64,000 nt of DNA from positions 20,224 to 84,223 of the forward strand of contig JAFYQQ010000017.1 of NCBI GenBank assembly GCA_017559845.1, in the 5' to 3' direction. Below, piece after piece: positions 1 to 64,000 of this stretch. The first letter of the stretch is position 1. Every line of letters begins with the position of its first letter. This DNA comes from Bacteroidaceae bacterium (GTDB lineage: Bacteria; Bacteroidota; Bacteroidia; Bacteroidales; Bacteroidaceae). The notes beneath the pieces are model-generated. The model was not told where the DNA came from. It made no database searches and saw only the letters and a list, made by a program, of their open reading frames with translations. The position numbers and the translations under genes were made by a program.

Positions 1-2
1 TG

Positions 3-572
3 GTGTACCACGACTGCATCGTCGGCAACAACTGCATCCTGCATGCCGGTTGCGTCATCGGAGCGGACGGTTTCGGTTTCGAGCCCACCGAGAACGGCTA
101 TGAGAAGATACCCCAGATTGGCAACGCCATATTGGAAGACAATGTAGAAGTCGGTGCCAATTCCTGCGTAGACCGTGCGGTAATGGGTTCCACCATCATC
201 CGCAAGGGGGTCAAGTTAGACAATCTGGTACAGATAGGCCATAACTGCGAGGTGGGCAGTCACACCGTCATGAGCGCCCAGGTGGGCGTAGCCGGCAGCA
301 CCAAGATTGGCGAGTGGTGTATGTTCGGCGGACAGGCAGGCATCAGCGGCCATGCCACCATAGCCAACCGCACCATGGCTGGCGCACAGTCGGGCATCCC
401 CAACACCATCAAGAAGGAAGGCACTGCCATCCAGGGCAGTCCTGCCATCGAGGCACGCAATTTCTGGAAGTCAAGTGCCATATTCAAGAACCTGCCCGAC
501 ATGTGGTCGGACATGAACCAGATGAAGAAGGAAATCAAGGCCCTCAAGGAAGCCTTGGAAGCCAAGTCATAA
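3..572 (+). CDS. lpxD: UDP-3-O-acylglucosamine N-acyltransferase LpxD, C-terminal portion (5' end outside window)
   Basis: Open to the window edge. Hexapeptide/left-handed beta-helix repeats ([19 protein letters not shown]; [40 protein letters not shown]). Lies directly upstream of lpxC/fabZ and lpxA. Confidence 0.85.
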
Positions 573-608
573 AAAAGAAAAGTTTGTAAATATTTTTCAA
601 TAGAACAC

Positions 609-1994
609 ATGCTGAAGCAAAATACACTCAACGGCAGTTTTTCTCTTTGTGGAAAGGGACTGCATACCGGTCTCAGCCTCACCGTGACCTTTAACCCAGC
701 AGAGGAGAACCACGGTTATAAGATACAGCGCATTGACATGCCCGGAATGCCCATCATCGACGCCGTGGCAGAAAACGTCATCGACACCCAGCGCGGAACT
801 GTGCTGGGCAAGGGCGACTTGCGGTGCAGCACCATAGAACACGCCATGGCTGCATTATACGCACTGGGGGTGGACAATGTACTCATCCAGGTAAACGGTC
901 CCGAATTCCCCATTTTGGACGGAAGCGCAACCCTCTATGTGAATGAGATCAAGCGCGTGGGGCTGAAGGAGCAGAACGCCCCCAAGGACTATTATGTCAT
1001 CAACAAGAAGATGGAGTTCCGCGACGACAAGACAGGAGCCTGTATCACCTTGCTGCCCGATGAAGATTTTTCCATCACCAGCATGATTTCATTCGACTCC
1101 AAGGTACTCAGCAGCCAATTTGCCACCTTGGACAACATGGATAACTTTGAAAGCGAAGTGGCTGCCGCACGCACTTTCGTGTTTGTGCGCGAGATTGCCC
1201 CCCTGCTCACCGCCGGACTGATAAAGGGCGGCGACCTGGACAACGCAGTGGTCATCTACGAGCAGGAAACCAGTCAGGACGTACTGGACAAACTGTGCGA
1301 ACAGACCGGCGCCGAATGGCACGATGCCAAGGAACTCGGTTACATCCAGCACAAGCCGCTTGTCTGGGACAACGAGCCCGCACGCCACAAGCTATTGGAC
1401 ATCATCGGAGACATGGCGCTGATTGGCCGCCCCATCAAGGGACGCATCATTGCCACCCGCCCCGGACACACCATAAACAATATGTTTGCGCGTATGATGC
1501 GCAAGGAAATCCGCAAACATGACATCCAGGCCCCTTGGTACGATCCCAACAAGGAGCCCATCATGGACGTCAAGAAGATAAAGGAGCTCCTGCCCCACCG
1601 CTATCCCATGCAGCTCGTGGACAAGGTCATCGAATTGGCCCCCAACCACATTGTCGGTGTGAAGAACGTTACTTCCAACGAACCTTTCTTCCAAGGTCAT
1701 TTCCCCCAGGAGCCTGTCATGCCCGGTGTACTGCAGATTGAGGCCTTGGCTCAGGTGGGCGGATTGTTGGTGCTCAACACCGTGGAAGAGCCCGAACGCT
1801 GGAGCACCTATTTCCTCAAGATTGAAAATGTAAAGTTCCGCCAGACAGTGGTTCCCGGTGACACACTTATCTTCAAGACGGAATTGCTCTCTCCCATACG
1901 TCATGGCATCAGCACCATGCAGGGTTATGCCTTTGTGGGCGAGAATTGTGTAATGGAAGCCGTGTTTACCGCCCAGATAGTCAAGAACAAATAA
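609..1994 (+). CDS. lpxC: bifunctional UDP-3-O-acyl-GlcNAc deacetylase / 3-hydroxyacyl-ACP dehydratase (LpxC-FabZ fusion)
   Basis: 461 aa. The N-terminal half is LpxC-like (EHAMAALYALGVDN, HKLLDIIGDMALIG, TRPGHTINN). The C-terminal half is a FabZ hot-dog fold (LPHRYPMQLVDKV, FFQGHFPQEPVMPGVLQIEALAQ). This fusion is typical of Bacteroidota. Confidence 0.95.
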   Translation: MLKQNTLNGSFSLCGKGLHTGLSLTVTFNPAEENHGYKIQRIDMPGMPIIDAVAENVIDTQRGTVLGKGDLRCSTIEHAMAALYALGVDNVLIQVNGPEFPILDGSATLYVNEIKRVGLKEQNAPKDYYVINKKMEFRDDKTGACITLLPDEDFSITSMISFDSKVLSSQFATLDNMDNFESEVAAARTFVFVREIAPLLTAGLIKGGDLDNAVVIYEQETSQDVLDKLCEQTGAEWHDAKELGYIQHKPLVWDNEPARHKLLDIIGDMALIGRPIKGRIIATRPGHTINNMFARMMRKEIRKHDIQAPWYDPNKEPIMDVKKIKELLPHRYPMQLVDKVIELAPNHIVGVKNVTSNEPFFQGHFPQEPVMPGVLQIEALAQVGGLLVLNTVEEPERWSTYFLKIENVKFRQTVVPGDTLIFKTELLSPIRHGISTMQGYAFVGENCVMEAVFTAQIVKNK

Positions 1995-2002
1995 AATGTG
2001 AA

Positions 2003-2078
2003 GTAGGGACGCAGCGTGCTGCGTCCGCAAAAACACAGGATTGAAATGGAGTCCGGACGCAGCACGCTGCGTCCCTAC
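2003..2078. repeat. REP-like element: perfect 25-nt inverted pair GTAGGGACGCAGCGTGCTGCGTCCG ... CGGACGCAGCACGCTGCGTCCCTAC
   Basis: Arms at 2003-2027 and 2054-2078 are exact reverse complements. Each arm also contains its own 8-bp hairpin (GGACGCAG/CTGCGTCC). Related copies at 30037-30061, 31518-31542 and 31568-31592. Probably also acts as a terminator for lpxC/fabZ. Confidence 0.85.
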
Positions 2079-2117
2079 ATGACCGACAAAATAACAATAA
2101 CATAAAACTTATACAAT

Positions 2118-2891
2118 ATGAGCAAAATCAGCCCCTTGGCCTATATTCACCCCGAGGCAATCATCGGTGAGAATTGCGAAATCGGCCCGTTCTGCTACAT
2201 CGACCGTGGTGTGGTCATCGGCGACAACAATACGTTCATGAACAGCGTAACCGTACTCTACGGTGCACGCATCGGCAACGGCAACATCTTCTTTCCCGGC
2301 GCGGTCATCAGTGCCATTCCACAGGACTTGAAGTTTGTCGGTGAGGATACCACCGCAGAGATTGGCGACAACAACAAGATTCGTGAGAACGTAACCATCA
2401 ACCGCGGTACAGCGGCACAGAACCGCACCCACGTGGGAAACAACAACCTGTTGATGGAAGGCTGCCACGTTGCACACGATGCCTATGTGGGCAACGGCTG
2501 TATCATCGGTAACGGCACAAAGCTGGCCGGCGAGATCGTCATTGACGACTTTGCCATCCTCAGTGCAAACGTACTGATGCACCAGTTCTGCCGTGTCGGA
2601 AGCTACGTCATGATTGGCGGCGGCACCCGCTTCAGCCAGGACATTCTTCCCTTCAGCCTCATTGCACGCGACCCTGCCGCCTATTGCGGACTGAACAACG
2701 TCGGCCTGCGCCGTCGCGGATTCGACCGTGAGATTATCGACAACATCCACCGCACCTATCAGATTATCCTTCAGGGTACAGGAAAGCTCAACGACCTTTT
2801 GGCTCGTGTAGAAGAGGAAATCCCCATCAGCAAGGAGATTCAGTACATCCTCGACTTTATCCGTTCAAGCAAGAGAGGATTCATCAGATGA
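2118..2891 (+). CDS. lpxA: acyl-ACP--UDP-N-acetylglucosamine O-acyltransferase LpxA
   Basis: 257 aa. Hexapeptide repeats along the N-terminal two thirds (IHPEAIIGENCEIGPFCYIDRGVVIGDNN...) and an LpxA-type helical C-terminus. In lipid A gene context. Confidence 0.95.
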   Translation: MSKISPLAYIHPEAIIGENCEIGPFCYIDRGVVIGDNNTFMNSVTVLYGARIGNGNIFFPGAVISAIPQDLKFVGEDTTAEIGDNNKIRENVTINRGTAAQNRTHVGNNNLLMEGCHVAHDAYVGNGCIIGNGTKLAGEIVIDDFAILSANVLMHQFCRVGSYVMIGGGTRFSQDILPFSLIARDPAAYCGLNNVGLRRRGFDREIIDNIHRTYQIILQGTGKLNDLLARVEEEIPISKEIQYILDFIRSSKRGFIR

Positions 2892-3421
2892 CACTACGCC
2901 TCACCCTTTTTACCCAGGAAGTGGAGGATTTCGTTTTGGAGATCCTCATTGACCCGGAAACCACATTTCACGAGCTTCACCGGCTCATTCTGGAAGCATG
3001 CGAGTACACCGACCAGGGAAGGCACGCTTTCATGATATGCGATGAAGAGTGGCATGTAGAGCATAAGATCCGTCAGACCGATTCGGGTAACCTCCGGTCT
3101 GACGAGGATCTCTATCTCATGGCGCACACCCGCATTGAGGAGTTTGTAGAGGACGAAGGCCAGCACATTGCCTATGTCTTCGACCCGCAGGAAAAACGCT
3201 TCTTTCTGATTGAGCTGACCGAAAACATCTTCGGCAAGACACCTTCGGAAGCACACGTGAGCAGACGCCACGGCGAGGCGCCCCCGCAGTTCTTCACCTT
3301 TACAGAAGAGCCAGACACCCCAGCCGTACAAAACAGCGAAGAGATAGAGGAAGACTTCTATGGCGACGAAGGCTTCGAGGCCGACGAGCTGGATGCCGAA
3401 GGCTTTGAAATAAATGAATAA
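2888..3421 (+). CDS. hypothetical protein with strongly acidic C-terminus (possibly pRiA4b ORF-3-like fold)
   Basis: 177 aa. The ATG overlaps the lpxA stop (ATGA at 2888-2891), suggesting translational coupling. N-terminal pattern LRLTLF..FVLEILIDPETTFHELHRLILEACEY..HAF. Tail EEIEEDFYGDEGFEADELDAEGFEINE. Domain call is from memory only. Confidence 0.6.
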   Translation: MTLRLTLFTQEVEDFVLEILIDPETTFHELHRLILEACEYTDQGRHAFMICDEEWHVEHKIRQTDSGNLRSDEDLYLMAHTRIEEFVEDEGQHIAYVFDPQEKRFFLIELTENIFGKTPSEAHVSRRHGEAPPQFFTFTEEPDTPAVQNSEEIEEDFYGDEGFEADELDAEGFEINE

Positions 3422-3468
3422 ATTAACTTCACGCATGGTGTTCCGCCATTCGTCTGTCTTTTCTCAGT

Positions 3469-3620
3469 GTCATCCTGAACTTGTTTCAGGATCTCACTGC
3501 GAGTAAAGTTCCACCGCGGACAGATGCTGAAATTTGCAATTAAGCGAGAGCAGAGCCAAGCATGCTTGAACTTTGCCGAGCGTGAGCAAATTGAACAATG
3601 TTAAACAAGTTCAGCATGAC
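3469..3620. repeat. 152-bp hairpin-ended (MITE-like) intergenic element
   Basis: Left end GTCATCCTGAACTTGTTTCAGG. The reverse complement of the right end is GTCATGCTGAACTTGTTTAAC (17/19 match). A shorter relative lies at 46020-46105. No ORF inside. Confidence 0.6.
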
Positions 3621-3660
3621 AAGTCGTTTGGACTAATTAAACATGCGAAAGTTGAAATAA

Positions 3661-4581
3661 ATGAATAACCCTCCTTACAAGCCCACACTGGTGGTTGTCA
3701 TTGGCCCTACGGCTGTGGGCAAGACCGAGGTCGCCCTCCAGCTGGCCGAGCGTTTGGGAAGTCCCGTAATCAACTGCGACAGCAGACAGATGTTTCGGGA
3801 AATGACCATAGGCACCGCCGCCCCCACACCGGATCAGACAGCACGCGCCAGACATTATTTCGTAGGCACACTCGGCGTGGGCGACTATTATAGTGCCGCC
3901 CGTTACGAGGAAGAGGCGCTGCAACTCATCTCACAGCTCTCCGCTTCACACAGCCGCCTGGTACTCTCCGGCGGCAGCATGATGTATGTGGATGCCGTAT
4001 GCAAGGGCATTGACGACATCCCCACCGTGGACGATGAAGTGAGGGCATCCCTGAAGAACGCTTATGAAGAACAGGGACTGGAACCGCTGCTGGCACAGCT
4101 CAGGCTTCTGGATCCCGAATATTATGACATTGTGGACCGCAAGAACCACAAGCGGGTCATTCATGCGCTGGAAATCTGTTACACCGCAGGAAAGCCCTAC
4201 ACATCGTTTCGTACACAGACCCGCAAAGAACGTCCTTTCCATGTCCTCAAAATCGGCTTGGAAAGGGAACGCGCCGAACTCTTTGACCGCATTAACCGCC
4301 GCGTGGACCAAATGATGGCCGACGGCCTGCTTGACGAGGTGCGCAGTCTCTACGCCCACAAAGACAGCAACGCGCTCAACACTGTGGGCTACAAAGAGCT
4401 GTTCAACGTACTGGACGGCCTTTGGCCCTTGGATATGGCGGTGGAAAGGATAAAGAAGAACACCCGCGTCTATGCCAAGAAGCAGATGACGTGGTACAAA
4501 CACGACAACAGCATACGCTGGTTCCATCCGGACCAGTTGGAAGACATCTTCCAGTATGTGGACACACACACCAAAATCTAA
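3661..4581 (+). CDS. miaA: tRNA dimethylallyltransferase MiaA
   Basis: 306 aa. N-terminal P-loop [15 protein letters not shown]. MiaA-type motifs [19 protein letters not shown] and GGSMMYV. Confidence 0.93.
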
Positions 4582-4601
4582 CCTTCACATCCCCCATTCT
4601 T

Positions 4602-6602
4602 ATGAAGGGACACATAGACACTTCATCGCCCGAATTCCAGAATGCGCTTACGCTCATCCGTTTCACGCAACATTCTCTCTTCCTCACCGGCAAGGCCGGC
4701 ACCGGTAAGAGTACCTTTCTGCGCTATGTGTGCAGCCATGTGAAGAAGAAGCACGTGGTGCTTGCCCCCACGGGTATCGCCGCCATCAACGCCGGAGGAA
4801 GCACACTGCACAGTTTCTTCAAACTCCCCTTCCACCCGCTCCTGCCGGATGATCCCAAGTTCGCCCCTTCCCGCCTCCGCGACTTTCTCAAATACAACAA
4901 GTCGCACATCAAACTGTTGCGCGAGGTGGAACTTGTCATCATTGACGAAATCTCTATGGTCAGGGCGGATATCATTGATTTTATCGACCGCATACTAAGG
5001 GTGTTTTGTCAAAAAATGCGAGAACCATTTGGTGGCAAGCAGATGCTATTCATCGGTGACGTATTCCAGTTGGAACCCGTGGTAAAGGCCGACGAGCGCG
5101 CCATCCTCAATCGCTTTTACCCCAACCCCTATTTCTTCTCTGCCCGCGTGTTCCGCGAGATGCATCTTGTCAGCATAGAACTCACCAGAGTCTTCCGTCA
5201 GAAAGACCGTGGTTTCATCGCCACCCTGGACCGCATCCGCAACAACACCGTCACCGACCTTGAGCTCCGCCTACTCAATACGCGCTATGCGGAAACGCCA
5301 CCTTCCCAACCGGATAATAGCCTGAGCATTGTACTTGCCACCCGGCGCGACAACGTGGACCACATCAACCAGACCGAACTGGACAAGCTTCTTGGCGATG
5401 CGGTAACACTACGGGGTATCATCGACGGTGATTTTCCCTCCACCGCGCTACCCACACTTATGGAACTGGAAATCAAGGAGGGCGCACAGATTATATTTGT
5501 CAAGAACGACCAGGAGCGCCGCTGGGTAAACGGCACATTGGGCACCGTCTGCCACATTGACATGGAGACGCAACGACTCTATGTGGACACGGAAACACAC
5601 AGCCGGCTGGAGGTGGAGCCGGAACGATGGAGCAATGTCCGCTACACCTATAACGAAAAGGAAAAACGAATTGAAGAAGAGGAACTTGGCACCTTCACCC
5701 AGTTCCCCATCCGTCTGGCATGGGCCATTACCATCCACAAGAGCCAGGGACTCACTTTCGACCATGCCACCATAGACTTCGGAGGGGGCACCTTCACCGG
5801 CGGACAGGCCTACGTGGCGCTGAGCCGCTGCACTTCACTGGAAGGGCTCACACTGAGAAAAAGAATTGCAAGGTCAGATATTTTCGTCTCTCCCGATGTA
5901 GTGGCGTTTGCCCGTCAGTTCAACAACGAGTCGCTGCTACAGCACGCGCTTTCCGTCACCAAGGCCGATGCCGCCTATCGCGCCTGCGCCAAGGCTTTCG
6001 ACCAGGGCGACATGGACCAGTGCATCGAACAGTTCATCACCGCCATACACAGCCGTTATGACATTGAAAAGCCTCACATCAAAAGGCTCATCCGAAGGAA
6101 GCTCAACATCTTCCGTACACTGAGGAATGAAGCCGAAGAATGTAAAGAAAAATTACAACAACAGGAGCGCAAGCTACAGCAATACGCAAGGGAATATTAT
6201 CTCATGGGAAACGAGTGTGCCACGGAAGCGCGCCACCCCAAGGCCGCCATTGCCAACTACCGCAAAGCCATTGACATGTACCCCGACTATCTGGACGCCC
6301 ATGTCAGGTTGGGCGTCACCTATCTGGGCGAAGGCATGCACCACGAGGCCCTGGCGCACCTGAACATCGCCGTCAGCCTGTCCCCCGCCTCATTCAAGGC
6401 ATTGTACCAGCGCGGCAAGGTCCGCATGGCCATGCAGCACTATACGGAAGCCATCAACGACCTTGACCATGCCGTCCGCATCAAGGAAGACCACCCCCAG
6501 GCCCACAAACTCCTTGGCGATTGCTATTCGCTCATCGGCGAGGAAGAAAAGGCCGCCATCTATTGGGCGTTGGCAGAAGAGTTGCAGAAGAGGAAGGGCT
6601 AA
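4602..6602 (+). CDS. PIF1/RecD-family ATP-dependent DNA helicase with C-terminal TPR domain
   Basis: ATG at 4602 (MKGHIDTSS...) chosen instead of the 4422 ORF start, which overlaps miaA. Walker A LTGKAGTGKSTFL, Walker B VIIDEISMV, ITIHKSQGLTFD. C-terminal TPR-like repeats (ANYRKAIDMYPDYLDAHVRLGVTYL...). Confidence 0.85.
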   Translation: MKGHIDTSSPEFQNALTLIRFTQHSLFLTGKAGTGKSTFLRYVCSHVKKKHVVLAPTGIAAINAGGSTLHSFFKLPFHPLLPDDPKFAPSRLRDFLKYNKSHIKLLREVELVIIDEISMVRADIIDFIDRILRVFCQKMREPFGGKQMLFIGDVFQLEPVVKADERAILNRFYPNPYFFSARVFREMHLVSIELTRVFRQKDRGFIATLDRIRNNTVTDLELRLLNTRYAETPPSQPDNSLSIVLATRRDNVDHINQTELDKLLGDAVTLRGIIDGDFPSTALPTLMELEIKEGAQIIFVKNDQERRWVNGTLGTVCHIDMETQRLYVDTETHSRLEVEPERWSNVRYTYNEKEKRIEEEELGTFTQFPIRLAWAITIHKSQGLTFDHATIDFGGGTFTGGQAYVALSRCTSLEGLTLRKRIARSDIFVSPDVVAFARQFNNESLLQHALSVTKADAAYRACAKAFDQGDMDQCIEQFITAIHSRYDIEKPHIKRLIRRKLNIFRTLRNEAEECKEKLQQQERKLQQYAREYYLMGNECATEARHPKAAIANYRKAIDMYPDYLDAHVRLGVTYLGEGMHHEALAHLNIAVSLSPASFKALYQRGKVRMAMQHYTEAINDLDHAVRIKEDHPQAHKLLGDCYSLIGEEEKAAIYWALAEELQKRKG

Positions 6603-6615
6603 AAGGCCAGATAAT

Positions 6616-6678
6616 CTAGAAGGGCTAGATGGTCTAGAACTTCTAGAAATCCTAGAAATCCTAGAAAATCTAAAACGC
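6616..6678. repeat. 9-bp phased CTAGA array (7 units)
   Basis: CTAGA/CTAAA starts at 6616, 6625, 6634, 6643, 6652, 6661 and 6670, an exact 9-nt period. Homologous to the arrays at 25455-25499 and 25711-25800 (shared GAAGGGCTAGATGGnCTAGAA). Confidence 0.9.
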
Positions 6679-6681
6679 ACC

Positions 6682-6733
6682 GCGGTGCGATAGCCGATGC
6701 AATGCGGTGCGATAGCCGATGCAATGCGGTGCC
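6682..6733. repeat. 22-bp tandem repeat GCGGTGCGATAGCCGATGCAAT x2.4
   Basis: Units at 6682-6703 and 6704-6725, partial third at 6726-6733. Preceded by the palindrome GCACCGCGGTGC (6677-6688). Confidence 0.85.
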
Positions 6734-6951
6734 TTGAAAAGGGCAAGCCGGTGGCCTGGAAATTGATGATATATGATAAATCATAAACCTGCGTTTTGCG
6801 ATGTCTGCAAAGCACGTTATTTTTGTACTTTTTGCACGTTTTAACATTTAAATCAAGAGGGTTTAATGCCCAAACTACACCTCAAATGTTAAAAAACCTT
6901 AACAAAATGGAAAATATAGGGCATATTTGGCCTTGCTAATCAAAAAAAATG

Positions 6952-6959
6952 TAAATTTG
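6952..6959 (+). promoter_or_regulatory. candidate Bacteroidota -7 promoter element TAAATTTG
   Basis: Matches the TAnnTTTG consensus, 72 nt upstream of the first PUL gene. Confidence 0.35.
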
Positions 6960-7030
6960 CTTAATAAAGTATGCAAAAGGCATAATTACGCGAACAAAAA
7001 TTTTTAATTACAAATATCAAAACACAAGTA

Positions 7031-10000
7031 ATGCGTATGAGAAACCGTTTTAGCAAATGGAGCCGCCATTCCTCACGAATGGTGTGCTTGTTGGCAGCCT
7101 GCGGACTGATGTATGCATGTAAGGACGAGTACCTGTTGGACGATGAAAAGCCCAGCTGGTTGAATTCGAGCATCTACGAAAGTCTGGAGACTAAAGGCAA
7201 TTTCAAGACCTATTTGAGACTGCTTGCTGACAAGGATGTAAATCCCACAAACGCCCGTCCATTAACTGAGGTTTTGAGCCGTACCGGCTCCAAGACCGTG
7301 TTCGTGGCCACTGACGAAGCATGGGACAAGTTCTTTAAAGCCAATGCAGCGCTGCCCGAGAGTAATCCTTGGCACAATGCCACGAGTTATGAAAACCTGA
7401 GTACCGCTCAGAAGAAGTTGTTGATCCACACCAGTATGCTCAACAACGCCATCGTGATGGAAAACCTTGCCAGCAGCGAGTCTGTGAATGGAAGCAGCCC
7501 CGTTCGTGGTGAGTACATGCGTCGCTACACCGATGTAGAGACCACCGACTCCATCACCTACATGGCTCCCGAGATGATTCCCTATTCTTACAACCCCACC
7601 GACAAGGACTTCTGGTGGCGTTTCCGTGCAGAGAACGGAGGTAAGGGACTTCACATCGTCAAGGACTCCACCCTTAGTATGATGCTCCACTTCACCAGCG
7701 AGCACATGGCTAAGAACACCGTGAACGACGACGACTTCGCCAAGTTCATGGGTCGCGAACGTATCACAAGCGACGTGCATATCTACGACGCACTCCTCGT
7801 CGACAAGGACGGAGTCTGCGAGAACGGATATGTAAACATCACCGAAAAGCCCCTGGTTCCCCTGGCCAACATGGCAGAGGTAATCCGTTCAAACGGTAAG
7901 ACCAACATTTTCGGCCACATGCTCGACCGTTATAGCGCTCCCTACTACAGCGACGCTATCACACGCGCATGTAGAATATTGTATCCCGAGAAGTTCGGTG
8001 ACACTGACTCTGTGTTCACCATGCGTTACTTCTCTGACAACAGCTTCAACCACCGCGCCAACAACACCCAGCCCGACGGCAACCCCTACACTGGTGACGA
8101 GGGCGGTAGCGTGAGTTTGAAGTTCGACCCGGGATGGAACGGCTACTACGACGAAGTGGATGCCGAGAAGGACATGGCCACCATGTTCATTCCCAGCGAC
8201 GAGGCTTTGTGGAAGTACTTCACCGAGGGTGGTGGTCTGCAGTTGATTGAGACCTATGATCCCAACTACGTTCCCGGACAGACCTACGCCAACGAAGATG
8301 AACTGTACCAGGCCATCGACCAGATTCCCTTGAGCACCCTGCAGGGTCTGATCAACGTGATCATGCTCCGCAGCTTCACCGGTTCTGTGCCCAGCAAGAT
8401 GACCAAGCTGCGCGACGACGCCCAGGAACAGCTCTTCTACCCCGAAGACATCGAGAAGATCGACACCTGTCTGCTCGCATGTAACGGTGCTGTATATATA
8501 ATGAGTGATATCTATGGTCCCGCCGACTATACTTCAGTTACCTCTCCCGCTTACATCAGTAAGACCAACCTGGTAATGAAGTGGGCCATCTACAACGGAT
8601 CATCAGGTACCGACTACATGGGTCTTAACTACTATGCCTATCTGAAGGCTATGCAGAGTGAGTTCACCTTCTTCCTTCCCAGTGACGCCGCTTTGCAGTA
8701 CTACTATGACCCCACCAGCTACGAAAGTAACACTCCCCGTCTGATCCAGTTCAGCTACAAGAACCAGGCATTCCCCATCCAGACCAAGTGTTATGACTAT
8801 AATCCCCAAACAGGCGAAATCGGCCGTCCGCTCACCGGTTCAGGTGCTTCTCTGCAGCAGGACGAGATTACCAACCGTCTGAAGGATATTCTTGAGTCTC
8901 ACACCATTGTACACGACGGTACCAACCCCATCGACGGTGAGGACGTTTACTTCCTTACCAAGAACGGTAACGCCGTTAAGGTGGAACGCGCCATCGGCGA
9001 GGACGGCAAGAACCACATCGTGGCCATCAAGGGTGGTTTGCAGCTCGAAAACGAGCGTAACGGCATGAGCGGTGACACTCCCGGTGAAACCTCTTGTCTC
9101 GTAACCAAGCCCTTCGAGAGCCTCAAGAACGGTCAGACCTTCATTGTGAACGCTCCCGTTACTCCTACTTACCGAAGCGTTTACAACATCCTCACACAGG
9201 ACGAAGGTTGGAAGAAGACTTCAGAAGAAGAGTGGAACGCCACCAACCCCTATGCTGAATTCTTCAAGCTTTGCGAAACCAACACCACTATCGTAACCAA
9301 GTGCGGTCTCGTAGACGAGAAGAAGCTCTCTACCACCGAGCAGAAGTCTGCTTTGAAGAAGTATCAGATCTTTGTGGATATGAACGGTTTGGATAACAAC
9401 ATCCAGTTCTTCAACAACTATCGCTATACTGCATTCATCCCCAACAACGAAGCTGTTCAGGAAGCCATTGCAAACGGTCTGCCCACATGGGAAGAGATCG
9501 AGGCTGATTACAACGAGATGGAACCCGTTGTGAACACATTGGACTCACTGAAGGACATTATGGACAACGCTGACTACATATTCGTAGAAGAAGACTCCAT
9601 CATGCGCGACCAGCTGTGGGAGAAGGCACACGCCGACAGTATCAAGCTCCAGGCCAAGATTACCTATCTGACCAACTTCATCCGCTACCACTTCGCCGAC
9701 AACTCTATCTTCGCAGACAAGAGCGTCCGTGCAGAGTCTGAAATGGTAACTTCAAGTTACGACAAGGAACTCGGCCTGTTCTGCAAGCTTTATGTAGACC
9801 GTCCCGGTAACGATGTATTGCGCGTACGTGACGCGTACAGTAATACTATGATGGAGACTGTCGGAGAGAAGAACGTATTGGCACGTGATATCGAGTGTTC
9901 TCTGAAGCCCGTAGGCCGCCCCATGGCTACCAGCGGTAAGAAGATTACCCTGGATGCCTCAAGTGCATGTGTAATCCACTTGATTCCCGGCATCCTGAAC

Positions 10001-10114
10001 CACACCGAGCTGAAGAACGGCCGTCACGACAGTGAATGGGCATCAGTAGCGGCAGCCAAGAAGTACATAAAGAGATACGCTATTAGTAAAGAAAAGTTTG
10101 ACAGCCATGAATAA
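7031..10114 (+). CDS. fasciclin (FAS1)-repeat surface lipoprotein, 1027 aa
   Basis: Lipoprotein signal (LLAACGLMYACKDE). Four FAS1-type H1 motifs (TVFVATDEAWDKF, TMFIPSDEALWKYF, FTFFLPSDAALQYYY, YTAFIPNNEAVQEAI) with H2-like NG/hydrophobic motifs (CNGAVYIMSDIY, ACVIHLIPGIL). First gene of the SusC/D locus. Confidence 0.75.
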   Translation: MRMRNRFSKWSRHSSRMVCLLAACGLMYACKDEYLLDDEKPSWLNSSIYESLETKGNFKTYLRLLADKDVNPTNARPLTEVLSRTGSKTVFVATDEAWDKFFKANAALPESNPWHNATSYENLSTAQKKLLIHTSMLNNAIVMENLASSESVNGSSPVRGEYMRRYTDVETTDSITYMAPEMIPYSYNPTDKDFWWRFRAENGGKGLHIVKDSTLSMMLHFTSEHMAKNTVNDDDFAKFMGRERITSDVHIYDALLVDKDGVCENGYVNITEKPLVPLANMAEVIRSNGKTNIFGHMLDRYSAPYYSDAITRACRILYPEKFGDTDSVFTMRYFSDNSFNHRANNTQPDGNPYTGDEGGSVSLKFDPGWNGYYDEVDAEKDMATMFIPSDEALWKYFTEGGGLQLIETYDPNYVPGQTYANEDELYQAIDQIPLSTLQGLINVIMLRSFTGSVPSKMTKLRDDAQEQLFYPEDIEKIDTCLLACNGAVYIMSDIYGPADYTSVTSPAYISKTNLVMKWAIYNGSSGTDYMGLNYYAYLKAMQSEFTFFLPSDAALQYYYDPTSYESNTPRLIQFSYKNQAFPIQTKCYDYNPQTGEIGRPLTGSGASLQQDEITNRLKDILESHTIVHDGTNPIDGEDVYFLTKNGNAVKVERAIGEDGKNHIVAIKGGLQLENERNGMSGDTPGETSCLVTKPFESLKNGQTFIVNAPVTPTYRSVYNILTQDEGWKKTSEEEWNATNPYAEFFKLCETNTTIVTKCGLVDEKKLSTTEQKSALKKYQIFVDMNGLDNNIQFFNNYRYTAFIPNNEAVQEAIANGLPTWEEIEADYNEMEPVVNTLDSLKDIMDNADYIFVEEDSIMRDQLWEKAHADSIKLQAKITYLTNFIRYHFADNSIFADKSVRAESEMVTSSYDKELGLFCKLYVDRPGNDVLRVRDAYSNTMMETVGEKNVLARDIECSLKPVGRPMATSGKKITLDASSACVIHLIPGILNHTELKNGRHDSEWASVAAAKKYIKRYAISKEKFDSHE

Positions 10115-13100
10115 AATAACAAAACTATTACTGCTCTGGGTTGTGGCGCTGATGGCCATCCCAGCAAACGCACAGCAGCGGCGTATTTCCGGTACCGTAG
10201 CGGACGATATTGACGTAATCATCGGTGCCAACGTCGTAGAGTTAGACAAGAACAACCGTATTGTCAGCCAGACGGTTACTGATATGAATGGTAACTTTAC
10301 CATGAATATCAAGGATCCCAACAATACGTTGAAGGTTTCTTATATCGGTTACAAGAACTTTACACAGAAACTGGGAACCAAGAATGTCTTCAAGATCACC
10401 TTGCAGGACAACACCAAGACCATGACCGAGGTTAAGGTAACTGCCAAGCAGAAGGCTCCCACCACCGGTTTGGACATTCCCGCACGCGAGTACGCCGGTG
10501 CTGTGGCCAAGTTCAACATGTCAGATGTGGAAGGTCTTGCCTTCGAGTCTGTTGACCAGGCGCTTCAGGGTCAGATTCCCGGTTTGGACATCGTGCCCAA
10601 CTCTGGTAACCTTGGTTCAGGTACCACCATGCGTCTGCGCGGTACCAGCACCATTAACGGTAACGCACAGCCTCTGATCGTAGTAAACGACCACATCTTC
10701 GAACTTCCCGATGACGCACAGGAAGTGAACTTCGAGACCATGGACAATGAAGAGCAGTTCTCTACATTGTTGAACGTGAACCCCGAAGACATCGAGAGCA
10801 TCACCGTATTGAAGGACGCTGCCACCGCTGCCAAGTGGGGTATCCGTGGTTCTAACGGTGTAATCGAAATCAAGTTGCGCCGCGGTCACCGTGGTCCCAC
10901 CCGCGTGGCCTTCTCTTATCGTTTCAACGGCACATGGCAGCCCGACGGCTACGAGATGTTGAACGGTGACGGCTACACCATGATGTTGAAGGAAGCTTAC
11001 TACAATCCCAAGCAGATTCCTACCTCATTGCCCGAATTGGACTACAATACTGAAATGCCCTACATCTACAACCACTTCAGCCACAATACCGATTGGGTGA
11101 ACGAGGTAACCCGCTTCGGTAAGGAACACAAGTACTATGTAACCCTCTCTGGTGGTGGTGAAAAGGCAACCTTCCGTATCTCTGCAGGTTACGACAAGAG
11201 TTCAGGTTCAGTAATCGGACAAAGTCTGGATCGTTTCAGTACAGCCACTGCTTTGGACTACTGGGTGAGCGACCGTATCAAGTTCAGCTCTAACATCAAC
11301 CTGACATTCACTACCAATAAGAAGAATTTGAAAGACCATGATTCTGACGGTCCTCTGTATCGTGCATACAACGCCATGCCCAACATGAGTGTATGGGAAT
11401 ATGACCGCTATGGTATCAAGACCGGAAACTACTTCAACATGCTTCCTCTTGCCGCCAACTACGGTACCTCTGGTTCAAGCCGTAAGGAGAATGACGGAAC
11501 CATGACCTCTTATGACCTGAACGACATGTTCTTCAACGGCAACCCCGTAGCCCGCGCCATGAAATCATGGAACAAGGAGCGCCAGTACAACCTGACACCC
11601 CAGTTCAGCATCGAATACAAGCTGTTGGGAACCGAGGATGACCAGCACCGTCTGAACTATGTGGGCGACGTACAGTTGAACATCTACAACACCAGCAGCG
11701 ACGAATACTGCCCCGCAGAACTCAAGACCATGGATTGGTATTGGGGCGCAGAGAACAGCACCAACTTGGGTAGCAACCAACGTAACTATGTTAGCAACAG
11801 TGAATACAAATCACTTGAATTCACCACCCGTCACGACTTGCGATACTACTCAGGTTTTGCCAATAAGGATCACAGTTTGAGCGGTTTGCTGCGTTTCGAA
11901 ATGGCGACAGGTAGCAGCAGCAAGCAGAACACCGGTCTATGGAACGTACCCGATGGAATCACCGACCCCACCGTTGTCGCCCTGCTTCGTGCAGCCGGTG
12001 CCAGCAATGGAGAATGGAGAAGTCAGAGCTACTTTGGACAGTTGCACTACTCTTACAAGAGTAAGTACTCTCTGGATGCTACAGCACGTATAGACGGCAG
12101 CACCAACTTCGGTAAGGGTTCCAAGTATGGATTATTCCCTTCAATCGGTGGACGTTGGAACATCAGCGACGAAAACTGGATGCAGTGGAGCAAGAAGGTT
12201 ATCAGCATGCTCGCCTTCCGTCCCACTTGGGGTATCACCGGTAACACTGGAAACAGAGCATTTATGCAGTACAACAAGTACGCTTCTGACGGTTATTACA
12301 ACGGCCACACCGTGGTACGCCCCGAGAACCTCTCTCTGACCCAGATTCGTTGGGAGAAGACCAAGCAGTGGAACCTCGGTTTCAACTTGGGCCTGTTCGA
12401 CGACATTGTAACTGCCGAATTCGAAGTGTATGACAAGAAGACCACCGACCTGTTGATGGACAATCTGCGCATCCCCAGCGCCAACGGTTTCAGTAATCTT
12501 GACCGAGTAAATGGCGGTACCATGCGCAACAAGGGTTGGGAAATGAACGTAAGCACCGCCCGTATCGCCAAGGTTGGCAAGTTCGCCATGAAGCTCCGCG
12601 CCAACATTGCCCAGAACTTCAACGAAGTAGAGGAAATGGATCCCCTGATTCTCGAAGCCCTCAACGGTAGCGAGACTTATCAGCCCGGCAACCTCAACTA
12701 CAACCAACGCGTACAGGTAGGCAATGCCTTGGGTTCAATCTACGGTCTGCGCTACAAGGGCGTTTACCGCTACGACTATGACCACAACGGTTACACCCAG
12801 TCATCTATCGCCGCTTACGGCTATGCCGAGCACGAGAACAGCGGTTACGATGCCAAGGGCAACCCCATCAACACCGCAGCTGCCGCTCTCCGTCGTGGCG
12901 AGAACGCCACCTGTCCCATCGCATTCGATGCAGACGGCAACATGCTGACCGATGCCAAGGGTATTCCATTGCCCATGTACTATTGCTACAACGAGAGCTA
13001 CCGTTACCAGTTCCAGGGTGGTGACGCCATCTACGAAGACGTGAACCACGACGGCCAGATTGACCGCTACGACATGGTTTACCTGGGCAACTCCAACCCC

Positions 13101-13598
13101 AAGTGCAATGGTGGTTTCGGTATCCAGCTCTACTATGACCGTTTCTCTCTGAACACCGGTTTCAACTTCCGTATGGGTAACCAGATTGTAAATACAATGC
13201 GTATGCAGCTTGAAAGCATGCTCAACAACAACAACCAGAGCTTTGCCACCACATGGCGCTGGCGCAAGAACGGTGACATCACCGAGATTCCCCGTGCTTT
13301 GAGCCGCGTTCACGGTTACAACAGCTACAACTCACTGCCCAGCGACCGCTACGTGGAAGACGGAGACTACCTGCGCCTGCAGTACGTTCAGTTGAGCTAC
13401 GACTTTGATGCCAAGAAACTGAAGAAGTACGGTATCAACAACCTGAAGTTGTTCGCGTCTGTAAACAACCTCTGGTGCTGGACCAAGTACACCGGTGTAG
13501 ACCCCGACGTTTCTCCCCAGGGATTTGCTGTTAGTAAAGACGGTGGCCGTACTCCCCGTACCAAATCATTTACCTGCAGTATTAACTTAGGCTTCTAA
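10107..13598 (+). CDS. SusC/RagA-family TonB-dependent outer-membrane transporter
   Basis: ATG 10107 preferred over TTG 10098. Signal peptide, CarboxypepD_reg-like domain (ISGTVADD..GANVVE..TDMNGNFTMNI), plug (ITVLKDAATAAKWGIRGSNGVIEIKLRRG), long barrel ending in SINLGF. Followed immediately by a SusD-like gene. Confidence 0.92.
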   Translation: MNKITKLLLLWVVALMAIPANAQQRRISGTVADDIDVIIGANVVELDKNNRIVSQTVTDMNGNFTMNIKDPNNTLKVSYIGYKNFTQKLGTKNVFKITLQDNTKTMTEVKVTAKQKAPTTGLDIPAREYAGAVAKFNMSDVEGLAFESVDQALQGQIPGLDIVPNSGNLGSGTTMRLRGTSTINGNAQPLIVVNDHIFELPDDAQEVNFETMDNEEQFSTLLNVNPEDIESITVLKDAATAAKWGIRGSNGVIEIKLRRGHRGPTRVAFSYRFNGTWQPDGYEMLNGDGYTMMLKEAYYNPKQIPTSLPELDYNTEMPYIYNHFSHNTDWVNEVTRFGKEHKYYVTLSGGGEKATFRISAGYDKSSGSVIGQSLDRFSTATALDYWVSDRIKFSSNINLTFTTNKKNLKDHDSDGPLYRAYNAMPNMSVWEYDRYGIKTGNYFNMLPLAANYGTSGSSRKENDGTMTSYDLNDMFFNGNPVARAMKSWNKERQYNLTPQFSIEYKLLGTEDDQHRLNYVGDVQLNIYNTSSDEYCPAELKTMDWYWGAENSTNLGSNQRNYVSNSEYKSLEFTTRHDLRYYSGFANKDHSLSGLLRFEMATGSSSKQNTGLWNVPDGITDPTVVALLRAAGASNGEWRSQSYFGQLHYSYKSKYSLDATARIDGSTNFGKGSKYGLFPSIGGRWNISDENWMQWSKKVISMLAFRPTWGITGNTGNRAFMQYNKYASDGYYNGHTVVRPENLSLTQIRWEKTKQWNLGFNLGLFDDIVTAEFEVYDKKTTDLLMDNLRIPSANGFSNLDRVNGGTMRNKGWEMNVSTARIAKVGKFAMKLRANIAQNFNEVEEMDPLILEALNGSETYQPGNLNYNQRVQVGNALGSIYGLRYKGVYRYDYDHNGYTQSSIAAYGYAEHENSGYDAKGNPINTAAAALRRGENATCPIAFDADGNMLTDAKGIPLPMYYCYNESYRYQFQGGDAIYEDVNHDGQIDRYDMVYLGNSNPKCNGGFGIQLYYDRFSLNTGFNFRMGNQIVNTMRMQLESMLNNNNQSFATTWRWRKNGDITEIPRALSRVHGYNSYNSLPSDRYVEDGDYLRLQYVQLSYDFDAKKLKKYGINNLKLFASVNNLWCWTKYTGVDPDVSPQGFAVSKDGGRTPRTKSFTCSINLGF

Positions 13599-13601
13599 AA
13601 A

Positions 13602-15527
13602 ATGATAACAATGAAAAAACTTAAGAATATCTATACCTCTCTCTGCCTGTTAGGTCTTGCAGCTGTGGGCACCACCTCTTGTGAGGACTGGCTGACCATC
13701 TATCCCCAGGACCGCGTGGTAGAAGAAGACTTCTGGGAAGACAAGAACGACCTGGAAGGTGTGCGATATGCTGCCTACAAGCAGATGTGTAGCACCGTAC
13801 AAAAATTCGCAGTCTGGGGCGACCTCCGCTCAGACAGTTGGGAAATGAACCAGAACCGCCACGGTGACCAGGGCACTTGGGATACCTACAACGAGATTAT
13901 GCAGGCACAGCCCGACTCCAGCATGAGCATCTTCGACTGGGGCGGTGTGTACACCACCATCAACTTCTGTAACAAGGTGCTCCAGCATGGCGGGGAAATT
14001 CTGGAAAAAGACAAGCAGTTCACTCAGGGTGAATGGCGCCAGATGAAGGCGGAAATGGTAGGTCTGCGCGCGCTGAACTACTTCTATCTGATCCGTGCCT
14101 TCAAGGACGTGCCCTACAGCACCAAGGTAATAAACAAAGATTCTGAGGTTGAATACTTCGGTCTGACCAACCAGTTGGACGTATTGGACAGCATCATCAT
14201 TGATGTGGAAAGCGTAAAGGGCCAGGCCCGCAACCGCTTTACCTCTAATAACGACACCAAGGGTCTGATCACTAACGCGGCACTCTATGCCATGTTGAGC
14301 GACATGTACTTGTGGCGTGCCTCTCTGCACGAGGGTCGTGGCCTGATGAGTGACACCGTACTGCTCGGCAAAGACTCAGTCATCCACACCGTGGAAGGCG
14401 ACTACAAGAAGTGTATCGAGTATGCAGACGAAGCCATTGCCACCCTGTACCGCAACAACTTGCAGGGCAACACCAGTTTCGGTTCAACCGTACTGGACAA
14501 GATTGACTTTGGTCTGGCCAACTGCGAACTGATCAAGAACGAATTCGACAATGTGGCTGCAGGCAGAATGCCTATACTGTATGCACAAAGAGAAATCTTC
14601 GGTGACGACGTAAGTGGCGGAAAGAACAGCGAAGAAAGTATCTTCGAATTGCAGTTCAGCAGCAGCGATGACCGCAAGAACGATGTGGTGGACCATCTTT
14701 ATGGCTACAGCAACGGCACCCACTTCCAAGTGTGTGAGGCAGCTCTCGGTGCCATCTACGGTGGTAGCATCAACGACGACAACGGCCGATACGACAGCCG
14801 TACCTGGTACAGCGTAAGTAAGAGCATCGTGGGCAACAGAGACCTGGGTCACTACTACTGCTTCAAGCATAGCAGACCTTCGGTTGCAATTAGCACCTCT
14901 GGCGGTGACAAGGAGATCATTGTTGATACCGAGGCAAAGGACTCATACCGCAACTGGATTATCTATCGTCTGACCGACGTGATGCTGATGAAGGCAGAAG
15001 CTTATGCCGCAATGGGTGGCAAGGAGAACAACAAGCTTGCCCAGCAGATTGTAAACGCCATTCACCGCCGTTCTTTCTGTAACCTGAAGGAAGACGTGAA
15101 GATTGAAGAGGACGTAACCACAAGTTCTGCCAACAACCCCAAGAAGGGTGATGCCGTAATGCCCGGTAGCGACTATGTGAAGCTGGTAATGAACGAGCGT
15201 CAGATTGAACTGCTTGCCGAGGGTAAGCGCTGGTTCGACCTGGTACGTTATGCCGAGCGTAACGCCGGTGGTATGGACGGTACTGCAGACGAACGTGAAT
15301 GGACCGAGGACAAGCCCATCGGTAACGGTTATGCCGGTGTAAAGAAGATGGTCGAAGGTTTCATGAAGAACAAGTACACCAACTACACCGTACAGCACAA
15401 CCGTCTGAAGAACCGCTACGGTCTGTACTGCCCCATCTACTACATGGAGGTGAAGGCCGCACGTGGTGCCATTGAACAGAACCCTGTTTGGAACAAGTCT
15501 AAGTACGACACATCCGATTTTGAATAA
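13602..15527 (+). CDS. RagB/SusD-family nutrient-binding lipoprotein
   Basis: Lipoprotein signal (LAAVGTTSCEDW). SusD-like helical motifs (LRALNYFYLIRAFKDVPY; ERQIELLAEGKRWFDLVRY). Starts 3 nt after the SusC stop. Confidence 0.9.
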   Translation: MITMKKLKNIYTSLCLLGLAAVGTTSCEDWLTIYPQDRVVEEDFWEDKNDLEGVRYAAYKQMCSTVQKFAVWGDLRSDSWEMNQNRHGDQGTWDTYNEIMQAQPDSSMSIFDWGGVYTTINFCNKVLQHGGEILEKDKQFTQGEWRQMKAEMVGLRALNYFYLIRAFKDVPYSTKVINKDSEVEYFGLTNQLDVLDSIIIDVESVKGQARNRFTSNNDTKGLITNAALYAMLSDMYLWRASLHEGRGLMSDTVLLGKDSVIHTVEGDYKKCIEYADEAIATLYRNNLQGNTSFGSTVLDKIDFGLANCELIKNEFDNVAAGRMPILYAQREIFGDDVSGGKNSEESIFELQFSSSDDRKNDVVDHLYGYSNGTHFQVCEAALGAIYGGSINDDNGRYDSRTWYSVSKSIVGNRDLGHYYCFKHSRPSVAISTSGGDKEIIVDTEAKDSYRNWIIYRLTDVMLMKAEAYAAMGGKENNKLAQQIVNAIHRRSFCNLKEDVKIEEDVTTSSANNPKKGDAVMPGSDYVKLVMNERQIELLAEGKRWFDLVRYAERNAGGMDGTADEREWTEDKPIGNGYAGVKKMVEGFMKNKYTNYTVQHNRLKNRYGLYCPIYYMEVKAARGAIEQNPVWNKSKYDTSDFE

Positions 15528-15547
15528 ATCCGTGAAAGGAGGTCACC

Positions 15548-17716
15548 ATGAGACTGAATATTCATAAATATATCAAGTTCACTGGCTGTATAGCCGCCCT
15601 TATGGGCATGGCCATGCTGAATGGCTGTAAAGAAGATATCGACACCTCTGCCCGATATGTCTTTACAGAGGAAACCATCGGCAGCTATCTGCAGAAGCAG
15701 CCCGCATACTCAGAGTATGTGGCCCTGCTGAAGCAGGTGAACATCAGTGATTACTCGGGATCAACGGTCATGCAGCTCATGACCGCCCGCGGTAACTACA
15801 CATGTTTTGCGCCAACCAATGAGGCTATACATGCTTACCTTGATTCTCTGGTGGTTCGTGGATTCATAACGGAGCCCAAGTGGGAAGCATTTACCGACAG
15901 TGCAGTGAAGGACTCTATCCGCCAAGTGATTGTGTACAACAGTATCATTGACGGTGGAGACTTCACCTCCACGGGTGAGCGTACCTATTACGAGACCAGC
16001 ACTTTCCCCATCAACAACAACGAGGAATTTGCAAGTCCCACGCTTTCCGATCGTAAAATCTTTGTCTATTATGGAGAGAATCCCGACAGCATCTTCATCA
16101 ACGGCAACATCCTCATCTCGCTGACCAACCGCGACATTCCCGCCATCAATGGTGTGATCCACCAGGTGGAAAGCGTGATTGCGCCCAGCAACGATACGGG
16201 AGGTTACCTGCTGAAGAGCATGATAGACGAAAACAGGAAAGGCTTCCTCGTAACCGCCAAGCTGATTCAAGCCTGCGGTCTGATGGATACGCTGAGTATT
16301 GCCAGAGACGAACGATATGAAACACTCTACAAGAATGGCACACTGAAAGACCTGCGCACCCACCCCTCCGTGGGCAAGCCCGGCTACCTGCCCGAACACC
16401 GTAAGTACGGCTACACTTTGTTTGCCGAAACTGACGAATTCTGGGAAGGTGTTATCGGTAAGCCATACGACCAGATCACCGTTGAAGATATCAAGGAATA
16501 TGTCATTGCACAGGGTGTATATCCCGATGCAAAGCAGGACGACAACTACAAGGATGAGGACAACGTGCTGAACCAGTTCATCACCTATCATCTGATTCCC
16601 TGGCGTCTGCCCGCAGACAAACTGATTCTTCACTACAACGAGAAGGGCTATTCGCTGAGTACCATGAAGCCTACCGTGGCAATGACAGAACTCTACACCA
16701 CCATGGGCAAGCGCCGTCTGCTCAAGATTTTCGAGAGCGCGGAAAGCCAGGGTATCTATCTGAACCGTTTCCCCGTACTGAGAAACGGCCGCAGAGAGAA
16801 CTACCACGAAAGCTCTTGTGACGATGACGATTTCGGATTCCGCATCAATGTGGACAGTGCCAACACCGAGGCCATCAACATGATGATTTATCCCATTTCA
16901 CATGAGAAGATGCCCGGCCGCGTACTGGCATACGATGACGAAACCCGCAACAACCTGCAGAGACAGCGCATGCGCTATGACGTGTCTGCCCTCTTCCCCG
17001 AGTACATGAACAATGATGTGCGCGGACAGACGGTAACCACAGACCGCCACATGTGCGTGGGTTTCCCCATCAACACCAACTACCAGTACATGTCAGACAT
17101 CGAAATGTCAGACGAGACCGAGTTCTACTATCTGCTGGGTCGTGGTAACGGATGGCACAACTATCTGCATGACGAGTTCAACATCGTGGGACGCTATGAC
17201 ATCATCATGCGCCTCCCGCCGGTACCCAAGAGAGGCACCTACGAACTGCGCGTGGCTGTACAATCCCACTCAAATGTACGCGGTATGTGCCAGGTATACT
17301 GGGGTCATGACAAAGACAACCTTGCCGCTCAGGGTATCCCCTTGGACGTACGTATGGGAGGTCAATACCGCTACACCAGCGCCGGAACCTTCAAGAGTAC
17401 CGTGGGTTGGGTTGCCGATGATGAGGAAGACATGGACTACAACGCCGAAGTTGACAAGAAAATGCGCAACAACGGCTTCATGAAAGGTCCCGAACACTAC
17501 ATCGCCGGACTGCCCGGAGGAACCCTCACTTCTCGTGACGACGTGAACACCCTCCGCCGCATCATGGTTCGCGAGACCATGGATCCCGACAAGGTGTACT
17601 ACATCCGATTCAAGAGTGTATTGGACGATGTGAACAAGGAGTTCTATATGGACTACATCGAATTCTGTGCGAAGGAAGTTTATGACAACCCCGAAACACC
17701 GGAAGACATTTGGTAA
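15548..17716 (+). CDS. FAS1-domain lipoprotein with large C-terminal domain, 722 aa
   Basis: Lipoprotein signal (MAMLNGCKED). FAS1 H1 motif YTCFAPTNEAIHAYL and H2 motif INGVIHQVESVIAP. Confidence 0.7.
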   Translation: MRLNIHKYIKFTGCIAALMGMAMLNGCKEDIDTSARYVFTEETIGSYLQKQPAYSEYVALLKQVNISDYSGSTVMQLMTARGNYTCFAPTNEAIHAYLDSLVVRGFITEPKWEAFTDSAVKDSIRQVIVYNSIIDGGDFTSTGERTYYETSTFPINNNEEFASPTLSDRKIFVYYGENPDSIFINGNILISLTNRDIPAINGVIHQVESVIAPSNDTGGYLLKSMIDENRKGFLVTAKLIQACGLMDTLSIARDERYETLYKNGTLKDLRTHPSVGKPGYLPEHRKYGYTLFAETDEFWEGVIGKPYDQITVEDIKEYVIAQGVYPDAKQDDNYKDEDNVLNQFITYHLIPWRLPADKLILHYNEKGYSLSTMKPTVAMTELYTTMGKRRLLKIFESAESQGIYLNRFPVLRNGRRENYHESSCDDDDFGFRINVDSANTEAINMMIYPISHEKMPGRVLAYDDETRNNLQRQRMRYDVSALFPEYMNNDVRGQTVTTDRHMCVGFPINTNYQYMSDIEMSDETEFYYLLGRGNGWHNYLHDEFNIVGRYDIIMRLPPVPKRGTYELRVAVQSHSNVRGMCQVYWGHDKDNLAAQGIPLDVRMGGQYRYTSAGTFKSTVGWVADDEEDMDYNAEVDKKMRNNGFMKGPEHYIAGLPGGTLTSRDDVNTLRRIMVRETMDPDKVYYIRFKSVLDDVNKEFYMDYIEFCAKEVYDNPETPEDIW

Positions 17717-17736
17717 ACAAAAAAACAAAATTAAAT

Positions 17737-19656
17737 ATGGCTAACAAAAAATTATTCAAAACCATCGGTGCAATCGCCACGGGAGCCTTGATACTGGCTA
17801 CACCCTCTTGTACCGATACCTGGGACGAGCATTACAACGACCTGGGTGAAGCGGCAGGCCAGAACCTTTGGGAGCAGATTGAAAGCAAACCCGAACTTTC
17901 TACCTTTGCCGAAATTGCCCGCAAAGCCAAGTATTACAAGGATGACGTTCACCCCGTGGACGGATACACCTTTGCGGACCTGCTCCAAAGCGGCCAGGTG
18001 ATGACCGTTTGGGCACCCGAGAACAGTGCCTTCACCGCAGAAGAAAAAGCTAAGTGGCTGAAAATGGCTGAGGAGGACGGTTACAACCTGATGAAGCAGT
18101 TGCTGACCAACCACATCTCATTGTGGCGTCATCCCATCAGCATCGCCAAGAAGGACACATTGAACATGACCAACGGCAAGGAAATGGTGTTTGACATGAC
18201 CACCTCTCCCGCCACCATGTACGATGTGGAACTGTCAAAGTGGAACATCCCTGCCAGCAACGGTACACTGCACACGCTGAAGGGCATTCTTCCCTTCCAC
18301 TACAACTTCTATGAGTATCTGAAGTTCAGCGGCGAGAACGCCCTGTTCTCACAGTATGTTATAGACAAGGATACCACCTATTTCATTGAAGGCAGCAGTA
18401 TTGAAGGTTTGCCCGATGCAGATGGTAACCCCACTTATGTGGATAGTGTGTACACTACATCTAACCTGATGTTCAGCAGTAGTGCAAACGTTTCTACCAG
18501 CACTTCAGACAAGCGCCACATGAGCCAAAAGGGTTTCAGTGCGTCACTGAACTGGGAAAGCGGAAAGTACATCATGGTCATCCCCACCGATGCCGCTTGG
18601 ACCAATACTTATGAAAAGCTGAAGAAGCATTATGTATATGCGGAATCCTATATCGACCGTGACAAGAGCAGTGCCAAGGAAACCGTGATGCGTCCTTCAG
18701 AGAACCCCGACTCACTGACCGATCTGAGTGTGAAGATGGACATCGCCACACCCATTGTATTTGACCTTGAAAGACAGGGCAAGATTGGTGGTGAAGAAGG
18801 TGCACCCTGGACCATGGATCAGTTCATCGCCAGCAAGGGTGCTGAAGCCGAGTACTTCATGAATACCCGCGGTGACACCCTCCGCAACATCGGCGACTGG
18901 GACAAGACCGAACTCTTCCCCGGCGAACCCCGCGAAATGAGTAACGGCTATGCCTACATCTCTGACACATGGAACCTGCCCAAGGAATATTACTTCCCCG
19001 ATGTGGAAATCAAGCCCTACAGCTACATGTTCACATTCTATAGCGAAACCTTCAAGGGTAGTGTGTCTTCAGAAACCTTCACCAACTCACAGCACCCCGA
19101 CATCGTGGCTAAGTATGGTAAGATCAGCAAGGACCAGTTCTACATCATGAAGCCCGACGGCAGCACCAAACCCGAAGGTAACCTGATTCTGCGTGGCAAC
19201 TATGACCTTTCATACAACCGCAACGCCAAGGTGATGAGCGGAAAGTATGACATCTATATGGTAATGGTTCCCTACTGGTATAAGGAGATTCTTGACAAGG
19301 GCAACGACTCTCTCTATCTGGACAGCGCATACGTAGACTCTGTGGCCAATCTCAGCAAGAACAAGATCAAGCTGCAGGTAATATACGACAACGGCACCAA
19401 GGCCGGTGGCAAGAGCAAGTCCATCAAGATTGACTGGGATGCCCGCAAGGTGGACACCGTACTGGTTATCCCCGATATGGAATTCCCCTATTCTTACCAG
19501 AACCTGGAGCACAGCTATCCCGTCATGAGCATTGTGAGCGACGCCTCCAACACCGACGTGAAGAAAGGCTATATTCGCGAGCTGTGTATTGACCGTGTGA
19601 TTCTGAAGAGCAAGGAAGACGACACAGTTGTTGAAATGGATCCATCTAATAATTGA
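17737..19656 (+). CDS. FAS1-domain lipoprotein, about 639 aa
   Basis: ATG 17737 (MANKKLF...ATPSCTD lipobox) preferred over TTG 17710. Motifs MTVWAPENSAFT / SNGTLHTLKGILP and YIMVIPTDAAWTNTY / SNGYAYISDTWNLP. Confidence 0.7.
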   Translation: MANKKLFKTIGAIATGALILATPSCTDTWDEHYNDLGEAAGQNLWEQIESKPELSTFAEIARKAKYYKDDVHPVDGYTFADLLQSGQVMTVWAPENSAFTAEEKAKWLKMAEEDGYNLMKQLLTNHISLWRHPISIAKKDTLNMTNGKEMVFDMTTSPATMYDVELSKWNIPASNGTLHTLKGILPFHYNFYEYLKFSGENALFSQYVIDKDTTYFIEGSSIEGLPDADGNPTYVDSVYTTSNLMFSSSANVSTSTSDKRHMSQKGFSASLNWESGKYIMVIPTDAAWTNTYEKLKKHYVYAESYIDRDKSSAKETVMRPSENPDSLTDLSVKMDIATPIVFDLERQGKIGGEEGAPWTMDQFIASKGAEAEYFMNTRGDTLRNIGDWDKTELFPGEPREMSNGYAYISDTWNLPKEYYFPDVEIKPYSYMFTFYSETFKGSVSSETFTNSQHPDIVAKYGKISKDQFYIMKPDGSTKPEGNLILRGNYDLSYNRNAKVMSGKYDIYMVMVPYWYKEILDKGNDSLYLDSAYVDSVANLSKNKIKLQVIYDNGTKAGGKSKSIKIDWDARKVDTVLVIPDMEFPYSYQNLEHSYPVMSIVSDASNTDVKKGYIRELCIDRVILKSKEDDTVVEMDPSNN

Positions 19657-19661
19657 ATACA

Positions 19662-22600
19662 ATGAAAAATAGACTAAGTAATACATTCATGCACAAAGCT
19701 CTGTGCCTGCTGGTTCTTTCCGGACTGGGCATGCCCGCTGTGACAGCCCAGGAAGTGGCAACAGACAGTGCAACCGTTCGTCGCATTGCAAAGGCGAAGA
19801 AAGAGGTAAACTATGAGATGAAGAACATCACCGGCCGCATTGTGGACGATGCCACAGGCGAACCCATGGGTGGTGTGCGCATCCAGGCACTGGGATTGGA
19901 AAGCTATTCTACCCTGACCGAAGAGGACGGAAGCTACAAGTTAGACATTCCCACCTTCTCTGATGTAATTTATGTGTACGCCGAAGGTTACAACCCCCTG
20001 CAGGTTGTGGTGAAGGAAGGCAAGGCTGATGGCAAGCTCATCAGCACCCACTTCAAGAACATCTACACCGACGGCACCAACATCACCGCCAACCGCATGA
20101 TTGAGGTGGACGAGACCAGTGGTGTGAGCATCGATACCGACATCCAGAACCATCTGGCCGGTGACATCTATACCATCAACCGCAACGGTGTACCCGGACA
20201 GGGTGCCTACATGCAGATCCGTGGTGTGAACTCACTGAATGCCGGTTCACAGCCCATGATCATTCTGGACGGCAACATCATTGACCCCCAGTATGACCGT
20301 ACCACCCTGCACGAAGGTTTCTACAACAACCTGCTGGCTTCCATCGATCCCGAGGACATAGCCAGTGTACAGGTGCTGAAGAATGGTACCGCACTCTATG
20401 GTGCCAAGGGTGCCAACGGTGTGGTAATCATCACCACCAAGCGCGGAAAGAGCCAGGCCACCAAGATTGGCGTGCGCATCTACGGTGGTGTGGAGTTGAC
20501 TCCCAAGAAGTTGGATGTACTCGGCGGTAACGACTACAGCAGCTACCTGAGCGACATGCTGAGCACCATGGACGACTACAATTTCAATTCATTGACCTCA
20601 TTGAAGTTCCTGGACAAGAGCCCCAGCAACTACTATCGCAACGTATTCAACAACAATACGGACTGGCAGAAGGATATGTACCAGAACGCCATGACCCAGA
20701 ACTACAAGATCAACGTAGAGGGTGGTGACGACATCGGTATGTACGCCCTTTCTCTGGGCTACACCAACAGCGAGGCTACCGGTGTGGGCACTGACATGGA
20801 CCGTCTGAACCTGCGTTTCAACACCGACATCAAGGTGTTCAAGAACCTGACCACCGGACTGGACATCGCCTACAACCAGACCAGCTACAACCTGATGGAT
20901 CAGGGATGGAGCGAGGACTACAGCATGCAGAACATCGGTGCGCCCAACGTACTGGGTGTGGTATCTGCCCCCTTCATCAGCCCCTATGCCTACTATTATG
21001 ACTATGACAGCAACGAGCCATTCGCTTCTGACCACTTGAAGCTGTCAAAGGAATATGCCGGAAAGTATGCAGCCACTTCAGACAACTGGGTACAGAACCC
21101 CTTCATGTTCCCCCGTACTTTGGGTATCAACGAGGCTTTGCGTAACCCCTACTGGGTAATCCGCAACGGTGAGGGTAACAACAAGAACTATGCACAGCTG
21201 ACCCAGATCCACTTGAACGTAAGTCCCAAGTGGCAGATCACCAAGCAGTTCAGCATCAGCGACCGTTTCAACTACACCATGAGCCGCAACAACGAGAAGT
21301 ACTTCCTTCCCATTGCCGGTACCAACATGTATGAGTTGAAGGACCTGGGTTCAATCTCCAGTGTACTGAAGACCCAGTTTGCCAAGGAGACCACACTGAA
21401 CAACGACTTGCGTCTGCAGTGGGCCAACACCTACGGTGCGCATGACATTGACGTGGCAGCCGGCTGGCGTTACAACAACTACCAGTTCAGCTACAACAGC
21501 ATGAGCGGTTACAACAATGAAAACGACAAGCTGCCCAACTTGAAGAAGAACATGCAGTATATCAACTACACCGGTACCAACGACAACTGGATTGACATGA
21601 CTTACTACCTGAACGCCAACTACAACTTCAAGAACCGCTACTTTGCGGACTTCGTAGTGAGCAGCCAGGCCAGCAGCCGCTTCGGTAACAACACCAAGGA
21701 CGGTTTCCAGATGGCAGGTGTAAGCTGGGGTGTATTCCCCTCACTGCAACTGGGATGGCTCATCAGCAGCGAACCCTGGTTCAAGACAGGCAAGGGCATC
21801 CAGTATCTGAAGCTGACCGCCGGTGCTGAAAAGAACGGTAACGACAACTTGGTGGACTACTATGCAGCCCGTACTTACTGGGAGAGCATGCAGGTAACCG
21901 AAAACACTGTAGGTCTCTACTTGAAGAACATCGAGAACAGTACCATCCAGTGGGAAACCACAACCAAGTACAACGTAGGTTTGGAAGGAAGCTTCCTGAA
22001 CAACCGTCTGCACGCAGGATTGGATCTGTACTGGCACAAGACCGATGACCTGCTGACCCTGAAGGAACTGAACTTCGTGAGCGGTATGAACAAGTACTGG
22101 ACCAACGAAGGTGCCATGACCAACAAGGGATTTGAAGTGAACGTGAACGCAGCCCTCATCAACAAGAAGAACTGGAAGTGGGAGCTGGGCGCAAGCATGG
22201 GCCACTACAACAACAAGGTGACCGACCTGCCCAACACCACCAACAACCGCATTGAAATCTACAAGAATGTATACAATCCCGCAACCGAAAGCTGGACTTC
22301 TGTAGAAGACGGTACCATCCATGGCTTCACCAACAGCGTATACGGCAACGAGAACATCCTCACTGCTGTAGGCTATGCCGCCGGCAGCTTCTACGGATGG
22401 CAGACCAACGGTGTGTTCGCAAGCGATGCTGAAGCCTCTAAGGCCACTACCGCTCCCGGTACCAACGGCTATCTGCTCTATCCCACCGGTATGAAGGAGA
22501 ATCCCTACCGCAACTTCCAGGCAGGTGACGTACGTTTCGTAGACCAGAACAACGACGGTGTAATTGACGACGCCGACAAGGTAGTCATCGGTAACCCCAA

Positions 22601-23099
22601 CCCCGACATCTACGGAAACATCTACAGCAGCCTGACATGGAAAGACCTGCGTCTGGACGTAAACTTCAAGTACAGCCTGGGTAACGACATCTACAACTAC
22701 CAGCGCGCTGTCATCGAGGGTCTGAACACCACTTACAACCAGAGCACCGCCGCCCTGCGCCGCTGGACCTTCGAAGGCCAGCAGACCGACATGCCCAAGG
22801 CATGCTACATGGAAAGCGAAGACTGGCGTAACAACGAGCGTTTCTCAGACCGCTGGATTGAGGACGGAAGCTATCTGAAGCTGAAGAACGTGCGCCTTAC
22901 CTATAAGATTCCTTACAGCAACAGCTGGTTGTTGGGTCTGAAGGTATGGGGAGAAGCCAACAACGTATTCACACTGACCAAGTACCTGGGTTCCGATCCC
23001 GAAATGAGCAGCCGCAACAGCTCATACTACCGTGGTGTGGACAACGGTCAGATTCCCTTCGGCCGCAGCTTCAATGTGGGTGTATCAATCAACCTGTAA
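19662..23099 (+). CDS. SusC/RagA-family TonB-dependent outer-membrane transporter (second copy)
   Basis: ATG 19662 preferred over TTG 19653. CarboxypepD_reg-like ITGRIVDDATGEPMGGVRIQA, plug VQVLKNGTALYGAKGANGVVIITTKRG. Barrel ends in GVSINL. Confidence 0.92.
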   Translation: MKNRLSNTFMHKALCLLVLSGLGMPAVTAQEVATDSATVRRIAKAKKEVNYEMKNITGRIVDDATGEPMGGVRIQALGLESYSTLTEEDGSYKLDIPTFSDVIYVYAEGYNPLQVVVKEGKADGKLISTHFKNIYTDGTNITANRMIEVDETSGVSIDTDIQNHLAGDIYTINRNGVPGQGAYMQIRGVNSLNAGSQPMIILDGNIIDPQYDRTTLHEGFYNNLLASIDPEDIASVQVLKNGTALYGAKGANGVVIITTKRGKSQATKIGVRIYGGVELTPKKLDVLGGNDYSSYLSDMLSTMDDYNFNSLTSLKFLDKSPSNYYRNVFNNNTDWQKDMYQNAMTQNYKINVEGGDDIGMYALSLGYTNSEATGVGTDMDRLNLRFNTDIKVFKNLTTGLDIAYNQTSYNLMDQGWSEDYSMQNIGAPNVLGVVSAPFISPYAYYYDYDSNEPFASDHLKLSKEYAGKYAATSDNWVQNPFMFPRTLGINEALRNPYWVIRNGEGNNKNYAQLTQIHLNVSPKWQITKQFSISDRFNYTMSRNNEKYFLPIAGTNMYELKDLGSISSVLKTQFAKETTLNNDLRLQWANTYGAHDIDVAAGWRYNNYQFSYNSMSGYNNENDKLPNLKKNMQYINYTGTNDNWIDMTYYLNANYNFKNRYFADFVVSSQASSRFGNNTKDGFQMAGVSWGVFPSLQLGWLISSEPWFKTGKGIQYLKLTAGAEKNGNDNLVDYYAARTYWESMQVTENTVGLYLKNIENSTIQWETTTKYNVGLEGSFLNNRLHAGLDLYWHKTDDLLTLKELNFVSGMNKYWTNEGAMTNKGFEVNVNAALINKKNWKWELGASMGHYNNKVTDLPNTTNNRIEIYKNVYNPATESWTSVEDGTIHGFTNSVYGNENILTAVGYAAGSFYGWQTNGVFASDAEASKATTAPGTNGYLLYPTGMKENPYRNFQAGDVRFVDQNNDGVIDDADKVVIGNPNPDIYGNIYSSLTWKDLRLDVNFKYSLGNDIYNYQRAVIEGLNTTYNQSTAALRRWTFEGQQTDMPKACYMESEDWRNNERFSDRWIEDGSYLKLKNVRLTYKIPYSNSWLLGLKVWGEANNVFTLTKYLGSDPEMSSRNSSYYRGVDNGQIPFGRSFNVGVSINL

Positions 23100-23125
23100 T
23101 GACCTAAAACCAAAAAAGTACGAAT

Positions 23126-24874
23126 ATGAAAAGAAAATCAATTATAAGCTTGCTTATCTTCTGCATGAGTCTGGGCATGGTTACCACCTCATGCGAGGAC
23201 ATGTTGACATCTGACAGCGAGCGCCATTCATACGAAGTGGCTCAGGATACCCTATACTCTTACTGGGGTATCCTGAAGTCCCTGCAAAACGTAGCCGAGC
23301 GCTACGTAATTCTGGGCGAGTGCCGCGGTGACCTGGTAACCAGCACCGGATATGTGAGCGACACCATCGCCGCCATTGTGAACTTCGGTCAGAACGGAAC
23401 CGCAGCCAAGTACAAGGACGGTGCCAGCAAGTATCTGAAGGCCAGTGACTACTATCACATCATCAACAGCTGTAATGCCTACATTGCACACTGTGATACC
23501 TTCCAGACCACGGGTACCAACCAGAAGTACATGATTAAGGAGTATGCCCAGGTGCAGGCCATCCGTGCATGGACCTACATGCAGCTGGTACAGGTGTACG
23601 GCGAAGTGCCCTTCTACACCAAGCCCCTGCTGACCACCAAGGAAATTGACGAGTTCTGGAATTCAGACTACCCCACTGCCAATGCCGGCAACCTGGTAGA
23701 CCTGCTCGGTCCCGAACTCATCAACATGGAGTTTGTAGAGAAAATCTACGGTTTCCCCCAGTATAACCAATACGGCCGTACAAGCCATGTTTGCCACAGC
23801 AGCCTGTGTATGTTCCCCGTGAGCATTGTATTGGGTGACCTCTATCTGATGGAAGGTAGCGCCGCTTCTTGCGCCAAGGCCGCACAGCACTACTACAACT
23901 ACCTGAATACAGAGAACGGCGGTCCCCTGTTGCCCAGCACATACTGCACAGGTGACTTGAACGAACGTAGTCCGTTGCCCAACTATTCTCACCATGGAAC
24001 TATTCCTTATACCAGCAAGAGTAAGGTTAGCGCCAGCAACGAGGCTATTACCTGTATTCCCAGCAGCACCAACAAGCTTTGGGGTACCGTACTGACTGAC
24101 GTAAACCGCCTCTTCGGTTTCGAAGCAGAAATCCGCGTAAACACCTATGGTGAAGTAGAGGATGAAAAAGATGAAGACGGAACAACAACGACTGCCAGTG
24201 TATTACTCAGCCGTCAGGACGATCCTGAATTGGTTGCCAGTGCCGGATATGACACCATCTGCATGAAGCAGGATTACGAAATGTATATCGGTGATTATGA
24301 AAACCCCGACCAGGCTGTAATCAAGGTTTTGCCCAAGGTGGGTGACGCCCGTCAGTATTGGAACAACCGTCGCATCTACATGAACGAGATGGAAAAGATG
24401 GATACCATGTTCTATGTAATGAAGCAGAATCCTGGAACAGGCTTTACCACCGTATATCCCATGGTTTACCGCAAGACCGGTGTATGGTTGCGCTATGCAG
24501 AGGCCATCAACCGTGCCGGCTATCCCAGCTATGCTTTTGCCGTGCTGAAGAACGGTCTTTGCAACAACGATTACTGGTATCCCGATGCTGAGACAGATTA
24601 TGCAATCAAGGATCAGTTGTACTACGGTCTGTACAAGGACAGCGTATACCTGCCCTATAACATTCCTGTTGGCGCAGAAATCAACGTAGATTCAATTCTG
24701 GCCACTGATTACTGCAAGAACATTGCAGAACTGGACAGCATGATAAGCCTGCACGCCGATTCTATCAGCCTGGCTGATGTACAGGTGGGCAATATCGTAC
24801 TGAGCACAGAGAACTTTACAGACGAGTCTTGCTCACAGACTTGCCACTACTTGGACAAGCGTGAGGTAATGTAG
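23126..24874 (+). CDS. RagB/SusD-family lipoprotein, N-terminal 582 aa ending at an in-frame TAG
   Basis: Lipoprotein signal (LGMVTTSCEDM). SusD-like N-terminal helices (IRAWTYMQLVQVYGEVPFY). The stop TAG at 24872-24874 is in the same frame as the next ORF. Confidence 0.8.
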   Translation: MKRKSIISLLIFCMSLGMVTTSCEDMLTSDSERHSYEVAQDTLYSYWGILKSLQNVAERYVILGECRGDLVTSTGYVSDTIAAIVNFGQNGTAAKYKDGASKYLKASDYYHIINSCNAYIAHCDTFQTTGTNQKYMIKEYAQVQAIRAWTYMQLVQVYGEVPFYTKPLLTTKEIDEFWNSDYPTANAGNLVDLLGPELINMEFVEKIYGFPQYNQYGRTSHVCHSSLCMFPVSIVLGDLYLMEGSAASCAKAAQHYYNYLNTENGGPLLPSTYCTGDLNERSPLPNYSHHGTIPYTSKSKVSASNEAITCIPSSTNKLWGTVLTDVNRLFGFEAEIRVNTYGEVEDEKDEDGTTTTASVLLSRQDDPELVASAGYDTICMKQDYEMYIGDYENPDQAVIKVLPKVGDARQYWNNRRIYMNEMEKMDTMFYVMKQNPGTGFTTVYPMVYRKTGVWLRYAEAINRAGYPSYAFAVLKNGLCNNDYWYPDAETDYAIKDQLYYGLYKDSVYLPYNIPVGAEINVDSILATDYCKNIAELDSMISLHADSISLADVQVGNIVLSTENFTDESCSQTCHYLDKREVM

Positions 24875-24892
24875 AGCAAGGGTATTGACTAC

Positions 24893-25396
24893 ATGAACTT
24901 CATGACCCGTTACATGAGAAGTTCTACCAGATCTGTTACATACTTTATGAAGAAAGAACTTCGCGGAAATAACTCATCTTCATTCAGCTATCCCAGCAAT
25001 CCCACTGCAGACAACTACATCACAACCGGTGTACATGCCCGTGGTGCCGGCCGTCTGAGATATGACGATCGTAACAGCAGCTACAACTATGTAACTCAGG
25101 TATGCAAGAAGATCAAGGAAAATACCGGTATCGAAGTGACCAAGGAAGACATCTACAGCGGTAACTTTGATGCAGACGTACAGGATGCTGTTGAAGACCT
25201 GATCATTGACGAATGCGCTCTGGAAATGGCGTTCGAGGGTAACCGCTTCTTTGACCTGATGCGCGTAGCACGCCGCCGTGGTAACGACTACCTGGCAAGC
25301 CGCGTAGCAAAGCGTAACGGAACTGAGGATGCTGCTATGCGTGCATTCCTCCAGAACGATAAGAACTGGTATCTCCCCTTCCCAGTTTACGAGTAA
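24893..25396 (+). CDS. RagB/SusD-family C-terminal fragment (same frame as 23126..24874)
   Basis: Contains the canonical SusD C-terminal motif ECALEMAFEGNRFFDLMRVARRRG. 23126 and 24893 are both 2 mod 3. The codons between the TAG and 24893 read SKGIDY with no further stop. Confidence 0.75.
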   Translation: MNFMTRYMRSSTRSVTYFMKKELRGNNSSSFSYPSNPTADNYITTGVHARGAGRLRYDDRNSSYNYVTQVCKKIKENTGIEVTKEDIYSGNFDADVQDAVEDLIIDECALEMAFEGNRFFDLMRVARRRGNDYLASRVAKRNGTEDAAMRAFLQNDKNWYLPFPVYE

Positions 25397-25418
25397 TTCA
25401 TAAACCTTGTGAATAGAA

Positions 25419-25450
25419 AAGGATGCGCCTTTTGGGTGCATCCTTTTTTT
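25419..25450 (+). terminator. intrinsic terminator after the SusD-like gene
   Basis: AAGGATGCGCC / GGTGCATCCTT stem with a TTTT loop, followed by a T7 run. Confidence 0.75.
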
Positions 25451-25454
25451 GTTT

Positions 25455-25499
25455 ATAGAAGGGCTAGATGGGCTAGAAAGACTAGAAGAACTAGAAGTT
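25455..25499. repeat. 9-bp phased CTAGA array (5 units)
   Basis: ATAGA/CTAGA starts at 25455, 25464, 25473, 25482 and 25491. Confidence 0.85.
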
Positions 25500-25705
25500 A
25501 TAAGCATTAAGGTAAAGTCTGAAAGACTGTAAGCCCGAAGGGCGAATAGCCGCGGGTTCTTGAACCCGTGGAAATAAAACGGGATATATAATGGGCGTCT
25601 TTCAGACGCTTTTCTTGTGAAAACACATATTACCACGGACTTAAAAGTCCGCGGCTATTCATAACCGCGTCTTTGCAGACGCATAGGGTTTAAAGGGGGA
25701 ATTAG
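25500..25705. repeat. cluster of short hairpin modules (GAATAGCC-type mosaic repeat)
   Basis: Successive hairpins: AGTCTGAAAGACT, GCCCGAAGGGC, CCGCGGGTTCTTGAACCCGTGG, GCGTCTTTCAGACGC, CACGGACTTAAAAGTCCGCGG, GCGTCTTTGCAGACGC. Positions 25531-25574 are the exact reverse complement of 46421-46464. Confidence 0.85.
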
Positions 25706-25710
25706 GTGGG

Positions 25711-25800
25711 CTAGGATTTCTAGATGGGCTAGAAAAACTAGAAGAGCTAGAAAGACTAGAAGAACTAGAAGAACTAGAAAAGCTAGAAGAACTAGAAGAC
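25711..25800. repeat. 9-bp phased CTAGA array (10 units)
   Basis: CTAG starts at 25711, 25720, 25729, 25738, 25747, 25756, 25765, 25774, 25783 and 25792. Consensus CTAGAAGAA. Confidence 0.9.
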
Positions 25801-25829
25801 AAAAAAATCCCCGGGGGTGGCCCGGGGAT
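25801..25829 (-). terminator. intrinsic terminator of the beta-galactosidase gene
   Basis: On the minus strand: ATCCCCGGG-CCACC-CCCGGGGAT followed by T7, starting about 10 nt after the TGA at 25840-25842. Confidence 0.8.
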
Positions 25830-25839
25830 TCTGGTTTAA

Positions 25840-29028
<3,189 letters not shown>

Positions 29029-29118
29029 TTACAGCGATTTGTGAAAAAATATGAAAGAAAAAAGAACGAGAGAAACAAAAATTAACTACATTTGAGGCAC
29101 ATAGTCATAAAGGCGGCA

Positions 29119-29826
29119 ATGAAAAGAAGGATAAAGCAAGTCTGGGCATCATTCATGAACCTGATTATGCCCCGGGAATGTCCCGTATGCGGCAAACGGA
29201 TGATGCCAACGGAAGAGACAATGTGCATTGGATGCATGTCCATGCTTCCGACGGCAAACCTTGAAGACAGCCGGGACAACGGAATGATACGTCTGGTATG
29301 GCCGGGAACGAAGGTGGAACACGGTCTGTGTCTCTTCTACTACCGTAGTCACAACGCCCATCAAAAACCCGTGATGCAATTCAAATACATGAAAAACGCC
29401 AAGCTGGCACGCACCATGGGACAACTGGCAGCCACGGTGATTGCTGAATATGGCATTGAGAAAGAGATTGACGGTTTGATTCCGGTGCCGCTGAGCTGGC
29501 GAAGACATTTGGAACGCGGATACAACCAGGCGGAATGGCTGGCACAAGGCATTGCGGAGACTTTCAGGCTGCCCGTTCATACGAAACTGTTGAAACGTAC
29601 CGAACACCGCCGTCAGCAAACCCGTCTGAACCGAGAAGAGCGCAAAGAGAATGCGGAAGGACTGTACCGGGCAACGATTCCAGAGCAGATGAAAGGCAGA
29701 CATTTCCTGATTGTGGACGATGTGTGTACCACCGGCGCCACACTGAGTGCCTGCGCCAAAGCCATCAAAGAGGCTGACCCAAGCGCATGTGTAAGCATAT
29801 TTGCCCTAGCATGGGTCGGAGAGTAA
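29119..29826 (+). CDS. comF: ComF-family phosphoribosyltransferase-domain protein
   Basis: ATG 29119 preferred over TTG 29092. N-terminal Cys pairs CPVCG...CIGC. C-terminal PRTase motif FLIVDDVCTTGATL. Confidence 0.8.
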   Translation: MKRRIKQVWASFMNLIMPRECPVCGKRMMPTEETMCIGCMSMLPTANLEDSRDNGMIRLVWPGTKVEHGLCLFYYRSHNAHQKPVMQFKYMKNAKLARTMGQLAATVIAEYGIEKEIDGLIPVPLSWRRHLERGYNQAEWLAQGIAETFRLPVHTKLLKRTEHRRQQTRLNREERKENAEGLYRATIPEQMKGRHFLIVDDVCTTGATLSACAKAIKEADPSACVSIFALAWVGE

Positions 29827-29939
29827 GCAAAAAGGCAATAAAACTGATATTTTTAACACAAAAACGTAGAAAAATAGACATTTTGATATTTTTTTATTGT
29901 TTTTTCTTACAAACTATTGTCTATATCTACAAAAAAACT

Positions 29940-29947
29940 TACCTTTG
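29940..29947 (+). promoter_or_regulatory. candidate -7 element TACCTTTG upstream of gdhA
   Basis: TAnnTTTG match about 150 nt upstream of gdhA. A REP copy lies in the putative leader. Confidence 0.35.
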
Positions 29948-30036
29948 CAACCGAAATAATTTAAGAAAAGGTAAAAAAGAAAGGTGCAGGAATACGGCAT
30001 GCCGCTTCCGAAATGCATCGGACAGAATGTGAATCC

Positions 30037-30061
30037 CGGACGCAGCACGCTGCGTCCCTAC
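30037..30061. repeat. REP-like hairpin CGGACGCAGCACGCTGCGTCCCTAC (single arm)
   Basis: Identical to the right arm at 2054-2078. Confidence 0.85.
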
Positions 30062-30099
30062 AACATGAAATTCTAACATTAAAATAACATATAAATATT

Positions 30100-31437
30100 A
30101 TGGACGCTAAAAAAGTTCTGGAAGACCTGAAAAGACGCTTCCCCAATGAGCCTGAATATCACCAGGCTGTAGAAGAGGTACTTGCTACCATTGAAGAAGA
30201 ATACAACAAGCACCCCGAGTTTGATAAAGCCAACCTGATTGAACGCCTGTGCATTCCCGACAGAGTGTATCAATTCCGCGTAACATGGGTGGACGACAAG
30301 GGTCAGGTGCAAACCAATATGGGATACCGTGTACAGCACAACAACGTAATCGGCCCCTACAAGGGCGGTATCCGCTTCCACAAGAGCGTAAACCTGGGTA
30401 TTCTGAAGTTCCTTGCCTTTGAGCAGACCTTCAAGAACTCTCTGACCACACTGCCTATGGGTGGCGGCAAGGGAGGCTCTGACTTCAGCCCCCGCGGAAA
30501 GTCAAGCGCCGAAGTGATGCGTTTCTGCCAGGCCTTCATGCTGGAACTTACCCGCCACATCGGCGCTGATGTGGACGTTCCTGCCGGCGACATCGGTGTG
30601 GGCGGACGCGAAGTGGGTTACATGTTCGGCATGTACAAGAAACTGACACACGAGTTCAGCGGTGTATTCACCGGTAAGGGTCTGGAATTCGGCGGTTCAC
30701 TGGTACGCCCCGAAGCTACTGGATACGGCAACGTATATTTCCTGATGGAAATGCTGAAGACCAAGGGTACCGACCTGCAGGGCAAGACCGTGCTGATTTC
30801 CGGTGCCGGAAACGTGGCACAGTACACCGCAGAGAAGGTGTTGCAGCTGGGCGGAAAGGTGCTGACCATGAGCGACTCTGACGGTTACATCTATGATCCC
30901 GACGGCATCGACCGCGAAAAGCTGGACTACATCATGGAACTGAAGAACATCTACCGTGGACGTATCAAGGAATATGCAGACCAGTATCCCAACGCCAAAT
31001 ATGTGGCTGGCGCCAAGCCTTGGTTCGAGAAGGCTGACATCGCCCTTCCCTCTGCCACACAGAACGAACTGAACGAGGAAGCAGCCAAGGCACTCGTGGC
31101 CAACGGTGTGATTGCCGTGAGCGAAGGTGCCAACATGCCCTCTACCCCCGAAGCCATCCGTGTGTTCCAGGAAGCCAAGATTCTGTATGCACCCGGAAAG
31201 GCTGCCAATGCCGGAGGTGTATCCGTAAGCGGTCTGGAAATGTCACAGAACTCTGAGCGTCTGAGCTGGACAAGAGAAGAAGTAGACAGCCGTCTGCACG
31301 CTATTATGGAGAACATTCACCAGAACTGCGTGAAATACGGTACCGAGGCCGACGGATATGTAAACTATGTGAAGGGCGCAAACGTTGCCGGATTCATGAA
31401 GGTGGCCAAGGCCATGATGGCACAAGGTATTGTGTGA
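30100..31437 (+). CDS. gdhA: NAD(P)-specific glutamate dehydrogenase
   Basis: 445 aa. GGGKGGSDFSPRGKS catalytic-Lys motif, Rossmann ISGAGNVAQY. Full-length hexameric GDH architecture. Confidence 0.95.
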   Translation: MDAKKVLEDLKRRFPNEPEYHQAVEEVLATIEEEYNKHPEFDKANLIERLCIPDRVYQFRVTWVDDKGQVQTNMGYRVQHNNVIGPYKGGIRFHKSVNLGILKFLAFEQTFKNSLTTLPMGGGKGGSDFSPRGKSSAEVMRFCQAFMLELTRHIGADVDVPAGDIGVGGREVGYMFGMYKKLTHEFSGVFTGKGLEFGGSLVRPEATGYGNVYFLMEMLKTKGTDLQGKTVLISGAGNVAQYTAEKVLQLGGKVLTMSDSDGYIYDPDGIDREKLDYIMELKNIYRGRIKEYADQYPNAKYVAGAKPWFEKADIALPSATQNELNEEAAKALVANGVIAVSEGANMPSTPEAIRVFQEAKILYAPGKAANAGGVSVSGLEMSQNSERLSWTREEVDSRLHAIMENIHQNCVKYGTEADGYVNYVKGANVAGFMKVAKAMMAQGIV

Positions 31438-31450
31438 TATAATAGAAGAA

Positions 31451-31488
31451 GACCCTCCCCCCTGCCCCCTCCCTCTATGGAGGGGGAG
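31451..31488. repeat. C-rich hairpin element GACCCTCCCCCCTGCCCCCTCCCTCTATGGAGGGGGAG
   Basis: Second copy at 34691-34726. The hairpin is CCCCCTCC / GGAGGGGG. The two copies differ by paired 1-nt indels that preserve the stem. Confidence 0.8.
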
Positions 31489-31517
31489 CCTATAACGATA
31501 ACGTTGAGCGATGTGGG

Positions 31518-31592
31518 CGGACGCTGCACGCAGCGTCCCTACAATTCCACAAAACAAACAAGAAAAGGTAGGGACGTAGCGCGCTGCGTCCG
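31518..31592. repeat. REP-like pair in tail-to-tail orientation
   Basis: CGGACGCTGCACGCAGCGTCCCTAC at 31518-31542 and GTAGGGACGTAGCGCGCTGCGTCCG at 31568-31592. Variants of the 2003-2078 family. Confidence 0.8.
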
Positions 31593-31717
31593 AAAAGACA
31601 CAGACGCACAATACCCAACCTACAACAAACAACGAGTCAGTAAGTTTTTCCGTCCTTGCTGACTCGTTGAATCGTTGAACATCGCACCCCCTACTCTAAC
31701 ACCACTTACCCAAAGAC

Positions 31718-34700
31718 ATGACACTGAAAGACACCTCCTTTGTAGACCTGATGCTACGCCGCGTATGTAACGTGCTACTTGTGGCAAACCCTTACGACGC
31801 CTTTATGTTGGAAGACGACGGACGTGTGGACGAAAAGATATTTTCGGAATACGCACGTCTGGGACTGCGCTTCCCCCCACGCTTCATACAGGTGGCAAGC
31901 CTACAGGAAGCGGAAATACAGATGGCAAGCGGAAACATCGACCTCATCATTTGTATGCCCGCCGCCGAGAACAACGACGTATTCCAGATTGCACGAACCA
32001 TCAAGGAAGAACATCCGCAAACCCCAATCGTAGTGCTGACTCCCTTCAGCCACGGTATTACCCGACGCATGAAGGACGAAGATCTGTCGGCATTTGAATA
32101 CGTGTTCTGCTGGTTAGGCAACACCGAACTGCTGCTTTCCATCATCAAACTGATTGAGGACAAGATGAACCTGGAGCATGATATTGAGAGCGCCGGCGTG
32201 CAGATGATTCTGGTGGTGGAAGACAGCATACGCTTCTATAGCAGCATCCTTCCCAGCCTGTACAAGTTTGTGCTGCAGCAAAGTATGGAATTTGCCTCGG
32301 AAGCGCTCAACACCTCGTTGGAAACCCTGCGCATGAGAGGACGTCCCAAGATTGTACTTGCCCGAAACTATGAAGAAGCATGGAACCTGTACACCCGTTT
32401 CTCCAACAACACATTAGGCGTCATCAGCGACTGCCGCTTCCCCATGAAGGCCGGCAGTACGGAAAAGAGCGAGGATGCGGGATTCAAACTGCTCTGTGCC
32501 ATACGCGCCAAAGACCCATACATTCCGCTCATCATGGACTCCAACGAAACGGAGAACGCCAAGCTGGCGGAACAATGCCACGCACACTTCATTGACAAGA
32601 ACTCGAAGAAGATGAGCGTGGATCTGCGCAACCGCGTGAACCGCTACTTCGGATTCGGTGACTTTGTCTTCAGAGATCCGAGCACCATGAAGGAAGTGGT
32701 GCGTGTGCGCAACCTGAAAGACCTGCAGAACAACATCATGACAGTTCCGGCAGAGAGTCTGCTCTACCACCTCACCCACAACAACGTGAGCCGTTGGCTT
32801 GCCAGCCGCGCCCTCTTCCCTATTGCGGAGTTCCTGAAAGAGATTACCTGGGAATCATTACAGGACGTGGACGCACACCGACAAATCATTCTGGATGCCA
32901 TTGTGGCGTACCGCAGGATGAAGAACCAGGGTGTGGTGGCGGTGTTCCAACGCGAGCGCTTTGACAAATACAGTAACTTCGCACGTATCGGTGAGGGTTC
33001 GTTAGGCGGAAAGGGACGCGGCCTGGCCTTCATCGATCACATTCTGAAACGCCATACCGACCTGAACAGCCAGCCAGGCGTACATGTGAGAATTCCGAAG
33101 ACCGTGGTGCTGTGTACCGATGTCTTTGACGAATTCATGGACACAAACGAACTTTACTTCACCGCGTTGAGCGATCTGCCCGACGAAGAGATACTGAAAC
33201 AGTTCCTACGTTCCAGACTGCCCATGCGCCTGCTGGCCGACCTTGAAGCCTTTCTGCAAGTGGTGGACCAACCCATCGCCATCCGAAGCAGCAGCCTGCT
33301 GGAAGACAGCCATTACCAACCCTTTGCCGGCGTGTACAGCACTTACATGATACCGTACATCAGCGACAAGTACGACCGTCTGTCCATGTTGTCCAACGCC
33401 ATCAAGGCGGTCTATGCCAGCGTGTTCTACCGCAGCAGCAAGGACTACATGACCGCCACCAGCAACGTGATTGACCAAGAAAAGATGGCCATCATCCTGC
33501 AAGAAGTGGTGGGCAAGCAGCACGACACACGTTTCTATCCCGTCATCAGCGGTGTGGCACGCAGCATCAACTATTATCCCATCGGCGATGAAAAGGCCGA
33601 AGAGGGCACCGTAAACCTGGCTTTGGGACTGGGTAAATACATTGTGGACGGCGGACAGAGTCTGCGCGTAAGCCCAGCACACCCCAATCAGGTGCTGCAA
33701 ATGAGCGAAATGGAAATGGCACTGCGCGACACGCAAACGCATTTCCTGGCGCTGGACATGGCGAAGATGGAAAACGGCGTGCTGGATTTCCAGAAGGACG
33801 ACGGTTTCAACCTGCGTAAGTGGTCGGTGCGCGATGCCGAGCCAGACGGAACGCTGCAATGGATATGCAGCACATTCGACCCCGTGGACCAGTGTATATA
33901 CGATGGTTACTATGAGGGCCGCAACCGCAAGATTATATCCTTTGCCGGTGTGTTACAGAATGGTGTGTTCCCACTGCCCGAACTGATGCAGAAGGTACTG
34001 AAGTATGGCCAGGACGAGATGCAGCGCCCGGTGGAGATTGAATTTGCCGTAAACCTAAACGCCGACAAGACTGGCGAATTCTTCCTGCTACAGATACGTC
34101 CCATGGTGGACAACCGCATGGAGCTGAACGAAGACCTGTCACAAGTGCCGGACGAAGAATGTATCCTGCGTTCGCACAGCGCCATCGGGCATGGTGTGTT
34201 CAACGAGGTGGAAGACGTGGTATATGTGAAGACCGAAGACTACACCCCCAACAACAACCCTGCCATTGCTGACGAAATAGAATACATCAACCGCTACTTC
34301 ATCAACCGACGCAACACGCCGACTGACGGAGAGGAAGGGGTACGCGAATCCTACCTGCTCATCGGCCCCGGCCGATGGGGAAGCAGCGACCCCTGGCTTG
34401 GTATTCCCGTAAAGTGGCCCCACATCAGTGCGGCACAGGTCATTGTGGAAGCCGGACTGGACAACTATCAGGTGGACCCCAGTCAGGGTACCCACTTCTT
34501 CCAGAACCTCACCAGTCTGGGCGTCTGCTATCTGACCATAGACGCTTTCCGCGGTGACGGTATCTACCGCAAGGAGGTGTTCGATGCCCTGCCTGCCGTG
34601 CAAGAGACCAAACATGTGCGGCACGTAAGAATGCCCCGTCCCATGACCATCAAGGTGGACGGACGGCACAAGGAGGCGGTGGTTTTGAAAGACCCTCCCC

Positions 34701-34729
34701 CCTGCCCCTCCCTCTATGGAGGGGAGTAA
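31718..34729 (+). CDS. receiver-like domain(s) fused to a PEP/pyruvate-binding (PPDK_N ATP-grasp) domain protein, 1003 aa
   Basis: REC-like segment (ILVVEDSIRFYS...LGVISDCRFPMKAG). PPDK_N-like EGSLGGKGRGLAFI, IRSSSLLEDS, VARSINYYP. The last 13 codons are supplied by the C-rich repeat. Confidence 0.7.
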   Translation: MTLKDTSFVDLMLRRVCNVLLVANPYDAFMLEDDGRVDEKIFSEYARLGLRFPPRFIQVASLQEAEIQMASGNIDLIICMPAAENNDVFQIARTIKEEHPQTPIVVLTPFSHGITRRMKDEDLSAFEYVFCWLGNTELLLSIIKLIEDKMNLEHDIESAGVQMILVVEDSIRFYSSILPSLYKFVLQQSMEFASEALNTSLETLRMRGRPKIVLARNYEEAWNLYTRFSNNTLGVISDCRFPMKAGSTEKSEDAGFKLLCAIRAKDPYIPLIMDSNETENAKLAEQCHAHFIDKNSKKMSVDLRNRVNRYFGFGDFVFRDPSTMKEVVRVRNLKDLQNNIMTVPAESLLYHLTHNNVSRWLASRALFPIAEFLKEITWESLQDVDAHRQIILDAIVAYRRMKNQGVVAVFQRERFDKYSNFARIGEGSLGGKGRGLAFIDHILKRHTDLNSQPGVHVRIPKTVVLCTDVFDEFMDTNELYFTALSDLPDEEILKQFLRSRLPMRLLADLEAFLQVVDQPIAIRSSSLLEDSHYQPFAGVYSTYMIPYISDKYDRLSMLSNAIKAVYASVFYRSSKDYMTATSNVIDQEKMAIILQEVVGKQHDTRFYPVISGVARSINYYPIGDEKAEEGTVNLALGLGKYIVDGGQSLRVSPAHPNQVLQMSEMEMALRDTQTHFLALDMAKMENGVLDFQKDDGFNLRKWSVRDAEPDGTLQWICSTFDPVDQCIYDGYYEGRNRKIISFAGVLQNGVFPLPELMQKVLKYGQDEMQRPVEIEFAVNLNADKTGEFFLLQIRPMVDNRMELNEDLSQVPDEECILRSHSAIGHGVFNEVEDVVYVKTEDYTPNNNPAIADEIEYINRYFINRRNTPTDGEEGVRESYLLIGPGRWGSSDPWLGIPVKWPHISAAQVIVEAGLDNYQVDPSQGTHFFQNLTSLGVCYLTIDAFRGDGIYRKEVFDALPAVQETKHVRHVRMPRPMTIKVDGRHKEAVVLKDPPPCPSLYGGE
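34691..34726. repeat. C-rich hairpin element, copy inside the 3' end of the CDS
   Basis: GACCCTCCCCCCTGCCCCTCCCTCTATGGAGGGGAG followed by TAA. Translated as DPPPCPSLYGGE. Confidence 0.8.
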
Positions 34730-34758
34730 AATCCTAAATATAAATAAAACGAATTAAC

Positions 34759-35544
34759 ATGAAGCACAAGAATGTAAGTTTTCTGCTATGTCTGGCCATG
34801 CTCTTCGGTGTGCTGTGCCAGACTGAGGCCAAAGAGCCGAAGTACAAACTGATTTGGAAAGAGGATTTCAACGGCAACCGAATCAATGAAAAGTATTGGA
34901 GCAAGATTCCACGTGGAGGTTCGGAATGGTCTGTCCATCTGTCAGACCATCCTTCGCTATATGAATTGAAGAAAGGTAAACTGATGCTGCACGGTGTACA
35001 GAACAATGGCATTCTGCCCAACGACACCGCCGACTACTTAACCGCCGGTATTTATACCAAGGACAAGTTTACCGTGGGTTACGGAAAAGTGGAAGTACGC
35101 ACCAAACTGGAAGGTGCACAGAGCGCATGGCCCGCCATCTGGATGCTCCCTCAGGGCGGAAGATGGCCCCAAGACGGTGAGGTGGACATCATGGAACGTC
35201 TGCACAAGCATGACTACATCCATCAGACGGTACATTCCAACTACACAGAGGTGGAGAAGGAGATAAAGAACCCACCCTACGGTGCTACGCCCAAGTGTAA
35301 CCCCGATGCGTTCAATGTCTATGCCGTGGAGATTCTGCCAGACAGCCTGGTGTTCTCCATCAACGGCAAACCCACATTCACCTATCCCAACATCCACAAG
35401 GAAGGGCAGTATCCCTTTGGCACACCCTACTTCCTGCTGATTGACATGCAGATTGGCGCCACATGGATGGAAGCGCCTGACCCCAACGACTATCCCATCA
35501 AAATGACAGTAGACTGGGTGAAGGTATACGAACTGGAACAGTAA
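34759..35544 (+). CDS. GH16 family beta-glucanase (laminarinase/licheninase-like), secreted
   Basis: 261 aa with a signal peptide. Catalytic ExDxxE motif GEVDIMERL and WPAIWMLP. Confidence 0.85.
   Translation: MKHKNVSFLLCLAMLFGVLCQTEAKEPKYKLIWKEDFNGNRINEKYWSKIPRGGSEWSVHLSDHPSLYELKKGKLMLHGVQNNGILPNDTADYLTAGIYTKDKFTVGYGKVEVRTKLEGAQSAWPAIWMLPQGGRWPQDGEVDIMERLHKHDYIHQTVHSNYTEVEKEIKNPPYGATPKCNPDAFNVYAVEILPDSLVFSINGKPTFTYPNIHKEGQYPFGTPYFLLIDMQIGATWMEAPDPNDYPIKMTVDWVKVYELEQ
35416..35544 (+). repeat. direct repeat copy 1 (functional 3' end of GH16)
   Basis: 35416-35525 is identical to 37030-37139 (110 nt). The next 19 nt, through the stop codon, are similar but diverged. Confidence 0.9.
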
Positions 35545-35558
35545 AGACCCTTTATAAA

Positions 35559-35622
35559 AAGTGCGATAGTTTACCAAAGTATGTTTTATACCCACATTTG
35601 GTAAACTATCGCACTTCTTTTT
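35559..35622. terminator. 20-bp-stem hairpin between the GH16 and ATPase genes
   Basis: AAGTGCGATAGTTTACCAAA / TTTGGTAAACTATCGCACTT with an 18-nt loop, then CTTTTT. A-rich on the other side, so it could terminate both convergent genes. Confidence 0.7.
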
Positions 35623-35704
35623 CATCAAAAACAACCTCGGAAGAACCTCATTGCGATGATTTCCTCTTATGGTCTAAAACGTGACCATATTGAGAACACC
35701 CTTG

Positions 35705-36874
35705 CTAATAGGTTAATCCAAACTGCCAAAGAGGAACAATATTGCCGTATCCCGTCTCAATATCATCCTTAACGACATAGCCTTGCTCTACATTTTGTAT
35801 CTGCTTCTGCTTTTTCTTCTTACCACCAACCTCAAAGGTGTATCTATCAGTTACGAGGAAGTCTGAGACAAGAGAGGATGCGATGTCGTGGGAAACCCTC
35901 ATCTGATTAAAAAAGAAAGTCTCACGAATGGTACCTATCTCTGTATTCTCTTTTCCTAATACATATATCAATGTGGGATTATCAAGATAGACTTTATCCA
36001 CTCTTCCAAGTCCTTGTATGCCACCAGTACTGTCACGAAGCTGACCTATTAGTCCCGCCTTCTCCAACCATGCACAAAGATCGGCAATATTATTACGTGA
36101 AACCTCCAACTGCCCCCCAAGCTGTGTAAAGTTCGGCTTAAAGGGTGCCGCTTGGGCTATGATGGCCAGTAGTCGCTTCAGTTTTCTGATAGTGGCTGGT
36201 GTAAGGTCGGCATACTGAGCTATATCTACTTCAAGTGTGGTATTTACCATCTGCATGATATAACGTTCAATGTTATCATCCCTGAAAGGATAATATCCCC
36301 GCTTCAGATAGTCGGTAAAATGCTGAAGAGGCAGGAATCCACGTGGCAACACAACCTCCTGAGCGAGAATCTGATGAAGATTGTAAATAGGCAACTCTAT
36401 CTGATGAAACAATTCAAGATACTCACGATATGAGAGACCTTGCATCTCAAAAGTCAGAACACGACGGCTTAAATCAGCTACGCCTTTGGATATATCAAGG
36501 ATGGAAGAGCCCGTGAAGAACACATGCAGTTCTGAATGATAGTCGTAGATAAGTTTCAGTTCGCGCGACCATCCTTTGTACTTATGAATCTCGTCGATGA
36601 AGAGGTACTTGCCACCCATACGTGCAAAGGCATCGGCCAGGTCAACCAGTGTGTGGGTTGAAAAATACAAATCTTCTGCAACCACATAGAGCGTTTCCTT
36701 TCGTGGCAGATTCTCCTTGATGTATTGCAGCACCATAGTGGTTTTTCCCACTCCACGAGGACCCAGTAGTCCTACGACACGCGCCTGCCAGTCTATACGA
36801 TCATACATATAACGATGAAACGTGGAAGTCGTTTCACGCAGCAGTTTATCAAATGTGGCTTGTAATCTCTCCAT
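35705..36874 (-). CDS. AAA-family ATPase (AAA_14 / DUF4143-type)
   Basis: ATG at 36874 (MERLQATFDKLL...) preferred over TTG 36934. Walker A LLGPRGVGKTT, Walker B YLFIDEIHKY. By eye, lower G+C than the flanks. Confidence 0.8.
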   Translation of the reverse strand: MERLQATFDKLLRETTSTFHRYMYDRIDWQARVVGLLGPRGVGKTTMVLQYIKENLPRKETLYVVAEDLYFSTHTLVDLADAFARMGGKYLFIDEIHKYKGWSRELKLIYDYHSELHVFFTGSSILDISKGVADLSRRVLTFEMQGLSYREYLELFHQIELPIYNLHQILAQEVVLPRGFLPLQHFTDYLKRGYYPFRDDNIERYIMQMVNTTLEVDIAQYADLTPATIRKLKRLLAIIAQAAPFKPNFTQLGGQLEVSRNNIADLCAWLEKAGLIGQLRDSTGGIQGLGRVDKVYLDNPTLIYVLGKENTEIGTIRETFFFNQMRVSHDIASSLVSDFLVTDRYTFEVGGKKKKQKQIQNVEQGYVVKDDIETGYGNIVPLWQFGLTY

Positions 36875-37029
36875 AAATGACTGATGATGTGATTTTAGCA
36901 CAAAGATATACAAAACCTCTGAATATGCACTCAAAAAAATGCAATTATCTCACAAAAACGCACTAAACACAGTGCAAAGTGCCCATAAAGTTGCACTATA
37001 AAGGGTGCGAAACTTAGATAATAGACATA

Positions 37030-37158
37030 TTTGGCACACCCTACTTCCTGCTGATTGACATGCAGATTGGCGCCACATGGATGGAAGCGCCTGACCCCAA
37101 CGACTATCCCATCAAAATGACAGTAGACTGGGTGAAGGTCTATGAACTGGAAAAATAA
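37030..37158 (+). pseudogene. orphan 3' fragment of the GH16 gene (direct repeat copy 2)
   Basis: Encodes ...GTPYFLLIDMQIGATWMEAPDPNDYPIKMTVDWVKVYELEK* with no upstream part of the gene. Followed by its own terminator. Confidence 0.85.
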
Positions 37159-37168
37159 TTTATAAAAC

Positions 37169-37218
37169 ATGCGGAAAGACAAATAAAGGCCAAATTCTTT
37201 CCGCATTTCATTTTTTTT
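37169..37218 (+). terminator. intrinsic terminator after the GH16 relic
   Basis: ATGCGGAAAG / CTTTCCGCAT stem followed by TTCATTTTTTTT. Confidence 0.75.
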
Positions 37219-37221
37219 AAA

Positions 37222-37229
37222 TAATTTTG
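37222..37229 (+). promoter_or_regulatory. candidate -7 element TAATTTTG for the B12 operon
   Basis: TAnnTTTG match about 10 nt upstream of the riboswitch P1. Confidence 0.45.
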
Positions 37230-37235
37230 CAAACG

Positions 37236-37400
37236 AATCAACGGTTAAGGGAATCAGGTGAAAGTCCTGAACTGTCCCGCAGCTGTAAGTCTCGTTACAT
37301 TCCGAACGACATATTTGAGCCACTGGTAATACCGGGAAGGTGGTCGGACGGAAGAGACAAGTCAGAAGACCTGCCGTATATGATTTGCCAAGGCAAGTTT
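37236..37400 (+). promoter_or_regulatory. cobalamin (AdoCbl) riboswitch
   Basis: Core AAGGGAATCAGGTGAAAGTCCTGAACTGTCCCGCAGCTGTAAG ... GAGCCACTGG ... GGGAAGG ... and B12 box AGTCAGAAGACCTGCC. P1 is ACGG (37241)/CCGT (37374-37377). Followed by B12 transport genes. Confidence 0.88.
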
Positions 37401-37447
37401 CACGAACCGAGGAGAACGTGTATAACTATTTTAATTCATATTTCAAG

Positions 37448-38188
37448 ATGAAAGCATTACGACTTTTTGTATGCCTGCAGTGTGTAGGCATGCTGGCTGC
37501 GTCATGCAGCAACGACGAGAACGAGAGAAGGATTGAAACCGTCACTTTTGAAGGCGAATACTGGAATTTGCTGATTGACAACACCCAGTATGGCGGTCCG
37601 CTGCTCTACGGCAACCTGGCCTCTGCCTATCGGTGGATTGACGAAGGAACCCACCTGAGCGGCGGCATGACCAATGCCTGGGGCGGAGACTATGGATACA
37701 CCGAAGGCGGTATCGCCATAAGCAACTATGTAAGCAACGACTTTGAGCACCACAACGACTTCACCCACCAGCTGGAAGCGCCCTCTACCGTGGGTGGGAA
37801 GAACTTTGCCATGGTTTACTGTGCCACACAGGATGAGAACCTCACCACGCTGAGCATTCTGGACGACAAGCCTCATGTGGTCCGTTCCATGCAGATCTGC
37901 CCTTCCACCTATGTGATAGGAGCGGCCAAATACGGAACCGACTTTTGCAAAGCCCTTACCGGCAAAGATGACTTCCTCACCCTCCACATCACGGCAGACA
38001 ACGGTGCCTCCATGCAGGTCAACCTGGTGGAAAATGGTCAGATACAAACCTCATGGAAGGAAATCAGTCTGAAGGAGCTGGGCGCAATACGTTCACTCAG
38101 TTTCAGCATGACCGGCAGCGACAGCTCCGAATGGGGGCTGAACACACCGGCCTACTTTGCCATAGACAACATTGTAGTTGAATTATAA
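37448..38188 (+). CDS. DUF4465-like surface lipoprotein of the B12 locus
   Basis: ATG 37448 (MKALRLFVCLQCVGMLAASCSNDE lipobox), since the 37340 ORF start would overlap the riboswitch. C-terminal SSEWGLNTPAYFAIDNIVV resembles DUF4465 (from memory). Confidence 0.7.
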   Translation: MKALRLFVCLQCVGMLAASCSNDENERRIETVTFEGEYWNLLIDNTQYGGPLLYGNLASAYRWIDEGTHLSGGMTNAWGGDYGYTEGGIAISNYVSNDFEHHNDFTHQLEAPSTVGGKNFAMVYCATQDENLTTLSILDDKPHVVRSMQICPSTYVIGAAKYGTDFCKALTGKDDFLTLHITADNGASMQVNLVENGQIQTSWKEISLKELGAIRSLSFSMTGSDSSEWGLNTPAYFAIDNIVVEL

Positions 38189-38196
38189 TTATAATA

Positions 38197-39300
38197 ATGT
38201 ATATCAAATACCTGCTACTGACGCTCCTATCCGCCCTGTACGCCTGCAACGGTGTGGATGAAGGCAACGTGGAAGAAGAATTTCAGCACACCGGCAAGGG
38301 CGTATTCATCCTAAACGAAGGCAACTACAACAGCGGAAACAGCACGCTGTCCTATTATTCACCGGAAAGCAAGACGGTGGAGAACGGCATCTTCCTGCGT
38401 GCCAACGACCGCAAGTTGGGCGACACCGGACAATCCATGACGCTGCACAACGGCACACTGTACATTGCCATGGAGAACAGCGGCATCGTATGGGGCATTG
38501 ATGCGGAGACCTTCCGTGTGAAAGGACAGCTCACCGCATCGCAGACCAGCCACATGATCAACCCGCGCTTTGTCCACATCGTCAATAGGGAGAAAGCCTA
38601 TATCAGCGACCTGTATGCACCATACATCACGGTGTTCAACCCCACAACATTCCAATCCATAGGCAGCATACACACCGGACAACCTTCGGCCAACGGATAC
38701 AGCAGTACGGAAAACATGGTGCAACACGGCCACCGTGTGTTTACCAACTGCTGGAGCTACAGCAACAGGATTCTTGCCATTGACACCCGGACAGACGAGA
38801 TATGCGACAGCCTCACCCTGGGCAGCTGGCAGCCCAAGAGCATGGTGGTGGACGCCCGCGGCAAGCTGTGGGTACTGACCGACGGCGGATATTATACGGG
38901 AGACGAGAGCTTTGGCGACAACATTCCCCATCTGTACCGCATTGACGCCAACACACTGGAGATTGAGCAGGAGCAAGCACTGGACGCAGACGACGCCAAC
39001 GTGCAGATTGCCACCAACCCAGACAAGACGGTGCTGTACATCGTAAACAACGACATCTACCGCATGCAAATCACTGACGAGCATCTGCCTGTACGCCCCT
39101 TTATCTGCGCTCCCACCGACAGCAAGGGAAACCGACACAAACTCTATGCCATAGGGGTGCATCCCCAAAACGGGGAAATCTATGTGGCCGATGCCGTAGA
39201 CTACAGCCAGTCCGGCACCGTCTACCGCTACTCGGCTGATGGAAAACCTATAGACCAGTTCCGCACAGGCATCAACCCTAACGGATTTGCATTCAAATGA
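38197..39300 (+). CDS. beta-propeller-like (YncE/DUF5074-type) lipoprotein; candidate BtuG-type corrinoid-capture protein
   Basis: Lipobox LSALYACNG. GVFILNEGNYNSGNSTLSYY motif. Repeated blade-like segments. Position between the riboswitch and the TBDT. Confidence 0.6.
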   Translation: MYIKYLLLTLLSALYACNGVDEGNVEEEFQHTGKGVFILNEGNYNSGNSTLSYYSPESKTVENGIFLRANDRKLGDTGQSMTLHNGTLYIAMENSGIVWGIDAETFRVKGQLTASQTSHMINPRFVHIVNREKAYISDLYAPYITVFNPTTFQSIGSIHTGQPSANGYSSTENMVQHGHRVFTNCWSYSNRILAIDTRTDEICDSLTLGSWQPKSMVVDARGKLWVLTDGGYYTGDESFGDNIPHLYRIDANTLEIEQEQALDADDANVQIATNPDKTVLYIVNNDIYRMQITDEHLPVRPFICAPTDSKGNRHKLYAIGVHPQNGEIYVADAVDYSQSGTVYRYSADGKPIDQFRTGINPNGFAFK

Positions 39301-40787
39301 AAAGATTCATAACCCGTCTCATTCTTCTTGTCCTGTGCGCATCGTGGATTTGCGCCTGCCAGGAAGATACGCCCAAAGGCCACCTTCCCACCATCAGATG
39401 GGAAGAGACCTCGCGCAGATTCCGCATACAGGCCGGAGAAGCCCTTACCCTGATTCCCATCGTGGGATACACGGACACACAGACCGCCTACGCATGGAGC
39501 ATCGAGGGCGAAACGGTGTGCAAGGAAGCGGAATACACCTTCACCACGTCCATACCGGGCACATACTTCATTCTGTTGCGCGTAAGCAACGCTTTCGGTA
39601 CCACCGAAGATGAGGTAAAGATTACGGTAAGCGAAAAAGACCCCTCGCAGACCACGCCCGAACTTCCGCCAAACGACGGGAAGTTCAGATGGTACTTTGC
39701 ACAAACCGTATTCCATGTGAGCCAAGGACGGAGCATCCGCATCTGCCCTTCATGGATTGAGAACGGAGAAGGTGCAAGTTACCGTTGGACGCTGAACGGA
39801 ACCGAAACGCAGGAGGATACGGAGAAACCCTGCTTCATCTTTACCGCCGCAGAGGAAGGAAACCAGAAACTGTTACTTACAGCGCAACTGGATTCCGTAT
39901 CCAAGACACAGGAGTTCAATATAACGGTATGTCCCCCCGAGGGATCTTTCCGCCGAGAAGCATCGGCCTCCAGCCGTGCAGAAGCAAACCAGGTATATGC
40001 CTACCGTCCCGCGCCGGGTGCCATGGTAAACGGCTACAAGATCATTGGACCGGGATTTCCTCCGGGCTGCACACACGAAGAGGCCTGCGACACAGTATTG
40101 AGCCACCTGAACCGCCAATGGATGACCAGTCTGGGTGGATGGGGCGGCTATCTGATTGTCGGTTTCGACCACAGCATAACGAACAGCGGCGAATACGACC
40201 TTTGCATAAAGGGGAACCCATACAATTACCAGTCGGAGCCCGGCATCATCTGGGTGAGCCAGGATGAGAACGGCGACGGACAGCCCAACGACACATGGTA
40301 CGAGTTGGCAGGGTCGGAATACGGCACGGCAAACTGGGAAGCCGACTATGCCATGACCTATCACCGTCCATCGCAGCCCTACTCTGCTGTGGCATGGCAA
40401 GACAAACACGGAGAGACAGGCCTCATCCCCTATCTGAGTTACTGGAATCCCGAACCCTCATACTGGCAAGACTGGATGGAAGGCGAGACACTGACCTTCC
40501 ACGGCAGCCGTCTGGCCAGCAAGCACAGTTATGAAAACGGAGTGAGCAAGTTGCCCGCCTATCCCTGGGGCTATGCGGACAACGACGGAAGCGACAACAC
40601 CAGCACACCGATTGGCAAGGCCGGACTGTTCAAGATAAGCCATGCACGCAACTGGGAAGGACGCGAGGCCAAGCTGGCGTATATTGACTTTGTTAAGGTG
40701 CAGAGCGCACAAACCGGCTATACGCCCAATCTGGGCGAAATCTCCACGGAGGTATATTACATCGGCGACTATCATCTGATGAAATGA
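39297..40787 (+). CDS. PKD/Ig-like-domain lipoprotein of the B12 locus
   Basis: ATGA overlap with the upstream gene. Lipobox SWICACQED. Two Ig/PKD-like segments (AYAWSIEGE...GTYFILLRVSNAFGTTEDEVKITV; YRWTLNG...LLLTAQLDSVSKTQEFNITV) plus a C-terminal globular domain. Confidence 0.6.
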   Translation: MKRFITRLILLVLCASWICACQEDTPKGHLPTIRWEETSRRFRIQAGEALTLIPIVGYTDTQTAYAWSIEGETVCKEAEYTFTTSIPGTYFILLRVSNAFGTTEDEVKITVSEKDPSQTTPELPPNDGKFRWYFAQTVFHVSQGRSIRICPSWIENGEGASYRWTLNGTETQEDTEKPCFIFTAAEEGNQKLLLTAQLDSVSKTQEFNITVCPPEGSFRREASASSRAEANQVYAYRPAPGAMVNGYKIIGPGFPPGCTHEEACDTVLSHLNRQWMTSLGGWGGYLIVGFDHSITNSGEYDLCIKGNPYNYQSEPGIIWVSQDENGDGQPNDTWYELAGSEYGTANWEADYAMTYHRPSQPYSAVAWQDKHGETGLIPYLSYWNPEPSYWQDWMEGETLTFHGSRLASKHSYENGVSKLPAYPWGYADNDGSDNTSTPIGKAGLFKISHARNWEGREAKLAYIDFVKVQSAQTGYTPNLGEISTEVYYIGDYHLMK

Positions 40788-42808
40788 AAAAGTGGTGTCT
40801 GCTTCTGCTCGGTTTGCTTCCTGTTACGGCGTGGGCACAGGAAACCACATCGCTCCGCGTTGTGCAGGTAACTGCACAACGTCGGCTCACCGATACGGGT
40901 CTGCAGAAAAGTTCGCTTGACAGCACCGTACTGCATGACCACATCGCCTCTTCACTGGCAGACATCCTTACCCGACACTCCACCCTCTTCATCAAAAGCT
41001 ATGGCAGGGCAACTGAAAGCACAGCCGAATTCAGAGGCACATCGCCCAGCCACACGCAAGTAACCTGGAACGGGATGCGCATCAACTCGCCCATGTTAGG
41101 CACAGTGGACTTCAGCACCATTCCCTCTTATTTTATCGACCAAGCCACCCTTTACCATGGTGCAAGCAGCATGCACCTTACAGGCGGCGGACTGGGCGGT
41201 GCGGTGGAGCTGAACAGTCTTGTCCCCAACATGCCCGGCCATTCGCTGCAATATGTACAGGGCATAGGCTCGTACAACACATACGACCAGTTCCTGCAGT
41301 TCAGCCACACCGGACCGAAATGGAGCAGCAACACCCGCCTGGTGTACAGTACCAGTAAAAACGACTTCAGCTACATCAACCATGACAAAAAGGTGGACGT
41401 AAGAGACGAGCAGGGGAACATTGTCCACAGTTACCATCCCAAGGAACGCAACCAAAGCGGATACTTCACGGACATCCATGCCCTGCAGGACATTTTCTAT
41501 AATGACGGCGCAGGAAACCGCATGGGGCTTTCCGTATGGTATGCCCATCACAAAAGAGGACTTCCCTTTCTGAGCGTGGACTACAAGGACGACACAGACT
41601 TCACCAACGAGCAGGGCCAAAACACCCTGCGCAGTGTACTGAACTGGACACACACGAAAAGCCAATGGAAATCCACTGTGCGTGGCGGCTATGCCTATCA
41701 GGACATTGCCTATGACTACCATACCACCCGACAGGGCATAAAGAACGACATCACCCAAAGCCAAAGCCACACGCACAATGGTTATGTGCAGGCCGAGGCT
41801 GACTACCTGCCCCATGAGAAATGGATGCTGAACGCCAAGGCGGAAGCCTACTATAACAAGGTAAGGAGCCATGAGAAAAGCCCTTTCCAGCAGCACGAAA
41901 ACTACAACAAGGGACGGATGGAATACCACGGCAGTCTGCAGGCCCGTTGGCGCCCCGTATCACCGTTAAGCCTTGCAGCCATTGTCAGAGAGGAAATCTA
42001 TGGAAAGAAATGGATTCCTGTCATGCCCGCTCTATTTGCCGACTGCATCCTATATGCCCCGTGGAAACTGGTGGCAAAGGCATCCATCGCACGCAATTAC
42101 CGCTATCCGTCCATGAACGATCTTTACTTCAAGCCCGGCGGCAATCCCGACCTGGAACCGGAAAAAGGCTTTACCTACGATGCCGGTTTGGAATGGGACA
42201 TCCGAAACAAGGCTTTCCAACTGAAAGGCTCGTTCAGCGCATTCGACTCGTACATCAAGGACTGGATTCTGTGGACACCCAATACCAAAGGCTATTGGCA
42301 GCCAAGCAACGTGAAAAAGGTGCACAACTACGGCACGGAAATCATGCTGGAAGCCGTCACGAAGATAAGCAAGCACACAAGAGCAAGCCTTACAGCCAAC
42401 TATGCCTTTACACCAAGCATCAACCAAGGCAAGCCATCAAACGACAACGATGCCTCTTATGGCAAGCAACTCTGCTATGTGCCCAAGCACTCGGCCAACA
42501 TTTCCGCATGGCTGGAATGGAAGACTTGGGCGCTTCAATATAAATGGATCCACTACAGCGAGCGCTTCACCACCACAAGCAACGAGTCGGACTACATCAC
42601 CGGACATCTGAAGCCCTATTTCATGTCTGACATGGCCATTGAAAAGGCATTCCACTGGAAACGGCTCGACGCGTCCGTAAAAGCGGTAGTGAACAATCTG
42701 CTGGACACAGACTATGTAACGGTGCTGTCCCGACCGATGGCTGGGCGGAACTTTGAAATATTCATCCAACTGAGACCCTTATGGAAACAAAAAAGACAAG
42801 CGTTCTGA
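40784..42808 (+). CDS. btuB: TonB-dependent vitamin B12 outer-membrane receptor (BtuB-like)
   Basis: 674 aa. Signal peptide, plug motifs (LADILTRHSTLFIKSYG, FRGTSPSHTQVTWNGMRINSP), 22-strand-sized barrel. Under riboswitch control. Confidence 0.85.
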   Translation: MKKWCLLLLGLLPVTAWAQETTSLRVVQVTAQRRLTDTGLQKSSLDSTVLHDHIASSLADILTRHSTLFIKSYGRATESTAEFRGTSPSHTQVTWNGMRINSPMLGTVDFSTIPSYFIDQATLYHGASSMHLTGGGLGGAVELNSLVPNMPGHSLQYVQGIGSYNTYDQFLQFSHTGPKWSSNTRLVYSTSKNDFSYINHDKKVDVRDEQGNIVHSYHPKERNQSGYFTDIHALQDIFYNDGAGNRMGLSVWYAHHKRGLPFLSVDYKDDTDFTNEQGQNTLRSVLNWTHTKSQWKSTVRGGYAYQDIAYDYHTTRQGIKNDITQSQSHTHNGYVQAEADYLPHEKWMLNAKAEAYYNKVRSHEKSPFQQHENYNKGRMEYHGSLQARWRPVSPLSLAAIVREEIYGKKWIPVMPALFADCILYAPWKLVAKASIARNYRYPSMNDLYFKPGGNPDLEPEKGFTYDAGLEWDIRNKAFQLKGSFSAFDSYIKDWILWTPNTKGYWQPSNVKKVHNYGTEIMLEAVTKISKHTRASLTANYAFTPSINQGKPSNDNDASYGKQLCYVPKHSANISAWLEWKTWALQYKWIHYSERFTTTSNESDYITGHLKPYFMSDMAIEKAFHWKRLDASVKAVVNNLLDTDYVTVLSRPMAGRNFEIFIQLRPLWKQKRQAF

Positions 42809-43902
42809 AGACGCTGATATTCCTGACTGTCACACTCATGATGACTGCATGCCAAGGCAAGGCTTCCATGCCTGCGGAAAGAGCGGAAGGAGACACAATT
42901 GTGATGCGCTACGCACGCAATCTGTGCCTGATACAACATGCAGACTACACAGAAGCCATCATACGCAATCCCTGGGATACCACCCAAATGCAGAATCGCT
43001 ACATTCTGACGGGAAAAGGCATTCGGCCAAACGATGTGGAAGGCACACTGCTCAAAGTGCCGTTCCACAAAGCTGCCGTCTTTACAGGCGTACATTGTGC
43101 ACTATTGCAGGAATTGGGATGCGAAGGCGCGATTGGCGGTGTGTGTGAAGTCAAATACATCGGTATCCCCTACATACAGAAAGGGGTCGAAGAAGGGCGC
43201 ATCGCCGACCTGGGAAACGGCATGGCACCGAATATGGAAAGCATCATGGACTTGCAGCCAGACGTGCTGATGCCAAGCCTTTTTGAAAACAACAGCGGAT
43301 ATGGCAGACTGGAACGGCTTGGGATTCCCATTGTGGGATGTGCCGAATACATGGAAACCTCGCCTTTGGCGCAAGCCGAATGGATGCGGTTCTACGGAAG
43401 GCTTTTCGGGAAAGGGACTACCGCCGACAGTCTTTTCGAGTGTATAGAAAAAGAATATATGACATTAAAGGAGACGGCCATGGCGGTGAAAGAAAAGCCA
43501 TCGGTCATCAGCGAGCTGCCACAAAGCGGAAAATGGTTCGTGGCCGCCGGCCAAAGTACCAGCGGACAACTCTACAGAGATGCCGGTGCGGACTATGCCT
43601 TCTCGCATATTGAAGGTTCGGGCAGTGTGGCACTCAGCATGGAAGAAGTCTTGGAGAAAGCCATACATGCCGACCTGTGGATGGTCAAACGTTATGGAGC
43701 CGCCACAAGGACACAGCTGACAAGCGAACAGCCGGGACTGAACAGGATTGCCGCCCGGATGTGGCTATGCGACACACAGACAAGCCGTTACTTTGAAGAG
43801 ACACCCTTCCATCCGGAATGGGTATTGAAGAACCTGATACAGATATTCCACCCCGAACTGGGCATTGAAAGCGAAAAGAAATACTTTTGTCCTTTAGAAT
43901 GA
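42781..43902 (+). CDS. btuF: ABC transporter periplasmic cobalamin/siderophore-binding lipoprotein (BtuF-like)
   Basis: Lipobox TLMMTACQG. Class III substrate-binding protein pattern (LQPDVLMPS, RLGIPIV). Operon context. Confidence 0.75.
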   Translation: METKKTSVLKTLIFLTVTLMMTACQGKASMPAERAEGDTIVMRYARNLCLIQHADYTEAIIRNPWDTTQMQNRYILTGKGIRPNDVEGTLLKVPFHKAAVFTGVHCALLQELGCEGAIGGVCEVKYIGIPYIQKGVEEGRIADLGNGMAPNMESIMDLQPDVLMPSLFENNSGYGRLERLGIPIVGCAEYMETSPLAQAEWMRFYGRLFGKGTTADSLFECIEKEYMTLKETAMAVKEKPSVISELPQSGKWFVAAGQSTSGQLYRDAGADYAFSHIEGSGSVALSMEEVLEKAIHADLWMVKRYGAATRTQLTSEQPGLNRIAARMWLCDTQTSRYFEETPFHPEWVLKNLIQIFHPELGIESEKKYFCPLE

Positions 43903-44918
43903 AAAAGCTCATCCTCTTTATACTGATGCTGGCAACGGTGGCATTGTGTGCCGCCAACCTGTGGTGGGGAAGTCTGGACATCCCTGCCAAAGCCGTGTGG
44001 AAGATTCTTTGCGGAGAAGACATACCCGAACATCCGTCATGGAAATTCATCATATTGGAAAACCGCATACCACAGATGGTCACGGCCCTATGTTGCGGAG
44101 CTGCACTCAGCACCAGCGGCCTTTTGTTGCAGACGGCTTTCCGCAATCCGCTTGCCGGCCCTTCCATATTGGGCATTGACTCGGGCGCCAATCTGGGCGT
44201 AGCACTGGCAATGCTGTATCTGGGCGGAAGCGTTACACTGGGAGGCCTCAGCCTTGATGGTTACCTACTGGTCATTGCCGCCGCCATGGCTGGAGCACTT
44301 GGCATCATGGGGTTGCTGTTGCTGATTTCGGGTCTGCTCCGAAGTCCGGTGATGTTGCTTATCACGGGCGTCATCATCAGCTATGTGACGGGAGCACTCA
44401 TCAGCCTGCTCAACTTTTCCGCCACAGAGGAAGGCGTACATTCCTACATCATGTGGGGAATGGGCAACTTCAGCGGCATATCCTTGGACCGTCTGCCCGT
44501 CTATGTGCTACTTTGCGCCATCGGGCTTATGACAAGCATATTGCTGATAAAGCCGCTTGACACCCTGCTGTTGGGCGACAATTATGCCGCCAATCTGGGA
44601 ACCAGTATACGCCTTACCCGCAATGCGTTGCTCTGCTGTACCGGTCTGCTCACCGCCACCACCACCGCCTTTTGCGGCCCCATCTCCTTCCTGGGACTGG
44701 CGGTTCCGCACATCGCACGCATGGTCATGCGCACCGGAAACCACCGCATACTGATGCCTGCCACCATGCTGACCGGTGGCTGTCTGGCACTGCTCTGTAA
44801 TCTGTGCAGCACACTGCCCCCCAACGGTAGTCTAATACCCATCAACGTCATCACACCACTCATAGGTGCTCCGGTCATCCTATACGTCATACTACATACC
44901 CGAAAACAGCAAGCATGA
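43899..44918 (+). CDS. btuC: FecCD-family ABC permease (BtuC-like)
   Basis: ATG 43899 overlaps the upstream TGA (ATGA). About 10 TM segments. FecCD motifs (ALCCGAALSTSGLLLQTAFRNPLAGPSILGI; ITPLIGAPVILYVI). Confidence 0.85.
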   Translation: MKKLILFILMLATVALCAANLWWGSLDIPAKAVWKILCGEDIPEHPSWKFIILENRIPQMVTALCCGAALSTSGLLLQTAFRNPLAGPSILGIDSGANLGVALAMLYLGGSVTLGGLSLDGYLLVIAAAMAGALGIMGLLLLISGLLRSPVMLLITGVIISYVTGALISLLNFSATEEGVHSYIMWGMGNFSGISLDRLPVYVLLCAIGLMTSILLIKPLDTLLLGDNYAANLGTSIRLTRNALLCCTGLLTATTTAFCGPISFLGLAVPHIARMVMRTGNHRILMPATMLTGGCLALLCNLCSTLPPNGSLIPINVITPLIGAPVILYVILHTRKQQA

Positions 44919-45670
44919 TCACACTTGAAGACCTCTCTACAGGATATGGCAGCCGTTGCGTGGCCAGCCATCTGAACGCCTCACTTTCCCCCGGACGCCT
45001 TACTTGTCTGCTGGGCGCAAACGGTGTGGGCAAAAGCACCCTGCTGCGTACTCTTTGCGGTTTTCTGCCGCCAATGGGCGGAAGTATCCGCATAAACGGA
45101 ACGGACATAAGACAACTGTCGCGCAAAGAGATGAGCCGGACAATTGGCGTGGTGCTGACCGAACGGCCGGACGTGCCGGACATGAACGTGGAAGAGATGA
45201 CGGCAATGGGACGCACACCCTACACGGGCTTCTGGGGAAGCCTGCAGGGCAAAGACAAGGAAGCCGTGAAGGAAGCCATGCAGATGGTGGGAATAGCACA
45301 TCTGCGCGTACGCAAGGTTCATACCCTGAGCGACGGAGAAAGGCAGAAGGTAATGATTGCCAAGACACTGGCACAGCAGACGCCCGTTATACTGTTGGAC
45401 GAGCCTACCGCCTTTCTGGACTTTCCGAGCAAGGTGGAAACCATGCGCCTGCTGAAGCGGTTGGCTCACGAAAACGGAAAGACCATATTCCTGAGTACGC
45501 ACGACCTGGAAATGGCCATACAGCTGGCAGATGACCTGTGGCTGCTTTCCAAAGAAGGCCTGCAAAGCGGAACAGCTGACAACCTTTCGGCCAACGGAAG
45601 TCTGGAACGTTTTGTGTCGTGCAACGGAATCAAGTTCGATGCCGCAAGAAAAGTGTTTTATCTGTCCTGA
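44915..45670 (+). CDS. btuD: ABC transporter ATP-binding protein (BtuD-like)
   Basis: ATGA overlap with the upstream gene. Walker A GANGVGKSTLL, signature LSDGERQKV, Walker B ILLDEPTAFLD. Confidence 0.88.
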   Translation: MITLEDLSTGYGSRCVASHLNASLSPGRLTCLLGANGVGKSTLLRTLCGFLPPMGGSIRINGTDIRQLSRKEMSRTIGVVLTERPDVPDMNVEEMTAMGRTPYTGFWGSLQGKDKEAVKEAMQMVGIAHLRVRKVHTLSDGERQKVMIAKTLAQQTPVILLDEPTAFLDFPSKVETMRLLKRLAHENGKTIFLSTHDLEMAIQLADDLWLLSKEGLQSGTADNLSANGSLERFVSCNGIKFDAARKVFYLS

Positions 45671-45720
45671 AGCGGAGGAATCTTTCGTCTTTCCCAACAT
45701 TTTCACATACAGATACCCTT

Positions 45721-45835
45721 CGGCGAGGGGTCGCGGAGCATTTCCACAGCGAAAAAATGGCCGGCGAGGGGTCGCGGAGCATTTCCACAACGAAAAAACG
45801 GCCGGCGAGGGGTCGCGGAGCATTCTTACAGCAAA
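45721..45835. repeat. 41-bp tandem repeat x2.7
   Basis: CGGCGAGGGGTCGCGGAGCATTTCCACAGCGAAAAAATGGC starts at 45721, 45762 and 45803. The third copy diverges after about 25 nt. Confidence 0.9.
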
Positions 45836-45982
45836 ATATGCCGAGGATTTTGAATTAAGGGATGTTCTAAAAATTATGTCGAGTTGATTTTAGTCCTTTG
45901 GCTGTCGCCAAGGGACTACCGCTCGGAATATCCTAAACAAGTTTGGTTTTCGCTCGCTTAATCGTCCCTTTCGTGTGTGCTT

Positions 45983-46189
45983 CTTCTGTATAACAAAAGA
46001 CGGGAGTACAAAGTTGATGGTCATCCTGAACTTGTTTCAGGATCTGTCCGCGGAGAAGGACAAGAAAAGGCTCGCGGTGAGATGCTGAACTAAATTCAGC
46101 ATGACATATGGAGTCATTTGTTATTTATACTCTCATTTTGGGGAAGCCAATTCAATACTTCTATATAACAAAAGACGAGAGTCCAAAGT
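45983..46189. repeat. 32-nt direct repeats flanking a hairpin-ended element
   Basis: CTTCTGTATAACAAAAGACGGGAGTACAAAGT (45983-46014) versus CTTCTATATAACAAAAGACGAGAGTCCAAAGT (46158-46189), 29/32 match. Confidence 0.8.
46020..46105. repeat. 86-bp hairpin-ended (MITE-like) element, relative of 3469-3620
   Basis: Left end GTCATCCTGAACTTGTTTCAGGATC (self-hairpin ATCCTGAA/TTCAGGAT). Right end GATGCTGAACTAAATTCAGCATGAC (self-hairpin ATGCTGAA/TTCAGCAT). Confidence 0.65.
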
Positions 46190-46500
46190 GGAATGATGAA
46201 GGACGTCTGAAGAATAAACGTTGAACGAAAACGTCTGAAAGACGTGAATTTGAATAGCCGGGGGCTTTTAAGCCCTCGGTATCTTACGTCCGCACAATAA
46301 TGGCGTCTGTAAAGACGCGAATCGGCAACGTGGGGATTATTTCGTTCAACGCTCATCGTTAAACGTTCAAAAACATTGCCGTTCCGCGTCTTCCAGACGC
46401 CATTTTTTTATCTTGTCAATTTTCCACGGGTTCAAGAACCCGCGGCTATTCGCCCTTCGGGCTTCCCGTCTTCCAGACGGAGTGAACCATTTTTAGCACA
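46190..46500. repeat. cluster of short hairpin modules (same family as 25500-25705, opposite orientation)
   Basis: ACGTCTGAAAGACGT, GAATAGCCGGGGGCTTTTAAGCCCTCGG, GCGTCTGTAAAGACGC, GCGTCTTCCAGACGC, CACGGGTTCAAGAACCCGCGG, GCCCTTCGGGC, CGTCTTCCAGACGG. The 44-nt segment 46421-46464 is an exact inverted copy of 25531-25574. Confidence 0.85.
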
Positions 46501-46507
46501 TACCTTA

Positions 46508-47392
46508 CTACTGGCCAAACTTAACCATTCTGTTCCGCAGCAGATTGGCAAATTCATGATTCTTCAGCCCCCACTGCGGAGCGATGACCATTTCGGGCGG
46601 ACTCTGGCTTACGAAGCGTTCCATTACCAGGCCGTAGGGCAAACGGCTGATGTAATGCAGCACCAGGTCGATGTATTCCTCGGCCGTGGGCACCGCCCAG
46701 GGATGTTCGGCATACTCCCTTGCCAGCTGTGTGCCACGGATAATCTGTAACTGATGCAGCTTGAGGGTGGTCAGCGGTAAGCGGCCTATTTCCTCAGCCT
46801 GGCGCATAAGTTCGTCGAACGGTTCCCACGGAAAGCCCAATATGACATGCGCCCCCACCCTGATACCACGTTCTGCCGTGCGGCATATCGCCTCGCATGA
46901 CTGACGGAACGTATGCCCGCGGTTGATGCGCAAAAGGGTCTCGTCGTTGGCACTCTCCACACCATATTCCACAATCAGGAAAGTGCGTCTGTTCAGTTCT
47001 TCCAGATAATCCAAAAGATTGTCCGGCATGCAGTCGGGACGTGTACCGATGACCAGCCCCACTACATCGGGCACGCGAAGCGCCTCTTCATATAGACTGA
47101 CCAGGCGGTCCAGTTCGGCGTAGGTATTGGTATAGGCCTGGAAGTAGGCCAGATACTTCATGGACGGATACTTGCGGGCAAAGAACTGCTTGCCCTCTTC
47201 CAACTGCTGTGTTATGCTCTTTTCCGTGCGGCAATAGGCGGGATTGAACGTCTGGTTATTGCAAAACGTACAACCGCCCGTGCCCAGAGTGCCGTCCCTG
47301 TTGGGGCACGTCATTCCGGCATTGACAGATATCTTCTGAACCTTGCAGCCCAGCTCGCTTTGCAGCCACGGGCCAAATTCCATGTACTTCAT
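46508..47392 (-). CDS. TIGR01212-family radical SAM protein
   Basis: 294 aa. CPNRDGTLGTGGCTFC cluster motif near the N-terminus, typical of the YhcC/TIGR01212 family. Confidence 0.85.
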   Translation of the reverse strand: MKYMEFGPWLQSELGCKVQKISVNAGMTCPNRDGTLGTGGCTFCNNQTFNPAYCRTEKSITQQLEEGKQFFARKYPSMKYLAYFQAYTNTYAELDRLVSLYEEALRVPDVVGLVIGTRPDCMPDNLLDYLEELNRRTFLIVEYGVESANDETLLRINRGHTFRQSCEAICRTAERGIRVGAHVILGFPWEPFDELMRQAEEIGRLPLTTLKLHQLQIIRGTQLAREYAEHPWAVPTAEEYIDLVLHYISRLPYGLVMERFVSQSPPEMVIAPQWGLKNHEFANLLRNRMVKFGQ

Positions 47393-47473
47393 AACGTAAA
47401 AGTACTGCTTTCAGTCATAAATACCAAATAATTTTCGTATCTTCGCTGCCAAAATGATTTAATTGACCATATT

Positions 47474-49681
47474 ATGAGACGTATTTTCTCCCTTCTGTCC
47501 CTCGTGCTGGCACTATTCAGCATGCAGGCAAAGGCCGACAATCTCGACCTGAAAGATTTGTGCAGCGGAACGTATTCGGCCCGCAGGATATCTGGTGTGA
47601 ACCCCTTGAACGACGGCGAGTCCTATGCCCAGCTCAGTCCAGACCATACACAGATTCTCACCTATTCATTCAAGACTGGCGAGCAGACCGGCGTACTCTT
47701 TGATGTCAACAACATCAAGGGACGCATCCGCATAAAAGGCATTGACGGCTACATCATGAGCCCCGACGAAAGCCACATTCTGTTGCAGACCCAAACTAAG
47801 CGCATTTATCGCCACAGCTTCACGGCCGAGTATTATATATATAATGTAAAGAGCCGCACGCTGGCCAACCTCAGCACCAACGGTCCGCAGGAAGTTCCCC
47901 TTTGGAGCAAGGACGGAAACATGGTGGCCTTTGTGCGCGAGGGCAACCTGTTCCTGGTGAAACTGCTGTTCAACAACAGCGAGAGCCAGGTAACCAAGGA
48001 CGGCAAGTTCAACGAAATCATCAACGGAAAGCCCGACTGGGTGAACGAAGAGGAATTCTCGTTCAACCGCGCCTTCGACTTCAATGCCGACGGCACCATG
48101 CTGGCCTGGATCCGTTATGACGAAAGCAAAGTGCCCCTCTACTCCTTCCCCTGGTTCAAGGGCATGTATCCCGAGAAGACACAGTATGCCGACTACCCCG
48201 GCACGTATGACTACAAGTATCCCATTGCCGGACAGCCCAACAGCATTGTAAAGGTGCAGACCTTCGACATCAAGAGCCGTGCCATCCGAGACATGCAGCT
48301 TCCACTCCCCGAGGACGGATACATTCCACGCATCCACTTTACCGATGACCCGTTGAAACTGCTGGTGCTCACACAGAACCGCCACCAGAACCAGTTGGAC
48401 ATCTATGTGGCTAACCCCCGCTCAACAGAATGCCGTTGCATTGTGCGCGATGCTGCCGAAAAATACATCACCGAAGAACCCTACAAGAACCTCAGCCTTC
48501 ATCCCGGAGGTTTCGTACTGATGAGCGAACGCAGCGGATATAACCACCTCTACCTGTACGATCTGAACGGCACCATGAAGCGCCAGCTCACCAGCGGAAA
48601 CTTTGTGGTGACAGACTATTACGGATATGACGCCAAGACCGGCACCACATATTATGCCGCCAATCAGGAAGGCGCAACCAAGAAGGCCGTCTACAAAAGC
48701 GACATCAAGGGAAAGGTACTGAAGCTGAGCACCAAGGAAGGTACAAACGACGCCATCTTCAGCAAAGACATGAAATACTTCATGAACGTGTACAGCAACA
48801 TCAACACACCGCCCGTCACATCCCTCTGCGATGCCAAGGGAAAGGAACTCAAGGTTCTGGAAGACAACCAGGCACTCAAGGACAAGCTGGCCACAATCGA
48901 CCTGGGCGAACGCCGCTTCTTCACCTTCCAGACACAGGACGGAGTGGAACTGAACGGATATATGGTACTGCCCCCCACCTTCAACGAAGGCCAGAAGTAT
49001 CCCGTGGTAATGTATCAGTACAGCGGCCCCGGCAGCCAGCAGGTGCTTGACAGTTGGAACGCCGGCAACATGGGCGGAACCCTCTACGAGCAGTATCTTG
49101 CACAACGCGGATTCATCAGCGTGGTTGTGGACGGACGCGGTACAGGCGGACGCGGACGCGACTTCGAGCAGTGCACTTATCTGAAGTTGGGCCAGTTGGA
49201 AAGCCACGACCAGGCCGAGGCCGCCATCTATCTGGGCACCCTCCCTTATGTGGACAAGAACCGCATCGGAATCTGGGGCTGGAGCTTCGGCGGATTCAAC
49301 ACCTTGATGAGCATGAGCGAAGGCCGTGGCGTATTTGCCGCCGGAGTGGCCGTTGCACCTCCCACCAGCTGGCGCTATTACGACACCGTCTATACCGAAC
49401 GCTTCATGCGCACCCCCAACGAGAACAAGGAAGGATATGACGTAAGCCCCATCGGCCGTGCCAACCAGCTGCAGGGCCACCTTCTGCTGTGCCACGGAAT
49501 GGCAGACGACAACGTACACTACCGCAACATTGCCGAATACTCCGAAGCACTGGTACAGGCTGACAAGGACTTCAAGGAACTTGCCTACACCAACCGTAAC
49601 CACAGCATTTACGGCGGCAACACCCGCCATCACCTTTTCCGCCAAATCACAAATTGGTTTGTGGATTATTTGCAAAAGTAA
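47474..49681 (+). CDS. dipeptidyl-peptidase IV (S9B serine peptidase)
   Basis: 735 aa. Signal peptide, beta-propeller N-domain, catalytic GWSFGG, HGMADDNVHY (Asp/His region). Confidence 0.9.
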   Translation: MRRIFSLLSLVLALFSMQAKADNLDLKDLCSGTYSARRISGVNPLNDGESYAQLSPDHTQILTYSFKTGEQTGVLFDVNNIKGRIRIKGIDGYIMSPDESHILLQTQTKRIYRHSFTAEYYIYNVKSRTLANLSTNGPQEVPLWSKDGNMVAFVREGNLFLVKLLFNNSESQVTKDGKFNEIINGKPDWVNEEEFSFNRAFDFNADGTMLAWIRYDESKVPLYSFPWFKGMYPEKTQYADYPGTYDYKYPIAGQPNSIVKVQTFDIKSRAIRDMQLPLPEDGYIPRIHFTDDPLKLLVLTQNRHQNQLDIYVANPRSTECRCIVRDAAEKYITEEPYKNLSLHPGGFVLMSERSGYNHLYLYDLNGTMKRQLTSGNFVVTDYYGYDAKTGTTYYAANQEGATKKAVYKSDIKGKVLKLSTKEGTNDAIFSKDMKYFMNVYSNINTPPVTSLCDAKGKELKVLEDNQALKDKLATIDLGERRFFTFQTQDGVELNGYMVLPPTFNEGQKYPVVMYQYSGPGSQQVLDSWNAGNMGGTLYEQYLAQRGFISVVVDGRGTGGRGRDFEQCTYLKLGQLESHDQAEAAIYLGTLPYVDKNRIGIWGWSFGGFNTLMSMSEGRGVFAAGVAVAPPTSWRYYDTVYTERFMRTPNENKEGYDVSPIGRANQLQGHLLLCHGMADDNVHYRNIAEYSEALVQADKDFKELAYTNRNHSIYGGNTRHHLFRQITNWFVDYLQK

Positions 49682-49692
49682 AAAATACTCAC

Positions 49693-49700
49693 TACCTTTG
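49693..49700 (+). promoter_or_regulatory. candidate -7 element TACCTTTG for tRNA-Arg
   Basis: TAnnTTTG match ending 12 nt before the first tRNA nucleotide. Confidence 0.5.
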
Positions 49701-49712
49701 CACCGCAATTCA

Positions 49713-49786
49713 GGCCCCGTAGCTTAGCTGTATAGAGCGTCAGATTCCGGTTCTGAAGGTCAAGGGTTAGAATCCCTTCGGGGTCA
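49713..49786 (+). tRNA. tRNA-Arg (anticodon CCG)
   Basis: Hand-folded cloverleaf. Acceptor GGCCCCG/CGGGGTC (one G-T pair), D stem GCTT/GAGC, anticodon stem TCAGA/TCTGA with loop TTCCGGT, T arm AAGGG-TTAGAAT-CCCTT, discriminator A. 74 nt, CCA not encoded. Confidence 0.9.
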
Positions 49787-49787
49787 C

Positions 49788-49852
49788 AAAGAGAAGGACT
49801 CTCCATTTCGATGAAAATTTATTTTCAAGAGAAGAGGAGAGTCCTTTTCTTT
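49788..49852 (+). terminator. 17-bp-stem hairpin immediately 3' of the tRNA
   Basis: AAAGAGAAGGACTCTCC / GGAGAGTCCTTTTCTTT (one G-U pair), 31-nt loop. The U-rich 3' arm suggests a possible tRNA terminator. Confidence 0.45.
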
Positions 49853-49973
49853 GTTAGACCTTCGCCAATCCCGAAGGGGACACCTTCCCGTGGAAAGGGA
49901 TGGGAACAACAATGTTAATCCTAAAGAGATAAAGAAAACACCAAACAAATTTGCAAGTACGCAAATAAGTACT

Positions 49974-49981
49974 TATCTTTG
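49974..49981 (+). promoter_or_regulatory. candidate -7 element TATCTTTG (with TTTG about 22 nt upstream) for the phd/yoeB module
   Basis: TAnnTTTG match 22 nt upstream of ATG 50004. A -33-like TTTG lies at 49949-49952. Confidence 0.5.
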
Positions 49982-50003
49982 CGGTAGAATAAAAATAAAT
50001 TTT

Positions 50004-50264
50004 ATGAAAACAGCCAATTACACTGATTTTAGATCAAATCTGAAAGGTTACATGGATGCCGTCATTGATGATTGCGAAACCGTTATCATCAATCGGGGTA
50101 AAGACACAGGAGTTGTACTGATTTCGCTGGAAGAATATAATACCCTTAAAGAAACGGAATACATCATGTCCTCGCCAGAAACCATGGAAGCAATCCGCAA
50201 AGGAGACGAGGAAATAAAGAACGGCAAAGGTATCAAAGTGGAACTTGAGGATTTATGGAAATAA
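50004..50264 (+). CDS. Phd/YefM-family type II antitoxin
   Basis: ATG 50004 (MKTANYTDFRSNLKGYMDAVIDDCETVIINRGKD...LISLEEYNTLKETEYIMSSPE). Overlaps the toxin gene by 10 nt. Confidence 0.88.
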   Translation: MKTANYTDFRSNLKGYMDAVIDDCETVIINRGKDTGVVLISLEEYNTLKETEYIMSSPETMEAIRKGDEEIKNGKGIKVELEDLWK

Positions 50265-50527
50265 TCTTATTGGAACAAGCCCAAAAAGACCGTGATTACT
50301 GGAAGAAAACAGGAAACAAAGCCATAATGAAGCGGATAACTGCCTTATTAAAAGACATTATGGAACATCCGTATACAGGAATGGGAAAGCCAGAAGCTTT
50401 GCGATACGAATTGGCCGGCAAATGGTCAAGAAGGATCAATTCCGAACACCGCCTGATCTATTCTGTAAACGAGGACATAATCACCGTCTATGTATTTTCC
50501 ATGAGATACCATTATTCCAAGAAATAA
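50255..50527 (+). CDS. Txe/YoeB-family type II toxin (mRNA interferase)
   Basis: 90 aa. ...GMGKPEALRYELAGKWSRRINSEHRLIYSV..DIITVYVFSMRYHY matches the YoeB pattern. Confidence 0.88.
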   Translation: MEIILLEQAQKDRDYWKKTGNKAIMKRITALLKDIMEHPYTGMGKPEALRYELAGKWSRRINSEHRLIYSVNEDIITVYVFSMRYHYSKK

Positions 50528-50540
50528 TATGGGGCGAGCC

Positions 50541-50852
50541 TCATAAAATAGTCAGACTCACCCGACGACCAAGCCCTTCAAATATCCTGAACAAGGTTGT
50601 CAGCTGAACATCAGCCTTACCATTTTCCAAACGGGAAATATAAGTCTTTTTCGTGCCTATCTTTTCAGCCAGTTGTTCTTGCGTCAATCCAGCACGAATA
50701 CGTTCTTCTTTGAGCGTTTGGGCAAGGCAAAAAGCCTCAGTCTCTTTGTCAAATTCCTCGCGAGACGGTGTACCAATCTCTCCAAAATCCGCATTAAGCA
50801 ATTCGTCAAGATTGCTACAATTCATTATCGCATTTTCTCTCTTCTTATTCAT
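50541..50852 (-). CDS. XRE-family helix-turn-helix antitoxin (HigA-like)
   Basis: 103 aa. HTH RIRAGLTQEQLAEKIGTKKTYISRLENGK. Lies immediately downstream of a RelE/HigB-like gene (3-nt gap). Confidence 0.85.
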   Translation of the reverse strand: MNKKRENAIMNCSNLDELLNADFGEIGTPSREEFDKETEAFCLAQTLKEERIRAGLTQEQLAEKIGTKKTYISRLENGKADVQLTTLFRIFEGLGRRVSLTIL

Positions 50853-50855
50853 AAC

Positions 50856-51194
50856 TTATTCCTTATCTCTAAAATACTCCTTCATTAACATTTCTGCTTT
50901 TTCTATTTCCCCTAAAGGTGTCTTTTGACTTTTTTTCTGGAATCCATTAAAAAGGATGACCAACGAGCCCTTATCAAAGCAACAGAACACTCTGAATATA
51001 TCACCGCCAAATTCTATTCTGATTTCAAATAACCCTTTCTTTCCTTCAATGCTTCTGAGAATTGAACAAGGCAATCTATCAAGCGTTTGCAACCATATTA
51101 ATGTTTGAGCTATTTTTCGTCTCACTTTTTCAGACTGATCCACATAAAACTCATTAAAATAGTGCTTATAAAACCTTATCTCTCTTTTTGCCAT
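50856..51194 (-). CDS. RelE/ParE-superfamily toxin (HigB / Gp49-like)
   Basis: ATG at 51194 (MAKREIRFYKHYFNEFY...) preferred over TTG 51215. Motifs GLFEIRIEFGGDIFRVFCCFDKGSLVILFNGFQKKSQKTP. The toxin-first order is typical of HigBA. Confidence 0.8.
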   Translation of the reverse strand: MAKREIRFYKHYFNEFYVDQSEKVRRKIAQTLIWLQTLDRLPCSILRSIEGKKGLFEIRIEFGGDIFRVFCCFDKGSLVILFNGFQKKSQKTPLGEIEKAEMLMKEYFRDKE

Positions 51195-51419
51195 TTCAAT
51201 CAAATTACACTGCAAAGTTAACGAAATAGTTTACCTTTTCAAAATGTTTTGCATATTTTCTGCGTCTTTTATACTGAAAATGTTGTCCGCCAATCAAAAT
51301 AGGCTCTGTTTTACTCTTAAAAAAAGGAATATAACAAGCCCATTATTTATTAAGCCAAGGACTAATGAGCATTAAAGTTCTCTTCCATCACATAACCCCA
51401 GGCCATACTGTTGCAATGA

Positions 51420-51463
51420 CAAACGGATACTGGTGCAAAGCCAAACGCACCAGCATCCGTTTG
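51420..51463. repeat. 17-bp-stem hairpin
   Basis: CAAACGGATACTGGTGC - AAAGCCAAAC - GCACCAGCATCCGTTTG (one mismatch). No flanking T-run. Confidence 0.6.
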
Positions 51464-51550
51464 CTGTAGCACTGCACTAATAATCCCAACAGATACAACT
51501 GAAATTGTTTTTAAAGCTAACTGAAAAAGTTTTCCGTCAACGATAAAAAG

Positions 51551-51646
51551 TTTGTTCCAAGGTTTGGAACATACGTTTCATAGTTTGGAACGTATGTTTC
51601 ATTATTTGGAATGTACGTTTCATCTGTTGGAACATAACATTCACCA
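51551..51646. repeat. iteron-like array: four direct 21-bp repeats plus one inverted half-site
   Basis: TTTGGAAC-type cores start at 51563, 51584, 51605 and 51626, an exact 21-nt period. GTTCCAA at 51554-51560 forms a palindrome with the first unit. Each unit contains GGAACrTAyGTTTC. Confidence 0.85.
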
Positions 51647-51899
51647 CAGAGAAAAAACTTTTTCACCACTGTGCTACAACAATTTAAGCACTATGTTTCA
51701 GAAATGTTATAATGTTGGCGTTTTTGGAACATATTAATAGTTCGCTTTGCTGTACGTTTCAAACTAAAGAACCAGCCAATAATATGCCATAGTCGTGCTA
51801 TATATGCGTCAAATCTATAAATGATGTTTTTTTTACATTTTTTATGTAATATTTTCATCGTATTAAAAATTTTTACGATATTTGCATACAGATTCTCAA

Positions 51900-52287
51900 A
51901 AATCTGGACTGATTTGTTAACAAAAACGAGATTTTACCTTACAATAAGTCCAGAAGCTCACGCCGAACAAACGGTAGTAGGTTATAACGACCAATCTATT
52001 AGTGGTAAGGGTGGGATGAGGATTAAATTTTATTAAGGCGTTTACATGCGTCTTGACTTTGACGTCTAAGAATCTCGCAAATTCGAACGGTATTGTCAGA
52101 GCAAGGCAACGGTAGATGTCCTCGGGATGTGTATAATATACACTCTTTAACCGATACATTGTATTGTGTTAAAGACAAAGTATATTTTCATATCGGCGTG
52201 GGCTTCGACGTTGCTCGTTCTTCAATACCGGGCAATGCGAGAGCCTTTAGACGTGGAACGGGTAACAGAATGTTCCACGCTTTTTTT
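51900..52287 (+). ncRNA. candidate structured non-coding RNA (ORF-less segment ending in an intrinsic terminator)
   Basis: No credible ORF. Locally higher G+C than neighbouring island DNA, by eye. Several local stems (CTGGACT 51904 / AGTCCAG 51948). Ends at the terminator 52252-52287. The 5' boundary is not determined. Confidence 0.3.
52252..52287 (+). terminator. intrinsic terminator
   Basis: CGTGGAAC (52252-52259) / GTTCCACG (52272-52279), 12-nt loop, then C + T7 (52281-52287). Confidence 0.7.
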
Positions 52288-52475
52288 GCCCCAAAATTAG
52301 TATGGACTTTCTGTTGAAAATACGGTGCTAATTTAAAATAACTATATGGAGCAAAAAAATGTTTAAAATCGGTCAGGGCTATGAAGCTGAATCAATTGTT
52401 TTTGTATTTCAGTTTAAACTTCATGTCACGACAAGGAACTGTATTGAGTATTAACAATCTAAATTATATTTCATT

Positions 52476-53567
52476 ATGAACCGAGGAAAACTTATTATCA
52501 AATTAGCAATTTTGATTGCTTATTTATTGTTTGCTGGCTTTAGTGCCTATTTTACAGCTTCATCATTATCGCTCAATCTTTTAAATGGGACGAATCTATG
52601 GATTGTATATATTTTGGTACTAATTGTAGCAATTGTTGCTGGTTGGTGCCTTTCCAATGTTATCGAAGAACTACAGAAAACCATCGGGGCATCTAAAACC
52701 ACATTTGCATTCAGTTTAGTCGGATTCTTAATCTTTTGGTCGTTCAGTTTTCTAACTAATGTACATTATTTCTTTGTTGAAAAACACGGTTACTCAATTT
52801 TGACAAAAGAATTGGCAAGCGCAAAGGAATATATAAACGAAAATACGACAAAGAGCAATAAAGAAATTGAAGACAAGAAAAACACTGCTCAAATGGCTAT
52901 TTGTGCTTCCATCCAAGCAAATATTGATGCTTTTAAAAGAGAATTGGAAAACACAATGGACCGAAGAGAAGGATTTGGAGAGGCTTGTATCAATATTCTT
53001 AATTCAACAGAAATCATTCTCACCAAAGATTCTAAAATATATGACGACAAAAACGAATACGTTGTATTTGATGACACTCGAGATGAAGGTGATCGCGGTG
53101 TAACCCAACGAAACAGATTTCCTGAATTGTTTACCAAGTATACTGCTCGAATTACTCAACACAGGAACACCAAACTGGATGTCATAAAAAACTTTTATGA
53201 CAGAAAGAAAGACGACAACACCGAGTTAATAGACTTATTAGGAATCATTGAAGAATTAGAAACACACCACCTTCCTTTAGTATTGAAAGATGGGTCAATA
53301 AATGCATTCTACAAATATCATGATCAACAAAATGGCAAGGTGATAGCCAAAATGCCAAACGATTACAATGATTATTGTGTTACCAAAACTGATGGGAAAA
53401 TCATAAGTTACAATGTATATCCTGCTCAACGAATGTTTGATACAATGTCTGTCTGGAGCGACATTGTTTCAGGAAGGTTAGGCGACATGACCATGTTACA
53501 ATGGATTGTGATTTCGTTGATTTTTGACATTTTATCTTTTATACTTTTTTATTTATTCCGTAAATAA
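52476..53567 (+). CDS. polytopic membrane protein (3 N-terminal TM + about 250-aa soluble region + C-terminal TM), cassette gene 1
   Basis: 363 aa. Hydrophobic segments LIIKLAILIAYLLFAGFSAYF, LWIVYILVLIVAIVAGWCL, FAFSLVGFLIFWSFSFL and MLQWIVISLIFDILSFILFYLF. No recognisable catalytic motif. Confidence 0.7.
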   Translation: MNRGKLIIKLAILIAYLLFAGFSAYFTASSLSLNLLNGTNLWIVYILVLIVAIVAGWCLSNVIEELQKTIGASKTTFAFSLVGFLIFWSFSFLTNVHYFFVEKHGYSILTKELASAKEYINENTTKSNKEIEDKKNTAQMAICASIQANIDAFKRELENTMDRREGFGEACINILNSTEIILTKDSKIYDDKNEYVVFDDTRDEGDRGVTQRNRFPELFTKYTARITQHRNTKLDVIKNFYDRKKDDNTELIDLLGIIEELETHHLPLVLKDGSINAFYKYHDQQNGKVIAKMPNDYNDYCVTKTDGKIISYNVYPAQRMFDTMSVWSDIVSGRLGDMTMLQWIVISLIFDILSFILFYLFRK

Positions 53568-53588
53568 TAACATTAAAAATATTATAAT

Positions 53589-54551
53589 ATGCCTAGATTA
53601 ACAACAAATGAGACTTCTCAACAACCCGTAAATGTAGAAGCATCCGCAATGAACGAAGAGAGCGTATCAAATGATATACCACAGTTAAACAACGAACGTA
53701 TGCCACAAGAATCAGAAACATACGAAACCAATAATATTTATATTGGAAGACTCGCAACTCCTAAAATAGAAAACGCCAAAGTTCCTGTAGTGGTTTTTTT
53801 CGGTCCTCCGTCAAGTGGAAAATCAATGATATTGGTTCGTCTGGCAAAGTTTTTACGTAATGAAGGTTATACCATACAGACAGACCCAACATTCCTTAAT
53901 ACAAAAAAGTATCAAGAAGACTGCCAAAAATTTAATGACAAATTAAATACAAATATTGCTTTAGATGGCTCTGTAGAATTCTTATTAGTCAATATCTATG
54001 ACAAAAATGGAAAAGAGATAGCCAAACTATTGGAAGCACCCGGTGAAGATTTTTACACTACCGACCCTGAAAAAATTAGAGCAGGTAAAAATCAGCGAGT
54101 AGAGCCATATTTGGCCACAATTATGACGAGCAACAATCCAAAATCATATGTTGTGCTGCTTGACTTGGATTCAGAAGTTTCATTCCGCAACGATTCTTAT
54201 CATAGGGATTCTTACGCACAAAGATTTTTGAACTATTTTTTACCTCCAATAAATCTGAAAAGGGACCGAATCATACTTCTTTATAACAAAATCGACAAAA
54301 CTCCGTTTGGGACAATCAACGAATGCCAAAATTCAAAGGAAGCTAAAGAAGATGCCAAAATATTTTACAAACAGATTTTTGCAAAATTAACAGGAGGATT
54401 CTTTAATTTGGAACAATTTGCATTTAAAACCTTCTGTACCGGAATGTTTTCATCCCATTTTGATGATTCTGGCGAAGAATACCAAATCTACAACGTTGCA
54501 AGCGACACCTATCCCCGTGAACTATGGCAAGAAATTGTAAAAAAATGGTAA
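53589..54551 (+). CDS. P-loop NTPase with Ras-like/TRAFAC GTPase motif order (candidate GTPase), cassette gene 2
   Basis: 320 aa. G1/Walker A VVVFFGPPSSGKS (aa 72-79). G3-like KLLEAPGED (aa 145-153, Glu in place of the usual Asp). G4 RIILLYNKIDK (NKxD, aa 233-236). About 55 low-complexity N-terminal residues. Confidence 0.6.
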   Translation: MPRLTTNETSQQPVNVEASAMNEESVSNDIPQLNNERMPQESETYETNNIYIGRLATPKIENAKVPVVVFFGPPSSGKSMILVRLAKFLRNEGYTIQTDPTFLNTKKYQEDCQKFNDKLNTNIALDGSVEFLLVNIYDKNGKEIAKLLEAPGEDFYTTDPEKIRAGKNQRVEPYLATIMTSNNPKSYVVLLDLDSEVSFRNDSYHRDSYAQRFLNYFLPPINLKRDRIILLYNKIDKTPFGTINECQNSKEAKEDAKIFYKQIFAKLTGGFFNLEQFAFKTFCTGMFSSHFDDSGEEYQIYNVASDTYPRELWQEIVKKW

Positions 54552-54555
54552 TATT

Positions 54556-56013
54556 ATGGAGATAATCATTCATGGCAAACCCAATGCGGGAAGTTCTAAA
54601 TCAACTTCCCCTTCCGACACACTATCCCAAAAAATCATAGAGGAATTCTTCAACAGAAGAGATGAAATCACTGATGAAGAAGCCTTAATTGTTGAAGCAA
54701 GAAATTGGAAAGGGAAATGGAATAGTGTCTACACATATAAAAAATCCAATTTGAGGGAAATAAGCGAAAATGTTGGCCGTTCAACTTATTTTGCCATATC
54801 CTTAATTATTCCGCAAAGTTATTGCTGTATGGTTAGCGAGGTTCTCTCTTTGCTGAAAAAAATGTACAATGAGTCTATTGTTGGTACTTATATATCAGAT
54901 AAAGGAAAATATATTGTACAAAACTTTGATGACTCTTTCGCTTTTGAAAAATTAGTAAAGAAAATCAAAGACTCTCATGTCAATCTGGAAGAAGACTTCG
55001 ATCAGAAATTTATTCCATGCCAAGAGTTCAACAATACTGTAAGATACAGCATCATGGATTGTGACTCAAAGGCTTTTGTGCAAACTCTTAGAAAAGTGGG
55101 AAGAATAGTAATCACAGAGACAGAAAAAACAAAAGACGAGAAGATTGCCAACACAAATGGTTATCTTGTCCAGAACCAGCAGCTACAGACAGAACTTTCT
55201 GATAAAAAAGCAGAAATTGAGCGGTTACATTCAAAGTTAAAGAAATGGGAAGATGATTTCTCTAAATCAACTTCAACAAATAACGGGAAAATAGAAGAAC
55301 TTAATAAAAGGATAAAAATTCTTTCCGCAGAAAAAGAAAAACTACAAGCTGAAAAGAATACACTTTGCGAATCCAATAAAGCTGTAAAGAATAAATTGGA
55401 TTCAATCGCATCTTTATTAGGGGTATCTGGAATTAACAAAGTTCCTGAAAACAAACAGCAATCAACCAGAAAACCTCATAACACTCTTATTTTTGGATGT
55501 TTATTAGTAAACACGCTGCTTGTATTAATACTTATCTTTTTACAAATATTTAATATAAAAGATTTCATAGCAGAAGGAACTTCTGTAGAAACTGGCAATT
55601 ATACAGAACTACAAAACAAAATAGAAAGTCTTGAAACAGCCATCAATGATAAGTTTGGGACTTTATACACATTAATATCAGCTAACAAACCAGCATCAAC
55701 TGAAGGCACAGGATCCTCATCTGAACCAGAGCAGTCCCCAAAAGACGTAGATTGTGAGCTACAAATCTTTCAAGATAATAGACCTGTAGAAATAAGTTCT
55801 ATAGATAGAGAAAAAACCATTTTGATTAATGTAAAAAAACATGATGGATATGATTTTTTCACATCAAACCTATCAGAGGAGAACGTAAACCTTTTAAAAA
55901 GAGGTGAACAATTTAACTTAGGGAAAAAGGAACAAGGGCAAGCCATTATAATAAATTACAGATCTAACGACAAGACAAAATTAAACGAAAAAAATAGTCT
56001 AACATTTAATTGA
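54556..56013 (+). CDS. bitopic coiled-coil membrane protein, cassette gene 3
   Basis: 485 aa. N-terminal globular part of about 190 aa, long heptad-rich segment (LQTELSDKKAEIERLHSKLKKWEDD...EELNKRIKILSAEKEKLQAEKNTL), single TM LIFGCLLVNTLLVLILIFLQIF, C-terminal domain of about 150 aa. Confidence 0.7.
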   Translation: MEIIIHGKPNAGSSKSTSPSDTLSQKIIEEFFNRRDEITDEEALIVEARNWKGKWNSVYTYKKSNLREISENVGRSTYFAISLIIPQSYCCMVSEVLSLLKKMYNESIVGTYISDKGKYIVQNFDDSFAFEKLVKKIKDSHVNLEEDFDQKFIPCQEFNNTVRYSIMDCDSKAFVQTLRKVGRIVITETEKTKDEKIANTNGYLVQNQQLQTELSDKKAEIERLHSKLKKWEDDFSKSTSTNNGKIEELNKRIKILSAEKEKLQAEKNTLCESNKAVKNKLDSIASLLGVSGINKVPENKQQSTRKPHNTLIFGCLLVNTLLVLILIFLQIFNIKDFIAEGTSVETGNYTELQNKIESLETAINDKFGTLYTLISANKPASTEGTGSSSEPEQSPKDVDCELQIFQDNRPVEISSIDREKTILINVKKHDGYDFFTSNLSEENVNLLKRGEQFNLGKKEQGQAIIINYRSNDKTKLNEKNSLTFN

Positions 56014-56021
56014 TTTATTTT

Positions 56022-56555
56022 ATGAAAATCCGCAAAATAGTCTCTATATTTTCTTTTGCCACTTTGCTATTCTCATGTGGCTCAAATGAGAATAAATATG
56101 ATCCGTATGCAATTGCAAGTGACACAACAGCAATAAACAGTTCGTATTTTGAAGTTGATTTCAAGAAGACCGATTCAAATTTGAAAACAGTTCATATCAA
56201 ACTGAATGACACAAACGGATATGATGCATTATTTGACACGGGATGCTCCGGCATGCTTATTTCTTCGCTTGAATTAATTGAGTTGCTGAAGAATAACACC
56301 ATCAATACAGATGATTATTTGGGTGATGCGACTGTGACTATTGCAGATGGCACCCAAGTTAAACACCCAATGTATAATATTCGCGAAGTGAAATTAGTCG
56401 ATAAAAATGGGAAAGGACATTCTGTAAGGGATATTGTTGCAACAGTTGTGGATAATCCTGGTGCAGAAATCCTTATAGGCTCTTCCATTATAGACAATTT
56501 AGCAAAGAAATCTTACACGGTTGATTTGAAGAAAAAGGTAATTAGATTTGAATAA
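56022..56555 (+). CDS. retropepsin-like (clan AA) aspartic protease lipoprotein, cassette gene 4
   Basis: ATG 56022 preferred over TTG 56010. Lipobox FATLLFSCGSNE. Active-site-like ALFDTGCSGMLIS (D-T-G) and C-terminal AEILIGSSIIDNL (ILG flap/dimer motif). Confidence 0.7.
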   Translation: MKIRKIVSIFSFATLLFSCGSNENKYDPYAIASDTTAINSSYFEVDFKKTDSNLKTVHIKLNDTNGYDALFDTGCSGMLISSLELIELLKNNTINTDDYLGDATVTIADGTQVKHPMYNIREVKLVDKNGKGHSVRDIVATVVDNPGAEILIGSSIIDNLAKKSYTVDLKKKVIRFE

Positions 56556-57673
56556 TGAAACCTATAGTATATTTCTTTGGCTCTTTGCCTGGAGGACTTT
56601 GCGCTTATCCACAAGACCATACGAAGTTAATTTTCGAAGACTTCATAAAAAGGTCTAAAAACGCATTGCAGATTGTTGTTCATCGCATGGATAATCTGCT
56701 ATATTATGGATATGTCCGTAAATTTAACGGTAATTACTTCGGTATTTGTGTTTGTCTTGATAGAATCTATAATGACATCGGACTATTATTTAACATCTTC
56801 GACAACATATTTGCCCAGACACTTCAACAAGGTGATATATTAAAGTTTTCTTCTGAAAAAAGGATTGAATGGGCCTTAAAAACGTTTGCGTCTGAAAACG
56901 TAGCCATAAATGAATATACAAGAAAAATAATAGAAAGGCTTAACCTTTCTGACTGCAATAGTATTGAAGTACCTCCAGCCGATTTCTCAATATCTATAAA
57001 TGATTGTATTGAAATCAGCCTTGAATCGTCAAAAGAAGAAATTTTAAATGTCACTAAACGCTATTCAAACATCTATATAGTCAAGACAAATGATGAAATA
57101 GAAAGAATAACGGGATTTACGCGGCTAATAGAAGGTAAAGAAAAAGAAATATCAAGATTAAAACAAGAAGTAAGTTCACAGAAAATAAAAAACTTAGAAC
57201 TCTCGTCCCAACTAATAAAAGCAAAAGCGCTACAAAAAAACATGGTTTGGGTTAGTGTTTTAAGTATTATTACATTTATTTTCGGCACGATTTTGTGGAA
57301 CAAGGTACTTTTCCCCTCTGAAGTCACTCATTATAAAACCAAAGACTTTATCTATTATGGTCCGCTAAAGGACAAAAAGCCTCACGGAATTGGTGTGGCT
57401 TTTTATCCCCAGGATGATGTGGACGGACGGAAATTTTACATCGGGAATTTTGAGAATGGCATAAGGCAGGACTCTACAGCAATGCTATACTATCGGGAAG
57501 GCGACTATTTTTATGGCAAAATGAAAGATGACAAATGGGAAAATGGTTTGCTTTACAAATGTTCTGACGGAACTTATTTCAGGGGTTCGTTCCAAGAGAA
57601 CATTCCTTATAATGGTGTATGGTATGACCATGTAAAAAGATATAAATCTGTAGAAGGAGAAATAGTGTATTAA
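56555..57673 (+). CDS. bitopic coiled-coil membrane protein with C-terminal MORN repeats, cassette gene 5
   Basis: 372 aa. The start overlaps the upstream stop (TAATG). Coiled coil EGKEKEISRLKQEVSSQKIKNLELSSQLIKAKA, TM MVWVSVLSIITFIFGTILW, about four MORN-like repeats (YYGPLKDKKPHGIGVAFY; FYIGNFENGIRQD; YFYGKMKDDKWENGLLY; YFRGSFQENIPYNGVWY). Confidence 0.7.
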   Translation: MKPIVYFFGSLPGGLCAYPQDHTKLIFEDFIKRSKNALQIVVHRMDNLLYYGYVRKFNGNYFGICVCLDRIYNDIGLLFNIFDNIFAQTLQQGDILKFSSEKRIEWALKTFASENVAINEYTRKIIERLNLSDCNSIEVPPADFSISINDCIEISLESSKEEILNVTKRYSNIYIVKTNDEIERITGFTRLIEGKEKEISRLKQEVSSQKIKNLELSSQLIKAKALQKNMVWVSVLSIITFIFGTILWNKVLFPSEVTHYKTKDFIYYGPLKDKKPHGIGVAFYPQDDVDGRKFYIGNFENGIRQDSTAMLYYREGDYFYGKMKDDKWENGLLYKCSDGTYFRGSFQENIPYNGVWYDHVKRYKSVEGEIVY

Positions 57674-57731
57674 CTCGCATTGTGTTGTAAGTCTGATTTA
57701 AAGCATCATTTGATAACATTGGGGATTTGTG

Positions 57732-59822
57732 ATGAAGAAGATTATTTTTGTATTGCTTTATTGCCTATGCGTTGTCTGCAATAGTAACGCACAAAAAATA
57801 CCATCAATAGACAGAAGTCGGTTTGAAGTTTCCACAAAAAACATTTCATTTTCCGGTGATGGCGGTTCAAAAACAATTACCGTGAAAGCAGATCAGCCAT
57901 GGTCGGTTAAAGAATACCCAGCCTCATGGGCAAGCCTTACCAGATACAAAGAGAGGATTGAAGTAAAAGTAAACGGTAACAATTTTAATGAAAGCCGTAA
58001 TACTTCTTTCTCAATCACTTCTTCAGGAAAGACTATTACCATAGGTATCAAACAAGATGAAATGCCTATATTGGAAATCAATCCAAATAATGCTAATTTT
58101 ACCGCAACCGGTGGAACTCAAATATTTACTATAAAGTCCAATATTTCTTGGGAAATAGGAGAAAACACCAACTCTTGGATACACTTAGCAAAAAGTGGGA
58201 ATACACTTACTCTTAAAGCTGACTTAAATCCTCAATCAATAAATAGAGAAGGCGAATTTACTATATTGTCGAGAGATAAAAGCATTAGAATTTATGTTAT
58301 GCAATCTGGAATCTCTCCAAACTTTGATATATCCTCTACCTCTGCAAATTTTACGGCAAGTGGGGGAAGTAAAACGTTTACTGTAACTGCAACTGCGCCT
58401 TGGAACATTGAAACCGGGACAACAACATGGGGACATTTGACAATAAACGGAAATGAGCTAACACTAAAAGTTGATGCAAACAACCAAACATCTAATAGAG
58501 ATGATTATTTTACAATAAAATCTGGGGCTAAAAGCATAAGGGTTAATATAACCCAATTAGGCCTTACACCAAAATTTGGAATATCCTCTACGTCTGCTAA
58601 TTTTACGGCAGCTGGTGGTTCGCAAACATTTACTATTAATTCAAATTCATCATGGAGTATTGAAACACAACCAAAATCATGGGGACATTTGACCAAGAAT
58701 GGAAAAACGCTAACACTTAATGTAGACAGAAACAACCAGACTTCAAGCAGAGATGATTATTTCACCATTAGGTCAGGCAGCAAAAGGATTAGAGTTGATA
58801 TAACCCAGGCTGGTGCTTCGCCAAAATTTGACATATCCACTACATCGGCATATTTTGATGAAAATGGTGGAATAAAGAAGTTCACCATATCATCTAATCA
58901 AACATGGCACATAGATGTCAATACTACATCTTGGGGACGTTTATACAAAGATGGCAACACCCTCACTCTTAAGGTTGAAAAAAACACACAAACAGAATCC
59001 CGAAGAAATTTCTTCGTCATAAAATCAGAAGACAAGAAAATCCGGGTAGACATAACGCAGGCTGCGGGTTCTCCGTATTTACTTGTAAATGGGAGGGCGT
59101 CGGATACAGATGTAAACCTGAAACAATACGGAGGAACAGAAACAATATCCGTGAACACCAATGTTGAAAACTATGAAATTCTCAACAAACCGTCTTGGTG
59201 CTATATCACAGAAAAAACTCCTTCTGGTTTTGTATTGGGCTACATTAAAAACTCCAGCAGTTACCCAAGAAGCGGCAGTATGAGAGTTATTGCTGATGGC
59301 AAAATAGTGCAAGTTAATCTCAACCAAGAACCCAATTACCGTAAAATGCTCAGAAGGAGAAATGGCGGTTGGTTGAATATGGCCATTGGTTTCGAAGCAG
59401 GATACGGTAGCGCTTGGTATGCTAATAGCATTGTTGGATTAAGGTTGGGTAATTATAAGGATGTGCTTCAATTTGAAATGGGTATAACACCTGGTATTGC
59501 CGGTATTAACTATGGAGATGAATATGAAGATGACTATGCGTTCCATTTGCCAGTGTACAGTTCTTTGAAATTATCTACTAAAAGAGGAAAGTTTTACTTA
59601 AAACTTGGTGGTACATATAATGTCATCTATGACAAATATTACGAAGGCAAGTATTCATTGCGTGCAGGTTTTGGTTCGGCATGGAAACATTTTGAGTGGG
59701 ACTGGGCATCGTTTCAATTGAATGCGCCTACAGATTACTGGTATGGTTCCAAGTTTTCCGACATATTAAACGAGCCAGACATGATGTTCGGCATGAGAAT
59801 GGCATGGTATATTACACGGTAA
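57732..59822 (+). CDS. secreted protein with six BACON-like repeats and a C-terminal beta-barrel-like domain, cassette gene 6
   Basis: ATG 57732 preferred over GTG 57729. Signal peptide ...CNSNAQK. Six repeats of about 80-84 aa with the pattern F(T/S)AxGGxxTFT(V/I)xSNxxWxI...WGHLT.NG.TLTL.VD.N....R.DYFTI.SG.K.IRV.ITQ. The last 155 aa or so are rich in alternating aromatic/Gly residues (GFEAGYGSAWYANS...MRMAWYITR). Confidence 0.7.
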   Translation: MKKIIFVLLYCLCVVCNSNAQKIPSIDRSRFEVSTKNISFSGDGGSKTITVKADQPWSVKEYPASWASLTRYKERIEVKVNGNNFNESRNTSFSITSSGKTITIGIKQDEMPILEINPNNANFTATGGTQIFTIKSNISWEIGENTNSWIHLAKSGNTLTLKADLNPQSINREGEFTILSRDKSIRIYVMQSGISPNFDISSTSANFTASGGSKTFTVTATAPWNIETGTTTWGHLTINGNELTLKVDANNQTSNRDDYFTIKSGAKSIRVNITQLGLTPKFGISSTSANFTAAGGSQTFTINSNSSWSIETQPKSWGHLTKNGKTLTLNVDRNNQTSSRDDYFTIRSGSKRIRVDITQAGASPKFDISTTSAYFDENGGIKKFTISSNQTWHIDVNTTSWGRLYKDGNTLTLKVEKNTQTESRRNFFVIKSEDKKIRVDITQAAGSPYLLVNGRASDTDVNLKQYGGTETISVNTNVENYEILNKPSWCYITEKTPSGFVLGYIKNSSSYPRSGSMRVIADGKIVQVNLNQEPNYRKMLRRRNGGWLNMAIGFEAGYGSAWYANSIVGLRLGNYKDVLQFEMGITPGIAGINYGDEYEDDYAFHLPVYSSLKLSTKRGKFYLKLGGTYNVIYDKYYEGKYSLRAGFGSAWKHFEWDWASFQLNAPTDYWYGSKFSDILNEPDMMFGMRMAWYITR

Positions 59823-59854
59823 TTGACAGATGGAACAATCCAAACTTTTAGATT

Positions 59855-61318
59855 ATGATGATAAAAGTGCGAAGAATATTACTATTAGGCAGCATAGCCG
59901 CAATGATGGCTTGCACGCCAACAAAGCAATCCACTATAGATGAGGCTTTACAAACAAAGGTGGATTCTGTCTTACAAAACAAGATGGGCGAAATCAATGC
60001 CGTTTCCGGGCAAGTTATTGTAATGGAAGTGCAGACAGGTGAGATTAAGGCTATGGTGGGTGATGGCATTAGCCAGGAATCCGGGCTAACCCGTACTGCA
60101 TCTTTATTGGCAGCTTTAGAAACAGGCAGAGTGAAATTGTCTGATACGGTGGATGTTGGTGAGGGCGTTTACATGGTTCATGGCAAACCTTTATCTGACC
60201 ACAATTGGCGCATGGGCGGATTTGGCAAGATAACCACTTTGGAAGGTTTGATGCTTAATTCTTACATTGCACTCTACAAGAACATTGAAAGAGCATTTGA
60301 AGAAGAGAACACCTACTTTGGTATGCTTAACAAAATGTGTTACGGTCAACCAGAAAGCATTGAAAGGCTGGACAGTTTGAAAGCGTCTTACTTTGAAACT
60401 CCTGAGGACAGTAGTGCATTAGCATGGTCTTGCATTGGACATAATCAGCGTATTGCACCGATTCAAATGCTCACTTTCTATAATGCCATTGCCAATGGCG
60501 GCAAGATGGTGAAGCCCATGCTTTACAAAGGTGAAACGGAGGTTATCAATCCGCAAATAGCAAGTAAAGCCAACATTGACAGCCTACAAATGGCACTGGT
60601 TCATGTGGTAACGGAAGGTCTGGGCAAACCTGCACAATCCGAGAAAGTACAAGTTGCAGGATTTGGCGGCGGTTTTCCTATCTCTACAAAGGAAGACAAT
60701 TCAGAGGGCAGGATTAACACTGTATTTTCTGTGGGTTTTTGTGGTTACTTCCCAGCAGAAAACCCGAAGTTCTCTATTATTGTGAGCATGAATAAAAAGG
60801 GATATCCCGCAAATAGCTATTTAATGGCTGGCAGTGTTTTTAAGGAGATTGTGGATTATATGGTTGATTCGGGAGATACTACTGAAACAAATGATACAAC
60901 ATCATTAACAGATAGTCTTCCTAAAAAATCTTTGAATGACATTCGATTTGCTGGATGGACAGAGAAAGATTGGTTGGACAATGAATATATTAAGACACTA
61001 AGAAATCATATTGATGCTTGTCTTCAAGGCAAGATATCGGATTCGCAGTTTGAGAAATATAAGGATGAATTATCGGGAAAATTTATGATTGGTAGTATAG
61101 AACCTTATATTATGGGTGGAGTATTCATACAATTTTGTTTTATTGATAGACCCAATAAAATATTCTCAACTTGGGTGTATAGCAAAGTTGACGAGGAAAC
61201 AGAAACCGTCTACGATTATGAATGTAATGGACTTGAAATGGAAGAATATGAATCGGATTTGACCAAAGAAGAAATGATAAGAATCTCAGAAGAGCATCCT
61301 GAACAGAAACTTTGGTAA
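59855..61318 (+). CDS. PBP transpeptidase-like lipoprotein lacking all three catalytic motifs, with extra C-terminal domain, cassette gene 7
   Basis: Lipobox IAAMMACTP. PBP-like GQVIVMEVQTGEIKAMVG and IAPIQMLTFYNAIANGG. The expected SxxK position reads SGLTRTASLLAALE, SxN reads MLNSY, and KTG reads VAGFGGG. The C-terminal 130 aa or so are unrelated to PBPs. Confidence 0.65.
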   Translation: MMIKVRRILLLGSIAAMMACTPTKQSTIDEALQTKVDSVLQNKMGEINAVSGQVIVMEVQTGEIKAMVGDGISQESGLTRTASLLAALETGRVKLSDTVDVGEGVYMVHGKPLSDHNWRMGGFGKITTLEGLMLNSYIALYKNIERAFEEENTYFGMLNKMCYGQPESIERLDSLKASYFETPEDSSALAWSCIGHNQRIAPIQMLTFYNAIANGGKMVKPMLYKGETEVINPQIASKANIDSLQMALVHVVTEGLGKPAQSEKVQVAGFGGGFPISTKEDNSEGRINTVFSVGFCGYFPAENPKFSIIVSMNKKGYPANSYLMAGSVFKEIVDYMVDSGDTTETNDTTSLTDSLPKKSLNDIRFAGWTEKDWLDNEYIKTLRNHIDACLQGKISDSQFEKYKDELSGKFMIGSIEPYIMGGVFIQFCFIDRPNKIFSTWVYSKVDEETETVYDYECNGLEMEEYESDLTKEEMIRISEEHPEQKLW

Positions 61319-61483
61319 TGGCAATAAGGGGAATTATACTTATAAAAATACGTCACCCTCAAAAAAACATCACATCATCATACTTCACATCTGAAAATAT
61401 ATCGCTATATTTGCAGGTGGAAGTCTGTTGGCAACGGCCAATACCTGATTTTCTTGTACGATTTCATAGCCAATAATGCAAAG

Positions 61484-61723
61484 ATGGAAGAACGAAGAAG
61501 CATATCGAAAGAACAAATAATAATGGCTTACGTGGCAACATGTATTGAGACAACAGCCAGATACTTGAAAACCGATTACAAGAATGTTTTCGAAAGGATG
61601 GAGCGTGTTGGCATGATTGACAAATACATTTTGCCCAATTACGAACCATTGCATAGCGAAAGCCGGGATGTGCTTGCCGAACGATTGGTTGAATGTTTAA
61701 CAAACTGGGAGGAGCAGGTATGA
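61484..61723 (+). CDS. DUF3791-like small protein
   Basis: ATG 61484 preferred over TTG 61454. Pattern MAYVATCIETTARYL...VFERMERVGMIDKYILPNYEPLHSES matches my recollection of DUF3791. Confidence 0.55.
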   Translation: MEERRSISKEQIIMAYVATCIETTARYLKTDYKNVFERMERVGMIDKYILPNYEPLHSESRDVLAERLVECLTNWEEQV

Positions 61724-61859
61724 ATAAAAAATGATACCATCCATCTTTATATTGCAGGACTGATGGATTTGAAATCTACACTAAAAGAACTTTCCAAGCA
61801 TCAACCCAATAACCAAATGTGCTTACTCAATCAAAGTATTACAGACAAATATCTAGTAT

Positions 61860-62111
61860 ATGACGGAACAGAAGAATTATGATAATCCGACAAGATCTCC
61901 TGTGATTCAAGAAATCATTATGAGTAACCGCATTGGAGCGATAGCTGTATCACTGGCAGAACGACTCTCAATAAATACGGTCACTGCCCTAAAAATGTTT
62001 TATCGCAGCGACACTTGCGCCCGTCTACACGACAAATCCACCGGTCTGTATCTGTACGGAGATTTGTATGTCTCGGACGAATTCATACTTGAAATGCAAA
62101 ATAGGCAGTGA
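61860..62111 (+). CDS. DUF3791-like small protein (second copy; alternative start 61920)
   Basis: IGAIAVSLAERLSINTVTALKMFYRSDTCARLHDKSTGLYLYGDLYVSDEFILE. Confidence 0.5.
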   Translation: MTEQKNYDNPTRSPVIQEIIMSNRIGAIAVSLAERLSINTVTALKMFYRSDTCARLHDKSTGLYLYGDLYVSDEFILEMQNRQ

Positions 62112-62167
62112 TGATGCAAGAAAAATAAATTTATTCACCCTTCCTTTTACGACAACCAAATGGAAAG

Positions 62168-62794
62168 ATGAAATGGCTAAATGATTTCTTCAAGAAAAAG
62201 GCTGACCCAAAAGCGGAACCCAGGGAACGGAAAGGCCATTCTTTGGAAAGATTTGTCAATATACAGGAACGTGTGTACGGAAGGGCTTTGGCTGAGGTGG
62301 CGTTTTCTGAACAACAAATTCCAAGATTGCCGGAATCGGACATTCTGGAAGTGAGGGACTTTGCCTTGAACGGCTGGACACTTGGCGAGACACATGGTTT
62401 GCCGCATTGGCAAAGGGTGGAGCGGAACGGCATCCTATTAAGTTCTGTAGATGGACGGATACGAGAAGAAATCAACATCAAGGTGGTGCGTTTCTTTGCC
62501 TATCTGCATGACAAATGCCGCATTGACAACTGGAAGGACATTGAGCATGGTGTAAGGGCTGCCGAGATGTTGCCCTCCATTAAGGACACGATACTGAAGG
62601 ACTTTACCGATGAGGAGTTTTCACTGCTTGAAAGAGCCTGCCGGTTCCATACGACAGAACGTCGTACCGGCAATCCAACCATTGACGTTTGCTTTGATGC
62701 CGACAGATTGGACCTGGGCAGGGTCGGGATTGTCCCCAACCCCAAACTGATGGCCACTGAACAGGGTGCTTATTTTGCCGCCAAGATTCATTAG
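62168..62794 (+). CDS. HD-domain metal-dependent phosphohydrolase-like protein
   Basis: 208 aa. H...HD...D pattern (THGLPHWQRV, FFAYLHDKCRI, EHGVRAAEM, CFDADRLDLGRVG). Confidence 0.6.
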   Translation: MKWLNDFFKKKADPKAEPRERKGHSLERFVNIQERVYGRALAEVAFSEQQIPRLPESDILEVRDFALNGWTLGETHGLPHWQRVERNGILLSSVDGRIREEINIKVVRFFAYLHDKCRIDNWKDIEHGVRAAEMLPSIKDTILKDFTDEEFSLLERACRFHTTERRTGNPTIDVCFDADRLDLGRVGIVPNPKLMATEQGAYFAAKIH

Positions 62795-63011
62795 GGCGGT
62801 TCTACAAGAACATGGACATAAAGACAGGAACCATTAAAAGGTCGCCCTTTCGTTTAAGGTCTTTGGTATACACCAAGTAACGATGCAAGATTCTGTTGGA
62901 AAACTTCTTTTGGAAAGCGTCAATTGAAGCATTTTATTATACAGTTTACGTTTGAATATTTTCTTTTCCATCACTGATAATGTCTGTTTCAATTGCAAAG
63001 CTACACATCTT

Positions 63012-63062
63012 TGCCGAAAATCTCACAATTTATTTCCTGGAAAATGCCGAAAATCTCACAAT
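63012..63062. repeat. two perfect 18-nt direct repeats TGCCGAAAATCTCACAAT, 33 nt apart
   Basis: Copies at 63012-63029 and 63045-63062, about 170-220 nt upstream of the next gene. Confidence 0.85.
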
Positions 63063-63197
63063 CTTGTCCATTTTAAGTAAAAAAGCCGAAGCACTAACTT
63101 TATCAAGACCGCGACTATACTTTGTCTGAGGGTTGACAATACTTTGCCGGCAATGCAACAATACACGAAAATATTTGTCGGATTCGGAAATCATGAC

Positions 63198-63205
63198 TAC
63201 CTTTG
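63198..63205 (+). promoter_or_regulatory. candidate -7 element TACCTTTG
   Basis: TAnnTTTG match 30 nt upstream of ATG 63235. Confidence 0.45.
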
Positions 63206-63234
63206 TGGGTGTAATCATTGTATAGACCCGTATC

Positions 63235-64000
63235 ATGAACTGCAAAACATTATCCCTTATCCTGCTGATGGCAGGCATGGCCGTTGCGAATCCCGCCAAC
63301 GCCAAGAAAGACGAAGTGCAACAATCCCGCAACTATATAGCCAACCGGCATCCGCTGGCGGCCAAAACCTATATGGCTCTGCCCTTGGGCCACATTGAGG
63401 CCAACGGATGGATGGAGGAACAACTCAAACGGATGAGAAGCGGCCTGACCGGACATCTGGACAAGATATACGAACCGGTGTGCGGCCCAAGGAACTGCTG
63501 GCTGGGCGGAGACGGCGATGCGTGGGAACGCGGCCCTTATTGGATTGACGGTCTGTTGCCCCTGGCATATATTCTGGACGATGAGGCTCTGAAGCAGAAG
63601 GTGCAGCCGTGGATTGAATGGACTTTGCAGTCGCAGCAAGAGAGCGGTCAGTTCGGTCCTACAACGGACAGGGATTATGAGCCTGGCCTGCAACGCAACA
63701 ATGCGCAGGACTGGTGGCCAAGAATGGTGATGCTGAAAATCATGCAGCAGTATTATCAGGCCACTGGCGATGAAAGAGTGATTAGGTTCATGAGCAAGTA
63801 TTTCCGATACCAGTTGAACGAACTGCCCAGCAAGCCACTTGGCAACTGGACATTCTGGGGACAGCAGCGCGGAGGCGACAACCTGCAGGTGGTGTACTGG
63901 CTATACAACATCACCGGCGAACGTTCCCTGCTGGACCTGGGCGAACTGATCCACAGACAAACCATCGACTGGACAAACTATTTCAACGAGGGAGAGATTC
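63235..64000 (+). CDS. secreted glycoside hydrolase, beta-L-arabinofuranosidase-domain (GH127/DUF1680-like) protein; 3' end outside window
   Basis: Not in the supplied ORF track because it has no stop in the window. I translated 255 codons from ATG 63235 with no stop: MNCKTLSLILLMAGMAVANPANA (signal)...LPLGHIEANGWMEEQLKRMRSGLTGHLDKIYEP...WLGGDGDAWERGPYWIDGLLPLAYILDDEAL... The family call is from memory. Confidence 0.6.
   Translation, partial: MNCKTLSLILLMAGMAVANPANAKKDEVQQSRNYIANRHPLAAKTYMALPLGHIEANGWMEEQLKRMRSGLTGHLDKIYEPVCGPRNCWLGGDGDAWERGPYWIDGLLPLAYILDDEALKQKVQPWIEWTLQSQQESGQFGPTTDRDYEPGLQRNNAQDWWPRMVMLKIMQQYYQATGDERVIRFMSKYFRYQLNELPSKPLGNWTFWGQQRGGDNLQVVYWLYNITGERSLLDLGELIHRQTIDWTNYFNEGEI

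Follow-up and report, generated by a model that had tools for sequence, protein, structure and literature searches.

A window of 64,000 nucleotides from a Bacteroidaceae bacterium (the whole stretch of DNA analysed; contig JAFYQQ010000017.1) carries seven packed genes that a first-pass annotation had read as an envelope-spanning cassette centred on a Ras-like GTPase. This raises the question of whether these genes form one system, and of what kind.

A gene cassette in an AT-rich island

Seven co-directional ORFs, G1-G7, were found at 52476-61318 on the forward strand, as annotated before, with junctions of 21, 4, 8, -1, 58 and 32 nt when G4 is taken to start at ATG 56022 and G6 at ATG 57732. 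The AT-rich island proposed around them was also identified: the GC content is 0.33-0.40 from about 50000 to 62000 vs 0.50-0.56 in the flanks. Beside the cassette lie a tRNA-Arg(CCG) gene (49713-49787) and two TA pairs, PhdYeFM/YoeB (50003-50527) and HTH_3/Gp49 (50541-51215), both annotated on the identical metagenome scaffold L031. Neither an integrase nor an att repeat was found at the island edges.

G1-G5 form the conserved module

We found that the conserved module consists of five genes, G1-G5 (52476-57673), and not seven, with a variable sixth position. The order G1-G2-G3-G4-G5 was identical in all related genome loci with enough sequence, and the synteny covered at least four clades (Prevotella, Muribaculaceae, Paludibacteraceae, Bacteroides acidifaciens and Cryptobacteroides). 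Because G1-G5 are co-linear in every related locus that is long enough, the observation is far beyond chance, and a juxtaposition of unrelated genes is excluded by the order kept across four clades. By similarity, the genome loci with G1-G5 form two clades (50-73% and 33-38% identity), the metagenome loci L048 and L105 form a third, and L157 is a fourth, deep-branching variant which keeps G1, G2, G3 and G5 (hhalign probabilities of 99.8%, 95.9% and 98.1% for the last three). In L157 the G4 position is taken by an unrelated secreted protein, and an S8 peptidase is encoded two genes farther downstream.

The cassette occurs with this gene order in many Bacteroidales of the gut and rumen, and the flanking genes vary from genome to genome. 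The cultivable strain Bacteroides acidifaciens DSM 15896 holds locus L020. Since the flanks differ in each genome, the cassette moves as a unit, and G1-G5 are best explained as a self-contained, horizontally moving module confined to Bacteroidales. The operon-like unit anticipated from the window was thus recovered for G1-G5, with tight or overlapping junctions and a recurrent order: the GTPase, the two coiled-coil proteins and the retropepsin co-occurred across genomes (the retropepsin being absent from L157), but the dead PBP never joined them. Housekeeping genes predominated among the 114 nearest neighbours, and few were of defence type.

G6 (57729..59822, +) is a lineage-specific accessory protein with the predicted signal peptide and six BACON repeats, which are visible in the sequence at ~84 aa each and were matched by Pfam BACON (E 1e-18) and BACON_2 (E 8e-16). 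Its C-terminal tail of ~160 aa resembles an outer-membrane beta-barrel, the sole match being a sub-threshold hit to DUF6048 (E 0.02). Homologues of G6 occupied position 6 only in L001, L002, L003 and L006; the sixth genes of other loci are unrelated to it, and some have weak OMP_b-brl matches. G7 (59855..61318, +) encodes a lipoprotein with a PBP transpeptidase fold (PF00905, 80.8 bits) and a C-terminal extension of ~150 aa without a family match. Alignment with P. aeruginosa PBP3 agreed with the earlier description of this fold as catalytically dead, all three motifs being lost (SxxK to G..R, SSN to NSY and KSG to FGG). In tblastn, G7 had no match in any other cassette locus, and it is an adjacent gene outside the conserved module. 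Since G7 is absent elsewhere and G6 is patchy, the seven-gene envelope-spanning picture reduces to a five-gene inner-membrane/periplasm core.

G2 is a predicted TRAFAC GTPase and G1 a polytopic membrane protein

The soluble protein encoded by G2 (53589..54551, +; 320 aa) begins with a disordered stretch (residues 1-54) and ends in a small beta extension. Its P-loop in the window reads GPPSSGKS, and the motifs GPPxSGKS, LLEAPGE, LLYNKxD and FCTG are invariant among 27 homologues; the ExPGE element, a G3-like motif in GTPase motif numbering, is invariant alongside NKxD. None of the Pfam and NCBIfam GTPase models matched above cut-off. The AF2 model (pLDDT 77.6) gave best Foldseek matches to the G domain of EF-Tu/eEF1A, EngB/YsxC, Nog1, Arf, atlastin and GPN (E 1e-6 to 1e-4). 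Judged by its motifs and modelled fold, G2 is a TRAFAC-class GTPase with intact nucleotide-binding motifs. The earlier view of a cassette centred on a GTPase was thus upheld, but the label Ras-like was too specific.

G1 (52476..53567, +; 363 aa) was confirmed as a polytopic inner-membrane protein by four hydrophobic segments, corresponding to three TM helices at the N-terminus and a fourth at the C-terminus. A charged helical domain of ~235 aa is predicted to be periplasmic from the TM segments and positive-inside counts, and it would leave little cytoplasmic surface for the GTPase. The family comprises 105 representatives at 50% clustering, of 345-390 aa and none of them named, and S23, N95, H97, G166 and D351 are invariant among 78 diverse members. 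The window protein had no match in Pfam or the PDB. We place the family as an outlier of DUF4407, a group of uncharacterised bacterial membrane proteins without known function that three papers mention only in passing. G1 shares with DUF4407 the N-terminal TM helices, the long helical domain and the terminal TM helix; however, the DUF4407 model misses the window protein and 76 of the 78 representatives, matching the other two and the distant member P0388 (E 3e-7 for distant members).

G3 and G5 are paralogues with variable periplasmic domains

The two bitopic proteins had been described as sharing one layout, and hhalign of their N-domains (93.6%, E 2e-7) indicated that they are true paralogues. 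G3 (54556..56013, +; 485 aa) is of type II, with a cytoplasmic N-domain, a coiled coil, a single TM segment (residues 311-329) and a periplasmic C-domain; G5 (56555..57673, +; 372 aa), likewise of type II, has its TM segment at residues 230-248 and ends in the MORN fold that had been predicted. Within clade 1, the N-domain of G3 is 41-59% identical vs 12-29% for the C-domain. In tblastn, the BACON repeats of G6 had matches in the clade-2 orthologue ORFs of G3 (L013, L014 and L018), and the L157 orthologue of G3 carries Flg_new_2 in place of the periplasmic C-domain. The MORN domain of G5 is replaced in L004, L010 and clade 2. From these alignments, the cytoplasmic domain of G3/G5 is conserved and the periplasmic domains diverge fast or are replaced.

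In the AF2 model of G5 (pLDDT 87), a domain with longin topology (4-129) is followed by a small alpha/beta subdomain (136-176), one continuous helix comprising the coiled coil and the TM segment (183-252) and the periplasmic MORN domain (259-371). The best 44 Foldseek matches were MORN proteins. The first non-MORN matches were the VAMP7 longin domain (4afi, 4b93) and an Asgard Roadblock-Longin protein (8yqg), at marginal significance (probability 0.97-0.99, E 0.03-0.04, TM 0.47-0.53), and a PAS-like domain (CpxA) was also among the matches. No sequence-level longin link was detected via Pfam or via hhalign to VAMP7. The N-domain of G5 therefore resembles a longin domain on the strength of one AlphaFold model and marginal Foldseek statistics. 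Longin and Roadblock domains are platforms for GTPases (PMC3521125, PMC10933270), and the idea of GTPase-switched sensing, raised in the first-pass annotation, is therefore strengthened. G5 also had a weak PHROG match, mainly in the MORN region (phrog_7324, function unknown; E 5e-6, residues 224-354).

G4 is a retropepsin-like lipoprotein

G4 (56022..56555, +; 177 aa) matched Asp_protease_2 (26.1 bits vs a cut-off of 24.3), in line with the lipoprotein and D-T-G site read from the window, where both the motif and the lipobox Cys are present. The lipobox Cys, D(T/S)GC and ILIG are invariant or nearly so across 21 orthologues, indicating that this aspartyl protease candidate keeps its retropepsin active site and lipobox. 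Protease coupling is not universal, however, as L157 lacks the retropepsin.

A structured RNA precedes many cassettes

A structured, attenuator-like leader RNA of ~100 nt that ends in a U-run was identified at 52190..52288 (+), 187 nt upstream of G1. It has two mutually exclusive folds with covariation in both, is absent from Rfam 15, and is 73-81% identical in nucleotides between cassettes with a protein identity of only ~35%. The covariance model R1 found it in 17 of 23 cassette loci and missed it in six. At least 120 metagenome matches were obtained, mostly just upstream of a ~244-aa ORF with a NusG/KOW C-terminal part; in 41 of 63 metagenome loci a NusG/KOW ORF comes first after the RNA. 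The leader is no hallmark of the cassette, since many NusG-paralogue (UpxY-like) operons have it too. A NusG-like gene lies upstream of the cassette in B. acidifaciens and apparently also in L011; in B. acidifaciens a membrane-anchored GH13 protein is encoded directly upstream of the cassette in the same direction. Control by NusG paralogues is known from capsule operons (PMC11685472).

A possible transmembrane GTPase switch and its rivals

The cassette is best read as a GTPase-switch module that spans the membrane and whose outer domains are sensor-like. More specifically, we tentatively suggest, at slightly less than an even chance, that G1-G5 form an inner-membrane complex coupling periplasmic events to a cytoplasmic GTPase switch. 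By analogy with longin/Roadblock dimers on small GTPases (Mon1-Ccz1, GATOR1, FLCN-FNIP and MglB-MglA), the longin-like N-domains of G3 and G5 would come together as a platform anchored in the membrane, which binds G2 and governs either its nucleotide state or where it is located. In the periplasm, the MORN, BACON or other domains may sense a glycan, peptidoglycan or a foreign protein, and G4 might trim or release the outer domains of G3/G5 as a trigger or reset. A precedent is found in Caulobacter, where the periplasmic retropepsin PerP cleaves the bitopic coiled-coil protein PodJ. G1, whose invariant polar residues sit in TM helices, could be a membrane partner or, as a guess, the output element. 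The deep synteny, the GTPase motifs and fold of G2, the N-domain paralogy, the longin topology and matches, the outer-domain turnover, the conserved retropepsin site, the tight or overlapping junctions and the differing flanks support this reading. Against it, G2 has no close relationship to the GTPases known to be regulated by longin/Roadblock platforms (Ras, Arf, Rab or MglA), the longin assignment is marginal and without a sequence link, G4 is missing from L157, and G1 as predicted would expose little cytoplasmic surface. No recognisable effector domain was detected in the cassette proteins, and their purpose could be envelope surveillance, conflict or surface-structure control.

In a rather unlikely alternative, an inner-membrane machine timed by the GTPase would place, export or anchor glycans or proteins at the surface (a BACON/beta-barrel protein, capsule) and would be co-regulated with surface operons via NusG-paralogue antitermination. 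The same RNA before NusG/KOW-headed operons, the NusG-like genes ahead of the B. acidifaciens and apparently the L011 cassettes, the GH13 neighbour, the BACON and MORN domains and the weak outer-membrane-barrel matches in sixth genes all agree with such a role, and the conserved polar residues of G1 that cluster at the periplasmic face of the membrane might bind a lipid-linked substrate. However, the genes conserved with the cassette include no glycosyltransferase, flippase, Wzx/Wzy, T9SS or lipoprotein-export component, the sixth gene is unconserved, six loci lack the leader, and core envelope functions do not usually show so patchy and island-like a distribution.

We consider unlikely a role in anti-phage or interbacterial conflict, in which the variable outer domains would recognise an invader or a damaged envelope and the GTPase switch would then allow G1 to depolarise the inner membrane or make it permeable, in an abortive-infection-like manner. 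The low-GC island by a tRNA and two TA pairs, insertion sites that differ per genome, the swapped or diversified sensor domains and the invariant polar TM residues of G1 argue for it, as do the defence-type neighbours (mad3/mad8, PDC-S01, OLD/AriA/GajA-type ATPases, DpdF and PDC-M56) and the AAA_14/DUF4143 ATPases recurrent nearby. On the other side, no cassette protein matched the PADLOC v2 models, candidate systems included, the nearest neighbours are mostly housekeeping genes, many contigs of Bacteroidales bacterium 52_46 show the cassette in a single fixed context, the proteins contain no known toxic effector domain, and the leader is one that the cassette has in common with NusG-paralogue operons, a mode of regulation known from capsule operons (PMC11685472). 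The AT-rich island adjoining a tRNA and the weak phrog_7324 match of G5 could also suggest a prophage, ICE or plasmid remnant (morphogenesis, entry exclusion or transfer), which, like chance juxtaposition, is very improbable and largely refuted. Apart from that match, PHROGs, NCBIfam and the phage, plasmid and viral-contig collections gave no match for the cassette: tblastn of G2 in 50,697 phage records gave no match, 72,556 plasmids gave neither a blastn match for G1-G5 DNA nor a tblastn match for G1, and IMG/VR contigs held no relative of G2. The island has no bounding integrase or att repeat.

Comparison with known systems

Read as a transmembrane GTPase switch, G1-G5 combine a GTP-driven switch, a pair of related membrane proteins whose outer domains can be swapped, a further membrane protein and a small protease, and no described bacterial system matches this set. 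The searches bore out the earlier statement that the cassette corresponds to no characterised secretion, pilus, PUL or defence system, and described phage and plasmid systems did not match it either. It is similar to membrane anti-phage systems (Zorya, Kiwa, Eleos/dynamin-like and PADLOC candidates) as a patchy, island-like, multi-gene set of membrane proteins with an NTPase, but it has no PADLOC v2 HMM match and no MotAB-like, KwaAB or dynamin architecture. As in Caulobacter PerP-PodJ, bitopic coiled-coil proteins with large periplasmic domains go together with a periplasmic protease of the retropepsin type, whereas G4 is a lipoprotein and cleavage by it is hypothetical. Like the UpxY/opsX leaders of Bacteroides capsule operons, the leader RNA lies upstream of NusG-paralogue genes, and its hairpins and U-run are consistent with pause or termination control (PMC11685472); however, it is one widespread ~100-nt family, whereas opsX elements are locus-specific and ~40 bp, and in the cassette it usually has no adjacent NusG-like gene, any ops-type role being putative.

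The longin SNAREs (VAMP7, Sec22b and Ykt6) share with G3/G5 the order of longin-like domain, coiled-coil helix and C-terminal-side TM helix, and, MORN proteins aside, G5 has its best Foldseek match in the VAMP7 longin domain. However, no SNARE motif was detected in G3/G5, the VAMP2 sequence match was insignificant (E 0.067), both proteins extend past the TM helix into a folded periplasmic domain, and there is no evidence of membrane fusion by the cassette. The longin/Roadblock modules with small GTPases (bacterial MglA-MglB; eukaryotic/Asgard Mon1-Ccz1, Ragulator-Rag, GATOR1, FLCN-FNIP and SRalpha-SRbeta) differ in that the cassette GTPase is not Ras-, Arf-, Rab- or MglA-like, its putative platform domains lack sequence similarity to longin or Roadblock families and form the N-termini of bitopic proteins with periplasmic sensor domains, and G1 and G4 have no counterpart. 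Nevertheless, in the cassette as in these modules a GTPase adjoins two paralogous small alpha/beta domains, the predicted fold has longin topology, and the logic of a heterodimeric platform would fit.

A five-gene unit is conserved across Bacteroidales

The first-pass annotation described seven co-directional genes at 52476-61318 on the forward strand, with gaps of 21, 4, 8, -1, 58 and 32 nt, and this layout was recovered. The ORFs, all on the plus strand, encode the polytopic membrane protein G1 (52476-53567), the putative GTPase G2 (53589-54551), the bitopic protein G3 (54556-56013), the predicted retropepsin lipoprotein G4 (56022-56555), the second bitopic protein G5 (56555-57673), the BACON-repeat protein G6 (start at 57729 or 57732, end at 59822) and the PBP-fold lipoprotein G7 (59855-61318). 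Relatives of G2 were sought in one genome per species, which yielded 25 loci, and gene order was compared by tblastn with all seven window proteins. The order G1-G2-G3-G4-G5 was kept at every locus whose contig was long enough. In contrast, position 6 held a G6-like BACON protein at only four loci (L001, L002, L003 and L006), and tblastn found no G7 homologue at any other cassette locus, so that G7 is joined to the cassette in the window genome only. Hence the proposed seven-gene operon stood for G1-G5 and not for G6 and G7, and the unit comprises five genes: an invariant four-family core plus variable periplasmic accessories.

The loci fell into four groups. Clade 1, with 50-73% identity to the window, included Prevotella, Xylanibacter caecicola, Bacteroidales bacterium 52_46, Paludibacteraceae and Sodaliphilus, and clade 2 (33-38% identity) included Bacteroides acidifaciens DSM 15896, Cryptobacteroides and others. 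The third clade, a chance discovery, consisted of the metagenome loci L048 and L105, whose G2 is about 31% identical. The fourth was a deep variant, L157, found via a G1 relative with 23% identity. L157 retained G1, G2, G3 and G5 (hhalign probabilities of 99.8% for G2, 95.9% for G3 and 98.1% for G5), an unrelated secreted coiled-coil protein took the retropepsin's place at position 4, and genes for an LRR protein and an S8 (subtilisin-type) peptidase lay downstream. Ahead of the deep variant (L157 7548-17065; L158), we noted a 134-aa protein whose N-terminal sequence, judged by eye, suggests an HTH regulator. Abundant Bacteroidales of the gut and rumen carry the cassette, among them a cultured type strain, B. 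acidifaciens DSM 15896.

Flanking genes varied by genome (galK/EF-G, gyrB, sigma/TonB genes, DUF3987, AAA_14/DUF4143), indicating that the cassette moves as a block. Among its nearest neighbours at 24 loci (114 ORFs), housekeeping genes were in the majority, and the few defence-type neighbours were mad3/mad8, PDC-S01, OLD/AriA/GajA-like ATPases, DpdF and PDC-M56. The anticipated co-occurrence was seen across Bacteroidales loci, whereas placement in a defence island is occasional and not the rule. We also observed AAA_14/DUF4143 ATPase genes a few kb from the cassette at L030 (18775-20115), L033 (7173-8318) and L157 (5431-6705), three contexts otherwise unrelated to each other.

The cassette matches no described system

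Genes in the cassette region have a GC content of 33-40% versus 50-56% in the flanks, and tRNA-Arg(CCG) lies at 49713-49787, with two toxin-antitoxin pairs between it and the cassette; the AT-rich island previously placed beside a tRNA and two such modules was therefore found as described. Pfam annotation of the metagenome scaffold L031, which is identical to the window, assigned these pairs as a PhdYeFM antitoxin with a YoeB toxin (50003-50527, +) and an HTH_3 antitoxin with a Gp49/HigB-like toxin (50541-51215, -). Searches at the island bounds found no integrase and no att-like copy of the 3′ end of the tRNA. Upstream of the cassette, a 1.26-kb non-coding stretch carries tandem repeats at 51562-51636 and 51405-51447, one with a 21-bp unit (GTTTGGAACATACGTTTCATA, 3.6 copies) and the other with a 22-bp unit (2 copies), which could be candidate protein-binding sites. 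When this stretch was compared with the other loci by blastn, the RNA region described below was the sole match. A sigma-70 promoter scan returned fewer sites than shuffled sequence; such a scan is uninformative for Bacteroidales. On the other side, a small DUF3791 gene (61454-61723, +; E 3e-12) directly follows G7, and past it 83-aa and 208-aa ORFs without a family match precede the return of GC to the genome level. A cobalamin riboswitch at 37228-37392 (+; Rfam RF00174, 88 bits), with a FecCD/Peripla_BP_2 ABC-type cluster about 12 kb downstream, has nothing to do with the cassette.

Searches of the seven proteins against Pfam, NCBIfam, PADLOC and PHROGs assigned a family to G4, G6 and G7 only. 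PADLOC-DB v2, which covers known and candidate anti-phage systems, gave noise for every cassette component (E >= 0.002), and no system was matched in PADLOC, PHROGs or NCBIfam. No homologue was retrieved from 72,556 plasmids with the G1-G5 DNA or the G1 protein, or from 50,697 phage genomes and the IMG/VR contigs with G2, and literature searches returned no paper on this gene set. These negative results uphold the earlier statement that the combination matches no characterised system; homology to a prophage or ICE module, named beforehand as counter-evidence, was searched for and none was found. Three of the four core families are orphans, G1 alone being linked, remotely, to the uncharacterised DUF4407 family.

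G2 belongs to the TRAFAC GTPases

The G2 family comprises 232 clusters in a set of 5.8 billion proteins, every one of them named hypothetical. In 27 homologues, the motifs GPPxSGKS, LLEAPGE, LLYNKxD and FCTG were invariant and agreed with the P-loop pattern GxxxxGK[ST] and the guanine-specificity pattern [NT]KxD. The AlphaFold (AF2) model (pLDDT 77.6, residues 1-54 disordered) adopted a G-domain fold with a beta2-beta3 hairpin ahead of the G3 motif, and Foldseek matched it with probability 1.0 to the G domains of EF-Tu, EngB, Nog1, Arf and atlastin; eEF1A, YsxC and GPN-loop proteins were also matched. A PDB-sequence profile search with G2 returned P-loop or coiled-coil noise only. The invariant motifs and the modelled fold agree with the soluble P-loop GTPase proposed from the sequence, and place G2 in the TRAFAC class. 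However, its description as Ras-like is unsupported, because the Pfam profiles for Ras, Arf and Roc all stayed silent on G2 and NCBIfam small_GTP scored 13.2 bits, below its cut-off of 42.5. While Ras-like small GTPases carry a canonical DxxGQ as G3 motif and are compact (about 170-200 aa), G2 carries ExPGE there, has insertions and a beta extension, and is 320 aa long, and its best structural matches were EF-Tu and EngB, not Ras.

G3 and G5 carry putative longin-like domains inside and variable domains outside

G3 and G5 share the layout given in the first-pass annotation, in which a coiled coil and a single TM segment link an N-terminal region to a C-terminal domain. Over their first ~180 residues the two proteins are paralogous (hhalign 93.6%, E 2e-7, 152 columns). 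The AF2 model of G5 (pLDDT 87 overall) contains a domain at residues 4-129 with the beta-beta-alpha-beta-beta-beta-alpha...alpha order of longin topology (pLDDT about 90), a small alpha/beta subdomain (136-176), a single continuous helix (183-252) and MORN hairpins (259-371). The best 44 Foldseek matches were all MORN proteins, with E down to 1e-6, in keeping with the MORN repeats that had been read at one C-terminus; the Pfam MORN model was silent on G5. The first non-MORN matches were two longin domains, that of VAMP7 (4afi, 4b93) and that of a Lokiarchaeota Roadblock-Longin protein (8yqg), with probabilities of 0.97-0.99 yet E of 0.03-0.04 and TM of 0.47-0.53, followed by GATOR1 and then a PAS-like CpxA domain. 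Pfam gave no longin match for either N-terminal domain, and hhalign of the G5 family with human VAMP7 gave a probability of 0.4%, that is, no similarity, indicating that the longin link is structural only. PDB-sequence profile searches with G3 and G5 yielded coiled-coil or P-loop noise only. Based on the AF2 model, we consider with moderate confidence that the G5 N-terminal domain is longin-like, and that of G3 would be so through its paralogy with G5.

The outer domains have changed far more. In clade 1, the G3 N-terminal domain was 41-59% identical and the periplasmic domain 12-29%. L004, L010 and the whole of clade 2 have, in place of the G5 MORN domain, beta-rich domains unrelated to it; clade-2 ORFs orthologous to G3 (L013, L014 and L018) matched the BACON repeats of G6 by tblastn, and the L157 orthologue of G3 carried Flg_new_2 in its outer domain. 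Receptors are expected to be conserved inside and variable outside in this way.

G1, G4, G6 and G7

G1 spans the membrane four times, with three TM helices at the N-terminus, one at the other end and a charged domain of about 235 aa between them, which accords with the polytopic inner-membrane protein first proposed; by the positive-inside rule, the large domain is predicted to be periplasmic. An exhaustive HMMER search collected 105 representatives of the family, all of 345-390 aa and none of them named, and S23, N95, H97, G166 and D351 were invariant in 78 representatives. Pfam DUF4407 (PF14362) matched two of these 78 (best E 3.2e-7), and P0388, a distant member of the family, has a precomputed DUF4407 match, so we regard G1 as an outlying DUF4407-like protein. 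The link is remote and transitive, the window G1 itself giving no match to PF14362, and the DUF4407 family is uncharacterised in the literature. Matches of G1 relatives to SieB, holins and MFS were rejected as TM-composition noise, and a PDB-sequence profile search with G1 gave noise only.

G4 scored 26.1 bits with Asp_protease_2 (cut-off 24.3). Across 21 orthologues, the catalytic Asp and the Gly of D(T/S)G were invariant in the D(T/S)GC motif, as were the G of the ILIG motif, whose L and I were nearly so, and the Cys of the lipobox L-x-S/A-C. These features sustain the earlier call of a lipoprotein with a retropepsin site, and G4 is predicted to be a retropepsin-like aspartyl protease. For G6, the signal peptide and six BACON repeats (PF13004, E 1e-18; PF19190, E 8e-16) were confirmed, but the supposed beta-barrel tail gave only a sub-threshold OM-barrel-type match. 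The lipoprotein G7 adopts the transpeptidase fold of PBPs (PF00905, 80.8 bits). Compared with P. aeruginosa PBP3, STVK is replaced by G..R, SSN by NSY and KSG by FGG; by this alignment G7 has lost all three catalytic motifs of a class B PBP (SxxK, SxN and KSG), as had been noticed. Its C-terminal extension of about 150 aa had no family match.

A leader RNA shared with NusG-paralogue operons precedes the cassette

Upstream of G1, conserved sequence and covariation delineated a structured RNA of about 100 nt with a terminal U-run (52190-52288, +). It was 73-81% identical ahead of cassettes whose proteins share only about 35% identity, and a covariance model found it at 17 of 23 cassette loci. 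An alignment of ten sequences supported two mutually exclusive folds, each with compensatory changes and each followed by the U-run: one consists of a closing helix and an 11-bp inner helix, and the other of a 5′ hairpin and a classic terminator. Searched with Rfam 15, the RNA had no match at the gathering score and none at E up to 1. A metagenome scan returned at least 120 exact-pattern matches. Cassette genes lay downstream in only about 3 of 59 informative metagenome loci, while at 41 of 63 the next ORF (about 244 aa) had a C-terminal NusG/KOW (UpxY-type) domain; this ORF starts about 47 nt past the RNA as called and is the first gene of a long operon. Therefore the RNA was rejected as a cassette-specific component and is instead a shared leader, of which the cassette is one cargo.

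In B. acidifaciens (L020, 5110-20041), the cassette is embedded in a long co-directional array, in the order RNA, NusG-like gene, 179-aa gene, GH13 gene, G1-G5 and M48-peptidase cluster, which also marks the RNA as a leader or attenuator that NusG-paralogue operons share. The GH13 gene product (631 aa) is a multi-TM protein with a GH13 alpha-amylase domain, and after G1-G5 come genes for proteins of 197, 64 and 104 aa, then one for an M48 peptidase of 470 aa, and more beyond. A similar run (about 197, 64, 100 and 470 aa, M48 peptidase last) follows the cassette at L030. Elsewhere, tyrosine integrases lie about 1 kb upstream of the RNA at some loci, for example at L038, and a phage-lysozyme-like gene lies about 0.6 kb upstream at L037. 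The L061 operon, headed by the RNA and a NusG-like gene, includes an SrfB-like virulence-factor homologue, and at L082 and L099 the RNA directly precedes large LRR/BspA-like proteins (by eye). UpxY/opsX leaders precede capsule operons, and the cassette RNA is conceptually related to them (PMC11685472). In the RNA, TGCGAGAGC loosely resembles the published ops hairpin consensus YGCGNAGCR (PMC11685472); the aligned sequences do not conserve it, and hence no ops claim is made.

Discussion

Synteny, the GTPase motifs, the G3-G5 paralogy, outer-domain turnover and the retropepsin site are the observed basis of our best-supported model, which we hold tentatively, with slightly more doubt than confidence: a membrane platform of G3 and G5 that controls G2, with sensing by the outer domains, processing by G4 and output through G1. 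We infer that G3 and G5 would pair via their longin-like domains and coiled coils, and that this anchored platform would bind G2 and set its nucleotide state or location, as longin/Roadblock dimers do with small GTPases (PMC3521125; PMC10933270). The periplasmic domains may sense a ligand and be processed by G4, and G1 would be the membrane partner or output. The MORN and BACON outer domains suggest recognition of envelope or host/phage glycans. The first-pass idea of a GTPase-switched, protease-coupled module for envelope sensing or conflict is thus partly supported. It is possible, though rather doubtful, that these parts make up a bacterial receptor in which two membrane-anchored longin-type domains act as the controlling platform of a dedicated GTPase and which, with the DUF4407-like protein and the periplasmic protease, works as a device of a new kind for envelope surveillance or immunity.

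Other readings were weighed against the same data. We think it unlikely that the cassette is a surface-structure or envelope-biogenesis module under the shared NusG-paralogue regulation; in favour of it are the leader and the B. acidifaciens array. It is improbable that G1 is the effector of a conflict or abortive-infection system, the defence-type neighbours being few and the PADLOC matches noise. A mobile-element remnant or chance adjacency is largely refuted and very improbable: neither an integrase nor a tRNA att repeat was seen, no plasmid, phage or IMG/VR homologue was retrieved, and the gene order is fixed across genomes.

If the platform model holds, it would represent bacterial transmembrane signalling of a previously undescribed kind, without a histidine kinase, Ser/Thr kinase, anti-sigma factor or cyclic nucleotide, in which longin-like domains anchored in the membrane switch a GTPase. 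The cassette also gives a first functional lead on DUF4407-like proteins and may affect phage susceptibility, surface architecture or colonisation, and its leader points to a wider, uncatalogued regulatory element of NusG-paralogue operons. The key longin fold assignment is moderately supported by the AF2 model, and a bacterial membrane receptor that joins longin-like domains to a GTPase, as predicted here, would be unusual. To our knowledge, longin-type GTPase platforms are regarded as a eukaryotic and Asgard hallmark, and in bacteria only the permuted Roadblock form (MglB) has been characterised; the cassette, if our model is true, would provide a prokaryotic, non-Asgard precedent. In the receptor reading, each platform protein would combine a longin domain, a coiled coil, a TM helix and a swappable periplasmic sensor, a layout reminiscent of longin SNAREs. 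The MglA-MglB system pairs a Roadblock/LC7 GAP with an MglA-type GTPase, whereas the cassette matched neither the Roadblock nor the MglA profiles in Pfam and NCBIfam, and the partners of its GTPase would be membrane proteins.

Follow-up and report, generated by a model that had tools for sequence, protein, structure and literature searches.

Few small GTPase switches of bacteria have known partners, the textbook case being MglA-MglB, and longin-type regulators are usually regarded as a eukaryotic and Asgard speciality. Longin and roadblock domains serve as platforms for GTPases (PMC3747258, PMC3521125), and for bacteria, control of a small GTPase by a protein of the profilin-longin-roadblock superfamily is established in MglA-MglB (PMC3521125, PMC4316618). 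The DO-GTPases are TRAFAC GTPases with a conserved Walker B glutamate, which occur in predicted 'GTPase-centric' conflict systems (Kaur, Burroughs, Iyer, Aravind 2020, eLife, PMC7159879). YcjX is a stress-associated GTPase that is encoded with the membrane protein YcjF (PMC11237479).

Here, we describe a GTPase gene (gene 2) in a stretch of 64,000 nucleotides from a Bacteroidaceae genome, referred to as the window, and the cassette of five genes to which it belongs. The conserved gene order is polytopic membrane protein (gene 1), GTPase (gene 2), bitopic protein (gene 3), retropepsin lipoprotein (gene 4) and bitopic protein (gene 5), and it holds in most of 80 related loci, down to 35% identity. 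The features of the region are summarized in Table 1. Taking the cassette as a whole, we lean towards a reading in which a GTP switch works on a longin platform and serves envelope surveillance or defence against phage or other attack.

Table 1. Features of the cassette and its surroundings, in positions of the window.
Feature	Position	Strand	Description
tRNA-Arg(CCG)	49713..49787	+	ARAGORN; left edge of low-GC island
Gene 1	52476..53567	+	363-aa polytopic membrane protein; directly upstream of the GTPase in 78/80 loci
Gene 2, GTPase under study	53589..54551	+	ATG at 53589, stop at 54551; 320 aa; predicted TRAFAC-class GTPase
G1 / Walker A, GPPSSGKS (aa 72-79)	53802..53825	+	after strand 67-71 in the model
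G3 / Walker B, E149-A-P-G152-E153	54033..54047	+	end of beta-hairpin 133-137/143-149
G4, NKID (aa 233-236)	54285..54296	+	guanine-specificity motif; end of strand 227-233
G5-like, F282-C-T-G285	54432..54443	+	after strand 277-282; position in the model matches G5
Gene 3	54556..56013	+	485-aa bitopic protein; predicted longin-fold module, coiled coil, TM, periplasmic tail
Gene 4	56010..56555	+	181-aa retropepsin-type aspartic protease with lipoprotein signal; Asp_protease_2
Gene 5	56555..57673	+	372-aa bitopic paralog of gene 3; predicted longin-type N-module, short coiled coil, TM aa 230-248
Gene 6	57729..59822	+	variable accessory gene; BACON repeats and C-terminal beta-barrel-like region; Pfam BACON E 1e-18, BACON_2 E 8e-16
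Gene 7	59855..61318	+	PBP-transpeptidase-like lipoprotein; weak NCBIfam PBP matches, far under cut-offs

The start codon of gene 2 is backed by close homologs, in which M1 is invariant and the N-terminal MPxIV is conserved. In the protein, a tail (aa 1-54) precedes the G domain (aa 55-320), and the disorder that had been proposed for the N-terminus from the sequence is borne out by the AF2 model, in which residues 1-54 have a pLDDT below 50 (76 for the whole protein, roughly 80-93 for the core). The source genome has one copy of the GTPase gene, and its relatives comprise 232 close homologs and 371 representative clusters. Motif conservation was counted over 139 divergent representatives (clusters at 50% identity). 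The motifs lie where the sequence-only reading had placed them, at aa 72-79 (GPPSSGKS), 145-153 (hydrophobic strand and EAPGED) and 229-236 (hhhhNKID), with EAPGE at aa 149-153 and NKID at aa 233-236, and G77 and K78 of G1 are present in 139/139 relatives. G4 lies in the stretch LLYNKID, with N233 in 120/139, K234 in 132/139 and D236 in 135/139 members; NKxD is therefore kept in 86-97% of the family and is a family-wide constraint, and the motifs are not there by chance. Both F282 and G285 of the G5-like motif are at least 90% conserved, and the motif may resemble the TCAT-type G5 of Arf and G-alpha. Compared with the Arf, SRbeta and Rag GTPases, residues 95-119 add a strand and a helix to the stretch between alpha1 and beta2, and a C-terminal beta-hairpin is also present. 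The distance from G3 to G4, put at about 80 aa by the earlier reading, is 84 aa, compared with 59 in Ras (D57 to N116). There are two candidates for the switch-I Thr (G2): T121, which is nearly invariant among close relatives, and S/T128, located just before beta2 and Thr in the family consensus; both lie in a low-confidence region of the model (block pLDDT 58).

The G3 motif (stretch AKLLEAPGED, aa 145-154) had been described as atypical. Glu does replace Asp at position 149, but the replacement is not peculiar to gene 2: position 149 is E in 118/139 and D in 16/139 relatives, G152 is found in 136/139 and E153 in 127/139, giving the family consensus [E/D]-x-P-G-E. E153 occupies the position of the catalytic Gln61 of Ras. 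In alignments it matches the Glu of DAPGE (DO-GTPase2), DYAGE (paralog) and DYPGE (E. coli YcjX), and it appears to be a more telling residue of G3 than the Asp-to-Glu change at 149, being common to YcjX and the DO-GTPases. The Glu after the G3 glycine stands in YcjX in the context DYPGEW and in DO-GTPase2 in DAPGEWF, and the pattern x-x-P-G-E-aromatic is common to these proteins and the gene 2 family. The x-x-P-G-E form of G3 is a mark of the whole clade and not a defect.

The presence of Glu for Asp at the Walker B position could nevertheless affect hydrolysis or the handling of Mg2+. Some small GTPases of eukaryotes are pseudo-GTPases, and if the Glu found in 118/139 relatives in place of the canonical Asp crippled hydrolysis, gene 2 would be a nucleotide-locked pseudo-switch, serving as a constitutively GTP-bound scaffold. 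We consider this very unlikely: the nucleotide-contacting motifs are strongly constrained, including the Glu at the Gln61 position, Asp is kept at position 149 in a minority of relatives (16/139), and YcjX, a relative with D-x-P-G-E, has been deposited as a crystal structure with GDP bound (entry title).

The predicted structure of gene 2 was compared with solved structures, and the best 50 Foldseek and best 50 VIA-align matches are all TRAFAC GTPases, with Arl2, Rag, SRbeta and EngB at the top (Z 13-14.5). The best match is Arl2 (9edr_G, Z 14.5, 172 aa aligned at 3.2 Å, VIA-align), and further VIA-align matches are RagA-like and RagD (both Z 13.8), SRbeta (13.5) and Sar1 (13.0); MglA is also among the fold matches. 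The PDB chain with the longest alignment is YcjX (226 aa, Z 13.4, VIA-align), the structure of which is reportedly that of Tsai et al. 2019. Walker A follows beta1, G3 stands at the end of the beta2-beta3 hairpin and G4 follows beta5, an arrangement characteristic of the TRAFAC class (Leipe et al. 2002). We conclude with high confidence that gene 2 has a TRAFAC-class GTPase fold and is predicted to bind guanine nucleotide. The structure comparison, which the sequence-only reading had proposed as a check, supports its Ras-like/TRAFAC assignment.

A kinase-like or AAA-type ATPase with a coincidental NKID would be a rival to this assignment. When Pfam, NCBIfam, PHROGs, PADLOC and PDB libraries were scanned with the gene 2 sequence, matches were obtained only at Walker A (KTI12, 6PF2K, AAA_22, RFC and similar), which is what such an ATPase might give. 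These matches are confined to 20-60 residues round the P-loop, and because of this short coverage KTI12, 6PF2K, AAA_28, Csx3, RFC and SRP54/FtsY were rejected as the family of gene 2. Full-domain structural matches are exclusively TRAFAC GTPases among the best 50 of each search, and the conserved NKxD of the 139 members sits at the end of a strand, where G4 belongs. No kinase or AAA+ fold competes in the structure searches, and we give the ATPase reading hardly any credence.

Within the TRAFAC class, the best solved-structure matches of the G domain belong to the extended Ras-like group (Arf/Arl/Sar1, SRbeta and Rag/Gtr). Gene 2 differs from Arf, SRbeta and Rag in sequence (10-16% identity), in its G3 (E-x-P-G-E versus DxxGQ or DxGGQ), and in the extra strand and helix and the C-terminal hairpin described above. 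Membership in Arf, SRPRB or Gtr1_RagA gave no score above the Pfam threshold for gene 2; among its relatives, sub-threshold matches to SRPRB were found in 24/89 (best E 5.4e-4) and one to Gtr1_RagA (E 0.039). TIGR00231 small_GTP scored 13.2 bits for gene 2 against a cut-off of 42.5. Library profile searches detected no extra domain, in agreement with the claim that no effector domain is fused. The gene 2 family is uncharacterised and almost confined to gut and rumen Bacteroidales.

By embeddings and predicted structure, the nearest known kind to gene 2 appears to be the DO-GTPases. An ESM-Atlas feature search returned clusters of DO-GTPase1/2 only (scores 0.93-0.95), and the atlas fold search found DO-GTPase clusters at TM 0.56-0.66 over 202-269 aa, compared with about 170 aa for Ras-like PDB chains; the likeness extends to elements beyond the Ras core. 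Like the DO-GTPases, the gene 2 family has a conserved Walker B Glu (E153 in 127/139, E149 in 118/139), and DAPGEWF of the former corresponds to EAPGE[D/x]F in the latter. Sequence-level kinship is weak. The gene 2 protein has no match to the Pfam entries DO-GTPase1 (PF19975) or DO-GTPase2 (PF19993) and the source genome has no match to PF19993; 24/89 relatives have sub-threshold DO-GTPase matches, those of divergent relatives to DO-GTPase2 covering the full domain, and the best scores (20.1 and 22.2 bits) stay under the gathering cut-off of 27 bits. With hhalign, gene 2 reached 61-85% against 3-sequence DO-GTPase templates and 7.8% against a 60-sequence DO-GTPase2 profile, the latter being no better than an EngB control; against E. 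coli YcjX it reached 0.4%. Since DO-GTPase2 reaches only 5% against YcjX in the same set-up, this test is insensitive and is proof neither way. In our reading, the gene 2 family probably either branches off distantly within the YcjX/DO-GTPase clade or is the sister of that clade.

The surroundings of gene 2 show the same mixture of likeness and difference. Both DO-GTPases and gene 2 lie in mobile neighbourhoods where TM proteins, peptidases, variable modules and extracytoplasmic domains that bind wall or ligands abound, and the zinc ribbon (ZnR) and TIR fusions typical of DO-GTPases occur in some gene 2 relatives: TIR_2 is fused in five, and ZnR is found only in rare TIR-fused ones. No longin or gene 1 homolog was detected beside the TIR-fused relatives, whose contigs are too short to show the gene context. 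DO-GTPases are often accompanied by a second paralogous GTPase or carry N-terminal zinc ribbons, whereas the cassette has a single GTPase without a zinc ribbon. The NKID of gene 2 aligns with SKSD of DO-GTPase2, so that the two differ in G4. The defining partner of DO-GTPases is GAP1, which is fused to them or encoded downstream. The components GAP1, GASH, GAAD and FNIII were not detected in the cassette: no cassette gene matches GAP1 in Pfam at E <= 0.1, Pfam matches to GASH and FNIII are likewise absent from the cassette genes, and GAP1-N1, taken as a thin template from three Bacteroidota DO-GTPase operons, reached 0.1% in hhalign with the N-modules of genes 3 and 5. Conversely, the partners in the cassette (two longin-TM proteins, a retropepsin lipoprotein and a polytopic protein) are absent from PMC7159879. 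YcjX (PDB 6nz4) shares the motif grammar (GxxxxGKT, D-Y-P-G-E-W, TKAD) and, like gene 2, is encoded beside an inner-membrane protein. In contrast to gene 2, it has 465 aa with large insertions and no significant sequence similarity, and its two-gene unit, with a DUF697 protein, is without longin proteins and without a protease.

The GTPase had been called stand-alone, which is correct for the polypeptide but not for its function, as gene 2 is part of the five-gene cassette. Its position between two membrane proteins was recognized correctly. Gene 1 has three N-terminal TMs, a loop of about 240 aa and one C-terminal TM (TM scan); it gave no Pfam or PDB profile match and belongs to no known family. 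Its intramembrane polar residues are invariant, which suggests an ion-conducting or catalytic core. Gene 3 on the other side has one TM (aa 311-329), followed by a variable periplasmic tail of 156 aa. Gene 4 matches Pfam Asp_protease_2, a family of single-lobe retropepsin-like proteases, with 26.0 bits (cut-off 24.3). The catalytic D-T/S-G is conserved among its homologs (D 57/57, T/S 56/57, G 57/57), at least 38 of the 57 have a lipobox, and the gene is present in 64/80 loci. A literature search for a Bacteroidales small GTPase with a retropepsin returned nothing relevant.

The N-terminal modules of genes 3 and 5 have no sequence-family match in Pfam. The predicted structure of the gene 3 module has the longin fold, an alpha-beta-alpha sandwich of about 120-140 aa. 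The cytoplasmic module of gene 3 (aa 1 to about 165, nt 54556-55050) was modelled by AF2 with a pLDDT of 91. Its longin alignments in VIA-align span 121-137 aa, with Z 11.7 for 8yqg_B (137 aa), 11.6 for Lst4 (130 aa) and 10.5 for TRAPPC; roughly 44 of the best 50 rows are longin domains. Foldseek gave the same longin theme, with probabilities up to 0.99 and E-values of only 0.01-0.05. By hhalign, the N-modules of genes 5 and 3 are homologous (97.9%, E 5.8e-13, 161 columns). Of 41 related genomes, 4 have the longin module; the same 4, and no others, have the GTPase, and the two are adjacent there. The periplasmic tails behave differently: identity of the gene 3 tail is only 19-30% where that of the GTPase is 61-76%, and the gene 5 tail, which ranges from 2 to 263 aa, is either kept in relatives or exchanged for another. 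MORN-like repeats can be discerned in the gene 5 tail by eye only; Pfam gives no match there.

The best matches of the gene 3 and 5 modules are the longin partners of Rag, Rab, Arf and SRbeta GTPases, namely Nprl2/3, FLCN-FNIP/Lst4, Mon1-Ccz1, TRAPP and the SRX domain of SRalpha, and the pairing of one GTPase with two longin paralogs is reminiscent of the heterodimeric longin regulators of eukaryotes. The modules in the cassette, which are putative partners of the GTPase, differ from these in being tethered to the inner membrane and followed by coiled coils and periplasmic domains. The gene 3 module fits longin better than roadblock domains (Z 11.7 versus about 6.5-6.7). MglB, in contrast, is a small soluble roadblock homodimer, and MglA-MglB belongs to a motility and polarity context and not to a mobile envelope cassette.

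The idea of a switch subunit fits the strictly conserved neighbourhood of gene 2. By fold analogy, adjacency and exact co-occurrence, we find it somewhat probable that gene 2 is a switch subunit that acts on the longin modules. We hypothesize that the GTPase is a soluble cytoplasmic switch, which would dock on the longin-fold heads of genes 3 and 5. The two bitopic proteins would probably form a heterodimer, held at the inner membrane by their coiled-coil stalks, and docking would resemble the way in which the GTPases Rag, Rab, Arf and SRbeta are seated on longin or roadblock platforms that serve them as GAP, GEF or receptor. The periplasmic tails, which evolve fast, would sense the state of the envelope or an invader, and their signal would alter the nucleotide state of the GTPase. 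Output may then proceed via the periplasmic retropepsin lipoprotein and the polytopic gene 1. We speculate further that the cassette may be a bacterial counterpart of units in which a longin heterodimer works with a Rag/Arf-like GTPase (GATOR1, FLCN-FNIP, Mon1-Ccz1): the hypervariable tails would read the periplasm, the longin pair would be the GAP or GEF, and a YcjX/DO-type GTPase would trigger a protease/membrane-protein immune response. This analogy is possible but doubtful.

The cassette is rare, patchy and mobile. It is present in 3/24 congeners and in 0/300 genomes of a class sample, and in the window it sits on a low-GC island at tRNA-Arg, where toxin-antitoxin modules are also found and where GC between 50 and 62 kb is 0.34-0.39, down from about 0.52. 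The island lacks an integrase, its far edge has no convincing tRNA-derived direct repeat or att site, and PADLOC gave no defence matches. Because the cassette is rare, patchy and mobile, with a constant core, variable ends and TIR-fused relatives, we consider envelope surveillance or defence its most likely purpose. The evidence is circumstantial, and we assign a role in defence or conflict tentatively.

The cassette could alternatively belong to envelope-stress maintenance, as a membrane-stress response module comparable to YcjX-YcjF next to the psp operon. Remodelling or stabilising the inner membrane would then be the task of the GTPase, and quality control that of the protease. By aligned length, no solved protein is structurally closer than YcjX, YcjX is paired in E. 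coli with the inner-membrane protein YcjF close to pspFABCDE, a PSP study ties the DO-GTPase family to membrane-related stress, and several related loci lie among housekeeping genes. However, a maintenance system would not be expected in so few congeners and in none of the class sample, and the low-GC tRNA island with its toxin-antitoxin modules, the swapped periplasmic tails and the TIR-fused relatives would be left unexplained. We therefore regard stress maintenance as unlikely, and retain surveillance or defence as the preferred role.

The genes downstream of gene 5 bear on a third role, in which the GTPase would govern the assembly or export of a surface structure (display of BACON or beta-barrel outer-membrane proteins, or vesicles), similar to trafficking small GTPases. 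Gene 6 homologs follow gene 5 in a minority of loci, and an OMP_b-brl_2 protein is found there in others; with such an outer-membrane beta-barrel or BACON protein, the parts of the cassette span the cytoplasm, the inner membrane, the periplasmic lipoprotein and the outer membrane. The outer-membrane component is variable and often absent, however, no linked gene encodes a pilin, a glycosyltransferase or an ATPase for secretion or assembly, and a core surface structure would not be distributed so sparsely, which makes this role improbable. Gene 7, with homologs in 0/80 related loci, is a local add-on outside the conserved cassette.

The cassette is a compact five-gene system that ties a Rag/Arf-like G domain genetically to a pair of longin-fold proteins. 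If the wiring is as proposed, it would offer a tractable bacterial model of longin-GTPase regulation, and the DO-GTPase-like conflict systems, so far purely predicted, would gain a concrete member open to testing. If the analogy to longin heterodimers also holds, true longin-type GTPase platforms would exist in bacteria, and the cassette would represent a new class of defence systems, GTPase-gated and trans-envelope. The accessory genome of dominant gut bacteria would in this way gain a candidate module for defence at the envelope; carriers of the cassette include the cultured gut species Bacteroides acidifaciens (DSM 15896), Parabacteroides distasonis (NM39_I3), Bacteroides hominis (CLA-AA-H207) and Xylanibacter caecicola, from human and mouse.

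Gene 2 is a new family-level variant of the DO-GTPase/YcjX-like TRAFAC switches, and its set of partners, centred on two longin-fold membrane proteins, is previously undescribed. The sequence-only reading had proposed a stand-alone TRAFAC/Ras-like GTPase; the observation is confirmed and the GTPase interpretation supported. The motifs GPPSSGKS (residues 72-79), AKLLEAPGED (145-154) and LLYNKID (NKID at 233-236) are found where that reading had placed them. In an alignment of 31 relatives (48-78% identity) the G1, G3 and G4 blocks are invariant, as are two further blocks, LLDLDS (190-195) and TFCTG (281-285), while the N-terminus opens with a conserved MPxIV and continues as a variable stretch of low complexity. 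The family was collected by exhaustively searching 1.84 billion representatives with HMMER, which yielded 371 clusters, and conservation was counted over 139 of these, each less than 50% identical to the others. Among these divergent members G77 and K78 are strictly conserved (139/139 each), and G152 is kept in 136/139, E153 in 127/139, N233 in 120/139, K234 in 132/139 and D236 in 135/139. The motifs are not due to chance.

An AlphaFold2 model of gene 2, with the alignment of 31 relatives as input, has pLDDT values of about 80-93 over most of its length and below 50 at residues 1-54, which bears out the predicted disorder of the N-terminus. The secondary-structure elements are arranged as in Ras-like proteins: strand 67-71, the P-loop and helix 78-91; a β-hairpin (133-137/143-149) ending in E149-A-P-G-E153; strand 185-191 and helix 203-217; strand 227-233 with NKID at its end; and helices 249-268 and strand 277-282, followed by C-T-G. 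An extra strand (95-98) and helix (106-119) are present, as well as an extra hairpin before the last helix. Sequence libraries match gene 2 around Walker A alone, and hence the family sits in no curated family. In a Foldseek search of the PDB, the best 50 matches are all TRAFAC GTPases, including RagD, Rab3B, Nog1, YsxC/EngB, MglA, atlastin, EF-Tu, Arl5, SRbeta and G-alpha. A second comparison with the PDB, using an independent all-against-all aligner (VIA-align), retrieved Arl2 (Z 14.5, 172 residues aligned, 3.2 Å), RagA-like and RagD (both Z 13.8; 171 and 173 residues), SRbeta and EngB (both Z 13.5; 171 and 172 residues), YcjX (Z 13.4, 226 residues), Arf6 (Z 13.2, 159 residues) and Sar1 (Z 13.0, 176 residues). 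With GTPases and no kinase or AAA fold among the structural matches, the TRAFAC/Ras-like assignment is supported, and the outcome that the sequence-only reading had named as refuting it, a kinase or AAA fold with a coincidental NKID, was not observed.

Several comparisons point to the DO-GTPases (Kaur et al., 2020) as the closest type described so far. All named neighbours that the ESM Atlas feature search gave beyond the family's own clusters are DO-GTPase1/2 (scores 0.93-0.95). The Atlas fold search gave alignments with DO-GTPase clusters of 202-269 residues (TM 0.56-0.66), whereas Ras-like PDB chains align over about 170. In agreement with the fold search, the longest PDB alignment of gene 2 is with YcjX, which is treated as a DO-GTPase-family protein (PMC11237479, citing Tsai et al., 2019 for the YcjX structure). 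Sub-threshold matches to Pfam DO-GTPase2 were obtained for 24 of 89 family members, the near full-length ones coming from divergent members (P0197, residues 61-251 against model positions 3-193 of 226, 20.1 bits; P0260 scores 22.2 bits), and none of the members scored reached the gathering threshold. With a deeper DO-GTPase2 template, hhalign support fell from 61-85% to 7.8%, in a set-up that also misses the link between DO-GTPase2 and YcjX. The defining DO-GTPase partners were not found in the cassette. Because of the sub-threshold scores, the collapse of the hhalign support and the missing partners, we place gene 2 in a new family beside the DO-GTPase/YcjX clade, outside its membership.

The G3 motif had been described as atypical. 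We compared it with DO-GTPase2 genes and paralogs from three Bacteroidota genomes and with E. coli ycjX. G3 reads DAPGEWF in genuine DO-GTPase2, DYAGEQ in the paralogs and DYPGEW in YcjX, with G4 being SKSD in DO-GTPase2 and TKAD in YcjX; the gene 2 family has EAPGE[D/x][F/Y] and NKID. Judged from these motifs, the hallmark common to the family, the DO-GTPases and YcjX is the Glu directly after the G3 glycine (the Ras Gln61 position). The first Glu (149) is a conservative, family-specific substitution of the Walker B Asp. Thus, the atypical residue stands (position 149 is Glu in 118/139 and Asp in 16/139), but the oddity is family-wide, and E153 is shared with DO-GTPases and YcjX.

Coordinates of features in and around the cassette
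Feature	Position	Strand	Remark
tRNA-Arg(CCG)	49713-49787		low-GC stretch starts directly after
Phd/YefM-type antitoxin and small toxin	within 49851-51215	+	
HigA-like/HigB-like pair	within 49851-51215	-	
Gene 1	52476-53567		three N-terminal TMs and one C-terminal TM, loop of ~240 aa between
Gene 2, GTPase ORF	53589-54551	+	320 aa
Gene 7, PBP-transpeptidase-like lipoprotein	59855-61318		weak PBP matches only
18-nt exact direct repeat TGCCGAAAATCTCACAAT	63012-63062		spacing 33 nt; just past the right edge of the island

Gene 2 lies on a low-GC stretch (0.34-0.39 versus ~0.52), at the start of which two toxin-antitoxin-like pairs separate the tRNA from seven same-strand genes with tiny gaps between them. 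Neither an integrase nor a tRNA-derived direct repeat was found on this island. As proposed, the GTPase is encoded between membrane proteins, with gene 1 (four TMs) upstream and gene 3 (one TM) downstream. Context look-ups and iterated HMM searches over 80 genomic loci found homologs of gene 1 in 78, of genes 3 and 5 in 78 (two matches per locus) and of gene 4 in 64, the shortfalls being mostly contig ends. The dominant order is gene 1, GTPase, gene 3, gene 4, gene 5, and it is kept around a relative with just 35% identity. Gene 7, with homologs in 0/80 loci, is a local addition to this copy, and BACON or OMP-barrel genes follow the cassette in some loci only. Gene 4 scores above the Pfam Asp_protease_2 threshold; its homologs keep D-T/S-G (57/57), and most have a lipobox. 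Gene 1 matched no known family in profile searches. It has invariant polar residues within TM1 (S23, T27, S30), further invariant residues at TM3 (W88, S91, T94, N95, H97) and D351 in the last TM. The intramembrane polar residues suggest a possible ion-conducting or catalytic membrane core, and gene 1 is a candidate effector of the cassette.

Genes 3 and 5 share a homologous N-terminal part of ~165 residues (hhalign 97.9%, E 5.8e-13, 161 columns, using segments without coiled coils and TMs). The model of the gene 3 module (pLDDT 91, pTM 0.88) has almost exclusively longin domains as structural neighbours: an Asgard Roadblock-Longin protein (Z 11.7, 137 residues aligned), Lst4 (Z 11.6, 130), TRAPPC (Z 10.5, 121), SMCR8 (Z 10.1, 131), FLCN (Z 10.0, 135) and FNIP2 (Z 9.9, 132), followed by Sec22, VAMP7, sedlin, AP sigma/mu, Nprl, Mon1-Ccz1, DENND1A and SRX. 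Roadblock domains score lower (~Z 6.5), and Foldseek returned the longin theme too, with weak E-values. Longin/roadblock domains are well known to serve as platforms for MglA and for the Rag, Rab, Arf-like and SRbeta GTPases (PMC3747258, PMC3521125), and these GTPases are also the best structural matches of gene 2. By analogy, the GTPase may bind the longin modules directly. The module is present in 4 of 41 related genomes, exactly the GTPase carriers, and adjoins the GTPase in all four; in the genome of the window it occurs in genes 3 and 5 only. Since both proteins lack a signal peptide and have a single TM behind a long N-terminal part, a cytoplasmic location is expected for the longin heads. 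Genuine Bacteroidota DO-GTPase operons (L009-L011, in G188, G055 and G135) encode a ~420-aa protein, a ZnR-DO-GTPase2 (323-327 aa), a DO-GTPase paralog (275-285 aa) and a GAP1-like protein, in this order. The GAP1-like proteins begin MSKIVIHQAYYGE, which superficially recalls how the longin modules begin (hhhhHG), and no profile similarity between the two was found. Kaur et al. (PMC7159879) do not mention longin, roadblock, retropepsin or MORN, and we found no description of this cassette in the literature.

The family is almost confined to gut and rumen Bacteroidales and is sparse there, with carriers in 3/24 other species of the genus, 0/16 other families of the order and 0/300 of a class-wide sample, counts that are samples with many incomplete genomes. 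Seven loci (L050, L055, L065, L070, L079, L081, L086) are in bins labelled Ruminococcus, Oscillospiraceae, Lachnospiraceae, Waltera or Akkermansia; as they are short contigs within metagenome bins, they probably reflect mis-binning rather than genuine transfer beyond Bacteroidota. Conservation among the closest cassettes is highest in the GTPase (61-76% identity), followed by gene 1 (52-73%), gene 4 (44-65%) and the longin modules (28-61%). Only 19-30% identity is left in the periplasmic tail of gene 3, and the tail of gene 5 (2-263 aa) is either kept or replaced outright.

Five divergent family members (P0180, P0215, P0237, P0260, P0263) carry an N-terminal TIR fusion (TIR_2, E 3e-10 to 1e-24), and two of them have N-terminal CxxC zinc-ribbon-like motifs, with P0260 alone matching Pfam Zn_Ribbon_1, under the cut-off. 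No longin or gene 1 neighbours were seen on the short contigs of L120 and L121, and these relatives look like a separate TIR-GTPase architecture. The same domain vocabulary (TIR, zinc ribbon) has been described for DO-GTPase systems (Kaur et al., PMC7159879). Based on the constant regulatory core, the variable extracytoplasmic ends, the mobility and the TIR-fused relatives, we favour a conflict or surveillance system. The absence of PADLOC matches and the housekeeping genes flanking several loci count against such a role, and the main rival is a YcjX-like role in membrane stress. In some cassettes (L099, L107, L115, L074, L091, L093) the longin-TM paralogs form tandem arrays of three to five, or a further copy lies upstream of gene 1, which points to expansion of a sensor-like component.
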